From Chloroflexia bacterium (GTDB taxonomy: Bacteria > Chloroflexota > Chloroflexia > Thermomicrobiales > UBA6265), in contig JACCXM010000103.1 in the NCBI GenBank assembly GCA_013697005.1, positions 1 through 63,049 on the forward strand: a stretch of 63,049 nt of DNA, written 5' to 3'. Below, one piece after another: positions 1 through 63,049 of the stretch (position 1 is the stretch's first letter; each line of letters opens with the position of its first letter). The translations under genes and the position numbers were made by a program. The notes under the pieces were generated by a model that saw nothing but the letters and a program-made list of their open reading frames with translations, ran no database searches and was not told the DNA's origin.

Positions 1-584
1 ATCTCGAAGGCGACGAGACCGCGTTCCGCGTTGCGGACTTTGAGATCGCTTTTTTCCCCAATCAAACAATAGTCGGGTCGGGGAAGTTTCCCCGAGGCGA
101 TCTGGCTGAGGACAAAGATCGTCCCAAACGTACCGCCAACTTCCTCGTCACTGACGACGTGAACCTGAACGCAACCCTTCAGCGGCACATCTTTGAGCAC
201 GTCCACGACGTGCAACATGACGGCCACAGAACTCTTCATGTCTGACGCGCCCCGGCCTACGAGCTTCCGGCCGTCGTCCGTGATGGTCGGTTGGTACGGA
301 CCCGACTGCCAGGCGTCGGCGTCCGACACTGGAACCGTGTCGAGATGCCCATTCATGACCACCGTCGGCCCACGTGCGGGATCACCGATGGTGACGATGA
401 TATTCGGACGATCGGGATCGAGGGCGACCGTTTCGTACCCTAAACCTACTGAATCGCACCACTTCGTGACATCGGCCATGATCGCGCGCTCTGCGCCGCT
501 TGGACTCGGAATCGCGATGAGACGGCTGGCGAGGGCAACGATCTCGGCACGGTCAATGCGAGCGGGGGCCAGCGTCTCATTCAC
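1..584 (-). CDS. M20 family metallopeptidase / ArgE-DapE-like deacylase (partial; C-terminus lies beyond the window start)
   Basis: Own reverse-strand translation from GTG at 584: VNETLAPARIDRAEIVALASRLIAIPSPSGAERA...PTVVMNGHLDTVPVSDADAW...GRGASDMKSSVAV...VHVVSDEEVGG (M20 metal-ligand motifs). The frame stays open to position 1, so it is absent from the ORF track. Confidence 0.8.
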   Translation of the reverse strand, partial: MNETLAPARIDRAEIVALASRLIAIPSPSGAERAIMADVTKWCDSVGLGYETVALDPDRPNIIVTIGDPARGPTVVMNGHLDTVPVSDADAWQSGPYQPTITDDGRKLVGRGASDMKSSVAVMLHVVDVLKDVPLKGCVQVHVVSDEEVGGTFGTIFVLSQIASGKLPRPDYCLIGEKSDLKVRNAERGLVAFE

Positions 585-652
585 CGGAGATGCTTTCGTT
601 CGACCGAGTGCGCGCTTCCACGCGAGAACCTCATCAACGATTCTTCCTCGTT

Positions 653-982
653 CTACAAGCGTTCGAAGCGCTCCACGTCGATGATGAATACGACGGCGCC
701 GCCGACCTCGACCTCAAAGTTTTCCGGCATGTACAAAAGCCCTGGTTCGAGGGCAGGGGAATAGGGCACGGCGACCTGCGTGCGGCGACGACAGGTACGG
801 CGCAGAATTCCCATAACCGGTGCGACTTGATCGTCCTCGACGCCGACCAGCAAACTGGTATTGCCGGTACGCAGAAAAGACCCGGTGGTGCTGACCTTGG
901 TAAAACGATGGCCCGCGGCCACCAACGCGTCGGTCAACGCCGGGGTGTCCTCATCCTGAATTATGGCGATCACGAGCTTCAT
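653..982 (-). CDS. PII-like cyclic-di-AMP receptor family protein (YaaQ/DarA, DUF970)
   Basis: MKLVIAIIQDEDTPALTDALVAAGHRFTKVSTTGSFLRTGNTSLLVGVEDDQV..., about 109 aa as in the family. Strong RBS AAGGAGGGG lies just upstream of ATG at 982. The ORF-track start at 1039 adds an unlikely 19-aa leader. Confidence 0.75.
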   Translation of the reverse strand: MKLVIAIIQDEDTPALTDALVAAGHRFTKVSTTGSFLRTGNTSLLVGVEDDQVAPVMGILRRTCRRRTQVAVPYSPALEPGLLYMPENFEVEVGGAVVFIIDVERFERL

Positions 983-1095
983 TGGTCCCCTCCTTACGGG
1001 GGCGGCGCGCCAACTGGTCGCGTCGCTCCATGGAGGCATCGCCGTGCCGCATGGGCCGCGCCATGATAACTGATGCAGTCATTGTTGCCGTTGGA

Positions 1096-1905
1096 TTATG
1101 CGCCTGGGTTGGATTGGACCATCGGCACATCAGGATGACGGGCGATCACCTCGTGCCATCTTGTATGCAGTGCGCCGTTGGAGGCGAGAATTTCACGGTT
1201 GTCTGCCATGAATGGCCCTCCGTTGAGATCGGTTATCGTACCTCCCGCTTCGACCACCAGCAGTGCTCCCGCGGCAATGTCCCACGGCGCGATACCCCGT
1301 TCCCAATAACCATCGAGCCGACCGGCGGCGACGTAACAGAGATTGAGGGCCGAGGAGCCAGTTTGTGAAATTCCCTGAACCCGGGTGAGAAAGTCGCGCC
1401 AGATTTCAGCTTGTGATTCCCGTCGCACGAGATCATAGAAAAAGCCGGTAGCCAGGATAGATGCGATCAGCGTGTCGGTCTTGGAGACGGACATAGCCTT
1501 TCCGTTGAGCCGTGCCCCGTTGCCCCTTTGAGCCAGAAATAGCTCGTTGCGCATAGGATCATAGACGACGCCGATAATTGGAGCGCCGTTCTCCTCCAGC
1601 GCGATGGAAACCGCGAACGTGGGTAGACCGTGCACAAAGTTCGTCGTGCCGTCGAGGGGATCAACGATCCAGCGAAACACACTAGCTGACACAGGACCCC
1701 GTGATCCCTCCTCACACAGAAGTACGTGATCGGGGCAGGCCCCACGCAGGCGATTGACGATCAGTTCTTCCGCGGACCAGTCCGCCTCGGTGACCATGTC
1801 GATGGTCCCTTTGAACGTCACCTCATGTGGGTGATCAATCCGGGATCGCAGAATCGCTCCAGCCTCGCGGGCGATGTCTTCAGCAAGACGCGCATAGTCG
1901 TCCAA
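1096..1905 (-). CDS. Inositol monophosphatase family protein (SuhB-like)
   Basis: Signature WIVDPLDGTTNFVHGLP plus EADWSAEELIV and AAGRLDGYWE motifs; 269 aa. Confidence 0.9.
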   Translation of the reverse strand: MDDYARLAEDIAREAGAILRSRIDHPHEVTFKGTIDMVTEADWSAEELIVNRLRGACPDHVLLCEEGSRGPVSASVFRWIVDPLDGTTNFVHGLPTFAVSIALEENGAPIIGVVYDPMRNELFLAQRGNGARLNGKAMSVSKTDTLIASILATGFFYDLVRRESQAEIWRDFLTRVQGISQTGSSALNLCYVAAGRLDGYWERGIAPWDIAAGALLVVEAGGTITDLNGGPFMADNREILASNGALHTRWHEVIARHPDVPMVQSNPGA

Positions 1906-1953
1906 GGTCCTGACCGCTATCCCTACCAGGGTCCTTTCTCAAACCCGCTAACG

Positions 1954-3057
1954 TTAGAGCAGCGGCAATCGGGGAAAGATGTCGGCTTCCCATCCGGCGA
2001 GATCGCCGCGGCGGATGATCCAGGACGCCGCGCCCGCAACCATGGCCGCATTGTCCGTGCAGTAGGCAAATGCCGGGAAGGAGACGCGCACCTCCGGTCC
2101 GCATTCAATTGCCACTTCCTGGAGCAATCGATCGCGCAGGTTTTGATTGGCTGCTACCCCGCCGGCGAGGACCACGGTGCGGGCGTTGAATGCTGATGCC
2201 GCTTGGGCGGTTTTCACCGCGAGCGGCTCGCAGATGGCCTCTTGAAATGCCGCGGCGAGGTCGGCGATTGGAGCATCGGTCGCAAACCGTGGCAACCGGT
2301 GTTCGCGAAACGGTCGCGACGCCTCGCGTCTCGCCGGTACGTCCACGGGATTCTCATCGGAGGCAAGCCGCATCGGTTCGGTCAGCCGGAGCAGTGCGGT
2401 CTTGAGACCCGAAAAACTGAAGTCGTACGTTCCAGAAAGCCAGGCGCGTGGAAGCTCGAACGCGGCTGCATTGCCCGCGCCGGCGCGCTCCTGAATCGCT
2501 GGCCCACCTGGGAACCCGAGCGCCAAAAGCCGCGCCCCTTTGTCGAACGCCTCGCCCGCGGCATCGTCGAGCGTCCGGCCCAGATGCTGAAAACGGCCAT
2601 GTCCGGCCATCAGAATCAGCTCGGTGTGCCCCCCTGAAACCAGCAAGCACAGGACAGGGAACTCGGGCTCAGGCGGTATCACCTTCGAATCAGTCAGCCA
2701 GTTGGCGTATATGTGCGCTTCAAGATGGTTCACCGCCACTAATGGACGTGTCAGTGCATAGGCCATCGCTTTGGCGACGTTCATCCCTACTACCAATGAA
2801 CCTGCCAGGCCGGGGCCCTGTGTAACCGCGATGGCATCCAGATCATCGCGTTCGAAACCAGATTCATGCAGAGCACGTTCCACCACGGGAATGATTGCTG
2901 TGATGTGGGATCGCGCGGCGAGCTCCGGGACGATGCCACCGTGAGCGCGGTGAATTTCGAATTGCGAGGAGATCACTGACGAATACACACGCCGGCCATC
3001 TGCCACCACCGCGGCCGACGTTTCGTCACACGAAGTTTCCAACCCGAGCACGATCAA
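1954..3057 (-). CDS. tsaD: tRNA N6-adenosine threonylcarbamoyltransferase TsaD
   Basis: MIVLGLETSCDETSAAVV N-terminus, NHLEAHIY metal motif, GGVAAN; last gene of the tsaE-tsaB-rimI-tsaD cluster. Confidence 0.95.
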   Translation of the reverse strand: MIVLGLETSCDETSAAVVADGRRVYSSVISSQFEIHRAHGGIVPELAARSHITAIIPVVERALHESGFERDDLDAIAVTQGPGLAGSLVVGMNVAKAMAYALTRPLVAVNHLEAHIYANWLTDSKVIPPEPEFPVLCLLVSGGHTELILMAGHGRFQHLGRTLDDAAGEAFDKGARLLALGFPGGPAIQERAGAGNAAAFELPRAWLSGTYDFSFSGLKTALLRLTEPMRLASDENPVDVPARREASRPFREHRLPRFATDAPIADLAAAFQEAICEPLAVKTAQAASAFNARTVVLAGGVAANQNLRDRLLQEVAIECGPEVRVSFPAFAYCTDNAAMVAGAASWIIRRGDLAGWEADIFPRLPLL

Positions 3058-3070
3058 TGGAACTGCCCGC

Positions 3071-3868
3071 TCAACCCTTTGTCTCGCTCAGCGCGAATGA
3101 AACCCCGCTTCGGTTCTGGGAACCGCGGAACGGCGAGAGATCGCTCGGTTCCAACCGCGCGCCAAGTCGCCGCTCGAGCGCATCGCGATGGAGCTCGATG
3201 TCGGCCCGGAACATCGCATCACTCAGGGCTCGTGACCACATGATCAATGCGTCTTCATTGTTGTCACTGTAGTAGCGCTTCCGTGCGCCATGGACCGTGA
3301 ATCCATACTTCCGGTAGAGTGTCTGAGCGGCGACATTCGACACCCGCACTTCAAGAGTCAGCCAATTTGCACCACGCAATCGTGCTTCATCGACTAACGC
3401 GAGGAGCAGTAACTCGCCAAGTCCGTCGCCGCGATGCCGTGGGTCGACGCCGATCGTCGTGATGTGCGCCTCGTCAAATGCCATCCACATCCCGGCAAAT
3501 CCGATCAGGGACGCTGGCGTGACGGCGGAACTCTCCTGGCGACGACCGAGCCCGATGGGAAGGAGCGAACGCCGCGGAAGCGCCCTCGTCCGCGGCCGCT
3601 CGTTCTCCCCATCCAAGAGCTCGACGATCTCCGTGCCGTGGGCAGCCGTCATGCGTGTTGCCAGGGCGTGTAGCACGACATAGTAATTCTGAGCCGGATG
3701 ATGAAGCTCACGTCGATATGCCGAAGCTGGCCAGGGGTTTGGAAAGCAGCGTCGTTCGACCCGGCCCACGTTGGGAACGTCATCCTGGGTCATCTTCTCG
3801 AGGCGGTAGACCGGCTCGGTTGCGTCCGCGGTGGCAGGGCCAGCGGGGTGCCGATGCTGCGTCGTCAT
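3071..3868 (-). CDS. rimI: Ribosomal-protein-alanine N-acetyltransferase RimI (GNAT) with an N-terminal extension and an internal insertion of about 50 aa
   Basis: GNAT acetyl-CoA motif VDPRHRGDGLGELLLLALVDEARLRGANWLTLEVRVSNVAAQTLYRKYGF; sits between tsaB and tsaD. Confidence 0.85.
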   Translation of the reverse strand: MTTQHRHPAGPATADATEPVYRLEKMTQDDVPNVGRVERRCFPNPWPASAYRRELHHPAQNYYVVLHALATRMTAAHGTEIVELLDGENERPRTRALPRRSLLPIGLGRRQESSAVTPASLIGFAGMWMAFDEAHITTIGVDPRHRGDGLGELLLLALVDEARLRGANWLTLEVRVSNVAAQTLYRKYGFTVHGARKRYYSDNNEDALIMWSRALSDAMFRADIELHRDALERRLGARLEPSDLSPFRGSQNRSGVSFALSETKG

Positions 3869-3927
3869 TGTGCGGACAGTAGCACCCGGCCGCCGCCCTC
3901 AGCAAACCCGCACTGCTTGGCGTTGAA

Positions 3928-4605
3928 CTAGCGCGACAAGTACATGGGCTCGATAGTCACCGCGTCGTCGGTCTGACCTGCGATCCAACGGCCCCACCCG
4001 ATCTCTGCCAGTGCAGCTGGTTGGCGGGCGCGCAGAGCTGTCGTGGGCACGTACGCGCGTTCCAATCGTGTCAAGCGATCTGTCTGCTCACCATCCAGCT
4101 CACCGGTGACGATGACTTCGCCGCCATCAATTTCCGCAACCAGTTCGTCAAAGGTGCCGTTCTTTGGGGCCTGCGTCTCGATCAGACGGCCGGACTTTGG
4201 CTGGTAATGTGCCCAAGCGAGCCGCCCGCGTCCGGCCGCAACCGCCGCAACAATCGGCATGCCACAAATCGCGAACGGGAGCGCCGTCGCCTCGAGTGTG
4301 GAGACACCGATGAGCGGCGCCCCGGTCGCCAGGTGAAAACCTTTAGCGACTCCGAACCCAACCCGTAATCCAGTGAACGTACCTGGCCCAATGGCGATGG
4401 TTATTGCCGCAAGTTCCCGCACCGCGACGGAATCGCGGTCGAGTAGATGATGAATTTCGGAAAGGAGCGTCATGGTGTGCGACCGGTCCGCCGGCCAGGA
4501 GCGAAGTGAGAGCCGATGGCCGTCGTAGAGTGCGATGCCACCCTGAGCACTCGACGTGTCGATTGCCAGAAGTGGCCGGCGTGGAAAATCGAGGTAAGAG
4601 GTCAC
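3928..4605 (-). CDS. tsaB: tRNA threonylcarbamoyladenosine biosynthesis protein TsaB
   Basis: LLAIDTSSAQGGIALYDG and GPGTFTGLRVGFGVAKG. I prefer GTG at 4605 (GTGA overlap with the tsaE stop at 4602) over the ORF-track start at 4656. Confidence 0.85.
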   Translation of the reverse strand: MTSYLDFPRRPLLAIDTSSAQGGIALYDGHRLSLRSWPADRSHTMTLLSEIHHLLDRDSVAVRELAAITIAIGPGTFTGLRVGFGVAKGFHLATGAPLIGVSTLEATALPFAICGMPIVAAVAAGRGRLAWAHYQPKSGRLIETQAPKNGTFDELVAEIDGGEVIVTGELDGEQTDRLTRLERAYVPTTALRARQPAALAEIGWGRWIAGQTDDAVTIEPMYLSR

Positions 4606-5114
4606 GCCAAGACCAGAGAAAGGCGCGCTTCCAGATCGCCGAACCGCTCCTTCCATGATTCAACGTCCGGGATCGTCGAAATGCGAAGGACCCGACGATT
4701 CGTGCCCACCGCGGTCAGCTCGATCAGCACATACCGATTGGGCAGAAGCTCTCCAGCGCACTCTGGCCACTCGACGAGCGTAATCGCGGAATCGGGAGCG
4801 GTCAGTTCACCGAATCCGATGGATGCGAGATCGTCTTCGCCAACGAGACGGAAGAGATCCAGGTGATACAGCCGGCTCACTGTCTCGGCGGCACCTGTTT
4901 CGTACTCGTTGACGAGGGAAAACGAAGGACTCGACACAACGTCGTCAATACCCAGGGCCGTGGCGATACCTTTGGCGAAGATCGTCTTGCCGGCGCCGAG
5001 ATCGCCGTGCAATAGGACCACATCTCCGTCCCGCAACCAACCCCCCAGCATTGCGCCAATCGCCGCAGTTTCCTCCGCGCTTTCGGAGAAAACTTCCAGG
5101 CGCCTTCGCGTCAC
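4602..5114 (-). CDS. tsaE: tRNA threonylcarbamoyladenosine biosynthesis ATPase TsaE
   Basis: P-loop GDLGAGKTIFAKGIATALG, SPSFSLVNEY, LYHLDLFRL. GTG at 5114 forms a GTGA overlap with the upstream methyltransferase stop (5111). The ORF-track start at 5153 is the alternative. Confidence 0.85.
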   Translation of the reverse strand: MTRRRLEVFSESAEETAAIGAMLGGWLRDGDVVLLHGDLGAGKTIFAKGIATALGIDDVVSSPSFSLVNEYETGAAETVSRLYHLDLFRLVGEDDLASIGFGELTAPDSAITLVEWPECAGELLPNRYVLIELTAVGTNRRVLRISTIPDVESWKERFGDLEARLSLVLA

Positions 5115-5920
5115 GTTGATTGCGGCCGCGTCGCCGCAAGATTCAACCGCCAATAGTCAAGAGTATACGGCGGGTCATCGGATTCGGCCTGAGCGGCAAT
5201 GGTGTCCATGAACGTGAGGCGTGTTCGATCGTCGGGAATCGCAGCCAGATGAGCCCGGAGAACCACAGACTGCACGAATTCGCGGTAGGCGGCAGCATGC
5301 GGAAATGTGGTTGGCGCGGCTTCAAGGCTCGTCTGGATATCAATGAACCCGGCGGCCTCAAGGCGAGCTTCGGTCGCTTCCGGAAGAGCGAATTCCCATG
5401 GGTTGGTCCAGCCGGAGGAATCGCCTCGGTATGGTGGTGAATCGAGTAGCGTTGCCGCGCGCTCCTGGAGGCGGGCAATGTTCCCTGCCCCGCCACATTG
5501 AGCGACCAAGCGTCCTCCTGGCTTGAGCGCGTGGAACAGGTGATCGAAGAGCCGCTGGTGGTCCTGGATCCAATGAAATGTTGCGGTGCTGAAGATCGCG
5601 TCGACTGATGATTGAAGGACGAGCGACTGGATATCCGCCTGCACGAATGTGACCCGATCGCCAAAGTGTGGGATGAGGTTATCAGCGGCTTGCTGGAGCA
5701 TGTTACGCGAACGATCGATCGCGATTACGTATCCGCCGGGTAGTCGTTGGAGGAGGCCGGCGGTGAGGCGGCCGCTACCGCAACCAGCGTCAACCACGGT
5801 CTCGGTCCCGACGAGTAGCAGACGGTCGAGAACCTTCTCGCCCCACGCCTGCTGCGGCACGGAGACACGGTCATACGTATGAGCATCCCATTCGGCGAGA
5901 TTCACCGGGATTGCCTCCAT
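5111..5920 (-). CDS. Class I SAM-dependent methyltransferase (Tam/UbiE-like)
   Basis: SAM motif I VVDAGCGSGRLT, motif post-I AIDRS, LKPGGRLV; 269 aa. Confidence 0.85.
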   Translation of the reverse strand: MEAIPVNLAEWDAHTYDRVSVPQQAWGEKVLDRLLLVGTETVVDAGCGSGRLTAGLLQRLPGGYVIAIDRSRNMLQQAADNLIPHFGDRVTFVQADIQSLVLQSSVDAIFSTATFHWIQDHQRLFDHLFHALKPGGRLVAQCGGAGNIARLQERAATLLDSPPYRGDSSGWTNPWEFALPEATEARLEAAGFIDIQTSLEAAPTTFPHAAAYREFVQSVVLRAHLAAIPDDRTRLTFMDTIAAQAESDDPPYTLDYWRLNLAATRPQST

Positions 5921-7641
5921 TATTCACCGTCTTGGTTTGCGTCTGCCGCCGGAAGTGACGGGTTGTCCGTCGGTGGGAGCGGCGCCGCTGGAGCCCACTG
6001 CGGCGGTGAAATGAACGGCGGACTGGCATCGAACTCGAACCGTACGGTGGAAAGCGATGGCTCTTGCTCCGTGAGATCGAGCAATGTGCTGGGGGTGTCG
6101 GCATCCCACGGGGCGAGGAGGAGCGCCTGACCGTCCGGGCTCCAGGTAATCTCTCCCGAGAGCGTCTCGGCTACTTCCACCGCTTCGCGCTTTCCGTGAG
6201 AATCGGCGATAACAATTGTCTTTTCTTCCGTCGTGAAGGCAAACCTCGTGCCGTCCGGCGACCAGGCAGGCATCGTCGGATCCTCGTCGATCCTCGCAAG
6301 CTGATCGATCTCACCGGATTCAAGGGTCAGGAGCCGAATCGACGTTGATGGCGGCTCATACCAGGTTTGGCCAAACAGGCTGTAGAGAAGCAGTTGATCT
6401 CCACGCGGCGACCAGACCGCGCTCCAGACATCGCGGACTGTGCCGTCGGTGATGTTTTCAAAGCTTTTCTGCGCAACGTTGCTAATAAAGACATCGCCTG
6501 GCGAATGTTGGGGTCGTTCGCCGAGACCCTGGTGCTTGACGACGAATGCGATTTCCGTCCCAGCAGGGGACCAGGAGGGATTGAAGGCGAGCGCATACTG
6601 ATCGCCAGTCAAATCCGTCTCTTTGCCCGATGCGATGTCGACAAAGCGAACACCGATCGAGCCGGTCTCAAATACCGCGTCGTATCCGGCGAAGCTCGTG
6701 TAGGCGATGTGGGCGCCGTCGGGGCTCCAAGCAGGCGCCGCGTGAGCGGAGACCCCATCAACCAACCGCTGCAAGGACGAACCGTCGATCCCGATGCTAT
6801 ATAGCGAAACGTTACCCATGGGATCGTCTGGGTCAGGAGCGAGAAACGCGATCTGGGACCGATCCGGACTCCAGACCGGCCAGATGATGTGGAGTTCGTC
6901 AGTGATCTGACGCGGATCGCTGCCATCGGGAGCCACCAGCCAAAGCGCCCGATCGTTGCCGAGGACGATCGGACCATGCTCTCGCTGCATCACTGCCAGA
7001 CGCGAGCGCGTGGTGTCGTCACTGGGATCGATGGCTACCAATTCTCGCAGCAGACGCTCGGCTGCTGGCCAGTCGTGGACGGATTCCGCGCCATCGACGT
7101 CGCGGCGCAATTCGTTGGCAAGCAATCGTCGGGCGTCGTCCAAACGAGTGACCACGTCGTTGAGCGCCGGCGCTCGCTCAGCGACAGGTGCGAGAAGGGC
7201 GACCGCGGCGGCGTACTCTCCCTGCTCGATGGCTTGCAGCCCATCTGCGTATCCGGCTTCGAGCGGTTCGAGTTGTATCTCCATTTCCTGGGCCCGGCTC
7301 GCGGCATCACGATAGCCGGCGATTGAGGTGAACCCTTCGTGCGCCGAGACGAGATCGCCGGTGTTTGCCGCGCCCTCAGCAGAAGCATAAGCAGAAGCGA
7401 GCCACTGCTGCTGCGCTGTGTGGCGTTGCACGAAGCCGCCGGCGACGGCAAAGACGAGCAACACTGGCGCTAGATAAAGGAGGCGAATCAACATCGAGCG
7501 GCGCGAAGCAGCGGATGGCACTCGGTCTTTCCGAACCGCCCCGGTTGATTCGCCAATGGCGCCACACGTGGGACAGACGCTCATAGCGGGCGCGAGGGGT
7601 GATGCACAACCGGTGCAAAATGTCATCGAACGCCTCCGCAT
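5920..7641 (-). CDS. Zinc-ribbon / single-TM / TolB-like (PD40) beta-propeller protein
   Basis: N-terminal CTGCASPLAPAMSVCPTCG, TM segment LIRLLYLAPVLLVFAVAGGFV, then six repeats of WSPDxxxIAF type (WSPDRSQIAF, WSPDGAHIAY, WSPAGTEIAF, WSPRGDQLLL, WSPDGTRFAF, WSPDGQALLL). Its stop overlaps the next ATG by 1 nt (TAATG). Confidence 0.8.
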   Translation of the reverse strand: MRRRSMTFCTGCASPLAPAMSVCPTCGAIGESTGAVRKDRVPSAASRRSMLIRLLYLAPVLLVFAVAGGFVQRHTAQQQWLASAYASAEGAANTGDLVSAHEGFTSIAGYRDAASRAQEMEIQLEPLEAGYADGLQAIEQGEYAAAVALLAPVAERAPALNDVVTRLDDARRLLANELRRDVDGAESVHDWPAAERLLRELVAIDPSDDTTRSRLAVMQREHGPIVLGNDRALWLVAPDGSDPRQITDELHIIWPVWSPDRSQIAFLAPDPDDPMGNVSLYSIGIDGSSLQRLVDGVSAHAAPAWSPDGAHIAYTSFAGYDAVFETGSIGVRFVDIASGKETDLTGDQYALAFNPSWSPAGTEIAFVVKHQGLGERPQHSPGDVFISNVAQKSFENITDGTVRDVWSAVWSPRGDQLLLYSLFGQTWYEPPSTSIRLLTLESGEIDQLARIDEDPTMPAWSPDGTRFAFTTEEKTIVIADSHGKREAVEVAETLSGEITWSPDGQALLLAPWDADTPSTLLDLTEQEPSLSTVRFEFDASPPFISPPQWAPAAPLPPTDNPSLPAADANQDGE

Positions 7642-7701
7642 CTACTCCTGACTCGCCTGGGTCCGGTCGAAGTGCTCTGCAAATCGTAACGGAATCCGGG
7701 G

Positions 7702-10683
7702 TCAGGGCGCAGGTAGGGGTTTGGCGCGCCTGGCACGAGGAGGAGCGATCTTGGCAGCCGCAAGCTCGCCAATGTCGATTTCGGGCAGCTCGATTGGTGC
7801 GAATCCGAGGGCGAGGGAGTGCGCGACGATGTCTCGGCGCACGAGCGAATCAGCATGTTGCAATCGCTGCCGCAATGGATGCTCTGGTTTGACGTGAGTC
7901 AGCATTTCCCAGACTTGGCGCATCAAATCGATCGTCTTGTTGATGGTCATGACCAGATCACCTTCCGAGAGCTCGATCTTATCGCCGATTTCGGCCATCG
8001 AGGCGCCACGGGACCACGCCCGCACCGCGCCGTAAAAATTGGGGTTGTGTCCTTCGGAGATGACCAGCGCTTCGCTCCGCTCTTCACTGAGAACAGCGTG
8101 CTCGACATCCTCGATACGCCGGCGGGCGAGGACCAGCCGATCTGGCAGGATGAATCGATTTCCGTAGCGAAATTCGCGATCGAACGAGAACCAGGAGAAG
8201 ACTTCAGCCACATCTTCAGGCGGCAAAGCGTTGAGAACACCGCGGTCGACGAGCTCGCAAAGGATCAAGCCATCGTTGTCGAAGACCTCGGCCAGCATAT
8301 CCGCTTTCTCGGTTGGATAGCCGCGGTGGAGATAGCCGAATCGATGAAGCACGTTGCGGATCCCGCGAATCACATTACGCAATCGCTCCTCTTCGAGATC
8401 GATTTCCCGGCCCAGATTTTCCTCGAGACCACGCCGTTCCTTGTCGAGGCGGTCGATGTGAACCAGATAATCACGATGCTCGTTCCGTCGCGTGCAATCC
8501 TGGCAGGGGTGCGCCTGGCGCTCGAGCCAAAGCGTTTGCGCCAGCTCGGTCGCCGCGGCGAGATCGGTGTCCACAGCGCTGACGCGAACCGCTGCGCGTT
8601 CCTCTTCGATCGCGCGATGGGCGGCGGCCATGGTGTCGAGATCGGGTAAGTCCAGGGCGTCAACGGCCTTCCACAGCGCGGTCAATCGCCGTTTGCCTCC
8701 CAGCCGGACAGTATCGGTCTCATCATCCGCGGGGTTCAGGAAGTGTGCTGGAACGTCGATCCGCTTGTCTGTCAGATGGTCGATCTGGCGATATTCGGTG
8801 AGCAGGCGAATTGTTCCGTCGCGGAAGAGAAATTGGCCAACCCCGCCGCGGGAGCCCTTTCCGACCATGATCGACCAGCCGCCATCGCGCGCGTGCGCCA
8901 GCGTGCCCGGTGTCGCCGCGCGAAGCGCGCGGCGCAAGGATTGACGACTTGGTTCTAACCATGGAGTCGTACTCGTCAGGTCGCGCAAGACCGCGGTTCG
9001 CTCCGCCTCGAGGCGCCGCTGTTTGTTCTGTGCGGCCGCGAGAGACCGATTCGCGCGGCGGTAATCTTCGAGCAGCTCATCCCCCGCCTCGAGCCCAATC
9101 AGGCAACCTTGAGGGATATTTTCGATCTCCTCTCCCATGGCGATGATCTGGTCTTCGATCTCCCAAATCCGCTGGTTACTCTGAAATTGAGCCAGGCTCT
9201 GCTGCAGCAAGATTCGCACTCGCTCTCCGCGCGGTGGATCCCAGAGATTGAGTACCGTGTTGTACCGAATAGCGAAGGCAGAGCGAACAGGATGGAGCTC
9301 GCCCGTCGCGATTTCGAGCGTTTCGCGAAACGTAAACCATGGGGAGTAGGGAACTACGACGTGCCCGAGCGGGTCCATACCGCGGCGGCCGGCGCGCCCT
9401 GCCATCTGTTGAAACTCGTTGGGAATGAGCATCCGCCGCCGGCGGCCATCCCATTTGCTCATGCGGCCGACGACGACGGTGCGCGCTGGCATGTTGATAC
9501 CCAGGGCGAGCGTGTCCGTAGCGAAAACGACTTCCATCAAACCGCGCCCGAACAACACCTCGACCAACTGCTTGAGGATTGGTAAGAGCCCGGCATGATG
9601 AAATCCAATGCCATTCCGCGCCAGACCAGAAATGGTCTGAACTTGTTCGAGCTCCCGATCCTCTGGACGCAATCCGGCGAGTACCGCGTCGATTGTTTGC
9701 GAGATAAGATCGACCTGGCGCGCCGTCACGAGGTTGGGACGCATGACGGCGAGGCGTTCGGCGAATGCCTGGCAGTCATTGCGGCTGAAGAGAAAATAGA
9801 TCGCCGGCAGCATGTCGCGTGCGGAGAGGGCGTCCACGATTTCGCGCGGTTGCGGCTCGTCCATCTCAGGAGTGCTTCGTTCCGCGCGGCGCTTGGCGAA
9901 GCCGCCGCGGGCCGCCTGGCGTCGTAGCTCGCCGCCGGTGTGAGGAAAATCGCGAACCTGGGCGCCGGTGTGATCCATGACCAAGTCGAGTTTGCCGTCA
10001 ATGAAATAATGGAGCGCGAGGGGTACTGCACGCTCCGTGTGCGTTATGAGCTGTATCGGCCGGTGGGTACGGCTGATCCAGGCGGCGATTTCATCGGCAT
10101 TATTGATCGTCGCGGAGAGGCAAATGAGTTTGACATGGTCGGGGCAGAGGATGATCGACTCTTCCCAGGTGGTGCCGCGTTCTGGGTCGGCAAGATAGTG
10201 AATCTCGTCGAAGATCACGGTGTCGACGTCGTCGAGGTCCCAAGGCGTTTGCAAAAGCATATTACGGAGGACCTCAGTGGTCATGACCACCGCGCGGGCA
10301 TCGCGATTTTCCGAGACATCCCCCGTGAGGAGACCAACCTCATTGCCATAAACGGCGCGCAGATCGCGGTATTTCTGGTTTGACAGTGCCTTGATCGGAG
10401 TCGTGTAAATGACCCGCCCGGTGCCTTTGAACGCGTCCCAGACGCCAAAGTCGGCGACGACGGTCTTGCCCGTTCCCGTCGGGGCAGCGACCATGACGGA
10501 GTCCTCCGCCAAAAGCGTGCGAATGGCCTGTCGTTGAAAGTCGTCGAGGGGAAATGCATAGTGGGCCTCGAACTGCGCGATATCGGCGCCGAACGACTCC
10601 GGGATGGCAGTCGCCGCTGGTCCGGCGTTGGCCTCGGAGCGCGCTATCGTTCTGGCCGTAGCGATGCTGGATGATAGTGTCAG
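7702..10683 (-). CDS. Ski2/HelY-like DEAD/DEAH-box (DExH) helicase; 5' end uncertain
   Basis: AAPTGTGKT (motif I), DEIH (motif II), SAT, and HHAGLLP and QMAGRAGRRG motifs. The Q-motif region FPLDDFQRQAI is encoded in frame upstream of the ORF-track TTG start (10512). The frame is open to 10704 with no ATG/GTG/TTG; CTG at 10683 is the most upstream near-cognate codon. Confidence 0.85.
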   Translation of the reverse strand: MTLSSSIATARTIARSEANAGPAATAIPESFGADIAQFEAHYAFPLDDFQRQAIRTLLAEDSVMVAAPTGTGKTVVADFGVWDAFKGTGRVIYTTPIKALSNQKYRDLRAVYGNEVGLLTGDVSENRDARAVVMTTEVLRNMLLQTPWDLDDVDTVIFDEIHYLADPERGTTWEESIILCPDHVKLICLSATINNADEIAAWISRTHRPIQLITHTERAVPLALHYFIDGKLDLVMDHTGAQVRDFPHTGGELRRQAARGGFAKRRAERSTPEMDEPQPREIVDALSARDMLPAIYFLFSRNDCQAFAERLAVMRPNLVTARQVDLISQTIDAVLAGLRPEDRELEQVQTISGLARNGIGFHHAGLLPILKQLVEVLFGRGLMEVVFATDTLALGINMPARTVVVGRMSKWDGRRRRMLIPNEFQQMAGRAGRRGMDPLGHVVVPYSPWFTFRETLEIATGELHPVRSAFAIRYNTVLNLWDPPRGERVRILLQQSLAQFQSNQRIWEIEDQIIAMGEEIENIPQGCLIGLEAGDELLEDYRRANRSLAAAQNKQRRLEAERTAVLRDLTSTTPWLEPSRQSLRRALRAATPGTLAHARDGGWSIMVGKGSRGGVGQFLFRDGTIRLLTEYRQIDHLTDKRIDVPAHFLNPADDETDTVRLGGKRRLTALWKAVDALDLPDLDTMAAAHRAIEEERAAVRVSAVDTDLAAATELAQTLWLERQAHPCQDCTRRNEHRDYLVHIDRLDKERRGLEENLGREIDLEEERLRNVIRGIRNVLHRFGYLHRGYPTEKADMLAEVFDNDGLILCELVDRGVLNALPPEDVAEVFSWFSFDREFRYGNRFILPDRLVLARRRIEDVEHAVLSEERSEALVISEGHNPNFYGAVRAWSRGASMAEIGDKIELSEGDLVMTINKTIDLMRQVWEMLTHVKPEHPLRQRLQHADSLVRRDIVAHSLALGFAPIELPEIDIGELAAAKIAPPRARRAKPLPAP

Positions 10684-10747
10684 GACGAATCTCCTCGACG
10701 TGCGCTACCTGCGATGCCCAGCGTTTCGCGGTGGGCCGCCGATAATG

Positions 10748-11242
10748 CTACCAACCGGAGGTTCCCGGCTCACCCTTGTAGGGACCGACAATCTCGGGAG
10801 TGACCCAGCCGCCATAGAACCCGCCGGGTTGAGGTTGGACATCGACACCGTCGATGCGGCAGACATCCATCTGAGCCGGGTAAAACGCAACGTGACCGGC
10901 GATCGAGGCAAATGGCTCGGTGGGGTCGGGATACGACCACGCGGCCTTCACGGCAGATTGCCCGTCAGTCACGACATCGAAGTATCTCGCCGTCCCTTTC
11001 CACTCGCAGAAGGAGGTCCCGTCAGCATGGCGCAATACGCCCTGGCCAATGTCCGAGGCTGGAATGTAGTACACCGGTGGATGGCTCGTTTCGAGCACGC
11101 GCCAAGTCTGCCGGGAGTCGGCGATTTTTTCGCCGCCAAACCAGATTTCAATGCGCCGGTCCGACCGCTCCAGCAGGGGTGGTCGAGGATAATCCCAGAC
11201 CGACTCCTGGCCGGGTGCCGGCGGAATGCGTTTGTTGGACAT
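10748..11242 (-). CDS. DUF427 domain-containing protein
   Basis: MSNKRIPPAPGQESVWDYPRPP...VLETSHPPVYYIP...CEWKGTARYFDV...AFYP, typical DUF427 strings. ATG at 11242 with a GGTGGAG RBS is preferred over the track start at 11332. Confidence 0.75.
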   Translation of the reverse strand: MSNKRIPPAPGQESVWDYPRPPLLERSDRRIEIWFGGEKIADSRQTWRVLETSHPPVYYIPASDIGQGVLRHADGTSFCEWKGTARYFDVVTDGQSAVKAAWSYPDPTEPFASIAGHVAFYPAQMDVCRIDGVDVQPQPGGFYGGWVTPEIVGPYKGEPGTSGW

Positions 11243-11316
11243 GGGCAGCTCCACCGCGCGCGCCAAAACCGTGTGAACCCCGGTCACACGTACCGCCACC
11301 ACGAGTATGCGTCCGA

Positions 11317-12402
11317 ATGGAACGCCGGGCACTTCGAGCGCTTCCGGCGGGAGACGAATCTGTCGTGATTGGCGGCCAGCGAGTTAAGGATATTGGTGAG
11401 TTCGGGTTGATCGAGCTCATCAGCGCGGCGCTTCCTCCGCAGATACGGGCAACCTCCAGCCTCCTTCTCGGACTTGGCGACGATGGCGCGGTGTGGCGGC
11501 CAACATCCGGGGAAGACGTGGTTGTCACCACCGACAGCCTCGTCGAAAACATTCACTTCCGGCGGGATTGGACCGACTGGGAAAGTCTCGGTCACAAGAT
11601 TCTTGCCGTAAATGTTTCCGACCTCGCCGCCATGGGCAGTCTGCCAAAAATAGCCGTCATCACTCTTGGGCTGAGTGGCGATGAACTCGTGAGCGACTTG
11701 CAGGCACTCTATCGAGGCATCGGCGATCTGGCACACCGAAACGCCATGACGATCGCCGGAGGCGACATCGTCCGCTCGCCCCATTCCCTCCTTTTTCACG
11801 TCACGGCACTGGGCGAAACCCGCCAGCGGCGATTCCTTGTTCGCTCGGGAGCAAAATCGGGCGATGTCATCGCGGTGACCGGTACCCTCGGGGCGTCCGC
11901 GGCCGGGCTTCGCCTGCTGGCGATGCAGCCAGACGACCCTCGCCGCGGCGCGACTACCACCCAGGCACTGATTGACGCTCATCTCCGACCCGAACCTCGT
12001 GTCGCGCTTGGTGCGATTTTGCTCGAGCACGGTGCGACGTCGGCGATGGATCTGAGTGACGGACTTGCGGGGGATTTACTCAAGATACTCGAGGCAAGCC
12101 GGGTTTCGGCCGAGCTCGACGCACGACGGGTGCCAGTTGCTGCCGCCGTCAGAGCACTTTTCCCAGACGAATGGTTCGATCTTGCCCTGCGTGGCGGGGA
12201 GGATTATGAACTGCTTTTCACCGCGCCATCGGTTGCGTGGGAACCGATCGCTCGCTCCATTGAGGACGTGGGCGGAACCGCGGAACGGATCGGACGCATC
12301 ACAAAGCGGATGGATGATGCATCGCGTATTGAGATCATCGATATGCGCGGAGTTCGGCGGGTCTGTGAATTCGGAGCGTTCGATCATTATCGAGATAGAT
12401 GA
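11317..12402 (+). CDS. thiL: Thiamine-monophosphate kinase ThiL
   Basis: GEFGLIELI, GLGDDGAVW, VVTTDSLVENIHF, ILAVNVSDLAAMG, GGEDYELLFT. The 5' part of track ORF 10912..12402 is antisense to DUF427 and Arg-rich junk; ATG 11317 (or GTG 11365) is the likely start. Confidence 0.9.
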   Translation: MERRALRALPAGDESVVIGGQRVKDIGEFGLIELISAALPPQIRATSSLLLGLGDDGAVWRPTSGEDVVVTTDSLVENIHFRRDWTDWESLGHKILAVNVSDLAAMGSLPKIAVITLGLSGDELVSDLQALYRGIGDLAHRNAMTIAGGDIVRSPHSLLFHVTALGETRQRRFLVRSGAKSGDVIAVTGTLGASAAGLRLLAMQPDDPRRGATTTQALIDAHLRPEPRVALGAILLEHGATSAMDLSDGLAGDLLKILEASRVSAELDARRVPVAAAVRALFPDEWFDLALRGGEDYELLFTAPSVAWEPIARSIEDVGGTAERIGRITKRMDDASRIEIIDMRGVRRVCEFGAFDHYRDR

Positions 12403-12419
12403 TAGTAGGGCGAATCGTT

Positions 12420-13757
12420 TCAGGGGCGAGTAGAAACCACCATCGATTCCGAAAGGTCCATGGCGTAGGAAAGCGCGTGAAAGAGATCGGTATTGTCGAT
12501 CGATCCTCGCAAGAGCTCGGCTCCGGGTCCTGAGGCGGTGACGGGAACTGGGGCGGCCGTATGCCCCGTCGTTGCCCATCCAAGTACAAAGCCAAAGTCG
12601 AAGCCGGCGACCGGAAATGGCCCATCTTCTCCGGCGAGCAAGCTGTCGAGAAGTCCTCCGCCAGGCTCGTATGGGTAAGGCTGATCGCCCGAGCCGCCGA
12701 CCGCCAGACCGCCGCATTCATGATCGGCGGTGACGACAATCAACGTGTCCGGGACGCGGTTGGCGAAAGCAAGCGCGACTTGGACCGCGCGGTCGAGCTC
12801 CAGAACTCCCTTCAAGGTGAGCGGCGCGTTATTGCGGTGGGCCATGCGGTCGATGGCCGATTCTTCAACCATCAGGAAGAATCCTTGTGGATTCTGTTCG
12901 AGGATTTCGATGGCCGCGGACGTGAGATCGGCGAGCGGAATCGGCGGATCGTATGCCGCGCCGAGGTCCTCGGCAGTCTGGACGAAAAACTCCTGACCGG
13001 AAAAGAGACCGAGAAGTGGTCCTCCCGGCGCGCTTCGGCGACGCTCCAGGCTGGTCCGCAGCTCGTCGTCGCTGGCCACAAATTCATAGCCCGCATTGCG
13101 CGCGTGGGCAACGAGGTTTCCTTCAGTGCCGACGCCGCGCCATGGGACATCGCCCGTGAGAATTGAAGGCAGCGCTTTCCCCGACGGGAACCAATGCACC
13201 GCGCCACCGCCCAGAATGACGTCGACTTCCGCCCGCTCGAGGTATTGGCGAGCGACTTCGCTTTGATCGGCGCGATGTGGCACGTGCGCGGCAAATGCGG
13301 CTGGTGTGGCGTCAGTGATTTGACAGGTGCTGATCAATCCTACCGAGCGCCCGGACTCCTTGGCCAACTCCAGAATTGTTTTTCGCTCATGGCCATGAAT
13401 GTCGATCGAGACCGAACCATTGCGCGTCTTGACGCCGGTCGCAATGGCGGTTGCCGCGGCGGCGGAGTCGGTGACGAATGAACGTCCGTCGGCTGACATG
13501 GTGTCCATCTGGCCGAGCACCGCGAGCCGGTCCATCGCCAACCGGCCATCGCGGCCGGCGGCCAGCAACTGGCCGGCAAAGCGATGCGCTTGCCCCATGC
13601 CGTCGCCAATCAGGAGAATCACGTTGCGCGCAATCCGCCGTTCGCGACTATCAGGTTCGATCGAGGTTTCCACGTGATCCTCTGCTTGGTGTCGTCCGGG
13701 ATTTACACACATTCGCCCCGCCGCCGCCACGGCGCGACCGGAACCAGGTCCCAGCAT
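12420..13757 (-). CDS. Alkaline phosphatase (PhoA family)
   Basis: LLIGDGMGQ, active-site Ser motif TDSAAAATAIATGVKT, VVTADHECGG. No recognisable signal peptide in the N-terminal 50 aa. Confidence 0.9.
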   Translation of the reverse strand: MLGPGSGRAVAAAGRMCVNPGRHQAEDHVETSIEPDSRERRIARNVILLIGDGMGQAHRFAGQLLAAGRDGRLAMDRLAVLGQMDTMSADGRSFVTDSAAAATAIATGVKTRNGSVSIDIHGHERKTILELAKESGRSVGLISTCQITDATPAAFAAHVPHRADQSEVARQYLERAEVDVILGGGAVHWFPSGKALPSILTGDVPWRGVGTEGNLVAHARNAGYEFVASDDELRTSLERRRSAPGGPLLGLFSGQEFFVQTAEDLGAAYDPPIPLADLTSAAIEILEQNPQGFFLMVEESAIDRMAHRNNAPLTLKGVLELDRAVQVALAFANRVPDTLIVVTADHECGGLAVGGSGDQPYPYEPGGGLLDSLLAGEDGPFPVAGFDFGFVLGWATTGHTAAPVPVTASGPGAELLRGSIDNTDLFHALSYAMDLSESMVVSTRP

Positions 13758-13768
13758 ATTTCGGGATC

Positions 13769-13797
13769 AGTATCGGTGGAACGAAATGTCCTGTCGA
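13769..13797 (-). promoter_or_regulatory. Candidate sigma-70-type promoter for the phosphatase gene (-35 TCGACA, 17 nt spacer, -10 GATACT)
   Basis: Read on the minus strand. The -10 ends 11 nt before ATG 13757, implying a very short or absent leader. Confidence 0.3.
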
Positions 13798-13908
13798 GGG
13801 CCACCAGAGCCCAGATTGCCAAGGCAGATCGTCGGCTGTCGAAGCGTTAAATCTTCGTGGGTTGGGCAAAGGGCTTGATCGTCGTGCGACAAGCAGCGTA
13901 CCGTTCTC

Positions 13909-13933
13909 ATATCCGACTCGGTGAGTCGGATAT
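13909..13933. repeat. Perfect 11-3-11 inverted repeat ATATCCGACTC-GGT-GAGTCGGATAT (candidate operator or RNA hairpin)
   Basis: Seen directly in the divergent intergenic region between the phosphatase and the solute-binding protein gene, 74 nt upstream of GTG 14007. Confidence 0.6.
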
Positions 13934-14006
13934 CATCGAGGAACACAGGTGCGGGTGAGGCATGGGCCCGGCCGCTTGACCGCAAAGTCTGGAGGGGGAA
14001 CGATCC

Positions 14007-15107
14007 GTGAACGAACGACGACTGGGGAGGCGATCGCTGGTAGCGGGGTCGGCAGCACTGGTTGCCACGGGTCTGGCGGGTTCGATTACCGTGGCTCAGA
14101 GTTCGACGCCAGTCGCGGATCCTGAACCGGATCCAGAGCCGGATCCCACGGCGAATGCACAATCGGAATTCGGAACAGGCGATTTCACGCTGTATTCCGG
14201 GCGGAGCGAGGCGCTCGTCGGTCCTCTCATCGAGATGTATGGTCGGGAGACTGGCTCCACCATCGACGTTCGTTACGGCGGGACCGGGGAGTTGGCGGCG
14301 ACGATTCAGGAAGAAGGCGAGAATTCGCCGGCGACCGCGTTCTTCGCTCAGGATGCCGGGGCTTTGGGACTTCTCGCTGAGGAAGGAAGATTCCAGCATC
14401 TCTCAGAAGAGATCCTCTCTCTGGTCGACCCGCGGTACCGCGACCCGAATGGGTTCTGGGTCGGCGTCACGGGCCGGGCCCGGGTTTTGGCGTACAACAT
14501 CGATGCGGTGATGGCCGCTGATCTTCCGGAATCCGTCCGCGATCTCACCGATCCGGTATGGACTGGGCGGATCGGATGGGCGCCGGAGAACGCATCCTTT
14601 CAATCATTCATTACCGCGTTTCGTTTGCTCGATGGTGATGAGATCGTGCGCTCCTGGCTGGAAACCATGATCGCCAACGGAACCGTCAATTTCGGCGACA
14701 GCAATACCGCAATCGTGGAGGCGATTGGCAGCGCAGAAATCGATGCCGGACTCGTCAATCACTACTACGTTTACGTCGTAGGGCGCGAAGCTGGTCCGGG
14801 GTTCCCGGTGGCAAATCATTTTTTTGCCTCTGGTGACCCCGGATCGTTGGTCAACGTTGCCGGAATCGGATTGCTCGATGGCGCAGAGCAATCGACTGCG
14901 GCGCTCGCATTTGTCGAGTACATGCTTTCTCCCGCGGGACAGGAGTATTTTACAACCGAGACATTTGAATATCCGTTGGCGCTGGGACTGGACGCTCCGC
15001 AGGGTCTTGTACCGCTGAGTGAAATCGATCAACCGGACTTCGATCTCGGCGACCTCGCCGATTTGCGAGGGACGCTTGATCTCCTGATCGACGTCGGCCT
15101 CCTTTGA
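14007..15107 (+). CDS. ABC transporter substrate-binding protein, Fe(3+)/FbpA-AfuA-like family, with Tat-type signal
   Basis: RRLGRRSLVAGSAALVATGLAG twin-arginine leader and PEPDPEPDP linker. The body FTLYSGRSEALVGPLIEMY...VGVTGRARVLAYN...LVNHYY resembles iron(III) SBPs. RBS GGAGGGGG lies before the GTG. Confidence 0.75.
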   Translation: MNERRLGRRSLVAGSAALVATGLAGSITVAQSSTPVADPEPDPEPDPTANAQSEFGTGDFTLYSGRSEALVGPLIEMYGRETGSTIDVRYGGTGELAATIQEEGENSPATAFFAQDAGALGLLAEEGRFQHLSEEILSLVDPRYRDPNGFWVGVTGRARVLAYNIDAVMAADLPESVRDLTDPVWTGRIGWAPENASFQSFITAFRLLDGDEIVRSWLETMIANGTVNFGDSNTAIVEAIGSAEIDAGLVNHYYVYVVGREAGPGFPVANHFFASGDPGSLVNVAGIGLLDGAEQSTAALAFVEYMLSPAGQEYFTTETFEYPLALGLDAPQGLVPLSEIDQPDFDLGDLADLRGTLDLLIDVGLL

Positions 15108-15158
15108 CCCTGTCTCGGAAATGGTGCCAACGCGATCACCATACGTTCAGCCGACGGC

Positions 15159-15998
15159 ATGTCCGGTGTTACCATGCCGGCCATGATCAAGCGCTGGCTA
15201 CGGCGCCGCCTGCAACTGGATGCGTCGGCACGGGAGTTGCGTCTGGGCGATACGAATCGACAGCGCGGCGCCCTGGTGAAGAAGGGACGGCTCGTCGCAC
15301 TACGCGCCCATGTCCCCGCCAATCGAGACGCGTTTCAGCGCTGGTATGCGGATCGCGAGATCGCGTCGCTTCTGCGCCACGATCTCGAACCTCTGACGAT
15401 GCCTCAATCGAGAGGCTACTTTGATACGTTCATTTTGCCGTTGTCCGCGCGCGGCACTTGCTTCGCTATCCACGAGCGCAAGACGAAGCGACTCATAGGG
15501 ACAACCGCACTGACCGACCGCGCCCCTGGGAAGGATGGGGTCTCGGCGCTCTTTCGCATCGTGATCGGCGAAAAGGATGTCTGGGGCAATGGTTATGGAA
15601 CCGAAGCCACGCGGCTGGTGGTCGAAACGGCGTTCGATGCCTTGGCTTTGGACGAAGTCCGGCTCGAGGTCTTTCAGCACAACAACCGAGCCTTACGTGC
15701 ATACATGCGGGTCGGATTCGAGGTTACTGGCGAACACGTCGAGTGGGTCTCCCGAAAAAAAACCGAGCTCCGGGTGATCGAGATGCGGCTGTCGCGGCAC
15801 CGGTATCACGCCTTGAACAGCGGACAACCCGACGGAGTAAGAAAGTCCTTGGCAAACGGGCGCGAAAAGCGACAGGTCCGACGCGCTGAACGCGAGGCAG
15901 CTCTGGTGCGGCGTCGCACCGATCGCGCTGACCGGATGCCGACGAAACCGGACGATTCACTTGGCACACTTCAAACTCCGGAGCCCGGCGTGGATTGA
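15159..15998 (+). CDS. GNAT family N-acetyltransferase (RimJ/RimL-like) with basic C-terminal tail
   Basis: IVIGEKDVWGNGYGTEATRLVVETAFDALALDEVRLEVFQHNNRALRAYMRVGFEVTGEH. Confidence 0.8.
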   Translation: MSGVTMPAMIKRWLRRRLQLDASARELRLGDTNRQRGALVKKGRLVALRAHVPANRDAFQRWYADREIASLLRHDLEPLTMPQSRGYFDTFILPLSARGTCFAIHERKTKRLIGTTALTDRAPGKDGVSALFRIVIGEKDVWGNGYGTEATRLVVETAFDALALDEVRLEVFQHNNRALRAYMRVGFEVTGEHVEWVSRKKTELRVIEMRLSRHRYHALNSGQPDGVRKSLANGREKRQVRRAEREAALVRRRTDRADRMPTKPDDSLGTLQTPEPGVD

Positions 15999-16133
15999 CA
16001 GAGCCTACCTGCCCCCGTACCATCGCAATGGCAAACACAAGGTCGCGGGGAATCTGCGGGCGGCGATCTGGGAATCGTAGTCCGCTGGAGCGGCCGAGGG
16101 ACTGAGAGGGAAATAGGGGAGGGGTCGGTACGC

Positions 16134-16259
16134 GTGACCGAGAACGAGCGGCGCGCCGCAGATTCGCTGCGCGCATCGGACGTGTTTTTGCGATGTGTTG
16201 GGGTCGTCGGGTTGATCGCAGCAGCGCTCGTGTTGCTTCTCGTGCTCTACCCAACATAG
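16134..16259 (+). CDS. Possible 41-aa single-TM small protein (below the ORF-track cutoff)
   Basis: GTG preceded by GGGAGGGG. Translation is VTENERRAADSLRASDVFLRCVGVVGLIAAALVLLLVLYPT then TAG. Found by manual reading of the 16.0-16.3 kb gap. Confidence 0.3.
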   Translation: MTENERRAADSLRASDVFLRCVGVVGLIAAALVLLLVLYPT

Positions 16260-16291
16260 GTCGCGTTCGCGCCGAGGATTTGCGGCGCACG

Positions 16292-17518
16292 ATGCGGGAT
16301 GAACTCACAATGAACCCGGCGAATCACACGCCGGGTTCGCATTTTTTGGCTCCGCAGGAGATGTTGATGCCAGCCGGAACGCCAGCGGTGAGGCTCGCTC
16401 GACTCGCCCTGAGTGTCGCCACGGCGCTTCTCATCGCCGGGTTCAGTGGGTTGGACGAAATGAGCCGGGCATGGCAGGAAGTTCCTGGTCAGGGTGAGCC
16501 GGCGATCCGCGTCGTCCATGGGATTGTCGACGCCGGTCCACTTGATGTCTATGTCGACGGCGCGGTCGCCCTGATCGGTATTGTCTTTGCCGACACCAGC
16601 GGAGATTTATCGCTTCGCCCTGGTGAGCATCAGTTTGCGGTTGTTCCAACCGGAGAGAACCTGGACGACGCCATCGCCCAAGGCAACATCGAGCTTGGGG
16701 GTGAAGCCCGGTATTACACCACCCTGCTTGGCACGAGCGAAAGCGCCAGCGTCGGTTTATTCGAGATCGACGACCGACCGCTTGACGCCGGACGGGCGCG
16801 TTTCCGCGTCATCGGTGGAGTGATCGATGCGGGTGAGATCGTGCCCATTTTTGCCGGCAGTGATGCGCTCTCCGAACCTCTCCAGTTTGGCGATGCTTCG
16901 GAGTATGCATCGATTGATGCGGGTCTCTATGACTTCGACATTCTCGGTGTGGTCTCGGGTGGATCACTGCTCTCCCTGCCGCAAACGGAGTTGGCGGAAG
17001 GAACAACGACGGATATCGTCTTGGTCGGGCAAGTTGGCGAAGGCTCCCTGCAGGCATTGACCGTCCTGAACTCAGTGGAAGTTGCCCGAGTTCTGGGGAG
17101 AACAGCAAAGATCCAGGAGGGAAGCTGCGCCGCACCGGGGGACATCATTGCTGATCTCGGTATCGTCAACGAGGGACAGGGCCAGATCGTCGGAGCACCT
17201 CAGACTGCGCAAGTCCAACAAGGATACGGAGTAGCGGCTATTCCGTTTGCGTCTCTCATTGGGTCGGTGCACACCGTGACCGTTGCCAACGATGCTGCGG
17301 CGGGCGGGGACGTCGTCGCTTGCGGCGGGATCGGTGGCGCGCTAACCGATACCGGCGCGCTGGTCATCGCCTTGGGGGACTTGGCAGGTGGCGCCCCAGG
17401 CGGCATAGCCGTTCTTGCGCCCGCATTGGAAGATCCGGAAACGACGGGAGTTTCGATCTTCGTGACGGCGAGCAATACCGCGACCAACAGAGCCGCGACT
17501 CCAGAAGCTATGGAATGA
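16292..17518 (+). CDS. DUF4397 domain-containing secreted/membrane-anchored protein
   Basis: IRVVHGIVDAGPLDVYVDGA...LRPGEHQFAVVPTG and a second repeat FRVIGGVIDAGEIVPIF. Hydrophobic leader AVRLARLALSVATALLIAGF. Start is uncertain (16292, 16310 or 16367; the last has GGAG 6 nt upstream). Confidence 0.7.
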   Translation: MRDELTMNPANHTPGSHFLAPQEMLMPAGTPAVRLARLALSVATALLIAGFSGLDEMSRAWQEVPGQGEPAIRVVHGIVDAGPLDVYVDGAVALIGIVFADTSGDLSLRPGEHQFAVVPTGENLDDAIAQGNIELGGEARYYTTLLGTSESASVGLFEIDDRPLDAGRARFRVIGGVIDAGEIVPIFAGSDALSEPLQFGDASEYASIDAGLYDFDILGVVSGGSLLSLPQTELAEGTTTDIVLVGQVGEGSLQALTVLNSVEVARVLGRTAKIQEGSCAAPGDIIADLGIVNEGQGQIVGAPQTAQVQQGYGVAAIPFASLIGSVHTVTVANDAAAGGDVVACGGIGGALTDTGALVIALGDLAGGAPGGIAVLAPALEDPETTGVSIFVTASNTATNRAATPEAME

Positions 17519-19037
17519 TCCTGGCATCCGCGTTGTCGTGACGGTCGACGGCCGGAACCTGACTAGCGATTTCCTCTGCAAGGAGAGCTCCCGCGATTGT
17601 CAAGGCACGGTCGCGATCGTCAAACTTGAGCTCGCCGTCGATCACGAGTTCCCGCAGGTGCTCCTTGACGCGCTTGATCCAGGGACCAGGGGAAAGATCG
17701 AAGTAGCGCATGAGATCGTTGCCGTCCAGGGGACTATTGAGATTGGCTAGCTCGGTTTCCTTCTGAAGCCGATAGAAATGCTGCCGCAGTGCGTAAACGC
17801 GTTGCGCCGCTTCAATGCGCTTTCGCTCGCGCCCGGACGTGACATCGGCCGCGGCCAAGTCGAGCAGATCGTCCCAAACAACGCCCGCCTCGAGTGCGAG
17901 ACGACGCACGGCACTATCGGTCCAGGATTCATCGTAAGCGGCAGGGCGCCCATGGAGCGCGACAAGTGTCACGACCGCAGTTCGAAGCACCTTGTCGGCA
18001 TTGAGTCGAGCCAACCCACGAGCGGCGATGTCGGCGCCAGCGCGCTCATGGCCAAAAAAGTGAACTTCACCATTCTGATCGACACTACGAGCGGATGGTT
18101 TCCCGGCGTCGTGGAAAAGTGCCGCCCAGCGAACCGACGGACGCGCCGGAGCTTGCGCTACGACTCGGACCGTATGGTCCCAAAGCGCTTTCTCGCGGCC
18201 AAACGGACGTGGCGAGGTCCTTCCATTCTCAGCGGCGAGCGGTTCGAGCTCAGGAAGCGCGACGCGAAGAAGGCCAGTTTGACGAAGCGTTTCCAGTCCA
18301 TGGCTCGCGAACTGGCCGATCAGCAGGCGAGTGAGCTCCGCCAATACACGTTCCTGGCTGATCCGGGCTAGGCTAGCAGCCTGACGGGACATCGCGTGTT
18401 CGGTCGGCCAATCAAGTCTGAACCCGAGCTGTGAAACAAAACGCGCGGCGCGCAACAAGCGCAAGGGATCTTCGCGGAAGCGATCGTCAGGATTGCCAAC
18501 GGCGCGAATGAGCGCCTGGGCGATGTCGGCTTCACCGTTCCAGGGATCGACGATGACGCCGGACCTGGACTCGACCGCGATCGCATTCATGGTGAAGTCG
18601 CGGCGGCCTAGATCGTCTGTCAATGTTGCGTCGAATGCGACCTCCGGAAATCGGGTCTGGTCGGGGTAGACCTCGCGCCGATACGATGTCACCTCGACGT
18701 TCAACCGATCCGGCTCTTCACCAAATACGGCGGCGACTGTGCCGAATCGCTCGCCGACCAGATACACCGAGGTCGCTGACGCGTGTTCGAGAATTTCTCG
18801 GGACTCGGCGGGAGTCGCCGACGTGGCATAATCGAGATCAGTTAGAGTGTCTGCGGACATTAATGCAACGCGAACAATGCCGCCAACGAGATAGAGTTCG
18901 GCGCCGGCGCGTGAAAAGTGTTCTGCAAGCACGCCGTTGACGAGTTGCTGGCGCGGAGTGAGCCGATTCAAGAGGGACTCGATCAATTCCCGTGTCCATG
19001 TTCCCCTGGCGTTGGTCCAGGTTGGCGCGAGGGCCAT
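17508..19037 (-). CDS. cca: CCA tRNA nucleotidyltransferase / poly(A) polymerase family protein with HD domain
   Basis: LYLVGGIVR, GRRDFTMNAIA, RLLRAARF, HD motif LFHDAGKP. Confidence 0.85.
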   Translation of the reverse strand: MALAPTWTNARGTWTRELIESLLNRLTPRQQLVNGVLAEHFSRAGAELYLVGGIVRVALMSADTLTDLDYATSATPAESREILEHASATSVYLVGERFGTVAAVFGEEPDRLNVEVTSYRREVYPDQTRFPEVAFDATLTDDLGRRDFTMNAIAVESRSGVIVDPWNGEADIAQALIRAVGNPDDRFREDPLRLLRAARFVSQLGFRLDWPTEHAMSRQAASLARISQERVLAELTRLLIGQFASHGLETLRQTGLLRVALPELEPLAAENGRTSPRPFGREKALWDHTVRVVAQAPARPSVRWAALFHDAGKPSARSVDQNGEVHFFGHERAGADIAARGLARLNADKVLRTAVVTLVALHGRPAAYDESWTDSAVRRLALEAGVVWDDLLDLAAADVTSGRERKRIEAAQRVYALRQHFYRLQKETELANLNSPLDGNDLMRYFDLSPGPWIKRVKEHLRELVIDGELKFDDRDRALTIAGALLAEEIASQVPAVDRHDNADARIIP

Positions 19038-19217
19038 TCACCGAGTCTACCCGTTAGAGATCTGGTGTAGAGGTTCCAATTACCAAGGTAAACTCGTCGT
19101 TCCAGTTGCACTTCTTGGTCACTCCTGACGCATTCTTGTCGATATGGCGCGGCCCCGACACCCGCGACCGGACCCGCATGTTCACCATAGCGGCACCGTA
19201 CTCCGGAGACGATTGGT

Positions 19218-19637
19218 TTGGAGGAAACACCGGTCGGACAGTTCGGCCGTATGACTGTCGGGGACGAATCGGCGCCACGGGCGACTGACCCGCGCCCGGC
19301 GGATACCGATAGCCGAACGCGTACCCACCTCGCGAACGAGCGTACGTTTCTGGCCTGGCTGCGGACCGGGCTCAGTCTGATGGCGGTTGGAATTGCAGCG
19401 GCCGGGTTTCTGCCCCCGGATCTTGTTCCGGGGTTCCGGTACGTTTCGTTGATTGCGGTATTTCTGGTGGTCAGCGGGACTGTGCTGGTGCTGTTTGGCG
19501 GCTTCCGCTACGTCAAAACCAGCCGGCAGATTGAAATAGGAACGTATGAGCCGGCGGTACGAGCGACGACCGCGATTGCGTTCTTGATCGCCCTGCTCGG
19601 GATTGCGGCGGTGCCATTGATCCTGCTCTTGAGATAA
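19218..19637 (+). CDS. DUF202 (YidH-like) membrane protein
   Basis: LANERTFLAWLRTGLSLMAVGIA plus two further TM segments. The alternative start is ATG at 19251. Confidence 0.75.
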   Translation: MEETPVGQFGRMTVGDESAPRATDPRPADTDSRTRTHLANERTFLAWLRTGLSLMAVGIAAAGFLPPDLVPGFRYVSLIAVFLVVSGTVLVLFGGFRYVKTSRQIEIGTYEPAVRATTAIAFLIALLGIAAVPLILLLR

Positions 19638-19718
19638 TCCAATCCTGTGCGCGAGCCAGCGCAGGAGCAGTACCGTCCGCGGGTCGCCAAACTTGCATAC
19701 GGGTGATCGGGTCGCCAA

Positions 19719-21713
19719 TCACGCAAGCCCTCCCACGACCGTCAATTGCTCGCTCATTTGGTCCGCGATCGGGAAGCGCAGTATTGCAATGGAGCCTACC
19801 GCTCCGGGACCAATGAAAAATGATCCGTGCAAATCGGCGATGACCAAGCGCTGAATAATTCGCATGCCAAGGCCGTGGCTCCCCGTCGGATCGAAATTAT
19901 CGGGGATCGCTTCGCCGTCATTTCCTATTTCAATGACCGCTTCGCCCTCCTCCTCAAACGCCCGGATGGTAATGACTCCACGGTCCCGGTTGGCAAATCC
20001 ATGTTTAACTGCGTTCGCAACCAACTCATTGATCAGCAGGGCGAGGATGGTAGCCTGCTTCGAGGGAACACGGAGCTCGCTCGGTGGAATGTCGAACCTG
20101 ACCGAGAGACCAGGGGGAACGAGCGTGCCATAGGCTTCATCTGCGGCGTGGCGAGCGATGACGTCGACTGTCGTTCCGCCAAGCCGACTCTCGTCACTGA
20201 GCAGGTCATGAACCGCCGCAATGGCCTGGACACGGCTTGTCGCCTCGCGAAGATGGGATGCCCAGCTCTCGGCCTCATTGTGCCGTAGCTGAATCGAGAG
20301 GAGCGCCGCCACCGTTTGCAGGTTGTTGCGAACGCGATGGTGCATCTCCTGCAACAAGGCAGACGCCACTTCGAGTCCCCGCCGCGCATCCCGATACAAT
20401 GTGGCATTCTCGATGGCAACTGTAGCGCCATCCGAGAACGCCTGAAGTAAGCCGAGCTCGTCTTCGGGCAGCTCGTTGCCCGGCGCCATGCGCAAACAGA
20501 GCGCACCGAACGGCTCCCGCGCTGAACGTAGCGGTAGACAGAAGAGACGGCCGGAACCATCGACATAATCCATGTCCAGCGTCCTCGCGGCGCCGGTTTT
20601 CATCACTTCCCGGATGACTTCATCCCGGCCCGATTCATCGACGACATCCTTCGCTCGGCCCGCTCGATACCCGATTGTCGCAGGCGCCACGGAGTCGCCG
20701 GCGCGACCAGGAAAGCGAAAGATTGCAGCGCCTTCGACGTTGAAAAGCGCTACGGCCTGCTCGGTTATGAGGCGAAGTACATCCTCCAGCTCCAGGGTCG
20801 ACGCAATCGTGTGCGAGACCCGCTGCATGGTCCCCAGCTCGGTTATCTTGCGCTGAAGCCGCGCGTCCGTGCGGTTGTAGAGACGAGCATTCTCGATAGA
20901 GATGGCAAGCTCGCCAGCGACAAGCTCGAGAAACGCGATCTCATCTTCGGAAAATTCACGGAGGTGCAGGGTAAAGAGGTTGATGATGCCGACCAAAACC
21001 TCAGGTTCAACGCCCCGGCGAAGCACCATGGGCACCGATATCTGCGACGCGTAGACATCTTCCCCCGTCGCCGGGATTGGCACGTATGAGGGGTGATTCC
21101 GCGCGTCAGACGCGGCGATGACGCGTTGCTCGGCGGCGGCGCACCCCGTGATACCGACGCCTGGGCGCAACGTTAGCGCCCCCACGGCTGCTGGGTTAAG
21201 TCCGATTGCGGCACGGAGCGCTAGCGAATCGGTCGCCTCGTTGTAGAGAAGAATGGCACAGGCGTCGGCGCTCGTAGTGTCGGCCAACACGCTCACTGCG
21301 GTAGACAACCGGTCGGAAAGATTGAGGTCGGCGGTCGCCGAAAGATTGATCCGGTGCAGCGCGGCGAGCCAGGGCAATGGCGCGTCGCCGCCAAAGTCGT
21401 GATCGGCAGGTGCTTCTTCTGTTTCATGAAATGCCGTCGCGAGGGCCGCCAGTGCGGTGCCCGCGGCGAGGGCGGTCGCTGGGTCGCCACCTTGGCCGCC
21501 CGTGCGATCGAAAAGATCCTGTAGCACGGTGACGGCCACGGACATGGCGTCTTCGAGGCGAACGCCGCCGCGACATGTTTCGACACCGAACGCGGCGAAG
21601 CGAGCGCGCAGTGCGTGGGCGCTCGCCGTGCCCATCGTCATACCGCTGGGATAATCGGCACGCAAATCAGCAACCAGTCGATCGCCGAGATCGTGAATCG
21701 TTATGGTCTTCAA
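19719..21713 (-). CDS. Cytoplasmic GAF-GAF sensor histidine kinase (HisKA_2 / HWE-like)
   Basis: Two GAF-like regions and H-box EMHHRVRNNLQTVAALLSIQ. ATPase motifs are ELVANAVKHGF and HGLGMRI. No TM segments. Confidence 0.85.
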   Translation of the reverse strand: MKTITIHDLGDRLVADLRADYPSGMTMGTASAHALRARFAAFGVETCRGGVRLEDAMSVAVTVLQDLFDRTGGQGGDPATALAAGTALAALATAFHETEEAPADHDFGGDAPLPWLAALHRINLSATADLNLSDRLSTAVSVLADTTSADACAILLYNEATDSLALRAAIGLNPAAVGALTLRPGVGITGCAAAEQRVIAASDARNHPSYVPIPATGEDVYASQISVPMVLRRGVEPEVLVGIINLFTLHLREFSEDEIAFLELVAGELAISIENARLYNRTDARLQRKITELGTMQRVSHTIASTLELEDVLRLITEQAVALFNVEGAAIFRFPGRAGDSVAPATIGYRAGRAKDVVDESGRDEVIREVMKTGAARTLDMDYVDGSGRLFCLPLRSAREPFGALCLRMAPGNELPEDELGLLQAFSDGATVAIENATLYRDARRGLEVASALLQEMHHRVRNNLQTVAALLSIQLRHNEAESWASHLREATSRVQAIAAVHDLLSDESRLGGTTVDVIARHAADEAYGTLVPPGLSVRFDIPPSELRVPSKQATILALLINELVANAVKHGFANRDRGVITIRAFEEEGEAVIEIGNDGEAIPDNFDPTGSHGLGMRIIQRLVIADLHGSFFIGPGAVGSIAILRFPIADQMSEQLTVVGGLA

Positions 21714-21792
21714 AAAGCATTGCCTCGGAGCGTGCAGCGACCGTCCGGAGGGGATTCCGGACGGTCGCTCCTACGGGTCACTGTCGATACAC

Positions 21793-23283
21793 CTATCCGA
21801 GCGAAATCGCTTCGCTTTCGAGCCGGTTGATGACCATCAAGCGGGGTTCGGTCATATCTTCGATGGCGTATTTGAGTCCCTCCCGGCCGAGACCCGATGC
21901 CTTCACGCCGCCGTACGGCATATGGTCGATCCGGTATGTCGGCACGTCATTGATCACGACACCACCGACCTCGATGTTTTCATACGCGGTGAAGGCTCGT
22001 TCCAGGGAATTGGTAAATACGCCTGCCTGCAAGCCAAAATCCGAGTCATTCAGTTTGGCAATGGCCTCACCGAACGTCTTGACTGAGGCGATCGTCACCA
22101 ACGGAGCGAAGGCTTCTTTTGAGCAAACGAAACTCGCGGGATCGGCATTTTCGATCACGGTTGGCGGGAAAAACGTGCCATCGGCGGACCCACCAGTCAA
22201 AACTCGAGCTCCTTCCGCTGCTGCCAAATCAATCCATTCCTGAGTCCGCTGCACCGCTTTTTCATCGATCATCGGACCGAGGTCCGTTGTGCGGTCGAGC
22301 GGATCACCAAGCTTAACGCCCCCAACCGCCGCCAGGAGTTTGTCACGAAATTGCTCGTAAACATCTTCGACGACGAACACGCGCTGTACTGAAATGCAGA
22401 CCTGACCCGAGTAGGCGAAGGCACCAACGCGAATGCGATTGACGGCGAAATCGAGATCTGAATCGCTGTCGACGATAACGCCCGCGTTCCCGCCCAACTC
22501 GAGCACCACCTTTTTCATCCCGGCGCGGCGTTTCATCTCCCAACCGACATCGGGTGAACCAGTGAACGATAGGAGCTTGAAGCGCGGGTCTTCGACCAGT
22601 GCATCGCCGACCTCGCGGTCCATCGGCATGATGCTGACTGCACCCTTGGGTACACCGGCGGCGTCGACGATTTCAGCAAATAAGAGCATCGTCAGCGGAT
22701 CGCGAGACGGCGGCTTGAGGACGATCGTGTTGCCCGCGGCAATTGCTGGCGCGAGTTTGTGGAGAGCAAGGTTCAGCGGAAAATTGAATGGCGAGATACC
22801 TGCGATCGGACCAATTGGGAACCGCCGCACGATGCCGCTGCGACCCTTCGACGCCGGGAGCAGGTCAAGTGGAATGACTTCACCGTGCATACGCTTCGCT
22901 TCTTCGGCCGCGGTGTCGAGTGTAAATACGCCGCGGTCGGTCTCGATCTCCGCGTCGCGAATCGGTTTGCCCGCTTCGGCCGAGATCATCTGCGCCACTT
23001 CGTCGCGTCGCTCCTGCAGCCCTGCCGCCATCGCCTTGAGCAGGGCAACCCGCTCGAACGTCGGCATTTGCCGCGTAACCTCGAACGCAAGCCCGGCGCC
23101 GACGATCGCTTGCTCCAACTGCTCGCGACTTGCCTGATAGGTGACGCCGACGATCTCACCCGAGTAGGGGTTTCGTACCGCAAGCGGTTCGGCGGAGGTT
23201 TGCCACTCCCCGGCTACATAGATCGGAACCTTCTTGGCGCCGATAGTCGAGGCAGTAGTCGCGTGTTGCAGGGTCGTTGCCAT
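21793..23283 (-). CDS. NAD(P)-dependent aldehyde dehydrogenase
   Basis: ELGGNAG, catalytic Cys context YSGQVCISVQR, FNFPLNLALHKLAPAIAAGN. ATG 23283 (MATTLQHATT...) is preferred over the track start at 23376. Confidence 0.9.
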   Translation of the reverse strand: MATTLQHATTASTIGAKKVPIYVAGEWQTSAEPLAVRNPYSGEIVGVTYQASREQLEQAIVGAGLAFEVTRQMPTFERVALLKAMAAGLQERRDEVAQMISAEAGKPIRDAEIETDRGVFTLDTAAEEAKRMHGEVIPLDLLPASKGRSGIVRRFPIGPIAGISPFNFPLNLALHKLAPAIAAGNTIVLKPPSRDPLTMLLFAEIVDAAGVPKGAVSIMPMDREVGDALVEDPRFKLLSFTGSPDVGWEMKRRAGMKKVVLELGGNAGVIVDSDSDLDFAVNRIRVGAFAYSGQVCISVQRVFVVEDVYEQFRDKLLAAVGGVKLGDPLDRTTDLGPMIDEKAVQRTQEWIDLAAAEGARVLTGGSADGTFFPPTVIENADPASFVCSKEAFAPLVTIASVKTFGEAIAKLNDSDFGLQAGVFTNSLERAFTAYENIEVGGVVINDVPTYRIDHMPYGGVKASGLGREGLKYAIEDMTEPRLMVINRLESEAISLG

Positions 23284-23406
23284 GGGAATAGCCTTTCGGT
23301 GGAGCCGGGCCGGTGTCGTTGATGGATGATACGACACCAGTATTATCGGGACGGCGGCGTGATTTTCAGCGTGCAAAAGGAATGGCGCCGTAGGTCAGCC
23401 GAATCC

Positions 23407-23904
23407 CTAGCCGAGAAGTGCTTTTCCGTCGCGGGTGCCTGCCCAGGCGTCCGGCGCCCCGGCGAACTCACCAGTGCCATCTTCCCACCAATTCGGCAAC
23501 TGAGCGCCAATCGCGGCCAATTCAGTTTTCGTGTAGATGAGTCCATCGCGATCGCGAACGGAGAGCTCATACTCGTGGCTCATCGTGATCGCATCGACTG
23601 GGCAAACCTGCGAGCAGAGTCCACAGAACATGCAGCGTCCCGCTCGCAGAATGAACTCTCCGAGCTCGCGATCGCCTTCTTCGGATGCTACTACGTGCAT
23701 TTCGAGACAAGACGTCGGGCAAATTCGGGCGCAGAGACCACACGCTACGCAAAGCGCCTCTCCAGTTTCGGGATCTGTCCGCAGCGAAGGAAGGCCGCGA
23801 AACCGCGGCGCCATGTGTCGTTTCTCTTCGGGATATTCGATGGTTACCTTTGGCATGAAGAGCCGCTTGAACGTGACCTGAAATCCTTTGACTTCGTCAA
23901 ACAT
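23407..23904 (-). CDS. nuoI: NADH-quinone oxidoreductase subunit I-type 2x[4Fe-4S] ferredoxin
   Basis: MFDEVKGFQVTFKRLFMPKVTIEYPEEKRHMAPRFRG, CVACGLCARICP and CMFCGLCSQVCP. The ATG overlaps the nuoG stop by 8 nt. Confidence 0.85.
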   Translation of the reverse strand: MFDEVKGFQVTFKRLFMPKVTIEYPEEKRHMAPRFRGLPSLRTDPETGEALCVACGLCARICPTSCLEMHVVASEEGDRELGEFILRAGRCMFCGLCSQVCPVDAITMSHEYELSVRDRDGLIYTKTELAAIGAQLPNWWEDGTGEFAGAPDAWAGTRDGKALLG

Positions 23905-26380
23905 TGGAGACTCCGGAGCCAAACGATATCGGCGCATGCGCCGGCAAGCGGAATTTTGGCGAGAGCTCTCCCGCTCCGTTGCTGGCTAAAGTGAGTATCT
24001 CCGTTCCCCCATCCATATACGAAAGGGTCGGCACATGCACTGGTTGACGTTCGAGCCGGGCGTAGGAAATCCCCGTGTAGCCCGCGACGAGACTTGCCAC
24101 CTCGTCCATGACCTGCGCCGGTCCCCGGTAGCTCATCTCATAGCCCATACGGCGAGCAATGTGGGAAAACGTCTCGATCCCGCTCTTGGCCTCGCCCATA
24201 GGCGGGACGGCCGAACGCAATCGTTGCACCGCGCGGTCGAACGATGTGAAGGTTCCATCTTTTTCCATGGCCATAGTCATCGGCAGGACCACATCGGCCA
24301 GTTTTGCCAGTGGCGTGCCGGCATACGCGTCAGTCACGACCAGGAATTCGAGCGTCGGAAGCGCGGTCATGAGTGCTGAATCGAGCGCCTCGAATCGGCC
24401 CCCAATCGTGTTGCCAACAATCATGGCCTTGATTTGGCCGGATTCGATCGCACCAGGGAGCTCTGCGATCCCCAATCCCGCGGCCGCGGCAAGATGACGA
24501 ACCGGGACGAAGCCATTGCGGTTCGTTGTGGGGTCGTTCCACTTCGGCATCCAGGCTGCCTCGAAACGACGTCTGGCATCCGCGTCGCGAATCGACAGCC
24601 CTCCAGGCAGGTGAGCCGGATGCACACCCATATCGGTCGTCCCTTGAGCATTCGCGGGACCACGCGGACTCGCGACTCCACCACCGGCGCGGCCGAGATT
24701 TCCGGTGATCAACGCGAGATTGAGACAGGCGGCGGCAATTTCTGCTGGATCTCCATAGTTGGGCTGGCCGGACCCTGAATCGACTTGATGGGCGATGGAT
24801 TGGTAAATGAGCGACGCGGGATAGTCGCCATCCGGGGACAGTCCGGCGCCTCCCGTTCCGTACAGCATCGCGGCGGCACGGATGTTATCGACGTTCACGC
24901 CGGTGATGGCTGAAACGGTCCTCAGCTCGTAGGTGCTGAGACTCGCCTGCCAGTGCGCGACGTCGGTGGCAGCCGTCGCATCGGGCCGAGCCAAACCCTG
25001 CTCGCAAATTTCTCGTGCGATCCCGTTCAGCAGCGTTGCCGTCGTTCCCTGATTCGGTTTCAGATATAACGAAGAACGCCAGCCAAGTGGGTAGTCGTCA
25101 TGACTGATGACGACGTACTTCGCTTCCCGATAAAGTTGCGAGTGGTAGAACCAATACGATGCGACTGGAGCCGCCTTGCCGATATTCGGCCCAATGACCA
25201 AACCGGCTTTCACATCAGAAAAAAGTTCTTCCATGGTGTTCGTGTTCGAGACATCGATGCCAAGGGAATCTGCGGTGGCTCGCCTCACCGCGGCTTGCGC
25301 GGGACTGAGATGCTGATCGACATTGGCGCTGCCCATCACCGCGCGGGCGAAAACCTGGGCGACGTACGCTTCTTCGTTGGTGGAGTCGGGCGAGACTAAC
25401 AGCGCAAACTGATCGCCCTGAAAGTGCGACAAAGATTCGGCCGTGTAGTCGATGGCGTCTTCCCAGGTTGCCTCATGGACGAATTCCCGCTCGCCAGCGT
25501 GCATGCGGCGGATCGTGGGGTACAAGAGACGTGTGGCACTCTGCACTTGCTCATGACCCCATTTGCCTCGCTCGCAGAGATAACCGTGGTTCGTACCGCG
25601 GTCCCAGAGGTTGGTGGCGCGCCGTACCAGACCCCGATTGGCCTCGGCGTTGATCGTGCATCCCACGTCACAGAAACCGCAAATGGTTTCCGTGGTGTCC
25701 AACTCCCAAGGATGGAGCCCAAAATGCCGATCGGTCAAAGCACCGACCGGGCAGACGGCAATACACATGCCGCACGAGGTGCAGAGGGTGTCGGTGAGAT
25801 CTTCCCCGTATGCTGGGGCAATCGTCGCCTCCAGGGAACGAAACGCGCTTTCGATGGCGGTGACGCCGATCATCTCGTCACAGACGCGGGTGCACCGGTT
25901 GCACATGATGCAACGGTCCCACTTGTAATCGATCAGCTCACTGAAATGGGTATACGGTTGGGCAAATTTGGGCCGCCGGTAAGGATTCGCATGGATGTTG
26001 TGCAAGTACGTGTTGTCTTGCAAATAACACTCTCCTGATTTGTCACACGTCGGACAATCAAGAGCATGGTCGATTAAGTACATCTGCAAGATGAACTGTC
26101 GCGCGTTCATGACCTCCGGGGAATGGGTCAAAACCTCCATGCCGTCGGTGAGCGGCGTCGCGCACGATTCGATCAATCCGCCTCGTTTACCAAGAATTTC
26201 CACGGTGCAAATGCGACACGATCCCCACGCACGCATGAGCGGTTGAAAGCAGAGATTCGGAACTTCGATTCCGGCCATACGGGCCGCTTCGAGAATGACG
26301 GTCCCGGCTGGGACCGTCACTTCTTGACCGTTGATAGAGCCAGTGACCAGTTTTTGCTCGCTTCGGGTTGCGGTCACCAT
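23897..26380 (-). CDS. nuoG: NADH-quinone oxidoreductase subunit G-type protein (2Fe-2S, 4Fe-4S clusters, molybdopterin-oxidoreductase fold)
   Basis: INGQEVTVPAGTVILEAARMAGIEVPNLCFQP...GSCRICTVE, HALDCPTCDKSGECYLQD, CIMCNRCTRVC, CTSCGMCIAVCP, CGFCDVGCTI. No Cys/Sec at the FdhF active-site-equivalent position (NVDQHLSPAQ). Confidence 0.85.
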   Translation of the reverse strand: MVTATRSEQKLVTGSINGQEVTVPAGTVILEAARMAGIEVPNLCFQPLMRAWGSCRICTVEILGKRGGLIESCATPLTDGMEVLTHSPEVMNARQFILQMYLIDHALDCPTCDKSGECYLQDNTYLHNIHANPYRRPKFAQPYTHFSELIDYKWDRCIMCNRCTRVCDEMIGVTAIESAFRSLEATIAPAYGEDLTDTLCTSCGMCIAVCPVGALTDRHFGLHPWELDTTETICGFCDVGCTINAEANRGLVRRATNLWDRGTNHGYLCERGKWGHEQVQSATRLLYPTIRRMHAGEREFVHEATWEDAIDYTAESLSHFQGDQFALLVSPDSTNEEAYVAQVFARAVMGSANVDQHLSPAQAAVRRATADSLGIDVSNTNTMEELFSDVKAGLVIGPNIGKAAPVASYWFYHSQLYREAKYVVISHDDYPLGWRSSLYLKPNQGTTATLLNGIAREICEQGLARPDATAATDVAHWQASLSTYELRTVSAITGVNVDNIRAAAMLYGTGGAGLSPDGDYPASLIYQSIAHQVDSGSGQPNYGDPAEIAAACLNLALITGNLGRAGGGVASPRGPANAQGTTDMGVHPAHLPGGLSIRDADARRRFEAAWMPKWNDPTTNRNGFVPVRHLAAAAGLGIAELPGAIESGQIKAMIVGNTIGGRFEALDSALMTALPTLEFLVVTDAYAGTPLAKLADVVLPMTMAMEKDGTFTSFDRAVQRLRSAVPPMGEAKSGIETFSHIARRMGYEMSYRGPAQVMDEVASLVAGYTGISYARLERQPVHVPTLSYMDGGTEILTLASNGAGELSPKFRLPAHAPISFGSGVSNV

Positions 26381-26559
26381 AGGTTCGTTATTACTCTCCA
26401 ACCGGCAAACTGACCACACATGACACGGAGCGCTTGGTGGCCCATACACTCGTCAGTACGCGCGATTTTACCATGCGTGAGACACCGAGCAAGCCCCGCG
26501 GGCGGCGCTCCGGCGCCGGCAGGAATGGTAAACTCCGGGGCCGTTTGGCGACGTAACGC

Positions 26560-28062
26560 GTGCGACGGGCAGGATCCGCTTTGGTCGATCAGAACGGTCA
26601 GAAATCCCCGGTCGCGAGCGGGTATGAAGCCGTCATCGGGCTTGAAGTCCACGCGCAATTGCTGACCCAATCCAAGATGTTTTGCGGCTGCTCGGCTCGC
26701 TACGCCGACGCGGCTCCGAATACGCTGGTCTGCGTTGTTTGTGGAGGGTTTCCGGGCGCGTTGCCGGTGCTGAACCAGGCCGCGGTCGAGGCGGCGATTG
26801 TCACTGGGCTTGCACTCAATTGTGACATACCACGTTTCAGTAAGCTCGATCGCAAGAACTATTTCTACCCGGATTTACCCAAGGGCTACCAGATTTCCCA
26901 ATATGACATGCCATTGGCCGTTGACGGTCATTTGGAATTCGCTTCCGGAGGTCAGACCCGGCGCGCCAGAATAACTCGCGTTCATGTCGAGGAGGACACC
27001 GGCCGACTGGTGCATCGGACTGAAGCGAACGGCTCGCGCGTAAGTCTCATTGACCTGAACCGCTCCGGAGTCCCGTTGATGGAGATTGTCGGTGAGCCCG
27101 ATCTCCGGTCGCCCGAGGAAGCCCGCGATTATCTAACCGCCTTGCGTCAAATTTTGCGCTATATCGGCGTGTCCACTGGCAACATGGAAGAAGGCGCGTT
27201 CCGTTGTGATGCCAATGTCTCTGTTCGCGAGCGAGGTGGACCATTGGGCGCCAAGGTCGAAGTCAAGAACATGAATTCGTTCCGAGCTGTCGAACGGGCG
27301 CTGCGGTTCGAGCAGGAGCGCCAGACCGAGGCACTGCAAACGGGACAACGGATCGAGCAGGAAACGCGCGGTTGGATCGAGGATCGTGGCGTTACCATGT
27401 CGCAACGGACGAAAGAGCAGGCCCACGACTATCGGTATTTTCCGGAACCAGATCTCCCGCCGCTGATCGTGTCCGAAGAAACGGTTTCTGGATTGACATC
27501 TCGCTTACCGGAGATGCCGGCGCAACGCCGGGCGCGGTTTGCCCAGCAATACGGGCTGGCCGAATCTGAATCGATGCAGCTCACCGCGGAACGCACGGTG
27601 GCCGACTTCTTTGAGACCGTTGCCCAGAGCGACGGGGTCGATCGCCCGAGCAGCGCGGCGAATTGGATCGTCAACGATCTCACGGGACTGCAGCGCTCGC
27701 GCGGTTTGGCTCCGGACCGACTTCCGCTCTCGGCACGACAGTTGCAAGACCTCCTCGACGCACTCGAACAAAGTCGCGTGACTGTTCGTGCCGCAAAGGA
27801 GCTACTTCCCCAGATTCGTGAAGGCGAGGCTGTCATGATGGCCGCCGCGAGGCTGAATCTGCTCGTGCTCGATGCGGCAGGGGAGATTCGAGATGCCGTG
27901 GTTGCAACGATCGCCGCGTTCCCGGCCGCGGTGGCCGACTATCAAGGTGGTAAGCACGCCGCCATTGGCCGGTTGATTGGCGAAACCATGCGTCGCACCG
28001 ACGGTCGCGCCGACCCGGAGGAGGTACGCCGGGTGTTGGAAGAGGAGCTGATTCGCGGGTAA
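26560..28062 (+). CDS. gatB: Asp-tRNA(Asn)/Glu-tRNA(Gln) amidotransferase subunit B
   Basis: [53 protein letters not shown]. Confidence 0.95.
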
Positions 28063-28138
28063 CTCGATGGCAGTCCCCGCCATAAGCTCATGACTTGACG
28101 TTGCGCAACGAAGCGCAATGCCTTCAGAGGGGGTTTTC

Positions 28139-29443
28139 ATGCAATTGAAACAGGCAGAAGCGGTTGCGAATCTCTCCGCGCCGATCGACGGCATCGACGA
28201 GGATCGCGATCTCTTTCAGGTCGCCGTCGAGCAGTTTGCGATCGCGGCAGATGTCCTGGGTCTCGATGATGACATGCGCGAGATTCTGAGCCATTGCCAG
28301 CGCGAGCTGATCGTGAACTTTCCGGTGGAGATGGACGACGGCTCAGTGGATGTTTTCACGGGCTACCGTGTCCAGCACAACAGCGGTCCAGGACCGACAA
28401 AGGGGGGCATTCGCTATCACCAGAGCGTCACCTTGTCGGAGGTCAAGGCGCTGGCAATGTGGATGACCTGGAAATGCGCCGTCGTGGGACTGCCGTATGG
28501 TGGCGCCAAGGGCGGAGTTCAGGTCAACCCCAAACTGCTCTCGCAGGCCGAGCTGCAGAACTTGACCCGACGATACACCACGGAGATCCAGCCATTCATC
28601 GGTCCGAATCAGGACATCCCAGCGCCGGACGTCAATACGAATCCGCAAATCATGGCCTGGTTGATGGACACGTACTCGATGAACATTGGGTACTCCGTTC
28701 CGGGAGTGACAACAGGAAAACCGATAGTGCTCGGTGGATCGGAAGGCCGGAGTGAAGCAACTGGCCGGGGCTGCGTGTTCACCATTGAGAACACCGCTCG
28801 TGTCTTGGGTCTGGACCTGGCCAAAGCACGTACGGTAGTGCAAGGATTCGGGAACGCTGGCTCGGTCGCCGCGCGTCTGATGGCTGAACTTGGTTCGCCG
28901 GTTGTTGCGGTCAGTGATTCCCGCGGCGGGGTATACAACCCGGATGGGCTCGACCTGACAGGAGTCAATGCACATAAACTGCGCACGGGCACCGTGGTTG
29001 GATTCAGTGAAGCGGAAAGCATCACAAACGAAGAAGTCCTGGTCCTGCCAACCGAGGTCCTCATCCCGGCTGCACTCGAGAATCAGATTACCGCGGACAA
29101 TGCCGGAATGATCCAGGCGCAAGTCATAGCAGAAGCCGCCAATGGCCCGACGACGCCAGAGGCCGACCACATCCTGTACGATCGTGGAATTTTCGTCATC
29201 CCCGATATTCTCGCCAATGCGGGCGGGGTCACGGTGTCATATTTCGAGTGGGTTCAGGCGTTGCAAGCGTTCCCTTGGACGGAACACGAAGTCAATGAGC
29301 GGCTGCGGCAGATCATGAACCGATCATTTGAGGCTGTGTACGGGACATCCACCAATTACGCGGTCCATATGCGAACAGCGGCGCTGGTCCGCGCCATCGA
29401 TCGGGTCGCGGAGTTCACCCGGTTGCGAGGGATCTACCCATAA
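28139..29443 (+). CDS. gdhA: Glutamate dehydrogenase (Glu/Leu/Phe/Val dehydrogenase family)
   Basis: GPTKGGIRYH, KALAMWMTWKCAVVGLPYGGAKGG, GFGNAGS. ATG 28139 has a GAGGGGG RBS; the track start at 28118 is the alternative. Confidence 0.9.
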   Translation: MQLKQAEAVANLSAPIDGIDEDRDLFQVAVEQFAIAADVLGLDDDMREILSHCQRELIVNFPVEMDDGSVDVFTGYRVQHNSGPGPTKGGIRYHQSVTLSEVKALAMWMTWKCAVVGLPYGGAKGGVQVNPKLLSQAELQNLTRRYTTEIQPFIGPNQDIPAPDVNTNPQIMAWLMDTYSMNIGYSVPGVTTGKPIVLGGSEGRSEATGRGCVFTIENTARVLGLDLAKARTVVQGFGNAGSVAARLMAELGSPVVAVSDSRGGVYNPDGLDLTGVNAHKLRTGTVVGFSEAESITNEEVLVLPTEVLIPAALENQITADNAGMIQAQVIAEAANGPTTPEADHILYDRGIFVIPDILANAGGVTVSYFEWVQALQAFPWTEHEVNERLRQIMNRSFEAVYGTSTNYAVHMRTAALVRAIDRVAEFTRLRGIYP

Positions 29444-29464
29444 ACTCTCACGTTGTAGGGACAA

Positions 29465-30856
29465 ATGGAACCGTTGCACCAAACTGATGGGGAGGCGCGA
29501 GGATTGCGCCGCTCATTTTGGCCTGTCCTGTTTGTCGTCTCGGTCGCTGCGTTGATCTGCATTGTGAGTTTTGGGGCAGGGATCGTCGCTGAACGGAGCC
29601 TCTTCAGCGGGCGATCGCGTGGTTCGGACTCATTGTTTGGTGATGCAAATGTAGGTGGCAGCACCGCGTCGAATACGGCCTTTCCACGCCAGGCTGAGCT
29701 TCGCACGCTCATCGAGGACGAGTATTTCTTCTTGCCGGCGTCACCAGAGGCCAGGGCAACGTTCTGGGCAGACCTGGAGGAGGGCGCCGTGGCAGGCATG
29801 GCGGCAGTCGCGGCCACCCCGGTGGCGACCATGGATGGCTACCGGCGCGGGCTCGATTATGCTGCGGCGCGAGGAATAACCGAAGCCTTGGGCGACGATT
29901 ACACGATCTTCCTGGAACCACTCGTCGGCCAACCCCTGCGAGAGGAGCTGGCCGGGCAGTATGAAGGAATCGGCATTTGGGTCGAGCAACCGGAGGGGGA
30001 GATGACGATCATCGCCCCGATCGTTGGCTCCCCTGCCGCGCGCGCAGACTTGCGCCCCGGCGATGTGATTCTTGCCGCCGATGGCCACACTCTCACCGGC
30101 CTCCAGAACGATGCCGCAATGTCGCTGATCCGCGGTCCTGCCGGGACGCCGGTGCGTCTCACTCTGCGCCGGTCCGGCGTTGTGGGGCCATTCGACGTCA
30201 TTGTCGACAGAGAGGCAATCGTTGTTCCGGCTGTCGTCTATGAGCCGCTGGCCGATGGCAGAGTGGCGCGTATCACTGCGGGAATTTTTGGTGACAACAC
30301 CACCCGGGAGCTCGACCAGGCCCTTGCTCGCGCCAAGAACGACAAAGTCATCGGCATCATTCTCGATCTGCGGGGGAATGGTGGCGGCTGGGTCACGAGC
30401 GCCCAGGAGATGATTGGCAGGTTCGTGCCGGCGGATGTAGGGCCAGCCCTTTATCAGGATCTCGATCTCGACGATGGCGACGACTTGATAGCGGAGCTAA
30501 TCGTCAGCGACGGCGAAACAGTTTTCGAAACACCGCTCGTGGTTCTGGTCGACGGAGGCACCGCTAGCGCGGCGGAGATCGTCGCGGGGGCAATTCATGA
30601 TTACGATCGAGGGGTGCTGGTTGGTGAGCCTACTTTCGGCAAAGGGCTCGTGCAACGCGTCCATGATTTTGATGACGGCTCATCGGCGCGCATCACGTTT
30701 GCCCGCTGGTTGACCCCAAGCCAGACCCCGATCCCCGTTGAGGGACTGGCGCCCGATATCGTCGTGACCGTTCCGGCTGAAGCGGCAGGGGACCCGCAAC
30801 TCGAACGGGCCTTGGACGTTTTGCTTGGGGATTTGGCAACCCCGTCACCGGAGTAA
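29465..30856 (+). CDS. S41 family C-terminal processing peptidase with PDZ domain
   Basis: N-terminal TM, PDZ (GDVILAADGHTL), LDLRGNGGGWV, GGTASAAEIVAGAIHDYDRGVLVGEPTFGKGLVQ. Confidence 0.9.
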   Translation: MEPLHQTDGEARGLRRSFWPVLFVVSVAALICIVSFGAGIVAERSLFSGRSRGSDSLFGDANVGGSTASNTAFPRQAELRTLIEDEYFFLPASPEARATFWADLEEGAVAGMAAVAATPVATMDGYRRGLDYAAARGITEALGDDYTIFLEPLVGQPLREELAGQYEGIGIWVEQPEGEMTIIAPIVGSPAARADLRPGDVILAADGHTLTGLQNDAAMSLIRGPAGTPVRLTLRRSGVVGPFDVIVDREAIVVPAVVYEPLADGRVARITAGIFGDNTTRELDQALARAKNDKVIGIILDLRGNGGGWVTSAQEMIGRFVPADVGPALYQDLDLDDGDDLIAELIVSDGETVFETPLVVLVDGGTASAAEIVAGAIHDYDRGVLVGEPTFGKGLVQRVHDFDDGSSARITFARWLTPSQTPIPVEGLAPDIVVTVPAEAAGDPQLERALDVLLGDLATPSPE

Positions 30857-30859
30857 GTC

Positions 30860-30880
30860 CATTTCGAGCTCAGCGAAATG
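30860..30880 (+). terminator. Possible intrinsic terminator after the S41 peptidase gene
   Basis: CATTTCG-agctcag-CGAAATG (7-bp stem) starts 4 nt after the TAA and is followed by CTTTCC. The U-tract is weak. Confidence 0.35.
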
Positions 30881-30891
30881 CTTTCCAAGAT

Positions 30892-30919
30892 TTAACAGGG
30901 CGGTTTCCGTCCGTTAACA
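30892..30919 (+). promoter_or_regulatory. Two TTAACA hexamers 22 bp apart (candidate PhoP/PhoB-type boxes) upstream of the phoB-like regulator
   Basis: TTAACA at 30892-30897 and 30914-30919, with a weak TTTCCG at the intermediate 11-bp register. The second box ends only 16 nt before ATG 30936. Confidence 0.25.
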
Positions 30920-30935
30920 CACGCGACGTTACCGT

Positions 30936-31733
30936 ATGCGCGTGATGCAAGAGACGCCGCTGAAGCAGCCGACCCCAGCTCCCGCCCGTATTCATCACTA
31001 TGATGCTGACCAAGCGACGGTGCTGCTTGTTGAAGATGATCCAGTTCTCCGCAGCACACTCGCATACAACCTCTCTCGTGAGGGATTTCGGGTGCTGACC
31101 GCTGGTGATGGCGAATCCGGTCTGCAACTGGCCAGACACGAGCTCGATCGACTCGATGTTGTCGTACTCGATGTAATGCTACCGGGCATCAGCGGATTTC
31201 AGGTGCTCCGCGCCTTACGCGCCAAAACAGATATTCCGATTCTCTTGTTGTCCGCGCGGGGAGAGGAGCAGGACCGGATCGATGGTCTGGAGCTCGGTGC
31301 TGACGATTACGTGGTGAAGCCGTTCGCCCTGCGCGAACTCATGGCGCGCGTGCGCGAAGGGGTGAGACGACGGGCGGTGCCCGCCGCGCAACCGCCGACG
31401 GTGTTGTACCGGGGTCCTTTGCGCGTCGAGATCGATCGCCGTCAGGTTATGGTCAACGGCACCCCGGTGCCGCTACGGCCCAAAGAATACGGGTTATTGC
31501 TCACGCTCACGTTCGAGCCAGGACGGGTCTTCAGCCGTCAGAACTTACTCGACGCGGTCTGGGGGGAAGATGTGATCGTTGATGAGCGCACCGTGGACGT
31601 TCATATCTCGTGGTTACGCGGCAAGCTGGCGTGTGCCGGACTGGACGCGGCCGCGATTTGCACGGTGTACGGCGTGGGTTATCGATTCGTCGTACCCGAG
31701 GTGCAGGAATCGATCGTTCTCGGGTCAAATTGA
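30936..31733 (+). CDS. OmpR/PhoB-family response regulator (receiver + winged-helix DNA-binding domain)
   Basis: VLLVEDD, VVVLDVMLPGISG, ILLLSAR, DDYVVKPF, C-terminal VDVHISWLRGKL...YGVGYRF. It lies directly upstream of pstS. Confidence 0.9.
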   Translation: MRVMQETPLKQPTPAPARIHHYDADQATVLLVEDDPVLRSTLAYNLSREGFRVLTAGDGESGLQLARHELDRLDVVVLDVMLPGISGFQVLRALRAKTDIPILLLSARGEEQDRIDGLELGADDYVVKPFALRELMARVREGVRRRAVPAAQPPTVLYRGPLRVEIDRRQVMVNGTPVPLRPKEYGLLLTLTFEPGRVFSRQNLLDAVWGEDVIVDERTVDVHISWLRGKLACAGLDAAAICTVYGVGYRFVVPEVQESIVLGSN

Positions 31734-31800
31734 CCTGGTGGTGCGATTGCGGCCGGCGGCGCGCCGGACGCGGTGCAAAAAGCGAAGGGAGTTGCAGAAC

Positions 31801-32808
31801 ATGTCGAAACGAGGGGTCGGTTCAATCATTCGGGGCGGATGTGTAGGACTTGCGATCACGAGCGCGGTTCTTTTGAGTTCATCGCCCACACTCGCGCAGG
31901 AAACGGATCTGAGCCCGCTGAGTGGCGAAATTGTGTCCGATGGTTCCTCGACCGTGGGTCCCTTGACCCAAGCCGTGGCCGAGGAGTTCAATGCACTTGC
32001 GCCGAACGTCCAGAGTAGCGTCGATATCTCGGGGACCGGTGGCGGTTTCGAGCGATTTTGCGCGGGCGAGACCGACGTGCAGAATGCGTCGCGTCCAATA
32101 GACGAGGAAGAAATCGCCCTCTGCGCGGACAACGGTGTCGATTGGTATGAGTTCGAAGTCGCCTATGACGGACTCACGGTGGTGACGAATCCGGAAAGTA
32201 CGTTCCTCGAGTGCCTTTCGATCGATCAACTCAGGACCATCTGGCAGGGCGAAGGTGGCGCTCAGACCTGGGCGGACGTCAATCCGGAATGGCCCGCTGA
32301 GACGATCAACCTCTACGGTCCAGGGACCGACTCTGGCACCTTCGACTACTTTGTCGAGACGATTCTTGGCGACGATGAAATTCGACAGGATTTCACCCCC
32401 AGCGAGGACGACAATGTACTTGTCGAGGGTGTTTCGGGTGATGCGAACTCGCTGGGATATTTCGGGGCTGCCTATTACCAGGAGAATCAGGACATTCTCA
32501 AGGCAGTGGCGATCGACGCTGGAGACGGAAACTGCGTCGTGCCGACTCCAGAGTCGATCCAGGACGGCACTTACGCGCCATTGTCCCGGCCATTGTTCGT
32601 CTATGTGAAGGCGGCTTCACTGGAGCGGCCCGAGGTCGCTGAATTCATGCGGTTTTATCTCAACGAGGCCTCCACGTTGGCCTCTGACGTCGGTTACGTT
32701 GCGTCCCCAGCGGAGGTTTACACTACCGATTTAGAGAATTTCGAGAGCGCAGTGGCGGGTACTGGCACGCCGGACAGCGCAGCTGTTGCCGGGACGCCAG
32801 AGGCGTAG
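31801..32808 (+). CDS. pstS: Phosphate ABC transporter substrate-binding protein PstS
   Basis: Signal peptide MSKRGVGSIIRGGCVGLAITSAVLLSSSPTLAQ, GSSTVGPL, SGTGGGFERF, NASRPI. ATG 31801 has an AAGGGAG RBS. The track ORF start at 31579 overlaps the regulator gene. Confidence 0.9.
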   Translation: MSKRGVGSIIRGGCVGLAITSAVLLSSSPTLAQETDLSPLSGEIVSDGSSTVGPLTQAVAEEFNALAPNVQSSVDISGTGGGFERFCAGETDVQNASRPIDEEEIALCADNGVDWYEFEVAYDGLTVVTNPESTFLECLSIDQLRTIWQGEGGAQTWADVNPEWPAETINLYGPGTDSGTFDYFVETILGDDEIRQDFTPSEDDNVLVEGVSGDANSLGYFGAAYYQENQDILKAVAIDAGDGNCVVPTPESIQDGTYAPLSRPLFVYVKAASLERPEVAEFMRFYLNEASTLASDVGYVASPAEVYTTDLENFESAVAGTGTPDSAAVAGTPEA

Positions 32809-32845
32809 TTGATCCCAGCGCTGGCTTGGCTGAGCCCGCCCGGCC

Positions 32846-32877
32846 GGCTCGTGAAGACGCAGTCGTTTTCACGAGCC
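32846..32877 (+). promoter_or_regulatory. Strong intercistronic hairpin between pstS and pstC
   Basis: GGCTCGTGAAGAC-gca-GTC(gtt)TTCACGAGCC: 13 bp of pairing with a 3-nt bulge and no U-tract. Confidence 0.5.
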
Positions 32878-32957
32878 GACCAGAAACGGCAGTCCCAGGC
32901 AGGTATTCCGAGTCGGACTTCGACGAGAGCAAGGCCACCAGAACGAGGGGGAAAGAC

Positions 32958-33983
32958 TTGGGGCCTTCAGGCGACACCATCCCGGCGAATCGAGAGCACG
33001 AATTCGGCGAAATCCCGGGCTCCGCAACCGGGCGAGGTATCGCGCCGATCACGGCACTTGGCGGCCGGGCTCCGGTCAATCTCGATCTCTCCGGGCATAA
33101 GTCGCGCGGGATGCAAGAGAGAATCGTCGGCGTCCTCTTGTGGATTTGCGGTGCTCTCTCGCTGTTGACGACCGCCGGAATCATCTTCGTGCTTTTCCAG
33201 CAGGCGTTTGTTTTCTTTCAGCAAATTCCGATAACCGACTTCCTGTTTGGAACCACGTGGACAGCGTTGTTCAAAACGCCGCTGTACGGAGTGTTGCCAT
33301 TGGTAAGCGGTACGTTGATGATTACCTTGATTGCGATGCTCGTGGCAATCCCGTTGGGACTTATGAGCGCCATTTATCTGAGCGAATATGCGCCGAACCG
33401 AGCGCGAGAGATCCTCAAACCCGCACTCGAACTCCTCGCTGGGATTCCGACTATTGTGTACGGCTTTTTCGCTGTCACGTTCATACGACCTGATATTCTG
33501 GTCAAAATCTTCCCCGGTATCGGTCCCTTTAGTGCCCTTTCCGCTGGAGTCGCCGTCGGTATTCTGACCATTCCGCTGGTTGCATCACTGAGTGAAGACT
33601 CGATGCGTGCGGTCCCGCGAGCACTACGCGAAGGCGGCTATGCATTGGGCGCCACAAAACTCGAGGTTTCTTGGCAAATCGTCGTCCCCGCCGCGATTTC
33701 AGGCATCATTGCCTCCTTCATTCTGGCGATGTCGCGAGCTGTCGGCGAGACGATGATCGTGGCGCTTGCTGCCGGCTCCAAGGCACAACTGACCGGAAAT
33801 CCGCTCGAACCGATGCAAACGATGACGGGATTCATCGTCCAGGCGTTTTCAGGCGATATGGTGGTGGGAACGCCACCGTATCTGTCACTGTTCGCCGTCG
33901 GGTTGCTTCTGTTTTTCATCACGCTGGCGCTTAATCTGATCAGCCAGAAAGTGGTCGGCCGGTTTCGGGAGGCATACGAATGA
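32958..33983 (+). CDS. pstC: Phosphate ABC transporter permease PstC
   Basis: Multi-TM body with the EAA-like region [27 protein letters not shown] 32958 is preceded by GAGGGGGA. The track start at 32826 and ATG 33111 are alternatives. Confidence 0.85.
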
Positions 33984-34894
33984 GCTCGCCGACGATGTTC
34001 GGTCCGCGTGCGGCGGTGCTGCCGAGGACCGCTGGGTCTTCCAATGTCAACGGGCGAAAAACGAAGGCGGCGATCATTCAAGGCATCCTCTTCGTCGCGA
34101 CGGCTTTTGCAATCCTGGTGCTTGCTGCTCTGATTTGGGACATCACCTCGGCCGGAGTGACCTGGTTGTCACTCGACCTACTTACCAACACGTCATCACG
34201 ACGTGCGGAAAATGCCGGCCTGCGCCCGGCGTTGCTGGGAACCCTGTGGTTGATCGGGTTGACCGCGGTTTTCGCGTTTCCAGTCGGAATTGGCGCCGCG
34301 GTGTATCTGGAGGAATACGCGCCAGTCAATCGCTGGACCCGTCTGCTCAAGACTAATATTTCCAACTTGGCGGGCGTGCCATCAGTCGTCTACGGTCTGC
34401 TTGGTCTGGGAGTGTTCGTTAGCTTGTTTGCGGCCGGGCGGACCATCGTTTCAGGCGCGCTGACGATGGCGTTATTGATTCTGCCGGTGATCATCATCGC
34501 CAGCCAGGAAGCGATCCGAGCGGTTCCGCCGTCTTTGCGACAGGCGGCGTTCGCTTTGGGCGCGACGCGCTGGCAGGTGGCCCGCGACCATGTTATTCCC
34601 ACGGCAATGCCGGGCATTTTGACCGGGATCATCCTCTCGATCTCGCGGGCAATTGGCGAAACGGCGCCGTTGCTGGTAGTTGGCGCGGCCGCGTACGTCA
34701 CGTTCAATCCTACGGGATTGACGAGTAGGTACACTGTTTTGCCGATGCAGATTTACGAGTGGGCACGACGCCCGCAGCAGGATTTCCAGGATCTGGCGGC
34801 GGCGGCCATCATCGTCCTCCTTGCACTCCTGCTGATGCTCAATGCCATTGCCATCTACTTGCGGCAACGGTTCAGCAAACGCGTGAACTGGTAG
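33980..34894 (+). CDS. pstA: Phosphate ABC transporter permease PstA
   Basis: ATGA overlap with pstC; [25 protein letters not shown] and 6 TM segments. Confidence 0.9.
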
Positions 34895-34946
34895 CCAACT
34901 TCCAGATTCAACGCGATGTAGGCGAAGCGCAAACCAGAGGACGGCG

Positions 34947-35759
34947 ATGAACTCCGCAATCGAGCAAGTGGGGACTCCGAATGCGGCGGCTGACGTAGAT
35001 GTCATAGTCAGTATTCGCGATCTCAATGTGTTCTACGGCAAGTTTCACGCCGTGGGCAACGTGTCCTTCGACGTGCCCAAAAATCAGATTACCGCGTTGA
35101 TAGGACCCTCAGGCTGTGGCAAAAGCACGGTCCTGCGCTGCATCAACCGCATGAACGATCTTATTCCGGAGGCGCGTGTCGAGGGGCGCATCGAGTACCA
35201 CGAAACCGATATTAACTCCTCGAACGTCGATCCGGTTGAAGTCCGCCGGCACGTCGGCATGGTGTTTCAAAAACCCAACCCATTTCCGAAATCGATCTAC
35301 GAGAACATCTCCTGGGGCGCACAGATCAACGGCCATAAGGGTAACTACGACGAGTTAGTCGAACGCTGTTTGCGCCAAGCCGCCCTTTGGGATGAAGTAA
35401 AAGATAAATTGCAAGAGAGTGGACTCGCGCTGTCCGGAGGACAGCAACAACGACTCTGTATCGCTCGCACGCTCGCCATCAATCCCGACGTGATTCTAAT
35501 GGACGAGCCATGCAGCGCTCTGGATCCGATTTCCACGCTGCGGATCGAAGACCTGATGCGAGAGTTGGAGCGCCAGTACACGATTGTGATCGTGACGCAC
35601 AACATGCAACAAGCAGCGCGCGTATCGGATCAGACCGTGTTTTTCTCGCTCGGTGAGAATCGCATGGGTGTGTTGGTCGAAGCGTCCCAAACTCGGCAAC
35701 TTTTCACGAATCCGAATGACCAGCGAACTGAGGACTACATCACTGGCCGGTTTGGCTAG
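34947..35759 (+). CDS. pstB: Phosphate ABC transporter ATP-binding protein PstB
   Basis: Walker [10 protein letters not shown], signature [13 protein letters not shown], Walker [12 protein letters not shown]. Confidence 0.95.
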
Positions 35760-35810
35760 ATCAGCGCTTCCGGGCACAGCTCGGAATTGAGATATCAGTG
35801 GGGATCAGCC

Positions 35811-36476
35811 ATGGTTCGCTATGAATACACGCAGGATCTCGAAAATCTGCGCGGCGCCGTCGTAGCGATGTCGAGCATGGTCGACAAGGCAATCACCCGT
35901 TCGATCGAGGCATTGATCCGTCAGGACGTTCGCATCGCCGAAGAGGTCATGGTCGCCGATCGCGCGGTCAACGATCAACGCTGGTCAATCGAGGAAGACG
36001 CCCTGCGCATTATTGCGACGCAGGCGCCGATGGCTGGCGATCTGCGCAGCATTGCGGCCGCCATTCACATTGTCACTGATCTTGAACGGATGGGAGACCA
36101 TGCCGCGGGTATCGCCAAGATCGTCCTCGCAACAGCGAATGAACCGCTCCTCAAACCGCTGGTCGATATTCCTCGGATGGCGGAAATCTCACGAGGGATG
36201 CTCAATGATGCGATCACCTCGTACATCGAGGCCGATGCCGACGCGGCGCGGCGAATCGCCATCAAAGACGATGAAGTTGACGCGCTTTACGAGCAGATTT
36301 ACCGGGAGCTGCTCACCTACATGATGGCCGATCCTTCGACGATCAACCGGGCAACGCATTTACTCTGGGTGGCCCACAATCTCGAACGGGTCGCGGATCG
36401 AGTCACGAACATTTGTGAGAGAGTGGTGTTCTCGGAGACGGGCGAATTGACAGAAATCAATGTTTCGACGTACTGA
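35811..36476 (+). CDS. phoU: Phosphate signalling complex protein PhoU
   Basis: Two PhoU repeats (DRAVNDQRWSIEEDALRIIATQAPMAGDLR and DDEVDALYEQIYRELLTYM...HNLERVADRVTNICE). ATG 35811 has a GGGGA RBS. Confidence 0.9.
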   Translation: MVRYEYTQDLENLRGAVVAMSSMVDKAITRSIEALIRQDVRIAEEVMVADRAVNDQRWSIEEDALRIIATQAPMAGDLRSIAAAIHIVTDLERMGDHAAGIAKIVLATANEPLLKPLVDIPRMAEISRGMLNDAITSYIEADADAARRIAIKDDEVDALYEQIYRELLTYMMADPSTINRATHLLWVAHNLERVADRVTNICERVVFSETGELTEINVSTY

Positions 36477-36488
36477 TTCGCGGTGGAA

Positions 36489-37394
36489 CTAGATTTGGGC
36501 CCGCTTCCAGGTAGTGACAGCGGCGACGAGACTCGCCAACGTGCTGATCGCCACCATCAGATCGGCATGCGACCTGGTGCCGGAACCAGTCCGCGGAATC
36601 TGGGAGACCACGGGATCCGAAGAGGGTAGTGAGGAGCACGCGAAGCCATCTCCGTTGGGATCCAGATTGTACGGGTCGATCGGGTCTTGGTTGTAAATCT
36701 GTTGCGCTTCCTCCTGGAAGTCGAAATCAACGCAGTCGATATCCTCCGCACCCTGTGGCTGAGCCGGCTCGTCGATCACCACTTCCATGTCTGCCGACGG
36801 TTCTTCCTGGTTGCGGCGATTGCGCCGCCTGGCCTGTGCGGTATCGTTTTCAGTCACTGGTTCGATGGCAAGTAACTCTTCGCAGGCAATTCCGTCCCCG
36901 TCTTCATCGAGGGCAACCAAGCCTTCGGGGTCAGCGTCGAATGCTTGCTGCGCCACTTCGGCGGTCGCGTAGTCGGCGCACGTTGGCGCCGGCGTCGCTG
37001 CATTGTCTTGAGTTCTGTTCCGATTTTCACGGCGGATTGGGCGCGCCGTATCGGTTGCGGTGCTCTCGTCCAGCGTGTTCTCTACGGTCGTGGCTTCGTC
37101 CGGAGCGGGATCAGAGACGGTTGCCGCGGGGAGCAAGGCACAGGCAACGCCGTCACCATTCGGGTCGAGATTGTTGGGGTCCGCATCATCCGCGTCGAGA
37201 ACTGCTTGTGCTTCCTCCTGCGTTTCAAAGTCCTCGCAGTCCAAATCGGCACCGGTTTCTTGCGCACCATGTAGTGCAAACCTCGGGGAACTGAACGACG
37301 ACGCAATCGAGCGTCCCCCATCCCAGCGGTCGACACCGGGCGCGGCAAACGCGCTCGCAAGCAGAAGCAAAAGAGAGAGATTCCAGAACTTCAT
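36489..37394 (-). CDS. Secreted protein with three Excalibur calcium-binding domains and an LPXTG-like (IPRTG) C-terminal sorting signal
   Basis: Signal peptide MKFWNLSLLLLLASAFAAPG. Three copies of C-x-DF/Y...EAQ...DP-x-GDG-x-AC (DCEDFETQEEAQ...DPNGDGVACA; CADYATAEVAQ...DEDGDGIACE; DCVDFDFQEEAQ...DPNGDGFACS). C-terminus is IPRTG + LMVAISTLASLVAAVTTW + KRAQI. Confidence 0.8.
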   Translation of the reverse strand: MKFWNLSLLLLLASAFAAPGVDRWDGGRSIASSFSSPRFALHGAQETGADLDCEDFETQEEAQAVLDADDADPNNLDPNGDGVACALLPAATVSDPAPDEATTVENTLDESTATDTARPIRRENRNRTQDNAATPAPTCADYATAEVAQQAFDADPEGLVALDEDGDGIACEELLAIEPVTENDTAQARRRNRRNQEEPSADMEVVIDEPAQPQGAEDIDCVDFDFQEEAQQIYNQDPIDPYNLDPNGDGFACSSLPSSDPVVSQIPRTGSGTRSHADLMVAISTLASLVAAVTTWKRAQI

Positions 37395-37587
37395 CGCCTC
37401 GCTTTACTCCCGCATGATGACGCCGGCATTGCTAGTATCGAGCATGCACCCAGGACATAAAGCTGGACGAACTTCAATGCGAGGCCGTTCCACATCCCAG
37501 TGTGCAGGGTGTAATGTCCGTACATGGGCAAGGTGCCACGTAAATCAGGTTTTGACAAGACCGCGACCTCTTCGCATTAGACTCGCT

Positions 37588-38046
37588 TCACCGCTTTTCG
37601 AATGCTGCCTCGTCCGCCCAGCGCCGTTCAGGATGAACTCTCCGCCAGTGGGTGACGATGCGATCAAGGTCCGCGGCGAGCACTTCGATCTCGATGGGAG
37701 CGACAAGAACCTGATCGACAGTCGCGCGCAACTCCTCATTCATGGCAATCTCACGCTCCAATCCCGCGATCACGAGAATGGGCACGTCCGTGCGTTCACC
37801 AATCTGCGATCGGTCAGCATGGCCGCGGAGCCGGCGTACGAGCTCGAGTGCCCCGATCCCGCCGAGCGCGGCGTCCAGAATCACAATGTCGAAGGAACGA
37901 AGACGAAATACTTCCAGCGTTTGCAACGCACTGGCAATAGTGCTCGTCCAGAACCCCGCGTAGATGAGGCCTTCACCAAGAAACCCAACCAGCTCCGCGT
38001 CGTCACTGACGATCAGGACGTGAGGCCGTTGCAACGCTGGCGACAT
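37588..38046 (-). CDS. Stand-alone receiver (CheY-like) domain protein, atypical
   Basis: VLIVSDD acidic pair and IVILDAAL phospho-Asp context are present. The conserved Thr/Ser (PILVIAG) and Lys (VLVAPIE instead of K-P) appear absent. ATG 38046 has a GAGGGAG RBS. Confidence 0.7.
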   Translation of the reverse strand: MSPALQRPHVLIVSDDAELVGFLGEGLIYAGFWTSTIASALQTLEVFRLRSFDIVILDAALGGIGALELVRRLRGHADRSQIGERTDVPILVIAGLEREIAMNEELRATVDQVLVAPIEIEVLAADLDRIVTHWRRVHPERRWADEAAFEKR

Positions 38047-38252
38047 ACGACTCCCTCGGAACCAGGCGAACACCGCACGTTCCGAATACGGTATGATGAC
38101 GATACCCCGCGTGACCATGGACTCGTTTTGCGCTATCCGTATCGCAGATCGCCGACGTGACATTCTTGTCCGTGGATGCGGCGCTGGACGGAATTGTGCG
38201 ATACGCTGTGGTTGAGTGTGGATCCGTGGAAACGATTGTTTCGTCTAAGGGA

Positions 38253-39344
38253 ATGGGATATGGGACAGTGCTGACCAAGCGAGGTCAAAACCCCATGTTG
38301 CTATGCGCGTGCGCGATCGCATCGGCGGCGTGGATCGCTGGCGCTACGCCTTTTTTTGTGCCGCCGGTGGCTGGCCTGGAAGTCGTCAGCGCGCAGCCGC
38401 CGCTGGTCATGACGGGTTCGCCGCGCCAAGCCGATCAGCCTGCGATTCAGCAAGTTGGCGAGGGAACTGGTCAAGACGCGGAAAACCTTGATGATGGTGA
38501 GGCGACGCCACTGATTTCCACTCCATCAGATCAAGAGACGCTCGATAACAAAGCGACTCCCGAGACGCCGCAAGGTGATACCGAGCTTTTGGATCAGGGT
38601 ACGCCTTACGTTGCGACCGATGTATCAGTCGCGCCCGTCGCTACGACCTACGCCGCACCGTCCACAGAAACCACCGTCACCTATGTCGAGCCGGCGTCAC
38701 CACCCCCGGCCGGTCCGGTGGTTCCCGCGGGATTTGGGACGGGCCAAGTTCTGGTAGCAGCGGGGCAATCGACATTCCCTGCTGGACTTGGGGAATGCCA
38801 CGTGGGAGTAGTGACCGGCCGCGCGTATGTCGGCATCGATTGTGGCGAAGGGACGTCAGTTGTCGGTCACGCGCCGACGTACCAGGACTTTCCATTCTAC
38901 CCCGCGGTTGGCTTCCCATTCGAAGGTGACGAGTCGTTTTTTACCCAAGGCGCGGATTTTCCCTTCGGCAATGAAGTCGGTGTGGAAGCACGGCAAATGG
39001 CTCGTCATAGCTTGGACGATGAGAGCCCGGCCACGGTGTCTGAAACTCGCGGCAGGTCATCCGTGGAATTTTCGCAAAGAAGTCATAAGAGAAACGGGCG
39101 GGCTCGGAATCGGAATCGGGATTCGAGGAGTGTCGCTGACTCCGGCCAACAGAGGCCGAAGCACGGCAGCGTGGCGAGTGAACGCAGCAACGACGGATCC
39201 CTCAGCACCGAATCGACCACTTCCGTCAGCGGAGAGCAACAGCTTGAGACCGAGCAGGTCGCCGCTGGCGCCACGGAGAAAAAATCCAAGAAAGCGAAGG
39301 GGACAAAGAAACCCCGGGAACGCAGAGCGCAGAGAAACCGCTGA
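38253..39344 (+). CDS. Hypothetical secreted/anchored low-complexity protein (acidic Pro/Thr-rich region, Gly-rich region, Arg/Asn/Lys-rich tail)
   Basis: Longest ORF in the region. Leader is MGYGTVLTKRGQNPMLLCACAIASAAWIAGA. The tail is ...SHKRNGRARNRNRDSRS...KKSKKAKGTKKPRERRAQRNR. No family recognised. Start is uncertain (38157, 38253 or 38295). Confidence 0.5.
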   Translation: MGYGTVLTKRGQNPMLLCACAIASAAWIAGATPFFVPPVAGLEVVSAQPPLVMTGSPRQADQPAIQQVGEGTGQDAENLDDGEATPLISTPSDQETLDNKATPETPQGDTELLDQGTPYVATDVSVAPVATTYAAPSTETTVTYVEPASPPPAGPVVPAGFGTGQVLVAAGQSTFPAGLGECHVGVVTGRAYVGIDCGEGTSVVGHAPTYQDFPFYPAVGFPFEGDESFFTQGADFPFGNEVGVEARQMARHSLDDESPATVSETRGRSSVEFSQRSHKRNGRARNRNRDSRSVADSGQQRPKHGSVASERSNDGSLSTESTTSVSGEQQLETEQVAAGATEKKSKKAKGTKKPRERRAQRNR

Positions 39345-39676
39345 CGGCAATCCGGGCCAAAAACATTCGGGCCTCATTCGCGCTAACGCCAAGAATCTCC
39401 ACAAGCGCGAGATGTCAGGTTGATCGGCACGAGAGATTCCAACGGGCCAGCAACAGTGCGATTTTCGAAATGATTGCCCTCGTCGCAGGGCACGCGAGGG
39501 GTGCGAATCAACGTCCGTATAAGGTCAACCGGGACTGGCTTCAGGCGAGAAGCATTACCGGCAAGTGCCTCGTTGACTCGCCCGGTCAATGCAGTGAGTT
39601 CGAGCGTGCGCGTAATCGGTGGGGGAGGCTTCGAGGCCGCGTGCCGTGGGGTCTGGGGGATGGCGACTGCACACTA

Positions 39677-40489
39677 CTAGCTCGTGAAATCCATATCGTT
39701 ATTGCCGCCGTCATCGAAAGGCTCGTCATCCAACAATCCAGCAAAGTCAGGATCGTCAGTGTTGATAATCGTCGCTCCGTTGGGACCAGAGATTGCAATG
39801 ATGTTCCCGGAACGAGCGAATGCGAAACCCCCACCAGTGCTGGCGACGACGCCAGTATTTGACTCGCCGAGCAGACCCGCGTCGAACGCGTCGATTCCAT
39901 CAAATGCGCCGGTGAGGGCGACATTGGGGTTGGTTCGCGCCACCGGATCCAGCACCGAAGCTTCGCCTACAGTCGCGTCGACACCTGGCTCATCGTCACG
40001 GTTACTCGTTTGCTCGAGTTCCCGCGAACGGCGATTGTTTCCTCGTGCGGACGCATCATCGCCAGACTGACTGCTTGCCTCGGCGTCCGAATTAGCGTCT
40101 TGCCGCCGTGAAACCCGGCGACTATTGCCTTGGGCGGATTCATCGGTAGCGGTCTCGTCCTCCGCCGCGCGCTGCTCGCGACGGGCTTGCCGTTCGCTTC
40201 TCGCATCCGCAGTCTCGGAAGCTGCTTGAGATTCGTCGTTCGTTTTTGCGTCCTTGGTCTGGTTGGTTTTCTCACCCTCGTCGTTCGCGCTCTGTTGCTT
40301 GGTGTCACTTTGGGATGCCGAATCTTCAGTTGTTTCGTCCTGCGCCTTACGCCTCTTCGTGCGCGCGGCACCAGCCACTGCTGGCAAAACGGTGGCGAAT
40401 CCAGTACTTGCCACGATTGCGCCCGATCGAGACCAGACCCGGGAGCCTGCCTTGCGCCAGGACGATAGACGGTGCAAGTGCTCGTTCAA
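39677..40489 (-). CDS. Hypothetical signal-anchored low-complexity protein (charged Arg/Asn/Asp/Glu-rich region, Gly-rich and acidic C-terminus)
   Basis: Hydrophobic segment GAIVASTGFATVLPAVAGAA, then RTKRRKAQDETTEDS...GNSRRVSRRQD...GNNRRSRELEQTSNRDDE. The C-terminus is GGGFAFARSGNIIAISGPNGATIINTDDPDFAGLLDDEPFDDGG. No family recognised. Confidence 0.5.
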   Translation of the reverse strand: MNEHLHRLSSWRKAGSRVWSRSGAIVASTGFATVLPAVAGAARTKRRKAQDETTEDSASQSDTKQQSANDEGEKTNQTKDAKTNDESQAASETADARSERQARREQRAAEDETATDESAQGNSRRVSRRQDANSDAEASSQSGDDASARGNNRRSRELEQTSNRDDEPGVDATVGEASVLDPVARTNPNVALTGAFDGIDAFDAGLLGESNTGVVASTGGGFAFARSGNIIAISGPNGATIINTDDPDFAGLLDDEPFDDGGNNDMDFTS

Positions 40490-40896
40490 TCGATGCCTTC
40501 CCTCTGCCTATTTGCCGCGATCACGCCGCAGCATGGTACTTCGTTGGTTTTCCCAAAATCATGATATGAACCCACGTAACGATGAGCACGTGTCTCCGGT
40601 GGAAACGAGCGAACCTTGATTGACGTTTCCTCGCTGGCAACGCGTGCCGGCTGGGAGTTGATCCAAGTCTATCATGCAAAAGGGGAGCACTCCATCTGAT
40701 GCGGCGCGTACGTACGCCTCGTAGCCGGATCGGCCATCGTTTGTGATTCCTTCCCGCCGCGATCCCACGTGAGCATCGCACTAACCGGTCGCGAGTCAAC
40801 CGACCTTGGGGGACGCTTGAGCTTGTCTCATGATCGCCCAGTCCGTACGCTTGTCGACACGTTTCGGCGCAGTTTCAGCATCAATTGGAGTAGCTC

Positions 40897-41172
40897 ATGA
40901 CCCTTTCTCGCGGCCGCGGTCGGATGACCATCATCGACGGCCGCGCGTTCATCACCGCTCGCTGCTCGCTGTGCGGTAAGGAGCATCGATACGATAAAGG
41001 CGACGCCACTGGCGAAGCCGTCGCGGAGATTCGCAACTCCGGGTTTAGCGACGAATGGCTTCCCTGCCAGGCAGACCTTCCTGGAAACTTTTGGCGAGTC
41101 TTCATCGCCAGCGGGCGGCAGGGGATGAAACCGAGTTCGTCGCGCCGGGGATCAGCATCGAGGATCAATTGA
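40897..41172 (+). CDS. Small hypothetical protein with CxxC-x3-H...C motif
   Basis: GGAG lies 7 nt upstream of the ATG. The first two thirds have high third-position GC. Sequence MTLSRGRGRMTIIDGRAFITARCSLCGKEHRYDKGD...LPCQ. The stop overlaps a TTG (TTGA) in the trmH frame. Confidence 0.45.
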   Translation: MTLSRGRGRMTIIDGRAFITARCSLCGKEHRYDKGDATGEAVAEIRNSGFSDEWLPCQADLPGNFWRVFIASGRQGMKPSSSRRGSASRIN

Positions 41173-41825
41173 CGAAAGTCGACGCCGTCGACCGCCAAAC
41201 GTTGGCTGGATCCCACCCGCAAAAACTCGATCGATGGCCTCGTACCGAGCGAAGGCAGGCCCGGATCGCGTCGGTCCTATCGCGACGGCAACCCGATTTG
41301 ACAGTTGTTCTGGAGAATATCCACGATCCACATAACGTGAGTGCGATCCTGCGCAGTTGCGACGCCGTCGGAGTGCTACGGGTGCACACGGTGTACTCGG
41401 TGGAGGAGCCGCCACCTGGCGCGTTCGCACGGCAGACATCGGCCAGCGCGGCAAAATGGGTCGAGGTTATGAGGCACCGGTCCCTCGCGCAGTGTTTCGA
41501 TTACCTCCGGGCGGAGAACTTCAGGATTCTGGTAACGAGCGTTGGATCGGGCGCGCGCCAACTTTTTGATTGGGAATTCCTCGATCCGGTGGCGTTGGTC
41601 TTTGGCAACGAGATGCGCGGCGCCTCGGTCGACGCTCGGACGGGAGCGGACGGCGCGATCGAAATCCCTATGGCCGGCATGGTGGAAAGTTTGAACGTCT
41701 CCGTCGCCTGCGCAGTTTGTCTCTTTGAGGTATATCGGCAGCGCACGGCAGCAGGCGCTTATGACGCACCGAAGCTCGATCGGACTGCGCGGCGGGCCTT
41801 GGAGGATGACTGGCTACGCCGCTAG
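41169..41825 (+). CDS. trmH: TrmH/SpoU family tRNA/rRNA 2'-O-methyltransferase
   Basis: LTVVLENIHDPHNVSAILRSCDAVGV, LVFGNEMRG, IPMAGMVESLNVSVA. Start is uncertain: TTG 41169 or ATG 41055 (the latter overlaps the small ORF by 118 nt). Confidence 0.85.
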   Translation: MTKVDAVDRQTLAGSHPQKLDRWPRTERRQARIASVLSRRQPDLTVVLENIHDPHNVSAILRSCDAVGVLRVHTVYSVEEPPPGAFARQTSASAAKWVEVMRHRSLAQCFDYLRAENFRILVTSVGSGARQLFDWEFLDPVALVFGNEMRGASVDARTGADGAIEIPMAGMVESLNVSVACAVCLFEVYRQRTAAGAYDAPKLDRTARRALEDDWLRR

Positions 41826-41910
41826 TAACTGAGATCTCATCCGCTCTTTTTGCCAGCCGTGCAACGATCGGACTGAGCTTCGCGGCGAGCGGCCGGTTGC
41901 GCCTGCCGCA

Positions 41911-42465
41911 TCAGAACTGCAGAACCACTGACTGATTTTCACCGTCACGAAGGAACTTCGCGGTCGCTTGATCGCCAGGTTTGAGGGTTTCCACCATCTG
42001 GTCCAATGCGGCCATGTTGCGCACTCGTTTGCCGGCAAAACTGGTAATGATGTCGCCAGGCTGAAGTTGAGCGCGCGAGGCGACGGTTTTGGAGCGTACC
42101 TTGCCGACGTAGACACCCTTTGTGCCTGCGGGAATGGCCTCGGCTCGCTCGGGATGCGTGGCGAGATATTCCTCGGCGTCCGCGGCCATAATGCCAAGTG
42201 GGGGACGCTTGGGACCAGCAAACTTTTCTGCCAGTTTCGCGAATTTCTGCTGATCGAACCCCAAGATTACGTCGCCGTTGGACACCGTCACCGGTACGCC
42301 CTGTTGGCCGCTGAGGCGGATCATCTCCATCGCCGCCGTGTAATCTTTAGCGACGTCCTTTTCGACGAATGGCACATTGTTTCGGCTAAGGAACTCCTTA
42401 GCTCTATCGCACCACGGTCAGGTGTTGGTGGTGTAAACCGTGACTTGAGCGGCGGTGTCCGTCAT
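41911..42465 (-). CDS. Glutaredoxin-like (YruB/NrdH-type) + PDZ fusion protein; candidate selenoprotein with in-frame UGA at 42418-42420 (U-P-W-C redox motif)
   Basis: Own translation from ATG 42465 (RBS GAAGAGGA): MTDTAAQVTVYTTNT-TGA-PWCDRAKEFLSRNNVPFVEKDVAKDYTAAMEMIRLSGQQGVPVTVSNGDVILGFD..., then PDZ (GVYVGKVRSKTVASRAQLQPGDIITSFAGKRV). The track lists only the 154-aa fragment from GTG 42375, which lacks the redox motif. Confidence 0.7.
42385..42402 (-). promoter_or_regulatory. SECIS-like hairpin downstream of the in-frame UGA
   Basis: On the mRNA: UGA + 15 nt + GCUAAGG-AGUU-CCUUAGC (perfect 7-bp stem, 4-nt loop containing GU). The loop starts 22 nt after the UGA. Confidence 0.5.
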
Positions 42466-42581
42466 CGTTGTCCTCTTCGTGTATTGCCCGGCAACCTCGT
42501 TGCGATCGGCTCTCCGCTCCCCGGTAGCCCAATGACATTATGGTACCAGTATTGATTCACCCGAAAGCGCTCAACGCCCGC

Positions 42582-44174
42582 TCACTCCCATTCAATGGTC
42601 GCCGGTGGCTTGGAGGTAATGTCGTAGACGACCCTGGTAATGCCCCGCACTTCATTGACAATGCGGTTGCTGATCCGAGCCAGGGTGTCAAAGGGGAGGC
42701 GTGTCCAGTCGGCGGTCATGGCGTCTTCGGAACTGACCGCTCTCACCGCGCAGACGCGGCCGTAGGTCCGATAATCACCCATGACTCCAACCGAGCGAAC
42801 TGGGAGAAGCACCGCAAAGCACTGCCAAACACCGGCACTCTGGCCCAACTCATCTATCTCTTCGCGGACTATTGCATCTGCTGCGCGAAGGAGATCGAGC
42901 TCTTCCCATGTGACCTCGCCAATGATGCGCACCGCGAGACCAGGACCGGGAAACGGCTGACGGTCCACGATTTCCGCGGGAAGCGCGAGAGTACGACCGA
43001 CATCGCGAACCTCGTCCTTGAACAGGTACCGTAATGGCTCGACCAACGAAAATGGCAGATCGGCTGGAAGACCGCCGACGTTGTGGTGAGACTTGATTTT
43101 GACCGCCGCATTCGTGTCGGGGGCAGTGCTCTCGATGACGTCGGGATAAAGCGTTCCTTGTGCGAGAAACTCGAACGGGCCGTGCAGGTTTGCTTGCGCT
43201 TCAAACACCCGGATGAATTCGTCGCCAACGATTTTCCGTTTTTCTTCCGGATCCACAATTCCCTGGAGCCGGCCCAGGAAGCGATCCCTCGCGTCGACGA
43301 AGATCAATTTCATCCCGAAAGCGCGATCAAACACCTCGCGCACCAGCTCAGCCTCGCCGAGCCGGAGCAGTCCGTTATCGACGAAAACTGGCGTCAAGCG
43401 GTCCCCAATGGCGCGATGAATGAGGGCCGCCGCCACCGACGAGTCGACACCACCGCTGAGTCCGAGCAAGACCCGGTTTTCACCGACGGTCTTCCGGATT
43501 TGGCGAACCGCGCTGTCTACGAAATGGGTCGCCGTCCAGTCGGTGCGACAGTGGCAGACATCAACGAGAAAATTGCGCAGCAAATCTCGGCCTAAGGGAG
43601 TATGCACGACCTCTGGATGAAATTGGATTCCAAAGCGGCGTCCGTCACTCATTGCCGCAATGGGTGCGTTGTGTGAGCTTGCGATTCCAAGGAAACCGGA
43701 TGGTAAACGCGTTACGTGATCGCCGTGACTCATCCACACATCGAGAGAAGGTGGGAGATCATGAAAGAGGGCGCACGATTGGGTGACGTCGATAGTCGCT
43801 GGTCCGTATTCTCGTTTCGCTGCCGGTTCGACTTCGCCGTCGAGATGGTGGGCGAGCAAGTGCATGCCGTAACAAATACCGAGCAAGGGCACATCTTCGC
43901 GAATGATCCAGGCGGGGAGCGATGGCGCCCCCGGGTCATAAACGCTGGCGGGTCCACCCGAGAGAATAATGCCTTTCGGCTGGAGCGGTGCCACGTCGGT
44001 CCACTCCGTGTCCCAGGGCAAGAGAACGCTGAAAACGCCCGCTTCCCGAACCCGCCGGGCGATCAACTGGCTGTACTGACTCCCGAAATCGAGCACGACA
44101 ATGGTGTCGAATTCCGGTAAGGGGACTGCCTCATTGCCGGCTTGCGCGACGCGGGCGAGCTCCATGTGTGTCAT
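42582..44174 (-). CDS. guaA: Glutamine-hydrolysing GMP synthase
   Basis: [43 protein letters not shown]-terminal [12 protein letters not shown] 44174 (MTHMELARV) is preferred over the track start at 44318. Confidence 0.95.
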
Positions 44175-44214
44175 CCGTGCTCCAATGCTTGGGCGAATCC
44201 CCGGACCCAGGCCA

Positions 44215-44673
44215 TCATTCGGCTGCAGATACGTCGCCAAGATAGTGGTACGTGCGGTCAAACTCCCAGCCAGCAATCGTCTCCAATTCGACTTCCACTC
44301 GTGGGTGCAGCGGGTCAATTCTCTTGGTTAAGTGAAGATCGACAATCGCCCGATCGTCGAATCCCAAGGCGCGGCCGAGGGCATCCAAGGTGATCTTCAA
44401 CCCCCCGTCGAGATCGCGACGATGAGGTGTCTCGAAAAAGTACACGAGGTAGACACCAAGCAAAGAGCTGCCCAGCGCGGTGCTTACTGGTACCGAAAGC
44501 TGGCCACCTGAGCGCATGGCGGCGACGATTTTCGTCACGTCGCGGTTGAAATGCTTGGCCGTCGCGCTGAGCACACGACGGCGACCCACGCTCACGTATT
44601 GATTGTTCACGCCGGGAGGAAGCGGGAGAACCACCTGGAATGTCACTGGAGCCGCCAGTTCGGAAATTGGCAT
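44215..44673 (-). CDS. rusA: RusA-like crossover junction endodeoxyribonuclease
   Basis: [12 protein letters not shown]..., [33 protein letters not shown] (the D-x-D...K...DAL...DD pattern of RusA). ATG 44673 preferred. Confidence 0.65.
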
Positions 44674-44829
44674 GATCGACAAGCCTGTTGCGAGGGGCTG
44701 AGGAAGTTTACCGGTTCTTTGCGCTGAACACCTAATCGCGCCGGCCAACTGCCCGTGGATGATCGGATTCGCATGCAGAAGCCGCTATGATTTTGACATG
44801 GCGCTCATAGTGCTCGTTGCGATGTCACG

Positions 44830-45741
44830 GTGATCGAGGTCGTGCTGCTGGGAACGGGTGGCATGTTGCCGTTGCCAGAACGCTGGCTCTCGAGCTTGCT
44901 TATCCGCGTCAATGGCGCGTTTACGCTCTTTGATTGCGGCGAAGGGACACAGATTGCTTGGCGTGAGGCGGGTTGGAGTTTTCGCCGGCTCGCGGCGATC
45001 TGTTTCTCGCACACTCATGCCGACCATATCGCCGGACTACCCGGACTGCTCCATACCGTCGCCAACGCCGGGCGAATCGAGCCGATCGATGTGTATGGTC
45101 CGGCCGGAACGGCCGATGTGGTCAACGGTCTGCTCACCATTGCACCCGCATTACCGTATGAGCTCCGCGTAACGGAGTTCGCGGGTGGCGAGAGAATGAA
45201 GTTGCCGGGGGAGCTCCTTGGGTCGAGCGTTGCCGGTCAACACGAACTTCCGGTGCTGGCCTATCGCGTCGATCTTCCACGAAGTCGCGCGTTTTTGCCT
45301 GAGCGTGCCCGTCAGCTCGGTGTGCCGATCGCATTGTGGCAGCGGCTCCAGCGCGGCGAATCAGCGGAATGGGCGGACGGTAAGATTACGCCATCGCAGG
45401 TATTGGGTCCGGAGCGGAAGGGGTTGTCAGTCGCATATGTTACCGACACGCGGCCTCTGCCCGAACTGGTTGCGCTCGCGACCGGCGTTGACTTGCTGGT
45501 GTGTGAAGGAACATACGGCAGTGATGATGAGTTTCCCAAAGCCGTGCGCAATCAGCACATGACTTTTCGTGAGACCGCCACGATTGCGCGGGATGCCGGG
45601 GTCGGCCGGCTTTGGATTACGCACTTCAGCCCGGCGCTCCTCGATCCCGGAGCGTTTGCGGCAAACGCCGAGACAGTTTTTGCCGCGTCGACGGTCGGGT
45701 GGGACGGACTTTCGATGACCCTGGCTTTTTCGGAACGGTGA
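44830..45741 (+). CDS. rnz: Ribonuclease Z (metallo-beta-lactamase fold)
   Basis: VVLLGTGGMLP, LFDCGEGTQ, HTHADHIAGLPGLL, ITHFS. Confidence 0.85.
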   Translation: MIEVVLLGTGGMLPLPERWLSSLLIRVNGAFTLFDCGEGTQIAWREAGWSFRRLAAICFSHTHADHIAGLPGLLHTVANAGRIEPIDVYGPAGTADVVNGLLTIAPALPYELRVTEFAGGERMKLPGELLGSSVAGQHELPVLAYRVDLPRSRAFLPERARQLGVPIALWQRLQRGESAEWADGKITPSQVLGPERKGLSVAYVTDTRPLPELVALATGVDLLVCEGTYGSDDEFPKAVRNQHMTFRETATIARDAGVGRLWITHFSPALLDPGAFAANAETVFAASTVGWDGLSMTLAFSER

Positions 45742-45745
45742 TCCG

Positions 45746-46663
45746 TCAGTCCCCATGTCCCGAATCTCGATCGGCCAGCACCTGCGTCCGCTGGTACGCG
45801 GCGTACACCGCGCGCGAGAGAACCGTGCGCAGTCCGCCTTTTTCCATCTGATAGATTGCTTCGGCCGAGGTGCCGCCGGGCGAGGTCACCATGTTTCGCA
45901 ACTCGGCCATGTGCTTGCCGGAATCCCGGGCGAAGGCAACCGATCCGGAGACCGTCTGGAGAACGATTTGCTCGGCGATGCGACGGGGGAATCCCATGTG
46001 CACGCCGGCGTCGATGAGCGCCTCCATCATGAGAAACACATACGTGGGACCCGTGCCTGACAGCGCAGTGGCCATATCGACGTATTTCTCATCGGCTACC
46101 CACAACTCCTCGCCCAAGGCGTCCAGGACAGACTGAACGCGTCGTCGCTGCGCGGTAGGTACATCCGCAGTGCTCGTCCAGACGCTCATGCCTTGGCCGA
46201 CTTGGGCGGGAGTATTGGGCATAACCCGCACCACCGCCGCATGATGAAGTCCTTGCACGAGGACAGCAATGGCCGCGCCGGCGATGACGGAGACCACCAC
46301 TTGCTCTGAGCTCAAGCGGCCAGTGAGTTGGCGCATCACACTTTGCAACACCTGGGGTTTGATTGTGAGGAAAATGAGATCGACGTCTTGCGCCGCATGC
46401 TCATTACTTTCCGTTGTTCGGATGCCAAAGCGCTCCTCGAGCCAGCGCCGGCGATCTTCCCGAGGATGACTGACGATGATGTGATCCACTGGAATCATCA
46501 CCTTTTTGAGAAGTCCGGCGATCATCGACTCGGCCATGACCCCGGCCCCGACGAACGCAATCCGCGCACCGGCCAGGGGATTGTCCGTTGCGAGCAGATC
46601 ATCTTGCGCCGAAATCGCCAGTTCGGGCACGTGCAGCCTCCTTGAAGCGTCCTGTGCCACCAT
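45746..46663 (-). CDS. proC: Pyrroline-5-carboxylate reductase
   Basis: RIAFVGAGVMAESMIAGLL, LTIKPQ, SPGGTSAEAIYQMEKGGLR. Confidence 0.9.
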   Translation of the reverse strand: MVAQDASRRLHVPELAISAQDDLLATDNPLAGARIAFVGAGVMAESMIAGLLKKVMIPVDHIIVSHPREDRRRWLEERFGIRTTESNEHAAQDVDLIFLTIKPQVLQSVMRQLTGRLSSEQVVVSVIAGAAIAVLVQGLHHAAVVRVMPNTPAQVGQGMSVWTSTADVPTAQRRRVQSVLDALGEELWVADEKYVDMATALSGTGPTYVFLMMEALIDAGVHMGFPRRIAEQIVLQTVSGSVAFARDSGKHMAELRNMVTSPGGTSAEAIYQMEKGGLRTVLSRAVYAAYQRTQVLADRDSGHGD

Positions 46664-46733
46664 TGTAGCGAGGACCGGATCGACAATCCGTGATCCCTAA
46701 AATCTGCGTCTGTCATCCAGAAAGCGAGTCACC

Positions 46734-48809
46734 GTGTCTAACCGCCTGGCAACCGAAACGAGTCCCTACTTGCTGCAGCATGCCGAGAACCCGGTGGACT
46801 GGTTCCCATGGGGTGAAGAAGCGCTCGCCAAAGCGCGAGATGAGGACAAGCCGATCCTGGTCAGCATCGGCTACTCCGCGTGCCATTGGTGCCATGTCAT
46901 GGAACATGAATCATTCGAGAACGCGCATATCGCCAGTGCGATGAACGACCGCTTCGTCAACATCAAAGTTGACCGCGAAGAGCGCCCTGATCTCGATTCG
47001 CTTTACATGGCCGCGGTTCAAGCACTTACCGGACATGGTGGCTGGCCGCTGAATGTTTTCCTGACGCCCGATGGCACGCCATTTTATGGAGGAACCTATT
47101 TTCCCCCCGATGATCGCATGAGCATGCCCGGTTTCCCGAAAGTGCTGGAAGCCGTTGCCAATGCCTATCGAGAACGACGCGGTGAAGTCGAGGAAAATGC
47201 CCAGCAAATCCGCGACTTGCTACAACGGGCAACCAAAGAGCTGCCCAAACCAGATGATCTCTCTCCAGAGCTGTTGTCAGAAGCCGCGGAGCAACTGGCC
47301 CGATCGTTCGACGCCCGCAATGGAGGGTTCGGCGGCGCGCCGAAATTTCCGCAACCATCGGTTCTCGATTTCCTCCTGCGACACATTAAACGTGGAGGCT
47401 CACAGCGGGACATAGTGATGGTGCAGCGCACTCTCGACACTATGGCCAGTGGCGGCATCTACGATCAGATCGGCGGCGGTTTCCACCGGTACGCGGTCGA
47501 CGCGGTCTGGCTGGTGCCGCATTTCGAGAAAATGCTCTACGACAATGCCCAGCTCACTTCGCTGTATCTCGCAGGGTTCCAGTCGTTTGGTGATGATCGT
47601 TACCGGCGGGTCGCGGAGGAAACACTCGATTTTGTGGCGCGGGAGATGACCGGTCCGGATGGCGGCTTCTACGCAACGCTCGATGCCGACACAGCCGGAC
47701 ATGAAGGAACCTTCTACACCTGGACTGGCGAAGAGCTGGAGGAAACACTCGTCCCAGCCGACGCGGCTGTCGCCAAAATCTGGTTCGATGTCGAACCCGG
47801 CGGCAACTTTGAAGGCAGGACGGTTCTCGCCACCCCGAGAACTTTCGCTGATGTCGCGGACCGCCTCGACATTACAGATGCGGATGTGATCCAGTCGTTG
47901 GCAAGGATCATCCCATCGCTGCGAGAGGCACGGGAGACTCGCGATCGCCCCGGCCGCGATGAAAAGATCATCACTGCATGGAATGGTCTGATGCTGAAGG
48001 CGTTTGCGGACGGGTCACGCATTCTCGACCGGGCGGATTTTCGGCTGGTTGCGGGGCAAAACGCGAACTTCGTGCTTTCTCACCTCCAGCGCGATGGCCG
48101 CCTGTTGCGGAGCTGGAAGGACGGCGAAGCACGAATTCCCGGGTTTCTCGAAGACTATGCGTTCTTCGTCGATGGTCTCTTGAGTTTGTATCGCGCGACC
48201 CTCGACGTCAAATGGTTCGAGGAAGCGATCCGGTTAACTGACCTCACCATTGCAGAGTTCAGCAATCCCGAGGGCGCCGGTTTCTTCGATACCTCCCTGG
48301 CTCACGAAACTCCTGTTACCAGACCCCGCGATCTTCACGACGGCGCCACGCCATCCGGCAATGCGGTGTCCGCCGAAAATCTGTTGCGCTTGGGAGCGAT
48401 GACCGGGAATCACGACTACACCGAGCGCGGCAGCGATATCCTGCGCGTCATGGCGCGGACCATGCGAGAACATCCCATTGCCGCGGGTCGCTATCTTGGT
48501 GCCACCGACTTCGCGCTGGGTCCGACCAAGGAGTTGGCATTGGTGGGCGACAAAAACAGTGATGAACTTCAGGCCCTGGTCGATGTGACATACGAACGAT
48601 TCGAGCCAAACTTCATCGCCGGGTACGTTGCGTCCCATGGCGCTGACACAGCGAACAGAATGCCGTTCCTCCAGAACCGATCCGCTCGAGATGGGCGCGC
48701 TACGGCCTATGTCTGCGAGCACTTCGCATGTCTGCCCCCTACACATGAACCCGCCGAGCTGTCACGACAACTTGCCGAGGGAACGGGAATCCTCTGGCGC
48801 GACGTCTAG
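46734..48809 (+). CDS. Thioredoxin-domain (DUF255/YyaL-type) protein with C-terminal six-hairpin glycosidase-like domain
   Basis: [54 protein letters not shown]; 691 aa. Confidence 0.85.
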
Positions 48810-48868
48810 AACTAGGGCGCGTCATGCGGGGTAGAATTGCTCGCGACGAATGACGCCACGATGAGCCG

Positions 48869-49660
48869 ATGCATACGAGACGTCGCATGCCCGATCTGTT
48901 CCTCGAATTGCGAGACGAGTCCGGCGGCGATGAACAAACCCCGGCCCCACTGCTCGAAGAAGACGCGCTGCTCCTGCTCCGGGAGGCGGAGTTCAGCGCC
49001 GCGCGCCTCATTCCCTGGGGATCCAATTATTCGTTTGCCGTTGCATTGGAAGCGTCTGACGGCCGATCACAATTGGCGATCTATAAACCCCAAGCAGGAG
49101 AAGTGCCTCTCTACGATTTTCCCGATGGCACGCTCTATCGGCGAGAGCTCGCCGCGTACCTCTTCAGCCGCTGGTCCGGATGGAATCTCGTTCCACCTAC
49201 CGTGGCACGAGACGGTCCGCGCGGCGTCGGTAGCGTTCAGATTTACATCCAACCTGAGGGCGATCACCCCGACCGGCTCGACTTCTGGGGCAGTCAGGAT
49301 CCGAGGGTCGAACGCCTCGTCATGTTCGACCATCTTATCAATAATGCTGACCGCAAGATCAGCCACTGTCTTCGTGACCGTGACGGAAAAGTTTGGGGCA
49401 TCGACCACGGTTTGACGTTCAATCGCGAGCCAAAATTGCGCACGGTGCTCTGGCAATTTGTTGGTGAGTCGGTATCGCCTGGATTGCTGGCCGAGCTGCG
49501 TTTGCTGGACGCGCGGAGCAGTGAATTGCGCGCCACACTCGCGAGGATCATCAGTCCCAGCGAAATCCAGGCGCTAGAACGGCGGATTTCGCACTTCGCC
49601 GAACATGGATGTTACCCGGTCCTGAGTACTCGCCGCAACGTTCCCTATGGTTGGTGGTGA
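48869..49660 (+). CDS. SCO1664-family (PI3/PI4-kinase-like) protein
   Basis: GSNYSFAVAL...AIYKPQAGEVPLYDFP...RRELAAY...DHLINNADRKISHCL...GIDHGLTF. Confidence 0.7.
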   Translation: MHTRRRMPDLFLELRDESGGDEQTPAPLLEEDALLLLREAEFSAARLIPWGSNYSFAVALEASDGRSQLAIYKPQAGEVPLYDFPDGTLYRRELAAYLFSRWSGWNLVPPTVARDGPRGVGSVQIYIQPEGDHPDRLDFWGSQDPRVERLVMFDHLINNADRKISHCLRDRDGKVWGIDHGLTFNREPKLRTVLWQFVGESVSPGLLAELRLLDARSSELRATLARIISPSEIQALERRISHFAEHGCYPVLSTRRNVPYGWW

Positions 49661-49669
49661 TCCAGCCGG

Positions 49670-51133
49670 TCAATGGCTGTACGAGGGTGTGCCGCTCGGC
49701 AGTGCGCGCCGTCCGGCCTCGTAATCGCCAACACGACGCCGGAAAATCCACCACATGAGCAGCGAGGCTGGGGTCGATGTAACGACGAAGCAGCTCCAGA
49801 CCCAACCCATCCCAGCATCAAAAAATCTGACTCCGATCCAGGCAAGAAGAACAGAGAGCCACATGGTTGATGCCCCGATGATGAGGGGTGTTCGGGTGTC
49901 ACCGCTTCCGCGCAGACTGCCGCTGCTGACAAACCAGACTGCCCAGAACGGCAGAGCGAAACTGAGCGCGTGCAGTGCGCTGACCCCGGACCCGATCACT
50001 ACTGGGTCGGACGAGAAGATGCCCATCAGCCGTTCGCTGAAAATGAAAACGAGCACACCGCCGATGCCAAGCCAGGCGATGGCCCAGCGCAGGGAGATGG
50101 ACCAGGCTTTGCGAGCATCGGCAGGGAGACGGGCGCCGATGCTTTGGCCAACGAGCGCCGTGGCGGTGATGGAAAACGCGATACCGGGCAGGAATGCGGT
50201 GGAAAGGGCGGTAAAGGCGATTTGCTGGGCAGCGAGCGCAGGTGTCCCGATGAGCGCAACCACCGCGAGCAGGACCATGAATGCTCCCGAGGAGAGCACT
50301 TGCTCCAATGCGGCGGGCACGCCCAGGGTCAGGAGCTGCCGAGCCGTCGCGACCCGAGGCCGCCATCCCCAATTACCCCGTAAGGAGATTGCGCGATGTC
50401 CGCGCGCCATCAGAATCAGCATAAACGCTGCCCCGAGTGCGCGCCCTGATGCGGCGCCTAGCGCGCTGCCTGCGACCCCGAGCGTCGGAAATCCGAAATT
50501 ACCGAAGATCAGCGTATAGGCCACAGCGATGTTCACGATGTTGGCGATCACCGCTGCTGCTAACGGCGTGCGGCTATCGCCAGCACCACGGAGAACCGCG
50601 CCACAGACGAAGGAGAGGAAGAGGGTGATACTCGTGGCGGCGATGATTTCCAGATAGGTAGTTGCCGCGGCCGCGACGTCCGGCTCGGTGCCGAAAAGCC
50701 CGATGATGCCTGGAGCGGCGAAGTAGAGGACAACCGACATCGGAATCGCCAGGACCAGCCCCCAGACGATCGCCTGACGTGCAAGCTGGTTCGCACGTTT
50801 CTTATCGCCCGCGCCGATTGCTTGCGAGACAAGAACAGTTGCACCGATATCGATGGCGGAGAGAATCGAGATGATGAAAAACACAAACTCGAATCCCGTG
50901 CCGACCCCGGCGACCGCCGCGGCGCCGAGCCGCGCCACCATGAAGGTATCGACGGCACCGACCATGGTTTGCAGGAGATTCTCGCCAATGATCGGGGTGG
51001 CCAGACCGAGAACCACCCGCTGTGTCATGGGCGCAGGTGGGCCGCTCATTTCTGCTTCAGGAAGGAGCGGTATGACCGAGGGAACCGCGGTCTCTTCGGC
51101 AATTTCGATCACATCGTCTACCGCGGTTGACAC
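49670..51133 (-). CDS. MATE family efflux transporter
   Basis: About 12 TM segments, with GLATPIIGENLLQTMVGAVDTFMVARLG and ALEQVLSSGAFMVL. Confidence 0.85.
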   Translation of the reverse strand: MSTAVDDVIEIAEETAVPSVIPLLPEAEMSGPPAPMTQRVVLGLATPIIGENLLQTMVGAVDTFMVARLGAAAVAGVGTGFEFVFFIISILSAIDIGATVLVSQAIGAGDKKRANQLARQAIVWGLVLAIPMSVVLYFAAPGIIGLFGTEPDVAAAATTYLEIIAATSITLFLSFVCGAVLRGAGDSRTPLAAAVIANIVNIAVAYTLIFGNFGFPTLGVAGSALGAASGRALGAAFMLILMARGHRAISLRGNWGWRPRVATARQLLTLGVPAALEQVLSSGAFMVLLAVVALIGTPALAAQQIAFTALSTAFLPGIAFSITATALVGQSIGARLPADARKAWSISLRWAIAWLGIGGVLVFIFSERLMGIFSSDPVVIGSGVSALHALSFALPFWAVWFVSSGSLRGSGDTRTPLIIGASTMWLSVLLAWIGVRFFDAGMGWVWSCFVVTSTPASLLMWWIFRRRVGDYEAGRRALPSGTPSYSH

Positions 51134-51434
51134 TGGGCCTCCCGACGCTGGCCTGGGTGATTATTAGTGCTGGATCATGGAGAACATCTGTTCTCGCGAA
51201 GGTGTCATCATACGTCCAAATCCGGGCATGGTAGGTCCGCTTTCGCGACCAGCGAGGATACTCCACGACGACGACGAAGGCACATCCCTGACGCTACTCA
51301 ACGCAGTGTGAGACGCGTCGTCAGGGTTCATGCAGGAAATGTGAAGGTTCCCAACATCGGCGTGCGGTACCCTGTCCAGGTGACGATGCCAATTGTCGTA
51401 TCTCTGTCAAGAATGTTCAGTTTCGGAGGTTACG

Positions 51435-51761
51435 GTGAATCGACGCGATAGCGGAGATGGTCGAAGAGGCGCCCGCATGCAGTGGGGAAGTTTTGGATTC
51501 GTCGCCGGCATTGTGTTGGGCGTGCTGCTCGGGTGGTTCTTCGCGGGTTTCATCGGGGCGTTTGTGCGGGTTGCTGTGGTCGCCATGGCACTCATCCCCC
51601 TCATTCTGCTTTTCATTGCGTGGCGAAAATTTATCTCACCGATTCTTCGCCCTCGGGTTGAGCAGGGGTATGGGGATCAACTCGGCGTCCCGCACGATAT
51701 CAGCGTGATCGAGACGCGAGCGGTCGTTCATTCTGGCACGAGGGAAACGCTGCCCCGGTGA
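51435..51761 (+). CDS. Small two-TM membrane protein, hypothetical
   Basis: GGAGG lies 6 nt before GTG 51435. Sequence WGSFGFVAGIVLGVLLGWFFAGFIGAFVRVAVVAMALIPLILLFIAW. GTGA overlap with the next gene. Confidence 0.5.
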   Translation: MNRRDSGDGRRGARMQWGSFGFVAGIVLGVLLGWFFAGFIGAFVRVAVVAMALIPLILLFIAWRKFISPILRPRVEQGYGDQLGVPHDISVIETRAVVHSGTRETLPR

Positions 51762-52558
51762 CGCCAGGGGCGAACGATCTCGTCATCATTTTTCAGTTGG
51801 CAACAGTAACGTTTTTCATCGGTCTTCTCATTGGATTCGTTGGTGCGGGGGGAGCGGGTGTTGCCGTCGCCATCTTGACGACGGTTTTCAGTTTACCAGT
51901 GCATACCGCGATCGGGACGGCGATCGCGGCGATGCTCTTTGTCACCGTTTCTGGCGCGATCTCACACTATCGGGAAGGCAACGTAGCATCCGGCTTGGGA
52001 CTCGTTGTCGGACTCGCCGGGGCAGCCGGCGCCGTGCTCGGCGCGGATTCTAGCCAAACCGTGTCCGATCGCACTCTCGGCATTGCCGCCGGGCTCGCGC
52101 TGTGGTGCCTTTCTGCACTCGTCTGGGTTCGCACGCACATCGCGAGCGGTGTTCCTGCCGATCGCGAACAGCCGTGGCTCGGTGGGCCTGCACGATCACC
52201 CCGAGAATGGGCGGCGGGAATCGGTCTAGGGGCGGCCGGCGGCGCGGCGGCCGCTTTTTTCGGGGTCGGCATGGCGCCATTTCTCCAGCTAGGACTTCTG
52301 ACCGTCCATCATCTGCCGTTGCGGCAGACGATTGGCACGACGATGTTGATTCTGGTCTTCATCAGTGCGGCCGGCGGTCTGGCGATGGCCCGCCATGGCG
52401 ACGTTTCGGGACCTCACCTGATCGGATTGACGATTGGGCTGGCGTCTGGCGCCTACATTGGCGCGCGATTCACCCGTCGCGCGCCGAGTGGCATTTTGCG
52501 CGGTGCCATCGTCACGATCCCGTTCGTGGCGGGCGCTATGCTCCTGTTCCTGCGCTGA
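51758..52558 (+). CDS. TauE/SafE (DUF81) family sulfite/anion exporter
   Basis: Two-repeat membrane protein; FVGAGGAGVAVAILT and FFGVGMAPF. Confidence 0.8.
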   Translation: MTPGANDLVIIFQLATVTFFIGLLIGFVGAGGAGVAVAILTTVFSLPVHTAIGTAIAAMLFVTVSGAISHYREGNVASGLGLVVGLAGAAGAVLGADSSQTVSDRTLGIAAGLALWCLSALVWVRTHIASGVPADREQPWLGGPARSPREWAAGIGLGAAGGAAAAFFGVGMAPFLQLGLLTVHHLPLRQTIGTTMLILVFISAAGGLAMARHGDVSGPHLIGLTIGLASGAYIGARFTRRAPSGILRGAIVTIPFVAGAMLLFLR

Positions 52559-52576
52559 TCCTAATCAAGACAGTCG

Positions 52577-53590
52577 TTACTTGCTGGTCTCGGCAACTTG
52601 AATTTTTAGCCCCGTGCCACTACGTACGTGCTGCAACGCGGCCGGGAACTCGTCAAGCGTGTACGTGTCCGTCACCATGCGATCGACGTCGATCGCGCCG
52701 GAGGCGATGATGTCGATGGCCGGTCCATAGGAATTGAGAACGGCCATGGTGCCGAGAATCGATATTTCTTCGTTATAGATTTTGAACGCATCGTAGCTGG
52801 CTTTCTCCCCAGGGGGGCAAACGCCAAAGAGGAGCAGCTTCCCGCGCCGCTTGACGGCATCAATTGCCATTTCCGCAACCTTGGTGACCCCGGTTGCTTC
52901 GATGACATTGTCGAATCCGCGCGGCGCGATTTCCTCCAAGTCTTCGAGACGTGTGGCCACATTCTCGAAACCGAACTCATTTCTCGCCCGGTCGAGGCGG
53001 CTGGGATTGATGTCGATCAGAGCAACGAGACTGGCCCCGTTGTAGCGAGCGACCTGGGCGTTCAGCAAACCCATTGGTCCCGCGCCGTAGGTGAGATACG
53101 TTTCACCCGTTTGCGGCTGCAATCGATGGAAGCCACGCACCACGCAAGAGACCGGCTCGATCAACGCGGCGGCTTTCATCGACAGCTTTGCCGGAATGGG
53201 ATAGACGACATGAGCGGGAACGGAGACGTACTCGGCAAACCCACCAGGGTGATGCCCGACCCCAACCGCATTCCAACGCTCGCAGAGATTTCCCATACCA
53301 CGCTGGCAGAAGTAGCAGGCGCCGCAGTTCAAGGTAGGATCGACACCGACTCGGTCGCCAACCTGGAACGATTCGACGTCGGCTCCGACTGCAACGACAT
53401 CGCCGCCGAACTCATGTCCGATCACGATCGGATAGACGGTCGGTGGGAACTCGCCATCGATGATGTGAATGTCAGTACCGCAGATGCCGCAGGCGCCGAC
53501 GCGAATGACGACATCATCGGGACCGGGTTCGGGCTTGGGGATGTCGAGCACCCTGACGGCGCCGGGCTCGTCGACCATGACTGCTTTCAC
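52577..53590 (-). CDS. Zinc-dependent alcohol/threonine dehydrogenase family oxidoreductase
   Basis: CGICGTDIH, GHEFGG, structural Zn motif CGACYFCQRGMGNLC, GAGPMG. Confidence 0.9.
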   Translation of the reverse strand: MKAVMVDEPGAVRVLDIPKPEPGPDDVVIRVGACGICGTDIHIIDGEFPPTVYPIVIGHEFGGDVVAVGADVESFQVGDRVGVDPTLNCGACYFCQRGMGNLCERWNAVGVGHHPGGFAEYVSVPAHVVYPIPAKLSMKAAALIEPVSCVVRGFHRLQPQTGETYLTYGAGPMGLLNAQVARYNGASLVALIDINPSRLDRARNEFGFENVATRLEDLEEIAPRGFDNVIEATGVTKVAEMAIDAVKRRGKLLLFGVCPPGEKASYDAFKIYNEEISILGTMAVLNSYGPAIDIIASGAIDVDRMVTDTYTLDEFPAALQHVRSGTGLKIQVAETSK

Positions 53591-53920
53591 GAGTATCCTC
53601 CATTGGCCTGGGTGTCTCGAGATCTGCCGCTGATGCGCCCGCGCCGAAAGCGGTCCATTCTACTTGAAGGCATCCGTCGATATTCGTGGCGCAAAATTTT
53701 TGTTCGCTATGAACCTCAGTGATGGCAAGATCGTTTCCACGATGGTCACTACAGACAGCGCGCACGCTCGTCGGCGAGAACGCTACACTGAGGTTGTGTC
53801 AGGTGGCTGTTGCCGCTAGGCTACCGACATCCCCGCCGTGAACGGACATGGCTTCGCAGGCCGCAGCATCGCGCTCGGCGTGTGCGGCCCGCCGATTCCG
53901 GAGCGAGGGCTGACCAAACG

Positions 53921-54883
53921 ATGGATTGGCGCCAGGGGCGGCAGCAGGACATTGCTCGCGGCGCGATAGTGCTTGCCGTTGCTGTTGCTATTGCACTCCT
54001 GATCGTTGGGGCGCGCCTTGGCAGTCAACGGTTCACATCACCGCCGCCCCCATCAACACCCGTTCCGACGGCGACACCAGTATCCACGCCGACGGCAACA
54101 CCCGAGCCGGCAACGCCGACGCCCCGTCCCCAACCACCAACGCCGACTCCCGCTCCCATTGCGGTGACGGGGGTCGATGACCTCTATGCGCAGGACGGCC
54201 GGGCGATCGTCTGCATCGATCCCGGTCACGGTGGTGAGGACTTGGGAAATGTGCTGGTGGAGGACGGTCGGATCGTATTGCAAGAGAAGGACTTTGTCCT
54301 GGAACATTCGCTGGCGCTGGCGGCGCGGCTGCGCGAGCGAGACTTCGAAGTGGTATTGACTCGAGATTCCGACACCGAGGTCAATCCGTCCAATGAGGAT
54401 GTCAATGGTGATGGTGAGGTCGCCCCGGAGGGCGGACCGGCCCGCACTGAGCAACTCGACGATCTGCAGGCCCGAGTGAATATTTGCAATCTTGCCAGCG
54501 CGGATCTTCTGGTTTCGGTTCATTACAACGGGGCGGAAAACGAATTCCTCCAAGGCTACGAAGTCTGGTTCAATGGAGATCGTCCGTTTAGCGGGCGCAG
54601 CGAAACATTCGCCACTTTGATGCACGAGGCTCTTGAGGACGCGTATGCCGGGGCCGGCTACGACGCTAACGATAGGGGGATTGGTCTCGAAGATCACGTG
54701 GTTACTGGTCCAGAGCGGCCGGGAGAGCTCATCCCAAGCGAAATGCCGGGCGCCGTGATCGAAGGGCTTTTTCTGTCCAACGCGGACGATGCCGCGTTCA
54801 TCCAATCGGATCAGGCGGAAGATTCACTGGTTGGCGCCTACGAAGAGGCCATCACGACGTATTTCGACGTATATCCTGGGTGA
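53921..54883 (+). CDS. N-acetylmuramoyl-L-alanine amidase (Amidase_3), membrane-anchored, paralog 1
   Basis: TM segment IVLAVAVAIALLIVGA, Pro/Thr linker, IVCIDPGHGGEDLG, ADLLVSVHYNG, EGLFLSN. ATG 53921 preferred. Confidence 0.85.
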   Translation: MDWRQGRQQDIARGAIVLAVAVAIALLIVGARLGSQRFTSPPPPSTPVPTATPVSTPTATPEPATPTPRPQPPTPTPAPIAVTGVDDLYAQDGRAIVCIDPGHGGEDLGNVLVEDGRIVLQEKDFVLEHSLALAARLRERDFEVVLTRDSDTEVNPSNEDVNGDGEVAPEGGPARTEQLDDLQARVNICNLASADLLVSVHYNGAENEFLQGYEVWFNGDRPFSGRSETFATLMHEALEDAYAGAGYDANDRGIGLEDHVVTGPERPGELIPSEMPGAVIEGLFLSNADDAAFIQSDQAEDSLVGAYEEAITTYFDVYPG

Positions 54884-54926
54884 CGCGCCCGCTTGGCGGT
54901 GGGGATGGTCGCGTGAGCGACGTGTG

Positions 54927-56156
54927 ATGGGGATGGGTCAAGGGGCTAGGGGTGGTCGAGGTCGATGGCGCGACGGAATGTCTGCGCCGATTTCACCATG
55001 GTCCGCGCGTCCTCCGGACATCACCAGCAGCAGGACACTTTCCGATGAGGATCGGCGCACGCTGCGGAGCCGCCGTCACGCTCGGACGACCTCGATCGCT
55101 GAAAACCGTCAGGATACCAGACACGAACCGGCCATGCCCCGTGCGGTCCCCCGAATGCCGAAAACCCGTCGGGACAACCAGGTCCGCTCGCCGGGAATCA
55201 CTCTCGCCGGTACCCTCTTGATTGTGGGTTTGACAGTACTCGCGTTCGCGGGGGGACGGTTGTTCGGCCGGGTTGAAGAGCCGATCACGGAGCCGCAATC
55301 GGTGGGCAGTGCCCCCGCTCCGGCCGCGACCGCGTTTGCCATTGCGGCCCCTTTCAACGAGGCGGTTGTGGACACGCCAGTGCCGCTTCCGGTTACCTTC
55401 GCTCGCGCGCCAGTGGTTTGTCTTGATCCGGGCCACGGTGGTGAGGATCGTGGTTTCACGCGCTTTGTTGAGAACACCGTGCCTGATATGGAGGAAGCCA
55501 TTCTGGTGCTCGAGCATGCGTGGGATCTGGAAGCACGATTGCTGCAGCGCGGTTATGAGGTCGTGCTGACTCGTGAGACTGATGCGGCGGTGAATCTTCA
55601 AGGGGCCGATGTCAATGGGGACGGACGCACGGCCGCTCATGATGCTCCTCGTTCAAACCGAAACAAGAATCTCGATGAGCTCCAGTCGCGCATCAACCTG
55701 TGCAATGAAGCGAAAGCGGATCTTCTGGTTTCGATGCACGTGAACGGATTCACCAATGGAAACCCGCGAGGCTTTGAGACATGGTTTACACGAGAGCGCT
55801 CCTTTGGCGATCGCAATGCGGTGTTTGCCACACTGGCGTTCGCTCACCTCAAGGAGCAACTGGGCTACATTGGCTACGTGCTACCAACCGAAGACGAACG
55901 TGGCGTCTATCCCGATACGACCGCGGACGTCCAAAAAGAACATTCACTCTTCCGCCACTTTATCGTGACCGGCCCGGAGGTCCCCGGCGTCGTCAATCCC
56001 AGCAAGATGCCGGGTGCAATCGTCGAAGCACTCTTTGTCTCGAATGATGGCGATGCCTCGATCCTCGCTGATCCCGCTGGCCGCGACGCAATCGTGACAG
56101 CGTACGAGAATGCGATTGTGGAGTATTTTGAGCGGTATCCGCCCGACGCTCGCTGA
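54927..56156 (+). CDS. N-acetylmuramoyl-L-alanine amidase (Amidase_3), membrane-anchored, paralog 2
   Basis: TM segment ITLAGTLLIVGLTVLAFAGG, VVCLDPGHGGEDRG, ADLLVSMHVNG, EALFVSN. Start is uncertain (54927, 54978 or 55134). Confidence 0.8.
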   Translation: MGMGQGARGGRGRWRDGMSAPISPWSARPPDITSSRTLSDEDRRTLRSRRHARTTSIAENRQDTRHEPAMPRAVPRMPKTRRDNQVRSPGITLAGTLLIVGLTVLAFAGGRLFGRVEEPITEPQSVGSAPAPAATAFAIAAPFNEAVVDTPVPLPVTFARAPVVCLDPGHGGEDRGFTRFVENTVPDMEEAILVLEHAWDLEARLLQRGYEVVLTRETDAAVNLQGADVNGDGRTAAHDAPRSNRNKNLDELQSRINLCNEAKADLLVSMHVNGFTNGNPRGFETWFTRERSFGDRNAVFATLAFAHLKEQLGYIGYVLPTEDERGVYPDTTADVQKEHSLFRHFIVTGPEVPGVVNPSKMPGAIVEALFVSNDGDASILADPAGRDAIVTAYENAIVEYFERYPPDAR

Positions 56157-56204
56157 CCGGGCGAACGGACTTGGCGGACATTATTGACAGCATCGCGGGA
56201 TCAT

Positions 56205-57818
56205 ATGGAAACCAAATCGTTGCTGTCAGGCTCGGGAGTCGATCGCCGTCCGTTGAGCCGGCGCGGGGTTATTCTAGGTACGCTCGCGGTTCTTGCCGCG
56301 GCCGTTAGCGCTGCGGGCTCGCTCGCGATGCAATGGTCACGGTCCGCCCGTCAACCTATGCCCGCTGCGGTCCCGCGAGTTCCGGCATCCGTTGCCACCC
56401 CTGGCCCTGAAACGACGCCTTCGTCACCGGTTGAGGTCCAACCAACCGCGGCAACGCCTCGGTCAGCGACCGTGCGCACGCTCGAGAACTCCGGATTGCC
56501 GGACGGCATGGTTTTCGTGGCCTCGCCACGGATGCCTGTTGGCGGCGTCGGTCCGGAGGATCCATGGCGCATGCTCACGGGTCAGATCACAAACTGGGCC
56601 GCGGTCGGCTCGGCGGTCCCCTATCCGGTGCGGCCCGTCGCACTTGCTGAAGCCACGGTTGCGGGAATCCGAGCCGAGCAATCGTTCGATACCTACGACG
56701 CGCTTGCAGCTGCGCTTGCTCTCGATCGGGGAGCCGTGGCACTTCTTCCCACTGACATCGTCGATTTTCGGGTGCAAACTCTGACCGTTGGCGAGGTCGA
56801 TGCTTTGTTGACTCCGGTGAAAGCGGTAATGCCGGTGCGCATCGGGGTTGTAGGAGACATTGTTCCCGGACGCAACGTCCATCTCCATATGGTCGATTTT
56901 GGCGACTTCACCCGGCCATTTCATCACGTTGCAGCTTTGCTTCGATCGTTTGATCTGACCGTAGCAAATCTGGAAGGCAACCTTTCGGAATCTCTGCCCC
57001 AACCAGCCGATCCGCATTCGGTAACGTTTGTCTCCAATCCCGCGATGCTGGAGGGCTTTGAGCAGGCAGGAATCGATGCCGTGACGCTGGCCAACAACCA
57101 TACGGTCTGGAACGACGAGGGCTGGGGAGATCAGGGATTACTCGACACCATCGCCGCGCTCAATGCGTACGGCGTGCCCTATTTTGGTGCGGGGACAAAT
57201 CTCGAGACAGCGCGAGCACCCCTGGTGCGGGAAGTTAACGGGACCAGAATCGCGCTCATCGGCATTGACGGCGTAACGGCGAACTACGAAGCCGAGCCCG
57301 GCAGGGCGAACGGCGTACTGGATGTCGATGCGGGGGCTACCGCAGATGGCGCGGGTACGAATCCTTATCTTGGCACCCAAATTTTCGCCGACATCAGGGC
57401 GGCCACAACCGTGGCTGATTTGGTGATCCCGTATTTCCATTTTGGCGCCGAATATGTGGCCGTGCCGCCTCTTTGGTCGGTGCAAGCCGCGCACATGGCA
57501 ATTGATGCGGGTGCGGGGATGGTGGTCACTAATCACCCGCATGTGATCCAGGGGATGGAAATCTACGCCAACAAGCCCATCGTTTATTCACCAGGAAACT
57601 TCATCCTCGACCAGATGTGGGCTGCTGAAGTTCGTTCTGGGTATGCGCTTGAAATTGTCGTGCGGGGAGCGAACATTGTCGGCCTGCGATTTCATGGTGT
57701 GGAGATCGAGGATTTTCACCAGCCGAGGTTGATGACCTCAGGTGAGCAGGCGGCCTTAATGGACCGCTTCTGGGCCGCAACTGACCGTCTGGCTAGCCGG
57801 GAATCGACAACGACTTAA
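56205..57818 (+). CDS. CapA/PGA_cap family metallophosphoesterase-like protein with an N-terminal PBP-like module
   Basis: VANLEGNLSE, LANNHTVW, IPYFHFGAEY, TNHPHVIQGME. The N-terminal part contains LTGQITNWAAVG, reminiscent of PstS-type binding proteins. Confidence 0.8.
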   Translation: METKSLLSGSGVDRRPLSRRGVILGTLAVLAAAVSAAGSLAMQWSRSARQPMPAAVPRVPASVATPGPETTPSSPVEVQPTAATPRSATVRTLENSGLPDGMVFVASPRMPVGGVGPEDPWRMLTGQITNWAAVGSAVPYPVRPVALAEATVAGIRAEQSFDTYDALAAALALDRGAVALLPTDIVDFRVQTLTVGEVDALLTPVKAVMPVRIGVVGDIVPGRNVHLHMVDFGDFTRPFHHVAALLRSFDLTVANLEGNLSESLPQPADPHSVTFVSNPAMLEGFEQAGIDAVTLANNHTVWNDEGWGDQGLLDTIAALNAYGVPYFGAGTNLETARAPLVREVNGTRIALIGIDGVTANYEAEPGRANGVLDVDAGATADGAGTNPYLGTQIFADIRAATTVADLVIPYFHFGAEYVAVPPLWSVQAAHMAIDAGAGMVVTNHPHVIQGMEIYANKPIVYSPGNFILDQMWAAEVRSGYALEIVVRGANIVGLRFHGVEIEDFHQPRLMTSGEQAALMDRFWAATDRLASRESTTT

Positions 57819-58087
57819 TCTTGATTCGGATTGGGTCCCGCCGCCCGCAGCTCCTGCGATCCGCGCAATGCCGCCTCCGCCGCAGCCACATTTTCACGAC
57901 TCTGTTCCAGTCGCTCCTGAGCGCGCCGCAACCTGGATTCGTCCGCGGCGAGCGCCGCAAGTGCATCCCTGAGGCGTTTTTCAGCCTTCCGTTCTTGCTT
58001 GAGCAGACGTTGTTCGGTGGCGGCGCCCGCGGCAAGCAGCTCGCCGATCCTGGCCTCCAAATCTCGCTCCTTAATATCCTGACTCAT
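57815..58087 (-). CDS. Small coiled-coil protein, hypothetical
   Basis: GAAAGGGG RBS. The 90-aa protein has heptad-like, Ala/Glu/Arg/Leu-rich sequence (RLLKQERKAEKRLRDALAALAADESRLRRAQERLEQSRE). Confidence 0.5.
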   Translation of the reverse strand: MSQDIKERDLEARIGELLAAGAATEQRLLKQERKAEKRLRDALAALAADESRLRRAQERLEQSRENVAAAEAALRGSQELRAAGPNPNQD

Positions 58088-58221
58088 CGGGCCCCTTTCG
58101 CCTACAACACCAGCGGTCGCGCACTCGGCGCGCCGATCCAGTGTCCATATATCAGAAGCCAGTAGACTCTCTGCATGATACGCCCTCGCAGAAAACGTTC
58201 ACCGCATGTTTGGCTCCTGAA

Positions 58222-59178
58222 ATGACGTCCGGCTCGCAGGTATCGGCAGCTGCTATCGACATCGGATCGAACTCGATCAAGATGACCGTTGCCCGTCTGG
58301 ATGAAACCGGCGAGATCGAGCAATTCGATTGGGCCTCGGAAGTCGTGCGCCTGGGACAAGGCCTCGACCAAACCGGACGCCTCGAGGATGAGCGGATCGA
58401 GGCGGCAGTTCAGACCTTGTGGCGATTCGCGGCACGCGCGGAAGAGCTCGGCGCGACCCAAGTGTTGGCGGTGGCAACCGAGGCGACTCGGAGCGCTGTC
58501 AATGGCGCGGCGTTTCTGCGCCGTGTGCGCGAGGAGACTGGAATAAACGTTCGCGTTGTCGACGGGAACGAGGAGGCGGCACTGACCTTTCGCGGATTGT
58601 CTGCCGAAACCGACCTAACGGGTCTCATCGTGATCGCGGACATCGGTGGTGGCAGCACCGAGATCGTCGTCGCAGATAACGGCGCCATGCAGGCAGCACG
58701 CTCGATTCCTCTTGGATCGGGCCGTCTCACGGATCGCCACATCCTCGCCGACCCACCGTCGCCCGTAGAGTTGCAGGCAAGCGAGGCAGACGCTGCGGCG
58801 GCGATTGCTGGAGTCCTCGAGAAACTGTCATCGACCAGCCTACGCGAAGCCCGGTTGATTCTCGTCGGTGGTACTGGAGAGTACCTGGCCCGGCTCGTGC
58901 CTGATGAGCAGCAGGTCACCTTGAGCTCCGTGCGGAACGTTATAGCGAAGATTGAAACGCTTTCGGCAGCCGAACTGGCCGCGGAGATAGAGATACCTGA
59001 AGCGCGCGCTCGGGTGTTGCCCGCCGGGGCAGCGATTGTCGCGGCGCTCGCCGAACTCCTGCGGCCGGATCATATCGAGATATCCCGAAGCGGTATACGC
59101 ACCGGGCTGCTGCGCGAGGCGTTTTTCGGCGCGGAAGGCGCGAATGGAGGGGTTCTCCGGGTTTCGGCAAATGGATGA
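58222..59178 (+). CDS. ppx: Ppx/GppA family phosphatase (short form, no HD-domain C-terminal region)
   Basis: AAIDIGSNSIKMTVARLDETGE, VLAVATEATRSAVNG, IADIGGGSTEIVV. Confidence 0.85.
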   Translation: MTSGSQVSAAAIDIGSNSIKMTVARLDETGEIEQFDWASEVVRLGQGLDQTGRLEDERIEAAVQTLWRFAARAEELGATQVLAVATEATRSAVNGAAFLRRVREETGINVRVVDGNEEAALTFRGLSAETDLTGLIVIADIGGGSTEIVVADNGAMQAARSIPLGSGRLTDRHILADPPSPVELQASEADAAAAIAGVLEKLSSTSLREARLILVGGTGEYLARLVPDEQQVTLSSVRNVIAKIETLSAAELAAEIEIPEARARVLPAGAAIVAALAELLRPDHIEISRSGIRTGLLREAFFGAEGANGGVLRVSANG

Positions 59179-59656
59179 TCTGAACTTTCGAAACACCATG
59201 AAAGGGCTCATTGCCGATCGGTGGGCCACCGTTTGGCGAGCAATTCCGGTCGCTCTCGAGGGCACGGATATCGAGGGCGTTCATGACGTGCGCGTTGCGT
59301 CGCGTCGCCTGCGGGCAGCAATGGATGTTGCGGCACCCGTCTTCGCGCAACGTTGGTACAAGATGCTGCACCGAACAGCAAAGGAGCTTACCGGGGCGTT
59401 GGGCGAAGTCCGGGATCGCGACGTATTGCTTGTGGCGCTGCGAGAGGATCGGAGTGCGGCGCCGCTCGCCGAGCATCCTGGGCTTGATCGGTTGATCGAA
59501 CGCGTCGAGCGCGAGCGAGCCGCGGCGCGGGTCGATATGGAACGCTACCTGAGGGAACTTTTGGAAGGCCCGTTGCACGATGAAGTTGAACGCCGGTTCT
59601 CGAGGATACCGGTTGACTCGAACGGATCCATAGTTGCCGACAGGATCGCGCAATGA
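59171..59656 (+). CDS. CHAD domain protein, N-terminal half
   Basis: ATGGATGA overlap with the ppx stop. Motifs VHDVRVASRRLRAAMDV and LGEVRDRDVL. Confidence 0.75.
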   Translation: MDDLNFRNTMKGLIADRWATVWRAIPVALEGTDIEGVHDVRVASRRLRAAMDVAAPVFAQRWYKMLHRTAKELTGALGEVRDRDVLLVALREDRSAAPLAEHPGLDRLIERVERERAAARVDMERYLRELLEGPLHDEVERRFSRIPVDSNGSIVADRIAQ

Positions 59657-60249
59657 CCCGCGCCTGGCCCGTAGGCAATGTCGATCCCAACGCTTCAGTG
59701 CTTGAGAATGCGCGGCGAGTGTTGGCGGTAAGAATCGCAGAGTTCTACGCGTTTGCTCCGGTGGTGCCTCATCCAGAACTTTCGGAAGCGCTGCATGATT
59801 TGCGTATCGTCGCGAAGCGACTCCGATACACACTGGAGCTGTTTCGCCCCCAGTTCGGCAAGCGAGGCGATCAGTACATCGAGCGTGTCAAGGCAGTTCA
59901 AGAGGCGCTCGGAGCGGTGCACGACCATGACGTGAGGATTGAACTGATCGGGAGTGAGCTGTCCTTGTTGATGGTGGAACTGAGCCGAAAAACACGATTC
60001 GAGATCGCTGACGCGTCTCCTGAGGAACTGGTGCAGATTGCTACCGCCGCAATGCGCCCGCCTCCTGATGATCCCCGCAGGGGCTTGATCGCCCTCCTGG
60101 GACGGGAGCATGCTGCCCGGCGAGCCGCGTATGCCCGCTTTCGCGACGTCTGGACGCAACACGCGGATGAGGGCATGCGGGCTGGGCTGGTCTCCCTGAC
60201 GACGACCCCTCCGGTCAAACGAACTCCCTTGGCAATGGCTGAAACATGA
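59653..60249 (+). CDS. CHAD domain protein, C-terminal half
   Basis: ATGA overlap with the preceding ORF. Motifs LHDLRIVAKRLRYTLELF and LGAVHDHDVRI. Confidence 0.75.
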   Translation: MTRAWPVGNVDPNASVLENARRVLAVRIAEFYAFAPVVPHPELSEALHDLRIVAKRLRYTLELFRPQFGKRGDQYIERVKAVQEALGAVHDHDVRIELIGSELSLLMVELSRKTRFEIADASPEELVQIATAAMRPPPDDPRRGLIALLGREHAARRAAYARFRDVWTQHADEGMRAGLVSLTTTPPVKRTPLAMAET

Positions 60250-61529
60250 GTCAAACCGAGCACAGAAGGGTGCGTGCACGCGCCATCACGGAGTCGGTCA
60301 CAAACCTGCGGCCGCAGATCGTCGCCGCGCTTCAAGAGCTTGTTCGAATCCCCAGTCAGACCGGTGACGAGCTGGGCGCTCAACTATCGATCGCAACAAT
60401 GATGCGAGACCACGGGCTCGACGTCGAGATGTGGGAGCCCGATCACCGACTGCTCGAGCCGCACGCGGAGTCGGTCACGATCGGAAATGGATTCGCCGAT
60501 CGACCAAATGTCCTTGGGTTGCTTCACAGCGATGGGGCCGGCCGGTCGCTGATTCTGAATGGTCACATCGACACCGTCGAGCCGGGTGATGAACGCGCGT
60601 GGGAGCACCCACCGTTGAGTGGCGCGGTCAAAGAGGGCAGGTTGTATGGCCGCGGGTCCTGTGACATGAAGGGCGGCCTCGTCGCGAATCTCTTCGCGCT
60701 GCACGCGCTGCGCCAGGCTGGATTCATTCCCGCGGGCGACGTGATCATGCAAAGCACAATATCTGAAGAAGATGGTGGAGCCGGAGCGCTCGCGGCGATC
60801 CTTCGCGGATACGTGGCGGACGGTGTGGTCATTTCAGAGCCAACTGGACTCGCGCTGGTGCCGGCGCACGGTGGCGCGTTGATGTTCAGACTGCATGTTC
60901 CTGGGCTTTCCGCCCACGCGGGTGCCAGGGATGAAGGAGAAAGCGCGATCGAAAAGTTTGCGTACCTGCATCACGGGTTGCTTCAGTTCGAGGCACGCCG
61001 GAATCGTGAGATTACCGACCCACTCTATGCCGAGCTGCCGAACAAAGTTCCCATTAATGTTGGAACGATTCACGGTGGCGCCTGGGCGTCGTCCGTTCCC
61101 GAGTTCGTGGTTGCAGAAGGGCGTGCTGGACTCATACCGGGAGAAAACCTGGCGACGTTCAAACAGGAGTTTGCCGGGGAAATTTCGCGGCTCGCGGTTG
61201 CCGATCCGTGGCTGCGGAACAACCTACCGCGAGTCGAATGGCTCAATGGGCAGTTTGCGCCCGCGGCCATTCCCATCGATTCGCCTCTTGTTAGCACACT
61301 CAGTGAGGTTTGGACCCGGGCTTATGGAACTCAGCCAAAAATTATCGCCGAGCCTTACGGTGCCGACATGCGGCATTTTGTCATGACCGGTGGTATGCCG
61401 TGCCTAATGTTCGGCGCTGGTGACGTGCGACTCGCCCACGCACCCAACGAATCGATCCCCCTCGAAGAATTGTTCACCGCGGTCAGAATCACCGCCGAGT
61501 TCATCGCGGAATGGTGCGGGGTCATGTAA
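60246..61529 (+). CDS. ArgE/DapE/ACY1 family M20 deacylase
   Basis: ATGA overlap with the upstream gene. Motifs LVRIPSQTGDE, LILNGHIDTVEPG, GRGSCDMKGG, ISEEDGGAG. Confidence 0.85.
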   Translation: MSQTEHRRVRARAITESVTNLRPQIVAALQELVRIPSQTGDELGAQLSIATMMRDHGLDVEMWEPDHRLLEPHAESVTIGNGFADRPNVLGLLHSDGAGRSLILNGHIDTVEPGDERAWEHPPLSGAVKEGRLYGRGSCDMKGGLVANLFALHALRQAGFIPAGDVIMQSTISEEDGGAGALAAILRGYVADGVVISEPTGLALVPAHGGALMFRLHVPGLSAHAGARDEGESAIEKFAYLHHGLLQFEARRNREITDPLYAELPNKVPINVGTIHGGAWASSVPEFVVAEGRAGLIPGENLATFKQEFAGEISRLAVADPWLRNNLPRVEWLNGQFAPAAIPIDSPLVSTLSEVWTRAYGTQPKIIAEPYGADMRHFVMTGGMPCLMFGAGDVRLAHAPNESIPLEELFTAVRITAEFIAEWCGVM

Positions 61530-61593
61530 CCATGTCTTGTGAAATCCTCGCGCAGTCACGATCACTGAACGCCTTTTAAAGCTGTGCAAAACA

Positions 61594-61622
61594 TTGACAG
61601 AATCTTCCCTCCTCACTAAGCT
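61594..61622 (+). promoter_or_regulatory. Candidate sigma-70-type promoter (-35 TTGACA, 17 nt, -10 TAAGCT) for the Crp/Fnr-family gene
   Basis: Perfect -35 hexamer at 61594-61599 and a TAnnnT -10 at 61617-61622, about 95 nt upstream of ATG 61716. Confidence 0.35.
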
Positions 61623-61715
61623 CCAAATCGAGAGCCGCCTTTGATCTAGCGACCGAGTCATAGACGGGTCCGGGTTGCCAGCGAACGGGCAACGGATATC
61701 CAGAGGGGACATGTC

Positions 61716-62540
61716 ATGAAGTTTGCTTCCCGCGATGGGGCCACCGCGCGAACATTTGCTGTAACCGCTCCGGGTTGGTATCTAACGACGGACGTTACCC
61801 GCGATTCTCCTTCTTCCTCTCCCAATCGGGCGATGACGGCACGTAATGACTATCGTGAAATCGCCCAGGTTCAAGGCGACGCGAATTCTTCGGAAGGGTT
61901 TACCAAGTCGACAACGGTGGTGTTCAATCGAGGACAAGAGATTTTTGGACCCGGGCGAGGTCGGGGACGGGTCTACATCGTGCGTTCGGGCTGTATCCGG
62001 CACTACAAGGCGCTACCCGACGGCCGATCGATCAATCTCGGTCTCCTCGGACCTAATACGATTTTTACCCAGGAGATCGATCCGGACGGGCTGTCCAGCG
62101 GCGCTGCCGCCGAAGCGCTTGTCGATTCTTCGGTGTCGGTAGTCGAAGCGGACGATCTCGTGGATCTTATCCAGCGCGCCCCGGAACTGGCCACGGCCGT
62201 CGTCCACGGCATGGCAATACGATTGTCGGAGCTCCAGACGTTGACCGAGCATCTGCTGGCGCGCGACACATCTGTGCGTTTAGCCACGACGTTGTTGTCA
62301 TTGGCCCGAGGATTTGGCAGGCCGACCGCGGATAGCCTTACCGCGATCACGTTACCGATGACGCATCAAAATCTCGCCAACATGATTGGCTCCAACCGGG
62401 TGACCGTGACACGTAAGCTGCTCGAGCTCCAGGAGCGAGGCGCGGTTCGATCGTTGGGAAGGAACTCGATCGCCGTAGATCAGGTTAAATTGTTGACTCA
62501 CGCTCAGGCTGCCACAACGAACGAGTCTGCTTTCGCCTAG
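61716..62540 (+). CDS. Crp/Fnr family transcriptional regulator
   Basis: cNMP-binding-like N-terminal domain and C-terminal HTH (THQNLANMIGSNRVTVTRKLLELQERG). ATG 61716 has a GAGGGGA RBS; ATG 61833 is the alternative. Confidence 0.85.
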   Translation: MKFASRDGATARTFAVTAPGWYLTTDVTRDSPSSSPNRAMTARNDYREIAQVQGDANSSEGFTKSTTVVFNRGQEIFGPGRGRGRVYIVRSGCIRHYKALPDGRSINLGLLGPNTIFTQEIDPDGLSSGAAAEALVDSSVSVVEADDLVDLIQRAPELATAVVHGMAIRLSELQTLTEHLLARDTSVRLATTLLSLARGFGRPTADSLTAITLPMTHQNLANMIGSNRVTVTRKLLELQERGAVRSLGRNSIAVDQVKLLTHAQAATTNESAFA

Positions 62541-62595
62541 CATCCGACCTCTGGGTCGCGGCAGAGCCCCCTTTCCATCAGCGCGCGGAGCACCC

Positions 62596-63049
62596 ATGAA
62601 TTCTAGAGAATCAGTCGGACCCGACGCTCCGCAACCGATAACGGGAACGATTCTGATCACCGGCGGCGCTGGATTTGTTGGGCGAAATCTGGTCGAGGCG
62701 TTAGGCGCGCGTCCAATACGAGTTCTGGTGCGCGATACTCGCCGTGCTGCCAAGCTCTTGGGATCAAACATTGAACTTTTCGAAGGCGACGTCACCCGGC
62801 CCGAAACTTTGCATGGTGCGATGGGCGGTGTCGCGGCAGTGATCCATCTCGTGGCGATCATCTCTGAAGCCGGGAGTGCGACCTTCGGCAGCGTGATCCG
62901 GCAAGGAACCGTGAATGTAGTAGCCGAAGCCAAACACTCGGGAGTTTCCCGCTTTCTCCACATGAGTGCGCTAGGTGCGCGCAATGACCCGCGCTTCGGC
63001 TACTTTGAAGCAAAGTGGCAAGCCGAAAAAGCGGTCGAAAAATCGAGCA
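62596..63049 (+). CDS. NAD(P)-binding SDR/NmrA-like (NDUFA9-like) protein, partial (C-terminus beyond the window end)
   Basis: Own translation from ATG 62596: MNSRESVGPDAPQPITGTILITGGAGFVGRNLVEAL...VIHLVAI...YFEAKWQAEKAV (Rossmann TGGxGFxG motif). No stop in the window. Confidence 0.75.
   Translation, partial: MNSRESVGPDAPQPITGTILITGGAGFVGRNLVEALGARPIRVLVRDTRRAAKLLGSNIELFEGDVTRPETLHGAMGGVAAVIHLVAIISEAGSATFGSVIRQGTVNVVAEAKHSGVSRFLHMSALGARNDPRFGYFEAKWQAEKAVEKSS

What the first reader, a model, noticed from the sequence alone, without database searches (positions are those of the whole stretch)
41911..42465. Candidate selenoprotein: glutaredoxin-like/PDZ fusion with in-frame UGA replacing the first Cys of the CxxC motif, plus a SECIS-like hairpin
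The ORF track lists only a 154-aa fragment from GTG 42375 (MPFVEKDV...). That fragment lacks strand beta-1 and the redox helix of the thioredoxin fold.

Reading the minus strand upstream in the same frame gives, from ATG 42465 (RBS GAAGAGGA): MTDTAAQVTVYTTNT-[TGA]-PWCDRAKEFLSRNNVPFVEKDV. This is the standard N-terminus of a YruB/NrdH/glutaredoxin-like protein. The TGA (42418-42420) sits exactly where the first Cys of C-P-W-C belongs.

Fifteen nt after the UGA the mRNA forms a perfect 7-bp hairpin, GCUAAGG-AGUU-CCUUAGC (42385-42402). Its apical loop starts 22 nt from the UGA and has G in its second position. As far as I recall, this matches the published bacterial SECIS descriptors (16-37 nt distance, G in the first two loop positions).

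Sec at the attacking Cys position of thioredoxin-fold proteins is the classic selenoprotein pattern. The C-terminal PDZ fusion is itself unusual for a glutaredoxin.
Basis: partly seen in the sequence, partly recalled or inferred. Interest (0 to 1): 0.85.

Follow-up and report, generated by a model that had tools for sequence, protein, structure and literature searches.

The report
Unannotated selenocysteine glutaredoxin-PDZ gene with SECIS
This is almost certainly a real selenoprotein gene, a glutaredoxin-like redox domain fused to a PDZ peptide-binding domain, whose selenocysteine UGA made gene callers cut off its active site; it is a well-supported new member of a known kind, not a new kind of system.

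Summary
On the minus strand, ATG 42465 opens a 184-codon frame with one in-frame TGA (42418-42420) at the first Cys of C-P-W-C, and a perfect 7-bp hairpin (42385-42402) lies 15 nt downstream.

Reading through the TGA completes the Pfam glutaredoxin domain. The annotated 154-aa product is a gene-caller truncation.

Comparative evidence is decisive:
- 60 orthologs from Thermomicrobiales/Chloroflexota genomes and metagenomes carry TGA at this codon, with conserved protein on both sides; 43 carry Cys.
- A hairpin meeting the published bacterial SECIS criteria is present in 56/60 TGA forms and 4/43 Cys forms.
- Its stem covaries (U-A, G-C and C-G at one pair).
- Synonymous sites inside the hairpin are frozen; those outside drift.
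- TGA is also the gene's own terminator, so the codon is not reassigned.

The Sec machinery (selA/B/C/D) is not in the window and could not be checked in the rest of the genome.

Sec-glutaredoxins and a Trx/PDZ selenoprotein are already known, and NCBIfam curates a "Uxx-star glutaredoxin-like (seleno)protein" model that this clade straddles. The HtrA-type PDZ fusion is the only unusual feature. A role as a substrate-tethered disulfide reductase is inferred, not shown.

The parts
41911..42465 (-). Full selenoprotein CDS: 184 codons with Sec at codon 16, including the terminator TGA at 41911-41913.
   Evidence: Orthologs 51-91% identical cover residues 1-184 in one frame.
42471..42478 (-). Shine-Dalgarno-like GAAGAGGA, 5 nt upstream of the ATG at 42463-42465.
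   Evidence: Read directly. An ATG or GTG start 11-22 codons upstream of the TGA is present in the orthologs.
42418..42420 (-). In-frame UGA read as selenocysteine (residue 16), the first position of the U-P-W-C redox motif. The resolving Cys19 is at 42409-42411.
   Evidence: It aligns with Cys in full-length homologs. TGA is conserved at this codon in 60 orthologs.
42385..42402 (-). Bacterial SECIS element inside the coding sequence: a 7-bp stem GCUAAGG/CCUUAGC with the apical loop AGUU (42392-42395), 15 nt after the UGA.
   Evidence: -9.0 kcal/mol. It meets all four published bSECIS criteria. Pairing is 100% with compensatory changes, and 0 of 500 shuffles reach the observed score. It is present in 56/60 Sec forms and 4/43 Cys forms.
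42265..42444 (-). Glutaredoxin-like (YruB/NrdH-type) thioredoxin-fold domain, residues 8-67.
   Evidence: Pfam PF00462, 3.3e-16, profile positions 1-60 of 60. TIGR02196 scores 84.9 bits and NF041212 64.2 bits. The AF2 model gives beta-alpha-beta-alpha-beta-beta-alpha.
42190..42201 (-). P-L-G-I (residues 89-92), the PDZ carboxylate-binding loop. It aligns with E-L-G-I of E. coli DegP PDZ1.
   Evidence: Residue-level alignment KRPPLGIM / KRGELGIM. L90 and G91 are invariant across 47 family members.
41926..42144 (-). HtrA/DegP-type PDZ domain, residues 108-180. The homology to DegP PDZ1 starts at about residue 81.
   Evidence: Pfam PDZ_2, 1.4e-14. The profile hits DegP residues 255-353. The model superposes on isolated HtrA PDZ domains at TM 0.76-0.81 and rmsd 2.1-2.5 A.
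42373..42375 (-). GTG (Val31) used by gene callers as a false start for the 154-aa 'PDZ domain-containing protein'. It is not a conserved start codon.
   Evidence: Public calls of 137, 139, 147, 151 and 154 aa start at different codons. The third base of this Val codon varies freely (G10, T7, C6, A1, column 60).

Best explanation
The locus encodes one 184-residue cytoplasmic selenoprotein.

Decoding. Translation starts at ATG 42465. At codon 16 the UGA is decoded as selenocysteine, because the mRNA forms a SECIS hairpin 15 nt downstream (7-bp stem, AGUU loop). That hairpin would recruit SelB carrying Sec-tRNA(Sec). The hairpin lies in the codons for A-K-E-F-L-S, so RNA structure and protein sequence constrain each other.

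Product. The protein is a YruB/NrdH-type glutaredoxin-like domain with a U-P-W-C active site, where Sec is the attacking nucleophile and Cys19 the resolving residue. A short K-R-P-P linker joins it to an HtrA/DegP-type PDZ1 domain whose carboxylate-binding loop is intact.

What is shown: the conserved UGA/Cys pairing, the coding conservation on both sides of the UGA, the SECIS covariation, and the two domain identities.

What is inferred:
- Insertion is SelB-dependent.
- The protein is a protein-disulfide (or mixed-disulfide) reductase. Its PDZ domain would tether substrates by a C-terminal or exposed hydrophobic peptide, much as HtrA proteases hold clients, with the redox domain in place of the protease domain.
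- It is recycled by a thioredoxin-reductase-type system rather than glutathione.
For: Sequence-level support:
- Reading through the TGA completes the glutaredoxin profile (positions 1-60 of 60).
- All full-length homologs have C-[PS]-[WF]-C at this position.

Conservation of the TGA:
- 23 of 26 species-representative Thermomicrobiales/Chloroflexota genomes have TGA at the same codon, with V-T-V-Y-T-T-x-T upstream and P-W-C-D-R-A-K downstream. The other three have TGC or TGT.
- A protein-pattern scan of metagenomes, which is blind to the hairpin, adds 36 TGA forms and about 40 Cys forms.
- Upstream of the TGA, first and second codon positions are invariant while third positions use up to four bases (columns 3-12). 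That region is therefore translated.

The hairpin:
- It meets the published bSECIS model (loop 3-9 nt, stem 4-16 bp, G in the first two loop positions, 16-37 nt spacing, energy at or below -7.5 kcal/mol; PMC13188914). Here the loop is 4 nt, the stem 7 bp, the loop sequence AGUU, the spacing 22 nt and the energy -9.0 kcal/mol.
- The same criteria applied to all sequences pass 56/60 Sec forms and 4/43 Cys forms (Fisher p = 3e-19, not corrected for phylogeny).
- Covariation: over 51 distinct Sec forms the core stem is 355/357 cells paired. Pair 33/46 is U-A 39, G-C 11, C-G 1, and pair 36/43 is G-C 50, A-U 1. None of 500 shuffles reach the score, and slid controls fall to 34-59% paired.
- Third-codon positions inside the hairpin are frozen on minority codons. 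CTT is 14% of Leu codons in the window but occurs in 50/51 Sec forms. GCT is 14% of Ala codons but occurs in 39/51.
- Cys orthologs that keep the same amino acids use other codons, for example L015 (GAA, CTG).
- Distant UPYC-type Sec forms (44-46% identity) have a different 8-bp stem with a GUU or GUA loop at the same distance from the UGA.

Other support:
- TGA is the true terminator of this gene here and in 12 of 27 loci, so there is no genome-wide reassignment.
- Chloroflexota are documented Sec users (PMC1794560; PMC13326102).
- PDZ identity and the intact binding loop are shown.
Against: - No selA, selB, selD or tRNA-Sec was found in the window or in about 300 kb of orthologous flanks. 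The only SelD-like hit is ThiL.
- I found no paper documenting the Sec trait in Thermomicrobiales specifically.
- Four of 60 TGA forms have hairpins below the energy or loop criteria.
- The functional part is weakly supported. The AF2 model has pTM 0.57, so the inter-domain geometry is undetermined.
- Gene neighbours are housekeeping and variable: guaA or ftsY upstream, MgtC and TrmH-like downstream. No redox partner is nearby.
- There is no experimental evidence of selenium incorporation.
Confidence: 0.88

Rival explanations
1. The TGA is a nonsense mutation or a sequencing error (TGC to TGA) in an ordinary Cys glutaredoxin-PDZ gene, so this copy is a pseudogene or an artefact.
For: The source is a single MAG contig. 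Cys orthologs with TGC or TGT exist. One TGA relative, L025, has a frameshift.
Against: - The same TGA occurs in 60 independent assemblies spanning 44-91% protein identity, with intact frames.
- Protein-level purifying selection acts on both sides of the TGA.
- The hairpin co-occurs with TGA and covaries.
- The L025 lesion is one extra G in a homopolymer of a long-read assembly.
Confidence: 0.02
2. The UGA is read through without selenocysteine, for example by near-cognate Trp or Cys insertion or another recoding route. The hairpin would then be a generic read-through or pausing stimulator, not a SelB-binding SECIS.
For: No Sec machinery could be shown for this genome. The bSECIS descriptor is loose: 23 TGA junctions in this window pass it. 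No Rfam family matches the hairpin.
Against: - The recoded position is the catalytic nucleophile and alternates only with Cys in orthologs, which is the classical Sec/Cys signature.
- The apical loop G-U is invariant in the main family, and the one Cys form that keeps the stem has lost the loop G (L048, AUUU).
- Spacing and loop features match SelB-type SECIS elements.
- Sec use is documented in the phylum.
Confidence: 0.06
3. The UGA is a real terminator and the locus yields two products: a 15-residue leader peptide and a PDZ-only protein re-initiated at GTG 42375. This could act as a selenium- or stress-responsive switch.
For: Gene callers and GenBank annotate 137-154-aa 'PDZ domain-containing protein' products. 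Bacterial Sec insertion is generally inefficient (my own knowledge), so some termination at the UGA is expected.
Against: - No internal start is conserved. The GTG is Val31, and its third base varies freely (column 60). Public calls start at five different codons.
- The glutaredoxin fold would be split between strand beta-1 and the redox helix.
- Residues 1-30 are as conserved as the rest of the protein.
Confidence: 0.03
4. The real gene is the 195-aa ORF on the opposite (+) strand (41968-42555), and the minus-strand reading is incidental.
For: A long antisense ORF exists here and in 18 related loci.
Against: The + strand ORF has no Pfam match. The minus-strand product matches Glutaredoxin and PDZ at 1e-14 to 1e-16. 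Shadow ORFs of this kind are expected at 60% GC.
Confidence: 0.005

Closest known systems
Sec-containing glutaredoxin (Pfam PF00462, UxxC), e.g. the Clostridium oremlandii selenoprotein Grx. It is listed as experimentally verified in PMC13188914, citing Kim et al. 2011.
   Same: Both have the glutaredoxin fold and Sec at the first position of UxxC, and both have Cys-containing homologs. The SECIS of this gene lies just downstream inside the coding sequence. The family profile hits the PDB Grx entries 4tr0/4tr1 at 7e-11.
   Different: - This protein carries a C-terminal HtrA-type PDZ domain of about 100 residues.
- The motif is UPWC.
- The domain scores best against the YruB/NrdH-type model rather than classical GSH-dependent Grx3.
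- The lineage is Thermomicrobiales (Chloroflexota), not Clostridia or Deltaproteobacteria.
NCBIfam NF041212 'Uxx-star family glutaredoxin-like (seleno)protein', and UXX-star families 1-3 (NF041114, NF041211, NF047338).
   Same: It is a curated model for small Grx-like (seleno)proteins. A Cys ortholog 75% identical to this protein is named by it in GenBank (P0095, MFT4037555.1). Clade members score 60.9-66.9 bits against the cut-off of 66.
   Different: - The window protein scores 64.2, just under the cut-off.
- The model is a 70-residue domain with no PDZ.
- UXX-star family 1 is listed with a UxxT motif, whereas this protein has UxxC.
- The specific families 1-3 are far below cut-off (36-40 bits against 72-100).
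Trx7/PDZ domain-containing (seleno)protein (NCBIfam NF041199), found in ocean metagenomes.
   Same: It is also a thioredoxin-fold selenoprotein fused to a PDZ domain, so the concept of a PDZ-coupled redox selenoprotein is not new.
   Different: - The redox domain is different (Thioredoxin_7, about 390 aa).
- Sec is at the second position (CxxU).
- Only the PDZ part of this protein matches (32 bits against a cut-off of 300), so the two are not homologous as whole proteins.
YruB-family glutaredoxin-like proteins (TIGR02196) and NrdH redoxins.
   Same: This is the best-scoring NCBIfam model (84.9 bits). These are small CxxC redoxins of the Grx fold that, as I recall, are reduced by thioredoxin reductase rather than glutathione.
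   Different: The window protein is below the trusted cut-off (88.55; other clade members score 78-96). These families have no PDZ domain and mostly carry Cys.
HtrA/DegP/DegQ serine proteases (PDZ1 domain).
   Same: The linker plus PDZ aligns with DegP residues 255-353, including the carboxylate-binding loop (KRPPLGIM against KRGELGIM). The structure matches HtrA PDZ domains at TM 0.76-0.81.
   Different: There is no protease domain, signal peptide or second PDZ. The glutaredoxin domain occupies the N-terminal position that the protease domain holds in HtrA.
E. coli fdhF-type bacterial SECIS and the bSECISearch consensus model.
   Same: It is a stem-loop immediately downstream of the UGA within the ORF. 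It has a small apical loop with G followed by U, 22-nt spacing, and energy below -7.5 kcal/mol.
   Different: The sequence is unrelated to that of fdhF. The core is a perfect 7-bp stem with a 4-nt loop and no conserved bulge. No Rfam model matches it.

Membership tests
Bacterial selenoprotein gene (Sec-UGA decoding) | An in-frame UGA aligns with a conserved, catalytic Cys in homologs (a Sec/Cys pair). | tested here: met
   Full-length homologs have C-P-W-C at this position. There are 60 TGA orthologs and 43 Cys orthologs at the same codon.
Bacterial selenoprotein gene (Sec-UGA decoding) | The coding sequence is conserved at the protein level on both sides of the UGA. | tested here: met
   VTVYTTxT is upstream and PWCDRAKEF downstream. 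Third-position drift occurs upstream only. The Grx profile is completed only by read-through.
Bacterial selenoprotein gene (Sec-UGA decoding) | A bSECIS stem-loop meets the published model: loop 3-9 nt, stem 4-16 bp, G in the first two loop positions, 16-37 nt from the UGA, energy at or below -7.5 kcal/mol. | tested here: met
   The criteria are from PMC13188914. Here the loop is AGUU, the stem 7 bp, the spacing 22 nt and the energy -9.0 kcal/mol.
Bacterial selenoprotein gene (Sec-UGA decoding) | The SECIS is conserved with covariation in Sec orthologs and absent from Cys orthologs. | tested here: met
   56/60 Sec forms pass against 4/43 Cys forms. Two stem pairs show compensatory changes, one of them with three pair types, and 0 of 500 shuffles reach the score.
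Bacterial selenoprotein gene (Sec-UGA decoding) | selA, selB, selD and tRNA-Sec are present in the same genome. | not testable with these tools
   None is in the 63-kb window or the fetched flanks.
Bacterial selenoprotein gene (Sec-UGA decoding) | Selenium incorporation is shown experimentally. | not testable with these tools
   This needs 75Se labelling or mass spectrometry.
Glutaredoxin domain (Pfam PF00462) | The score is above the Pfam gathering threshold over the whole domain. | tested here: met
   59.6 bits against 22.9, profile positions 1-60 of 60, with U read as C.
NCBIfam NF041212 Uxx-star family glutaredoxin-like (seleno)protein | The score is at or above the curated cut-off of 66 bits. 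| tested here: not met
   The window protein scores 64.2. Relatives score 60.9, 62.0, 66.1, 66.9 and 66.9, so the clade straddles the cut-off.
NCBIfam TIGR02196 YruB-family glutaredoxin-like protein | The score is at or above the curated cut-off of 88.55 bits. | tested here: not met
   The window protein scores 84.9. Relatives score 78.2-96.4.
NCBIfam NF041199 Trx7/PDZ domain-containing (seleno)protein | A full-length match at or above 300 bits, a Thioredoxin_7 domain, and a CxxU motif. | tested here: not met
   The score is 32.3 bits, over the PDZ part only. The motif here is UxxC in a PF00462 domain.
HtrA/DegP serine protease | A trypsin-like protease domain precedes the PDZ domain(s). | tested here: not met
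   Only DegP residues 255-353 (PDZ1) are matched. TIGR02037 scores 53 bits against a cut-off of 416.

The most novel reading that the evidence does not exclude
The most novel reading still open has three linked parts.

- Sec-Grx-PDZ is a substrate-tethered 'redox HtrA': a cytoplasmic quality-control reductase. An HtrA-type PDZ1 captures client C-termini and presents them to a selenocysteine active site.
- Its wide presence shows that largely aerobic soil Thermomicrobiales are an undocumented Sec-using lineage.
- In this lineage Sec would be the ancestral state of the protein and would have been replaced by Cys at least five times.

The in-ORF SECIS would also dictate the protein sequence: E-F-L-[S/R] in Sec forms against x-Y-L-x in Cys forms.
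Probability: 0.3. Interest if true: 0.55.

Novelty: new member of a known kind. Interest (0 to 1): 0.42.

Why it matters
- Annotation. The deposited annotation of this gene and of dozens of relatives is wrong. They are called as 137-154-aa 'PDZ domain-containing protein', 'S1-C subfamily serine protease' or 'serine protease Do'. This hides the redox active site and undercounts selenoproteins in soil Chloroflexota.
- SECIS genetics. The family gives an unusually clean natural experiment. About half the orthologs use Sec and half use Cys, and the hairpin appears, covaries and decays in step. Amino-acid changes (Ser to Arg, Leu to Phe) compensate for synonymous changes across the stem. This makes it a good training and benchmark case for selenoprotein finders.
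- Biochemistry. A Grx-PDZ fusion suggests a testable targeting mechanism for a disulfide reductase.
- Scope. None of this overturns current understanding. It extends a known class to a new lineage and a new domain architecture.

Tried and rejected
- Rfam: no match at gathering thresholds for the whole window or at permissive E-values on the hairpin. Rfam has no model for this element.
- tRNA-Sec: ARAGORN found no tRNA in the window or in 26 related loci.
- Sec machinery: E. coli SelA, SelB and SelD (fetched) were searched by tblastn against the window and all loci. There was no SelA or SelB hit. The single SelD-like hit (11479-12135) is ThiL, a false lead (TIGR01379, 283 bits).
- A second selenoprotein in the window or flanks, as independent proof of the Sec trait:
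  - The motif scan was too permissive.
  - The bSECIS-descriptor scan gave 23 hits, and only this gene has homology support.
  - The Sec/Cys-pair tblastn scan gave 202 'other' hits, all apparently out-of-frame shadows of conserved genes.
  - None of the three was informative.
- Literature on Sec use in Thermomicrobia or Sphaerobacter: nothing relevant, and no supplements are held for BSepDB. No paper combines selenoprotein, glutaredoxin-like and PDZ.
- Gene neighbourhood as a functional clue: only housekeeping genes, and they vary.
- AF2 inter-domain geometry: each domain is confident, but pTM is 0.57, so no inference about PDZ/active-site juxtaposition is possible. No two-domain PDB match was found.
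- Looking up a U-containing sequence in the protein collection: the tool rejects 'U', and the X-containing version is not in the collection.
Full report
**1. The observation**

On the minus strand an ATG at 42465-42463, preceded by GAAGAGGA (42478-42471), opens a frame that reads MTDTAAQVTVYTTNT, then TGA (42420-42418), then PWCDRAKEFLSRNNVPFVEKDV... It runs on to a terminator TGA at 41913-41911. The mechanical ORF list holds only the 154-aa piece from GTG 42375.

The sequence GCTAAGG-AGTT-CCTTAGC occupies 42402-42385, 15 nt after the TGA. It is part of the minimum-free-energy fold of the region.

With the TGA read as Cys, the Pfam Glutaredoxin profile is matched from its first to its last position (residues 8-67, 59.6 bits, cut-off 22.9), and PDZ_2 matches residues 108-180. 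Every coordinate in the finding is right.

**2. Is it more than chance?**

On this sequence alone, only weakly.
- The 71-nt fold has z = -2.2, and 6 of 200 shuffles fold as well.
- In this 60% GC window, 23 TGA-joined ORF pairs pass a loose bacterial-SECIS descriptor.

The descriptor match is thus not strong evidence by itself. The case rests on comparison with relatives.

**3. Homologs**

A protein search returned two populations.
- Full-length proteins of 181-192 aa carry the Grx domain. All have C-[PS]-[WF]-C at the position of the TGA.
- About 75 of the best 120 clusters are 'PDZ-only' calls of 137-154 aa. They are annotated as 'S1-C subfamily serine protease', 'serine protease Do' or 'PDZ domain-containing protein'. 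They begin at five different codons just after the position of the TGA, which is what gene callers do at a Sec codon.

The window's own public call (P0004, contig length 63049) is one of these truncated calls.

**4. DNA of the relatives**

A scan of species-representative genomes gave 26 orthologous loci, 51-91% identical, all from Thermomicrobiales, Sphaerobacterales or Chloroflexota MAGs.
- 23 have TGA at exactly this codon, flanked by V-T-V-Y-T-T-x-T and P-W-C-D-R-A-K-E-F.
- Three have TGC or TGT.
- All but one are uninterrupted frames. The exception, L025, has one extra G in a G-run of a long-read MAG.

A second scan of metagenome contigs was seeded from protein patterns far from the hairpin, so it was blind to it. 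It added 36 TGA forms and about 40 Cys forms.

Upstream of the TGA the first and second codon positions are invariant, while third positions use up to four bases (columns 3-12). The 15 codons before the TGA are therefore translated.

TGA is also the real terminator of this gene here and in 12 of 27 loci, so the codon is not reassigned genome-wide.

**5. The hairpin**

The published bacterial SECIS model requires four things (PMC13188914, Fig. 2 legend):
- an apical loop of 3-9 nt and an upper stem of 4-16 bp;
- a G in the first two loop positions, usually followed by G or U;
- 16-37 nt between the UGA and the loop;
- an energy of -7.5 kcal/mol or lower.

The window element has a 4-nt loop AGUU, a 7-bp stem, 22-nt spacing and -9.0 kcal/mol.

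Applying the same test to every sequence gives 56 of 60 Sec forms passing and 4 of 43 Cys forms passing (Fisher p = 3e-19, not corrected for relatedness). The four Sec exceptions still have a weaker hairpin at the same place.

Pair counting gives the following.
- On the 24 genome sequences, 168 of 168 cells are paired, two pairs show changes on both sides, and 0 of 500 shuffles reach the score.
- On 51 distinct Sec forms, the seven core pairs are 355/357 cells paired. Pair 33/46 is U-A 39, G-C 11, C-G 1, and pair 36/43 is G-C 50, A-U 1.
- The one search run also included an optional, mostly absent eighth pair. In that run the slid controls fall to 34-59% paired.

The compensations cross the genetic code. 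A synonymous GCU-to-GCG (Ala) change is matched by AGC-to-CGC (Ser to Arg). AAG-to-AAA (Lys) is matched by CUU-to-UUU (Leu to Phe).

Third-codon positions inside the hairpin are frozen on minority codons. CTT is 14% of Leu codons in the window but occurs in 50/51 Sec forms, and GCT is 14% of Ala codons but occurs in 39/51. Third positions just outside the hairpin drift freely.

Cys orthologs lose the structure, at -2.1 to -4.6 kcal/mol.
- This holds even where the amino acids are unchanged (L015: GAA, CUG).
- Cys forms typically have Tyr where Sec forms have Phe.
- One Cys form (L048) keeps the stem but has lost the loop G. That fits a recent Sec-to-Cys switch.

Distant Sec forms with a U-P-Y-C motif (44-46% identity) carry a different 8-bp stem with a GUU or GUA loop, starting at the same distance from the UGA.

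A midpoint-rooted neighbour-joining tree places Sec forms on the deepest branches and Cys forms in at least five derived clusters. This is suggestive only.

**6. What could not be shown**

- The window has no tRNA and no Rfam match.
- E. coli SelA, SelB and SelD used as probes found nothing in the window or in about 300 kb of orthologous flanks, apart from ThiL.
- The related loci hold no tRNA.
- The rest of the genome was out of reach.
- Three attempts to find a second selenoprotein gene in the held sequence produced only noise.
- The literature documents Sec use in Chloroflexi/Chloroflexota: three selenoprotein families in 2006, and Dehalococcoidia MAGs with 46-49 selenoproteins. I found nothing on Thermomicrobiales specifically.

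**7. The protein**

*N-terminal domain.* It scores best against the YruB-family Grx-like model (84.9 bits, cut-off 88.55) and next against NCBIfam's 'Uxx-star family glutaredoxin-like (seleno)protein' (64.2, cut-off 66). Other clade members fall on both sides of both cut-offs. GenBank already names one Cys ortholog with the Uxx-star name.

*C-terminal part.* It aligns with E. coli DegP residues 255-353, which is PDZ1 with its preceding linker. KRPPLGIM aligns to KRGELGIM, the carboxylate-binding loop. L90 and G91 are invariant in the family.

*Structure.* An AlphaFold2 model of a 79%-identical Cys ortholog is confident for each domain (mean pLDDT 87.6) but not for their relative orientation (pTM 0.57). 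The PDZ part superposes on isolated HtrA PDZ domains at TM 0.76-0.81. No solved structure spans both domains.

*Location and context.* There is no N-terminal extension that could be a signal peptide: strand beta-1 begins at residue 8. Neighbours are housekeeping genes and vary between lineages: guaA or ftsY upstream, an MgtC-family gene and a convergent TrmH-like methyltransferase downstream. Context therefore gives no functional clue.

**8. Most likely mechanism**

*Shown.* There is a conserved UGA/Cys alternation at the catalytic position of a Grx fold, and it is coupled to a covarying SECIS-type hairpin.

*Inferred.* SelB carrying Sec-tRNA(Sec) binds the AGUU-capped stem and inserts Sec at codon 16. 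The resulting U-P-W-C redoxin reduces disulfides or mixed disulfides. The PDZ domain tethers client proteins through a C-terminal or exposed hydrophobic peptide, as in HtrA proteases, with the redox domain in the place of the protease. Recycling is probably by a thioredoxin-reductase-type system, as I recall for NrdH/YruB-type redoxins.

*Rivals.* Each is contradicted by the data above, as set out in the rival explanations section:
- a pseudogene or sequencing error;
- Sec-independent read-through;
- a two-product switch;
- an antisense gene.

**9. Novelty**

Sec-glutaredoxin (PF00462, UxxC) is an experimentally verified selenoprotein family. A Trx7/PDZ selenoprotein (CxxU) and several 'UXX-star' Grx-like selenoprotein families are already catalogued (PMC13188914, PMC9312934).

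This gene is therefore a new, currently mis-annotated member of a known kind. Two modest twists are an HtrA-type PDZ fusion and a lineage (Thermomicrobiales) for which I found no published selenoprotein record.

Its main value is for correcting annotation, and as an unusually clean natural example of SECIS/Sec co-evolution.

Noticed in passing
window 46734-48809 (+): A 691-aa protein has an N-terminal DUF255/Thioredox_DsbH thioredoxin-like domain (264 bits) with a C-H-W-C motif. It also has a weak hit to the DsbD-like part of the selenoprotein TsoB. It is syntenic with the Grx-PDZ gene in the closest relatives (orf691-proC-rnz-guaA-grxPDZ). It is a second thiol-redox gene nearby, but no link to the selenoprotein was shown.
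   Followed up: partly
L001 6610-7080 (+), and the equivalent position in 15 other loci; absent from the window between 41826 and 41910: In 16 of 27 loci an MgtC-family membrane protein gene (PF02308, 125 bits) sits about 58 nt downstream of the Grx-PDZ gene on the same strand. In the window it is missing: the Grx-PDZ stop is only 85 nt from the end of the convergent TrmH-like gene.
   Followed up: partly
window 10912-12402 (+): The only SelD-like hit in the window is ThiL (thiamine-phosphate kinase, TIGR01379, 283 bits). The ORF as listed has about 165 extra N-terminal residues that do not match the family, so the true start is probably downstream, or there is a fused or overlapping upstream element.
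   Followed up: no
window 42582-44318 (-): The guaA (GMP synthase) ORF is listed from a TTG that adds about 72 residues before the family match begins. The real start is probably near 44100. guaA ends 116 nt upstream of the selenoprotein start, on the same strand.
   Followed up: no
L025 about 6271 (contig CAVVTE010000027.1): The closest-clade ortholog has a one-base insertion (CTCGGGC against CTCGGC) that breaks the frame after the PLGI loop. Being in a homopolymer of a long-read MAG, it looks like an assembly error rather than a pseudogene.
   Followed up: yes
L048 (Ga0170475_114108812) and protein P0001: A Cys form with a C-S-W-C motif still has the complete 7-bp stem (GCGAAGG/CCUUCGC), but its loop is AUUU instead of AGUU. 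This looks like a snapshot of SECIS decay shortly after a Sec-to-Cys replacement.
   Followed up: partly
L111, L114, L116, L117, L121 (metagenome contigs, 44-47% identity): A distant Grx-PDZ subfamily has a U-P-Y-C motif. Its SECIS is an 8-bp stem with a 3-nt GUU or GUA loop at the same distance from the UGA. This suggests the Sec form of this architecture extends beyond the main Thermomicrobiales clade. The source organisms are unknown.
   Followed up: partly
L106 (Ga0136611_10021450): A TGA form has A-K-E-Y-L-R and a mismatched stem in the usual register. [quoted passage not shown] It could be a divergent SECIS or a decaying gene.
   Followed up: no
window 36489-37394 (-), 37060-38160 (+), 38157-39344 (+), 39677-40489 (-): These ORFs, downstream of the TrmH-like gene, have no NCBIfam or Pfam match except one Excalibur calcium-binding motif. 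Their relatives in other loci are low-complexity, Asp/Glu/Ser/Lys-rich proteins that look secreted.
   Followed up: no
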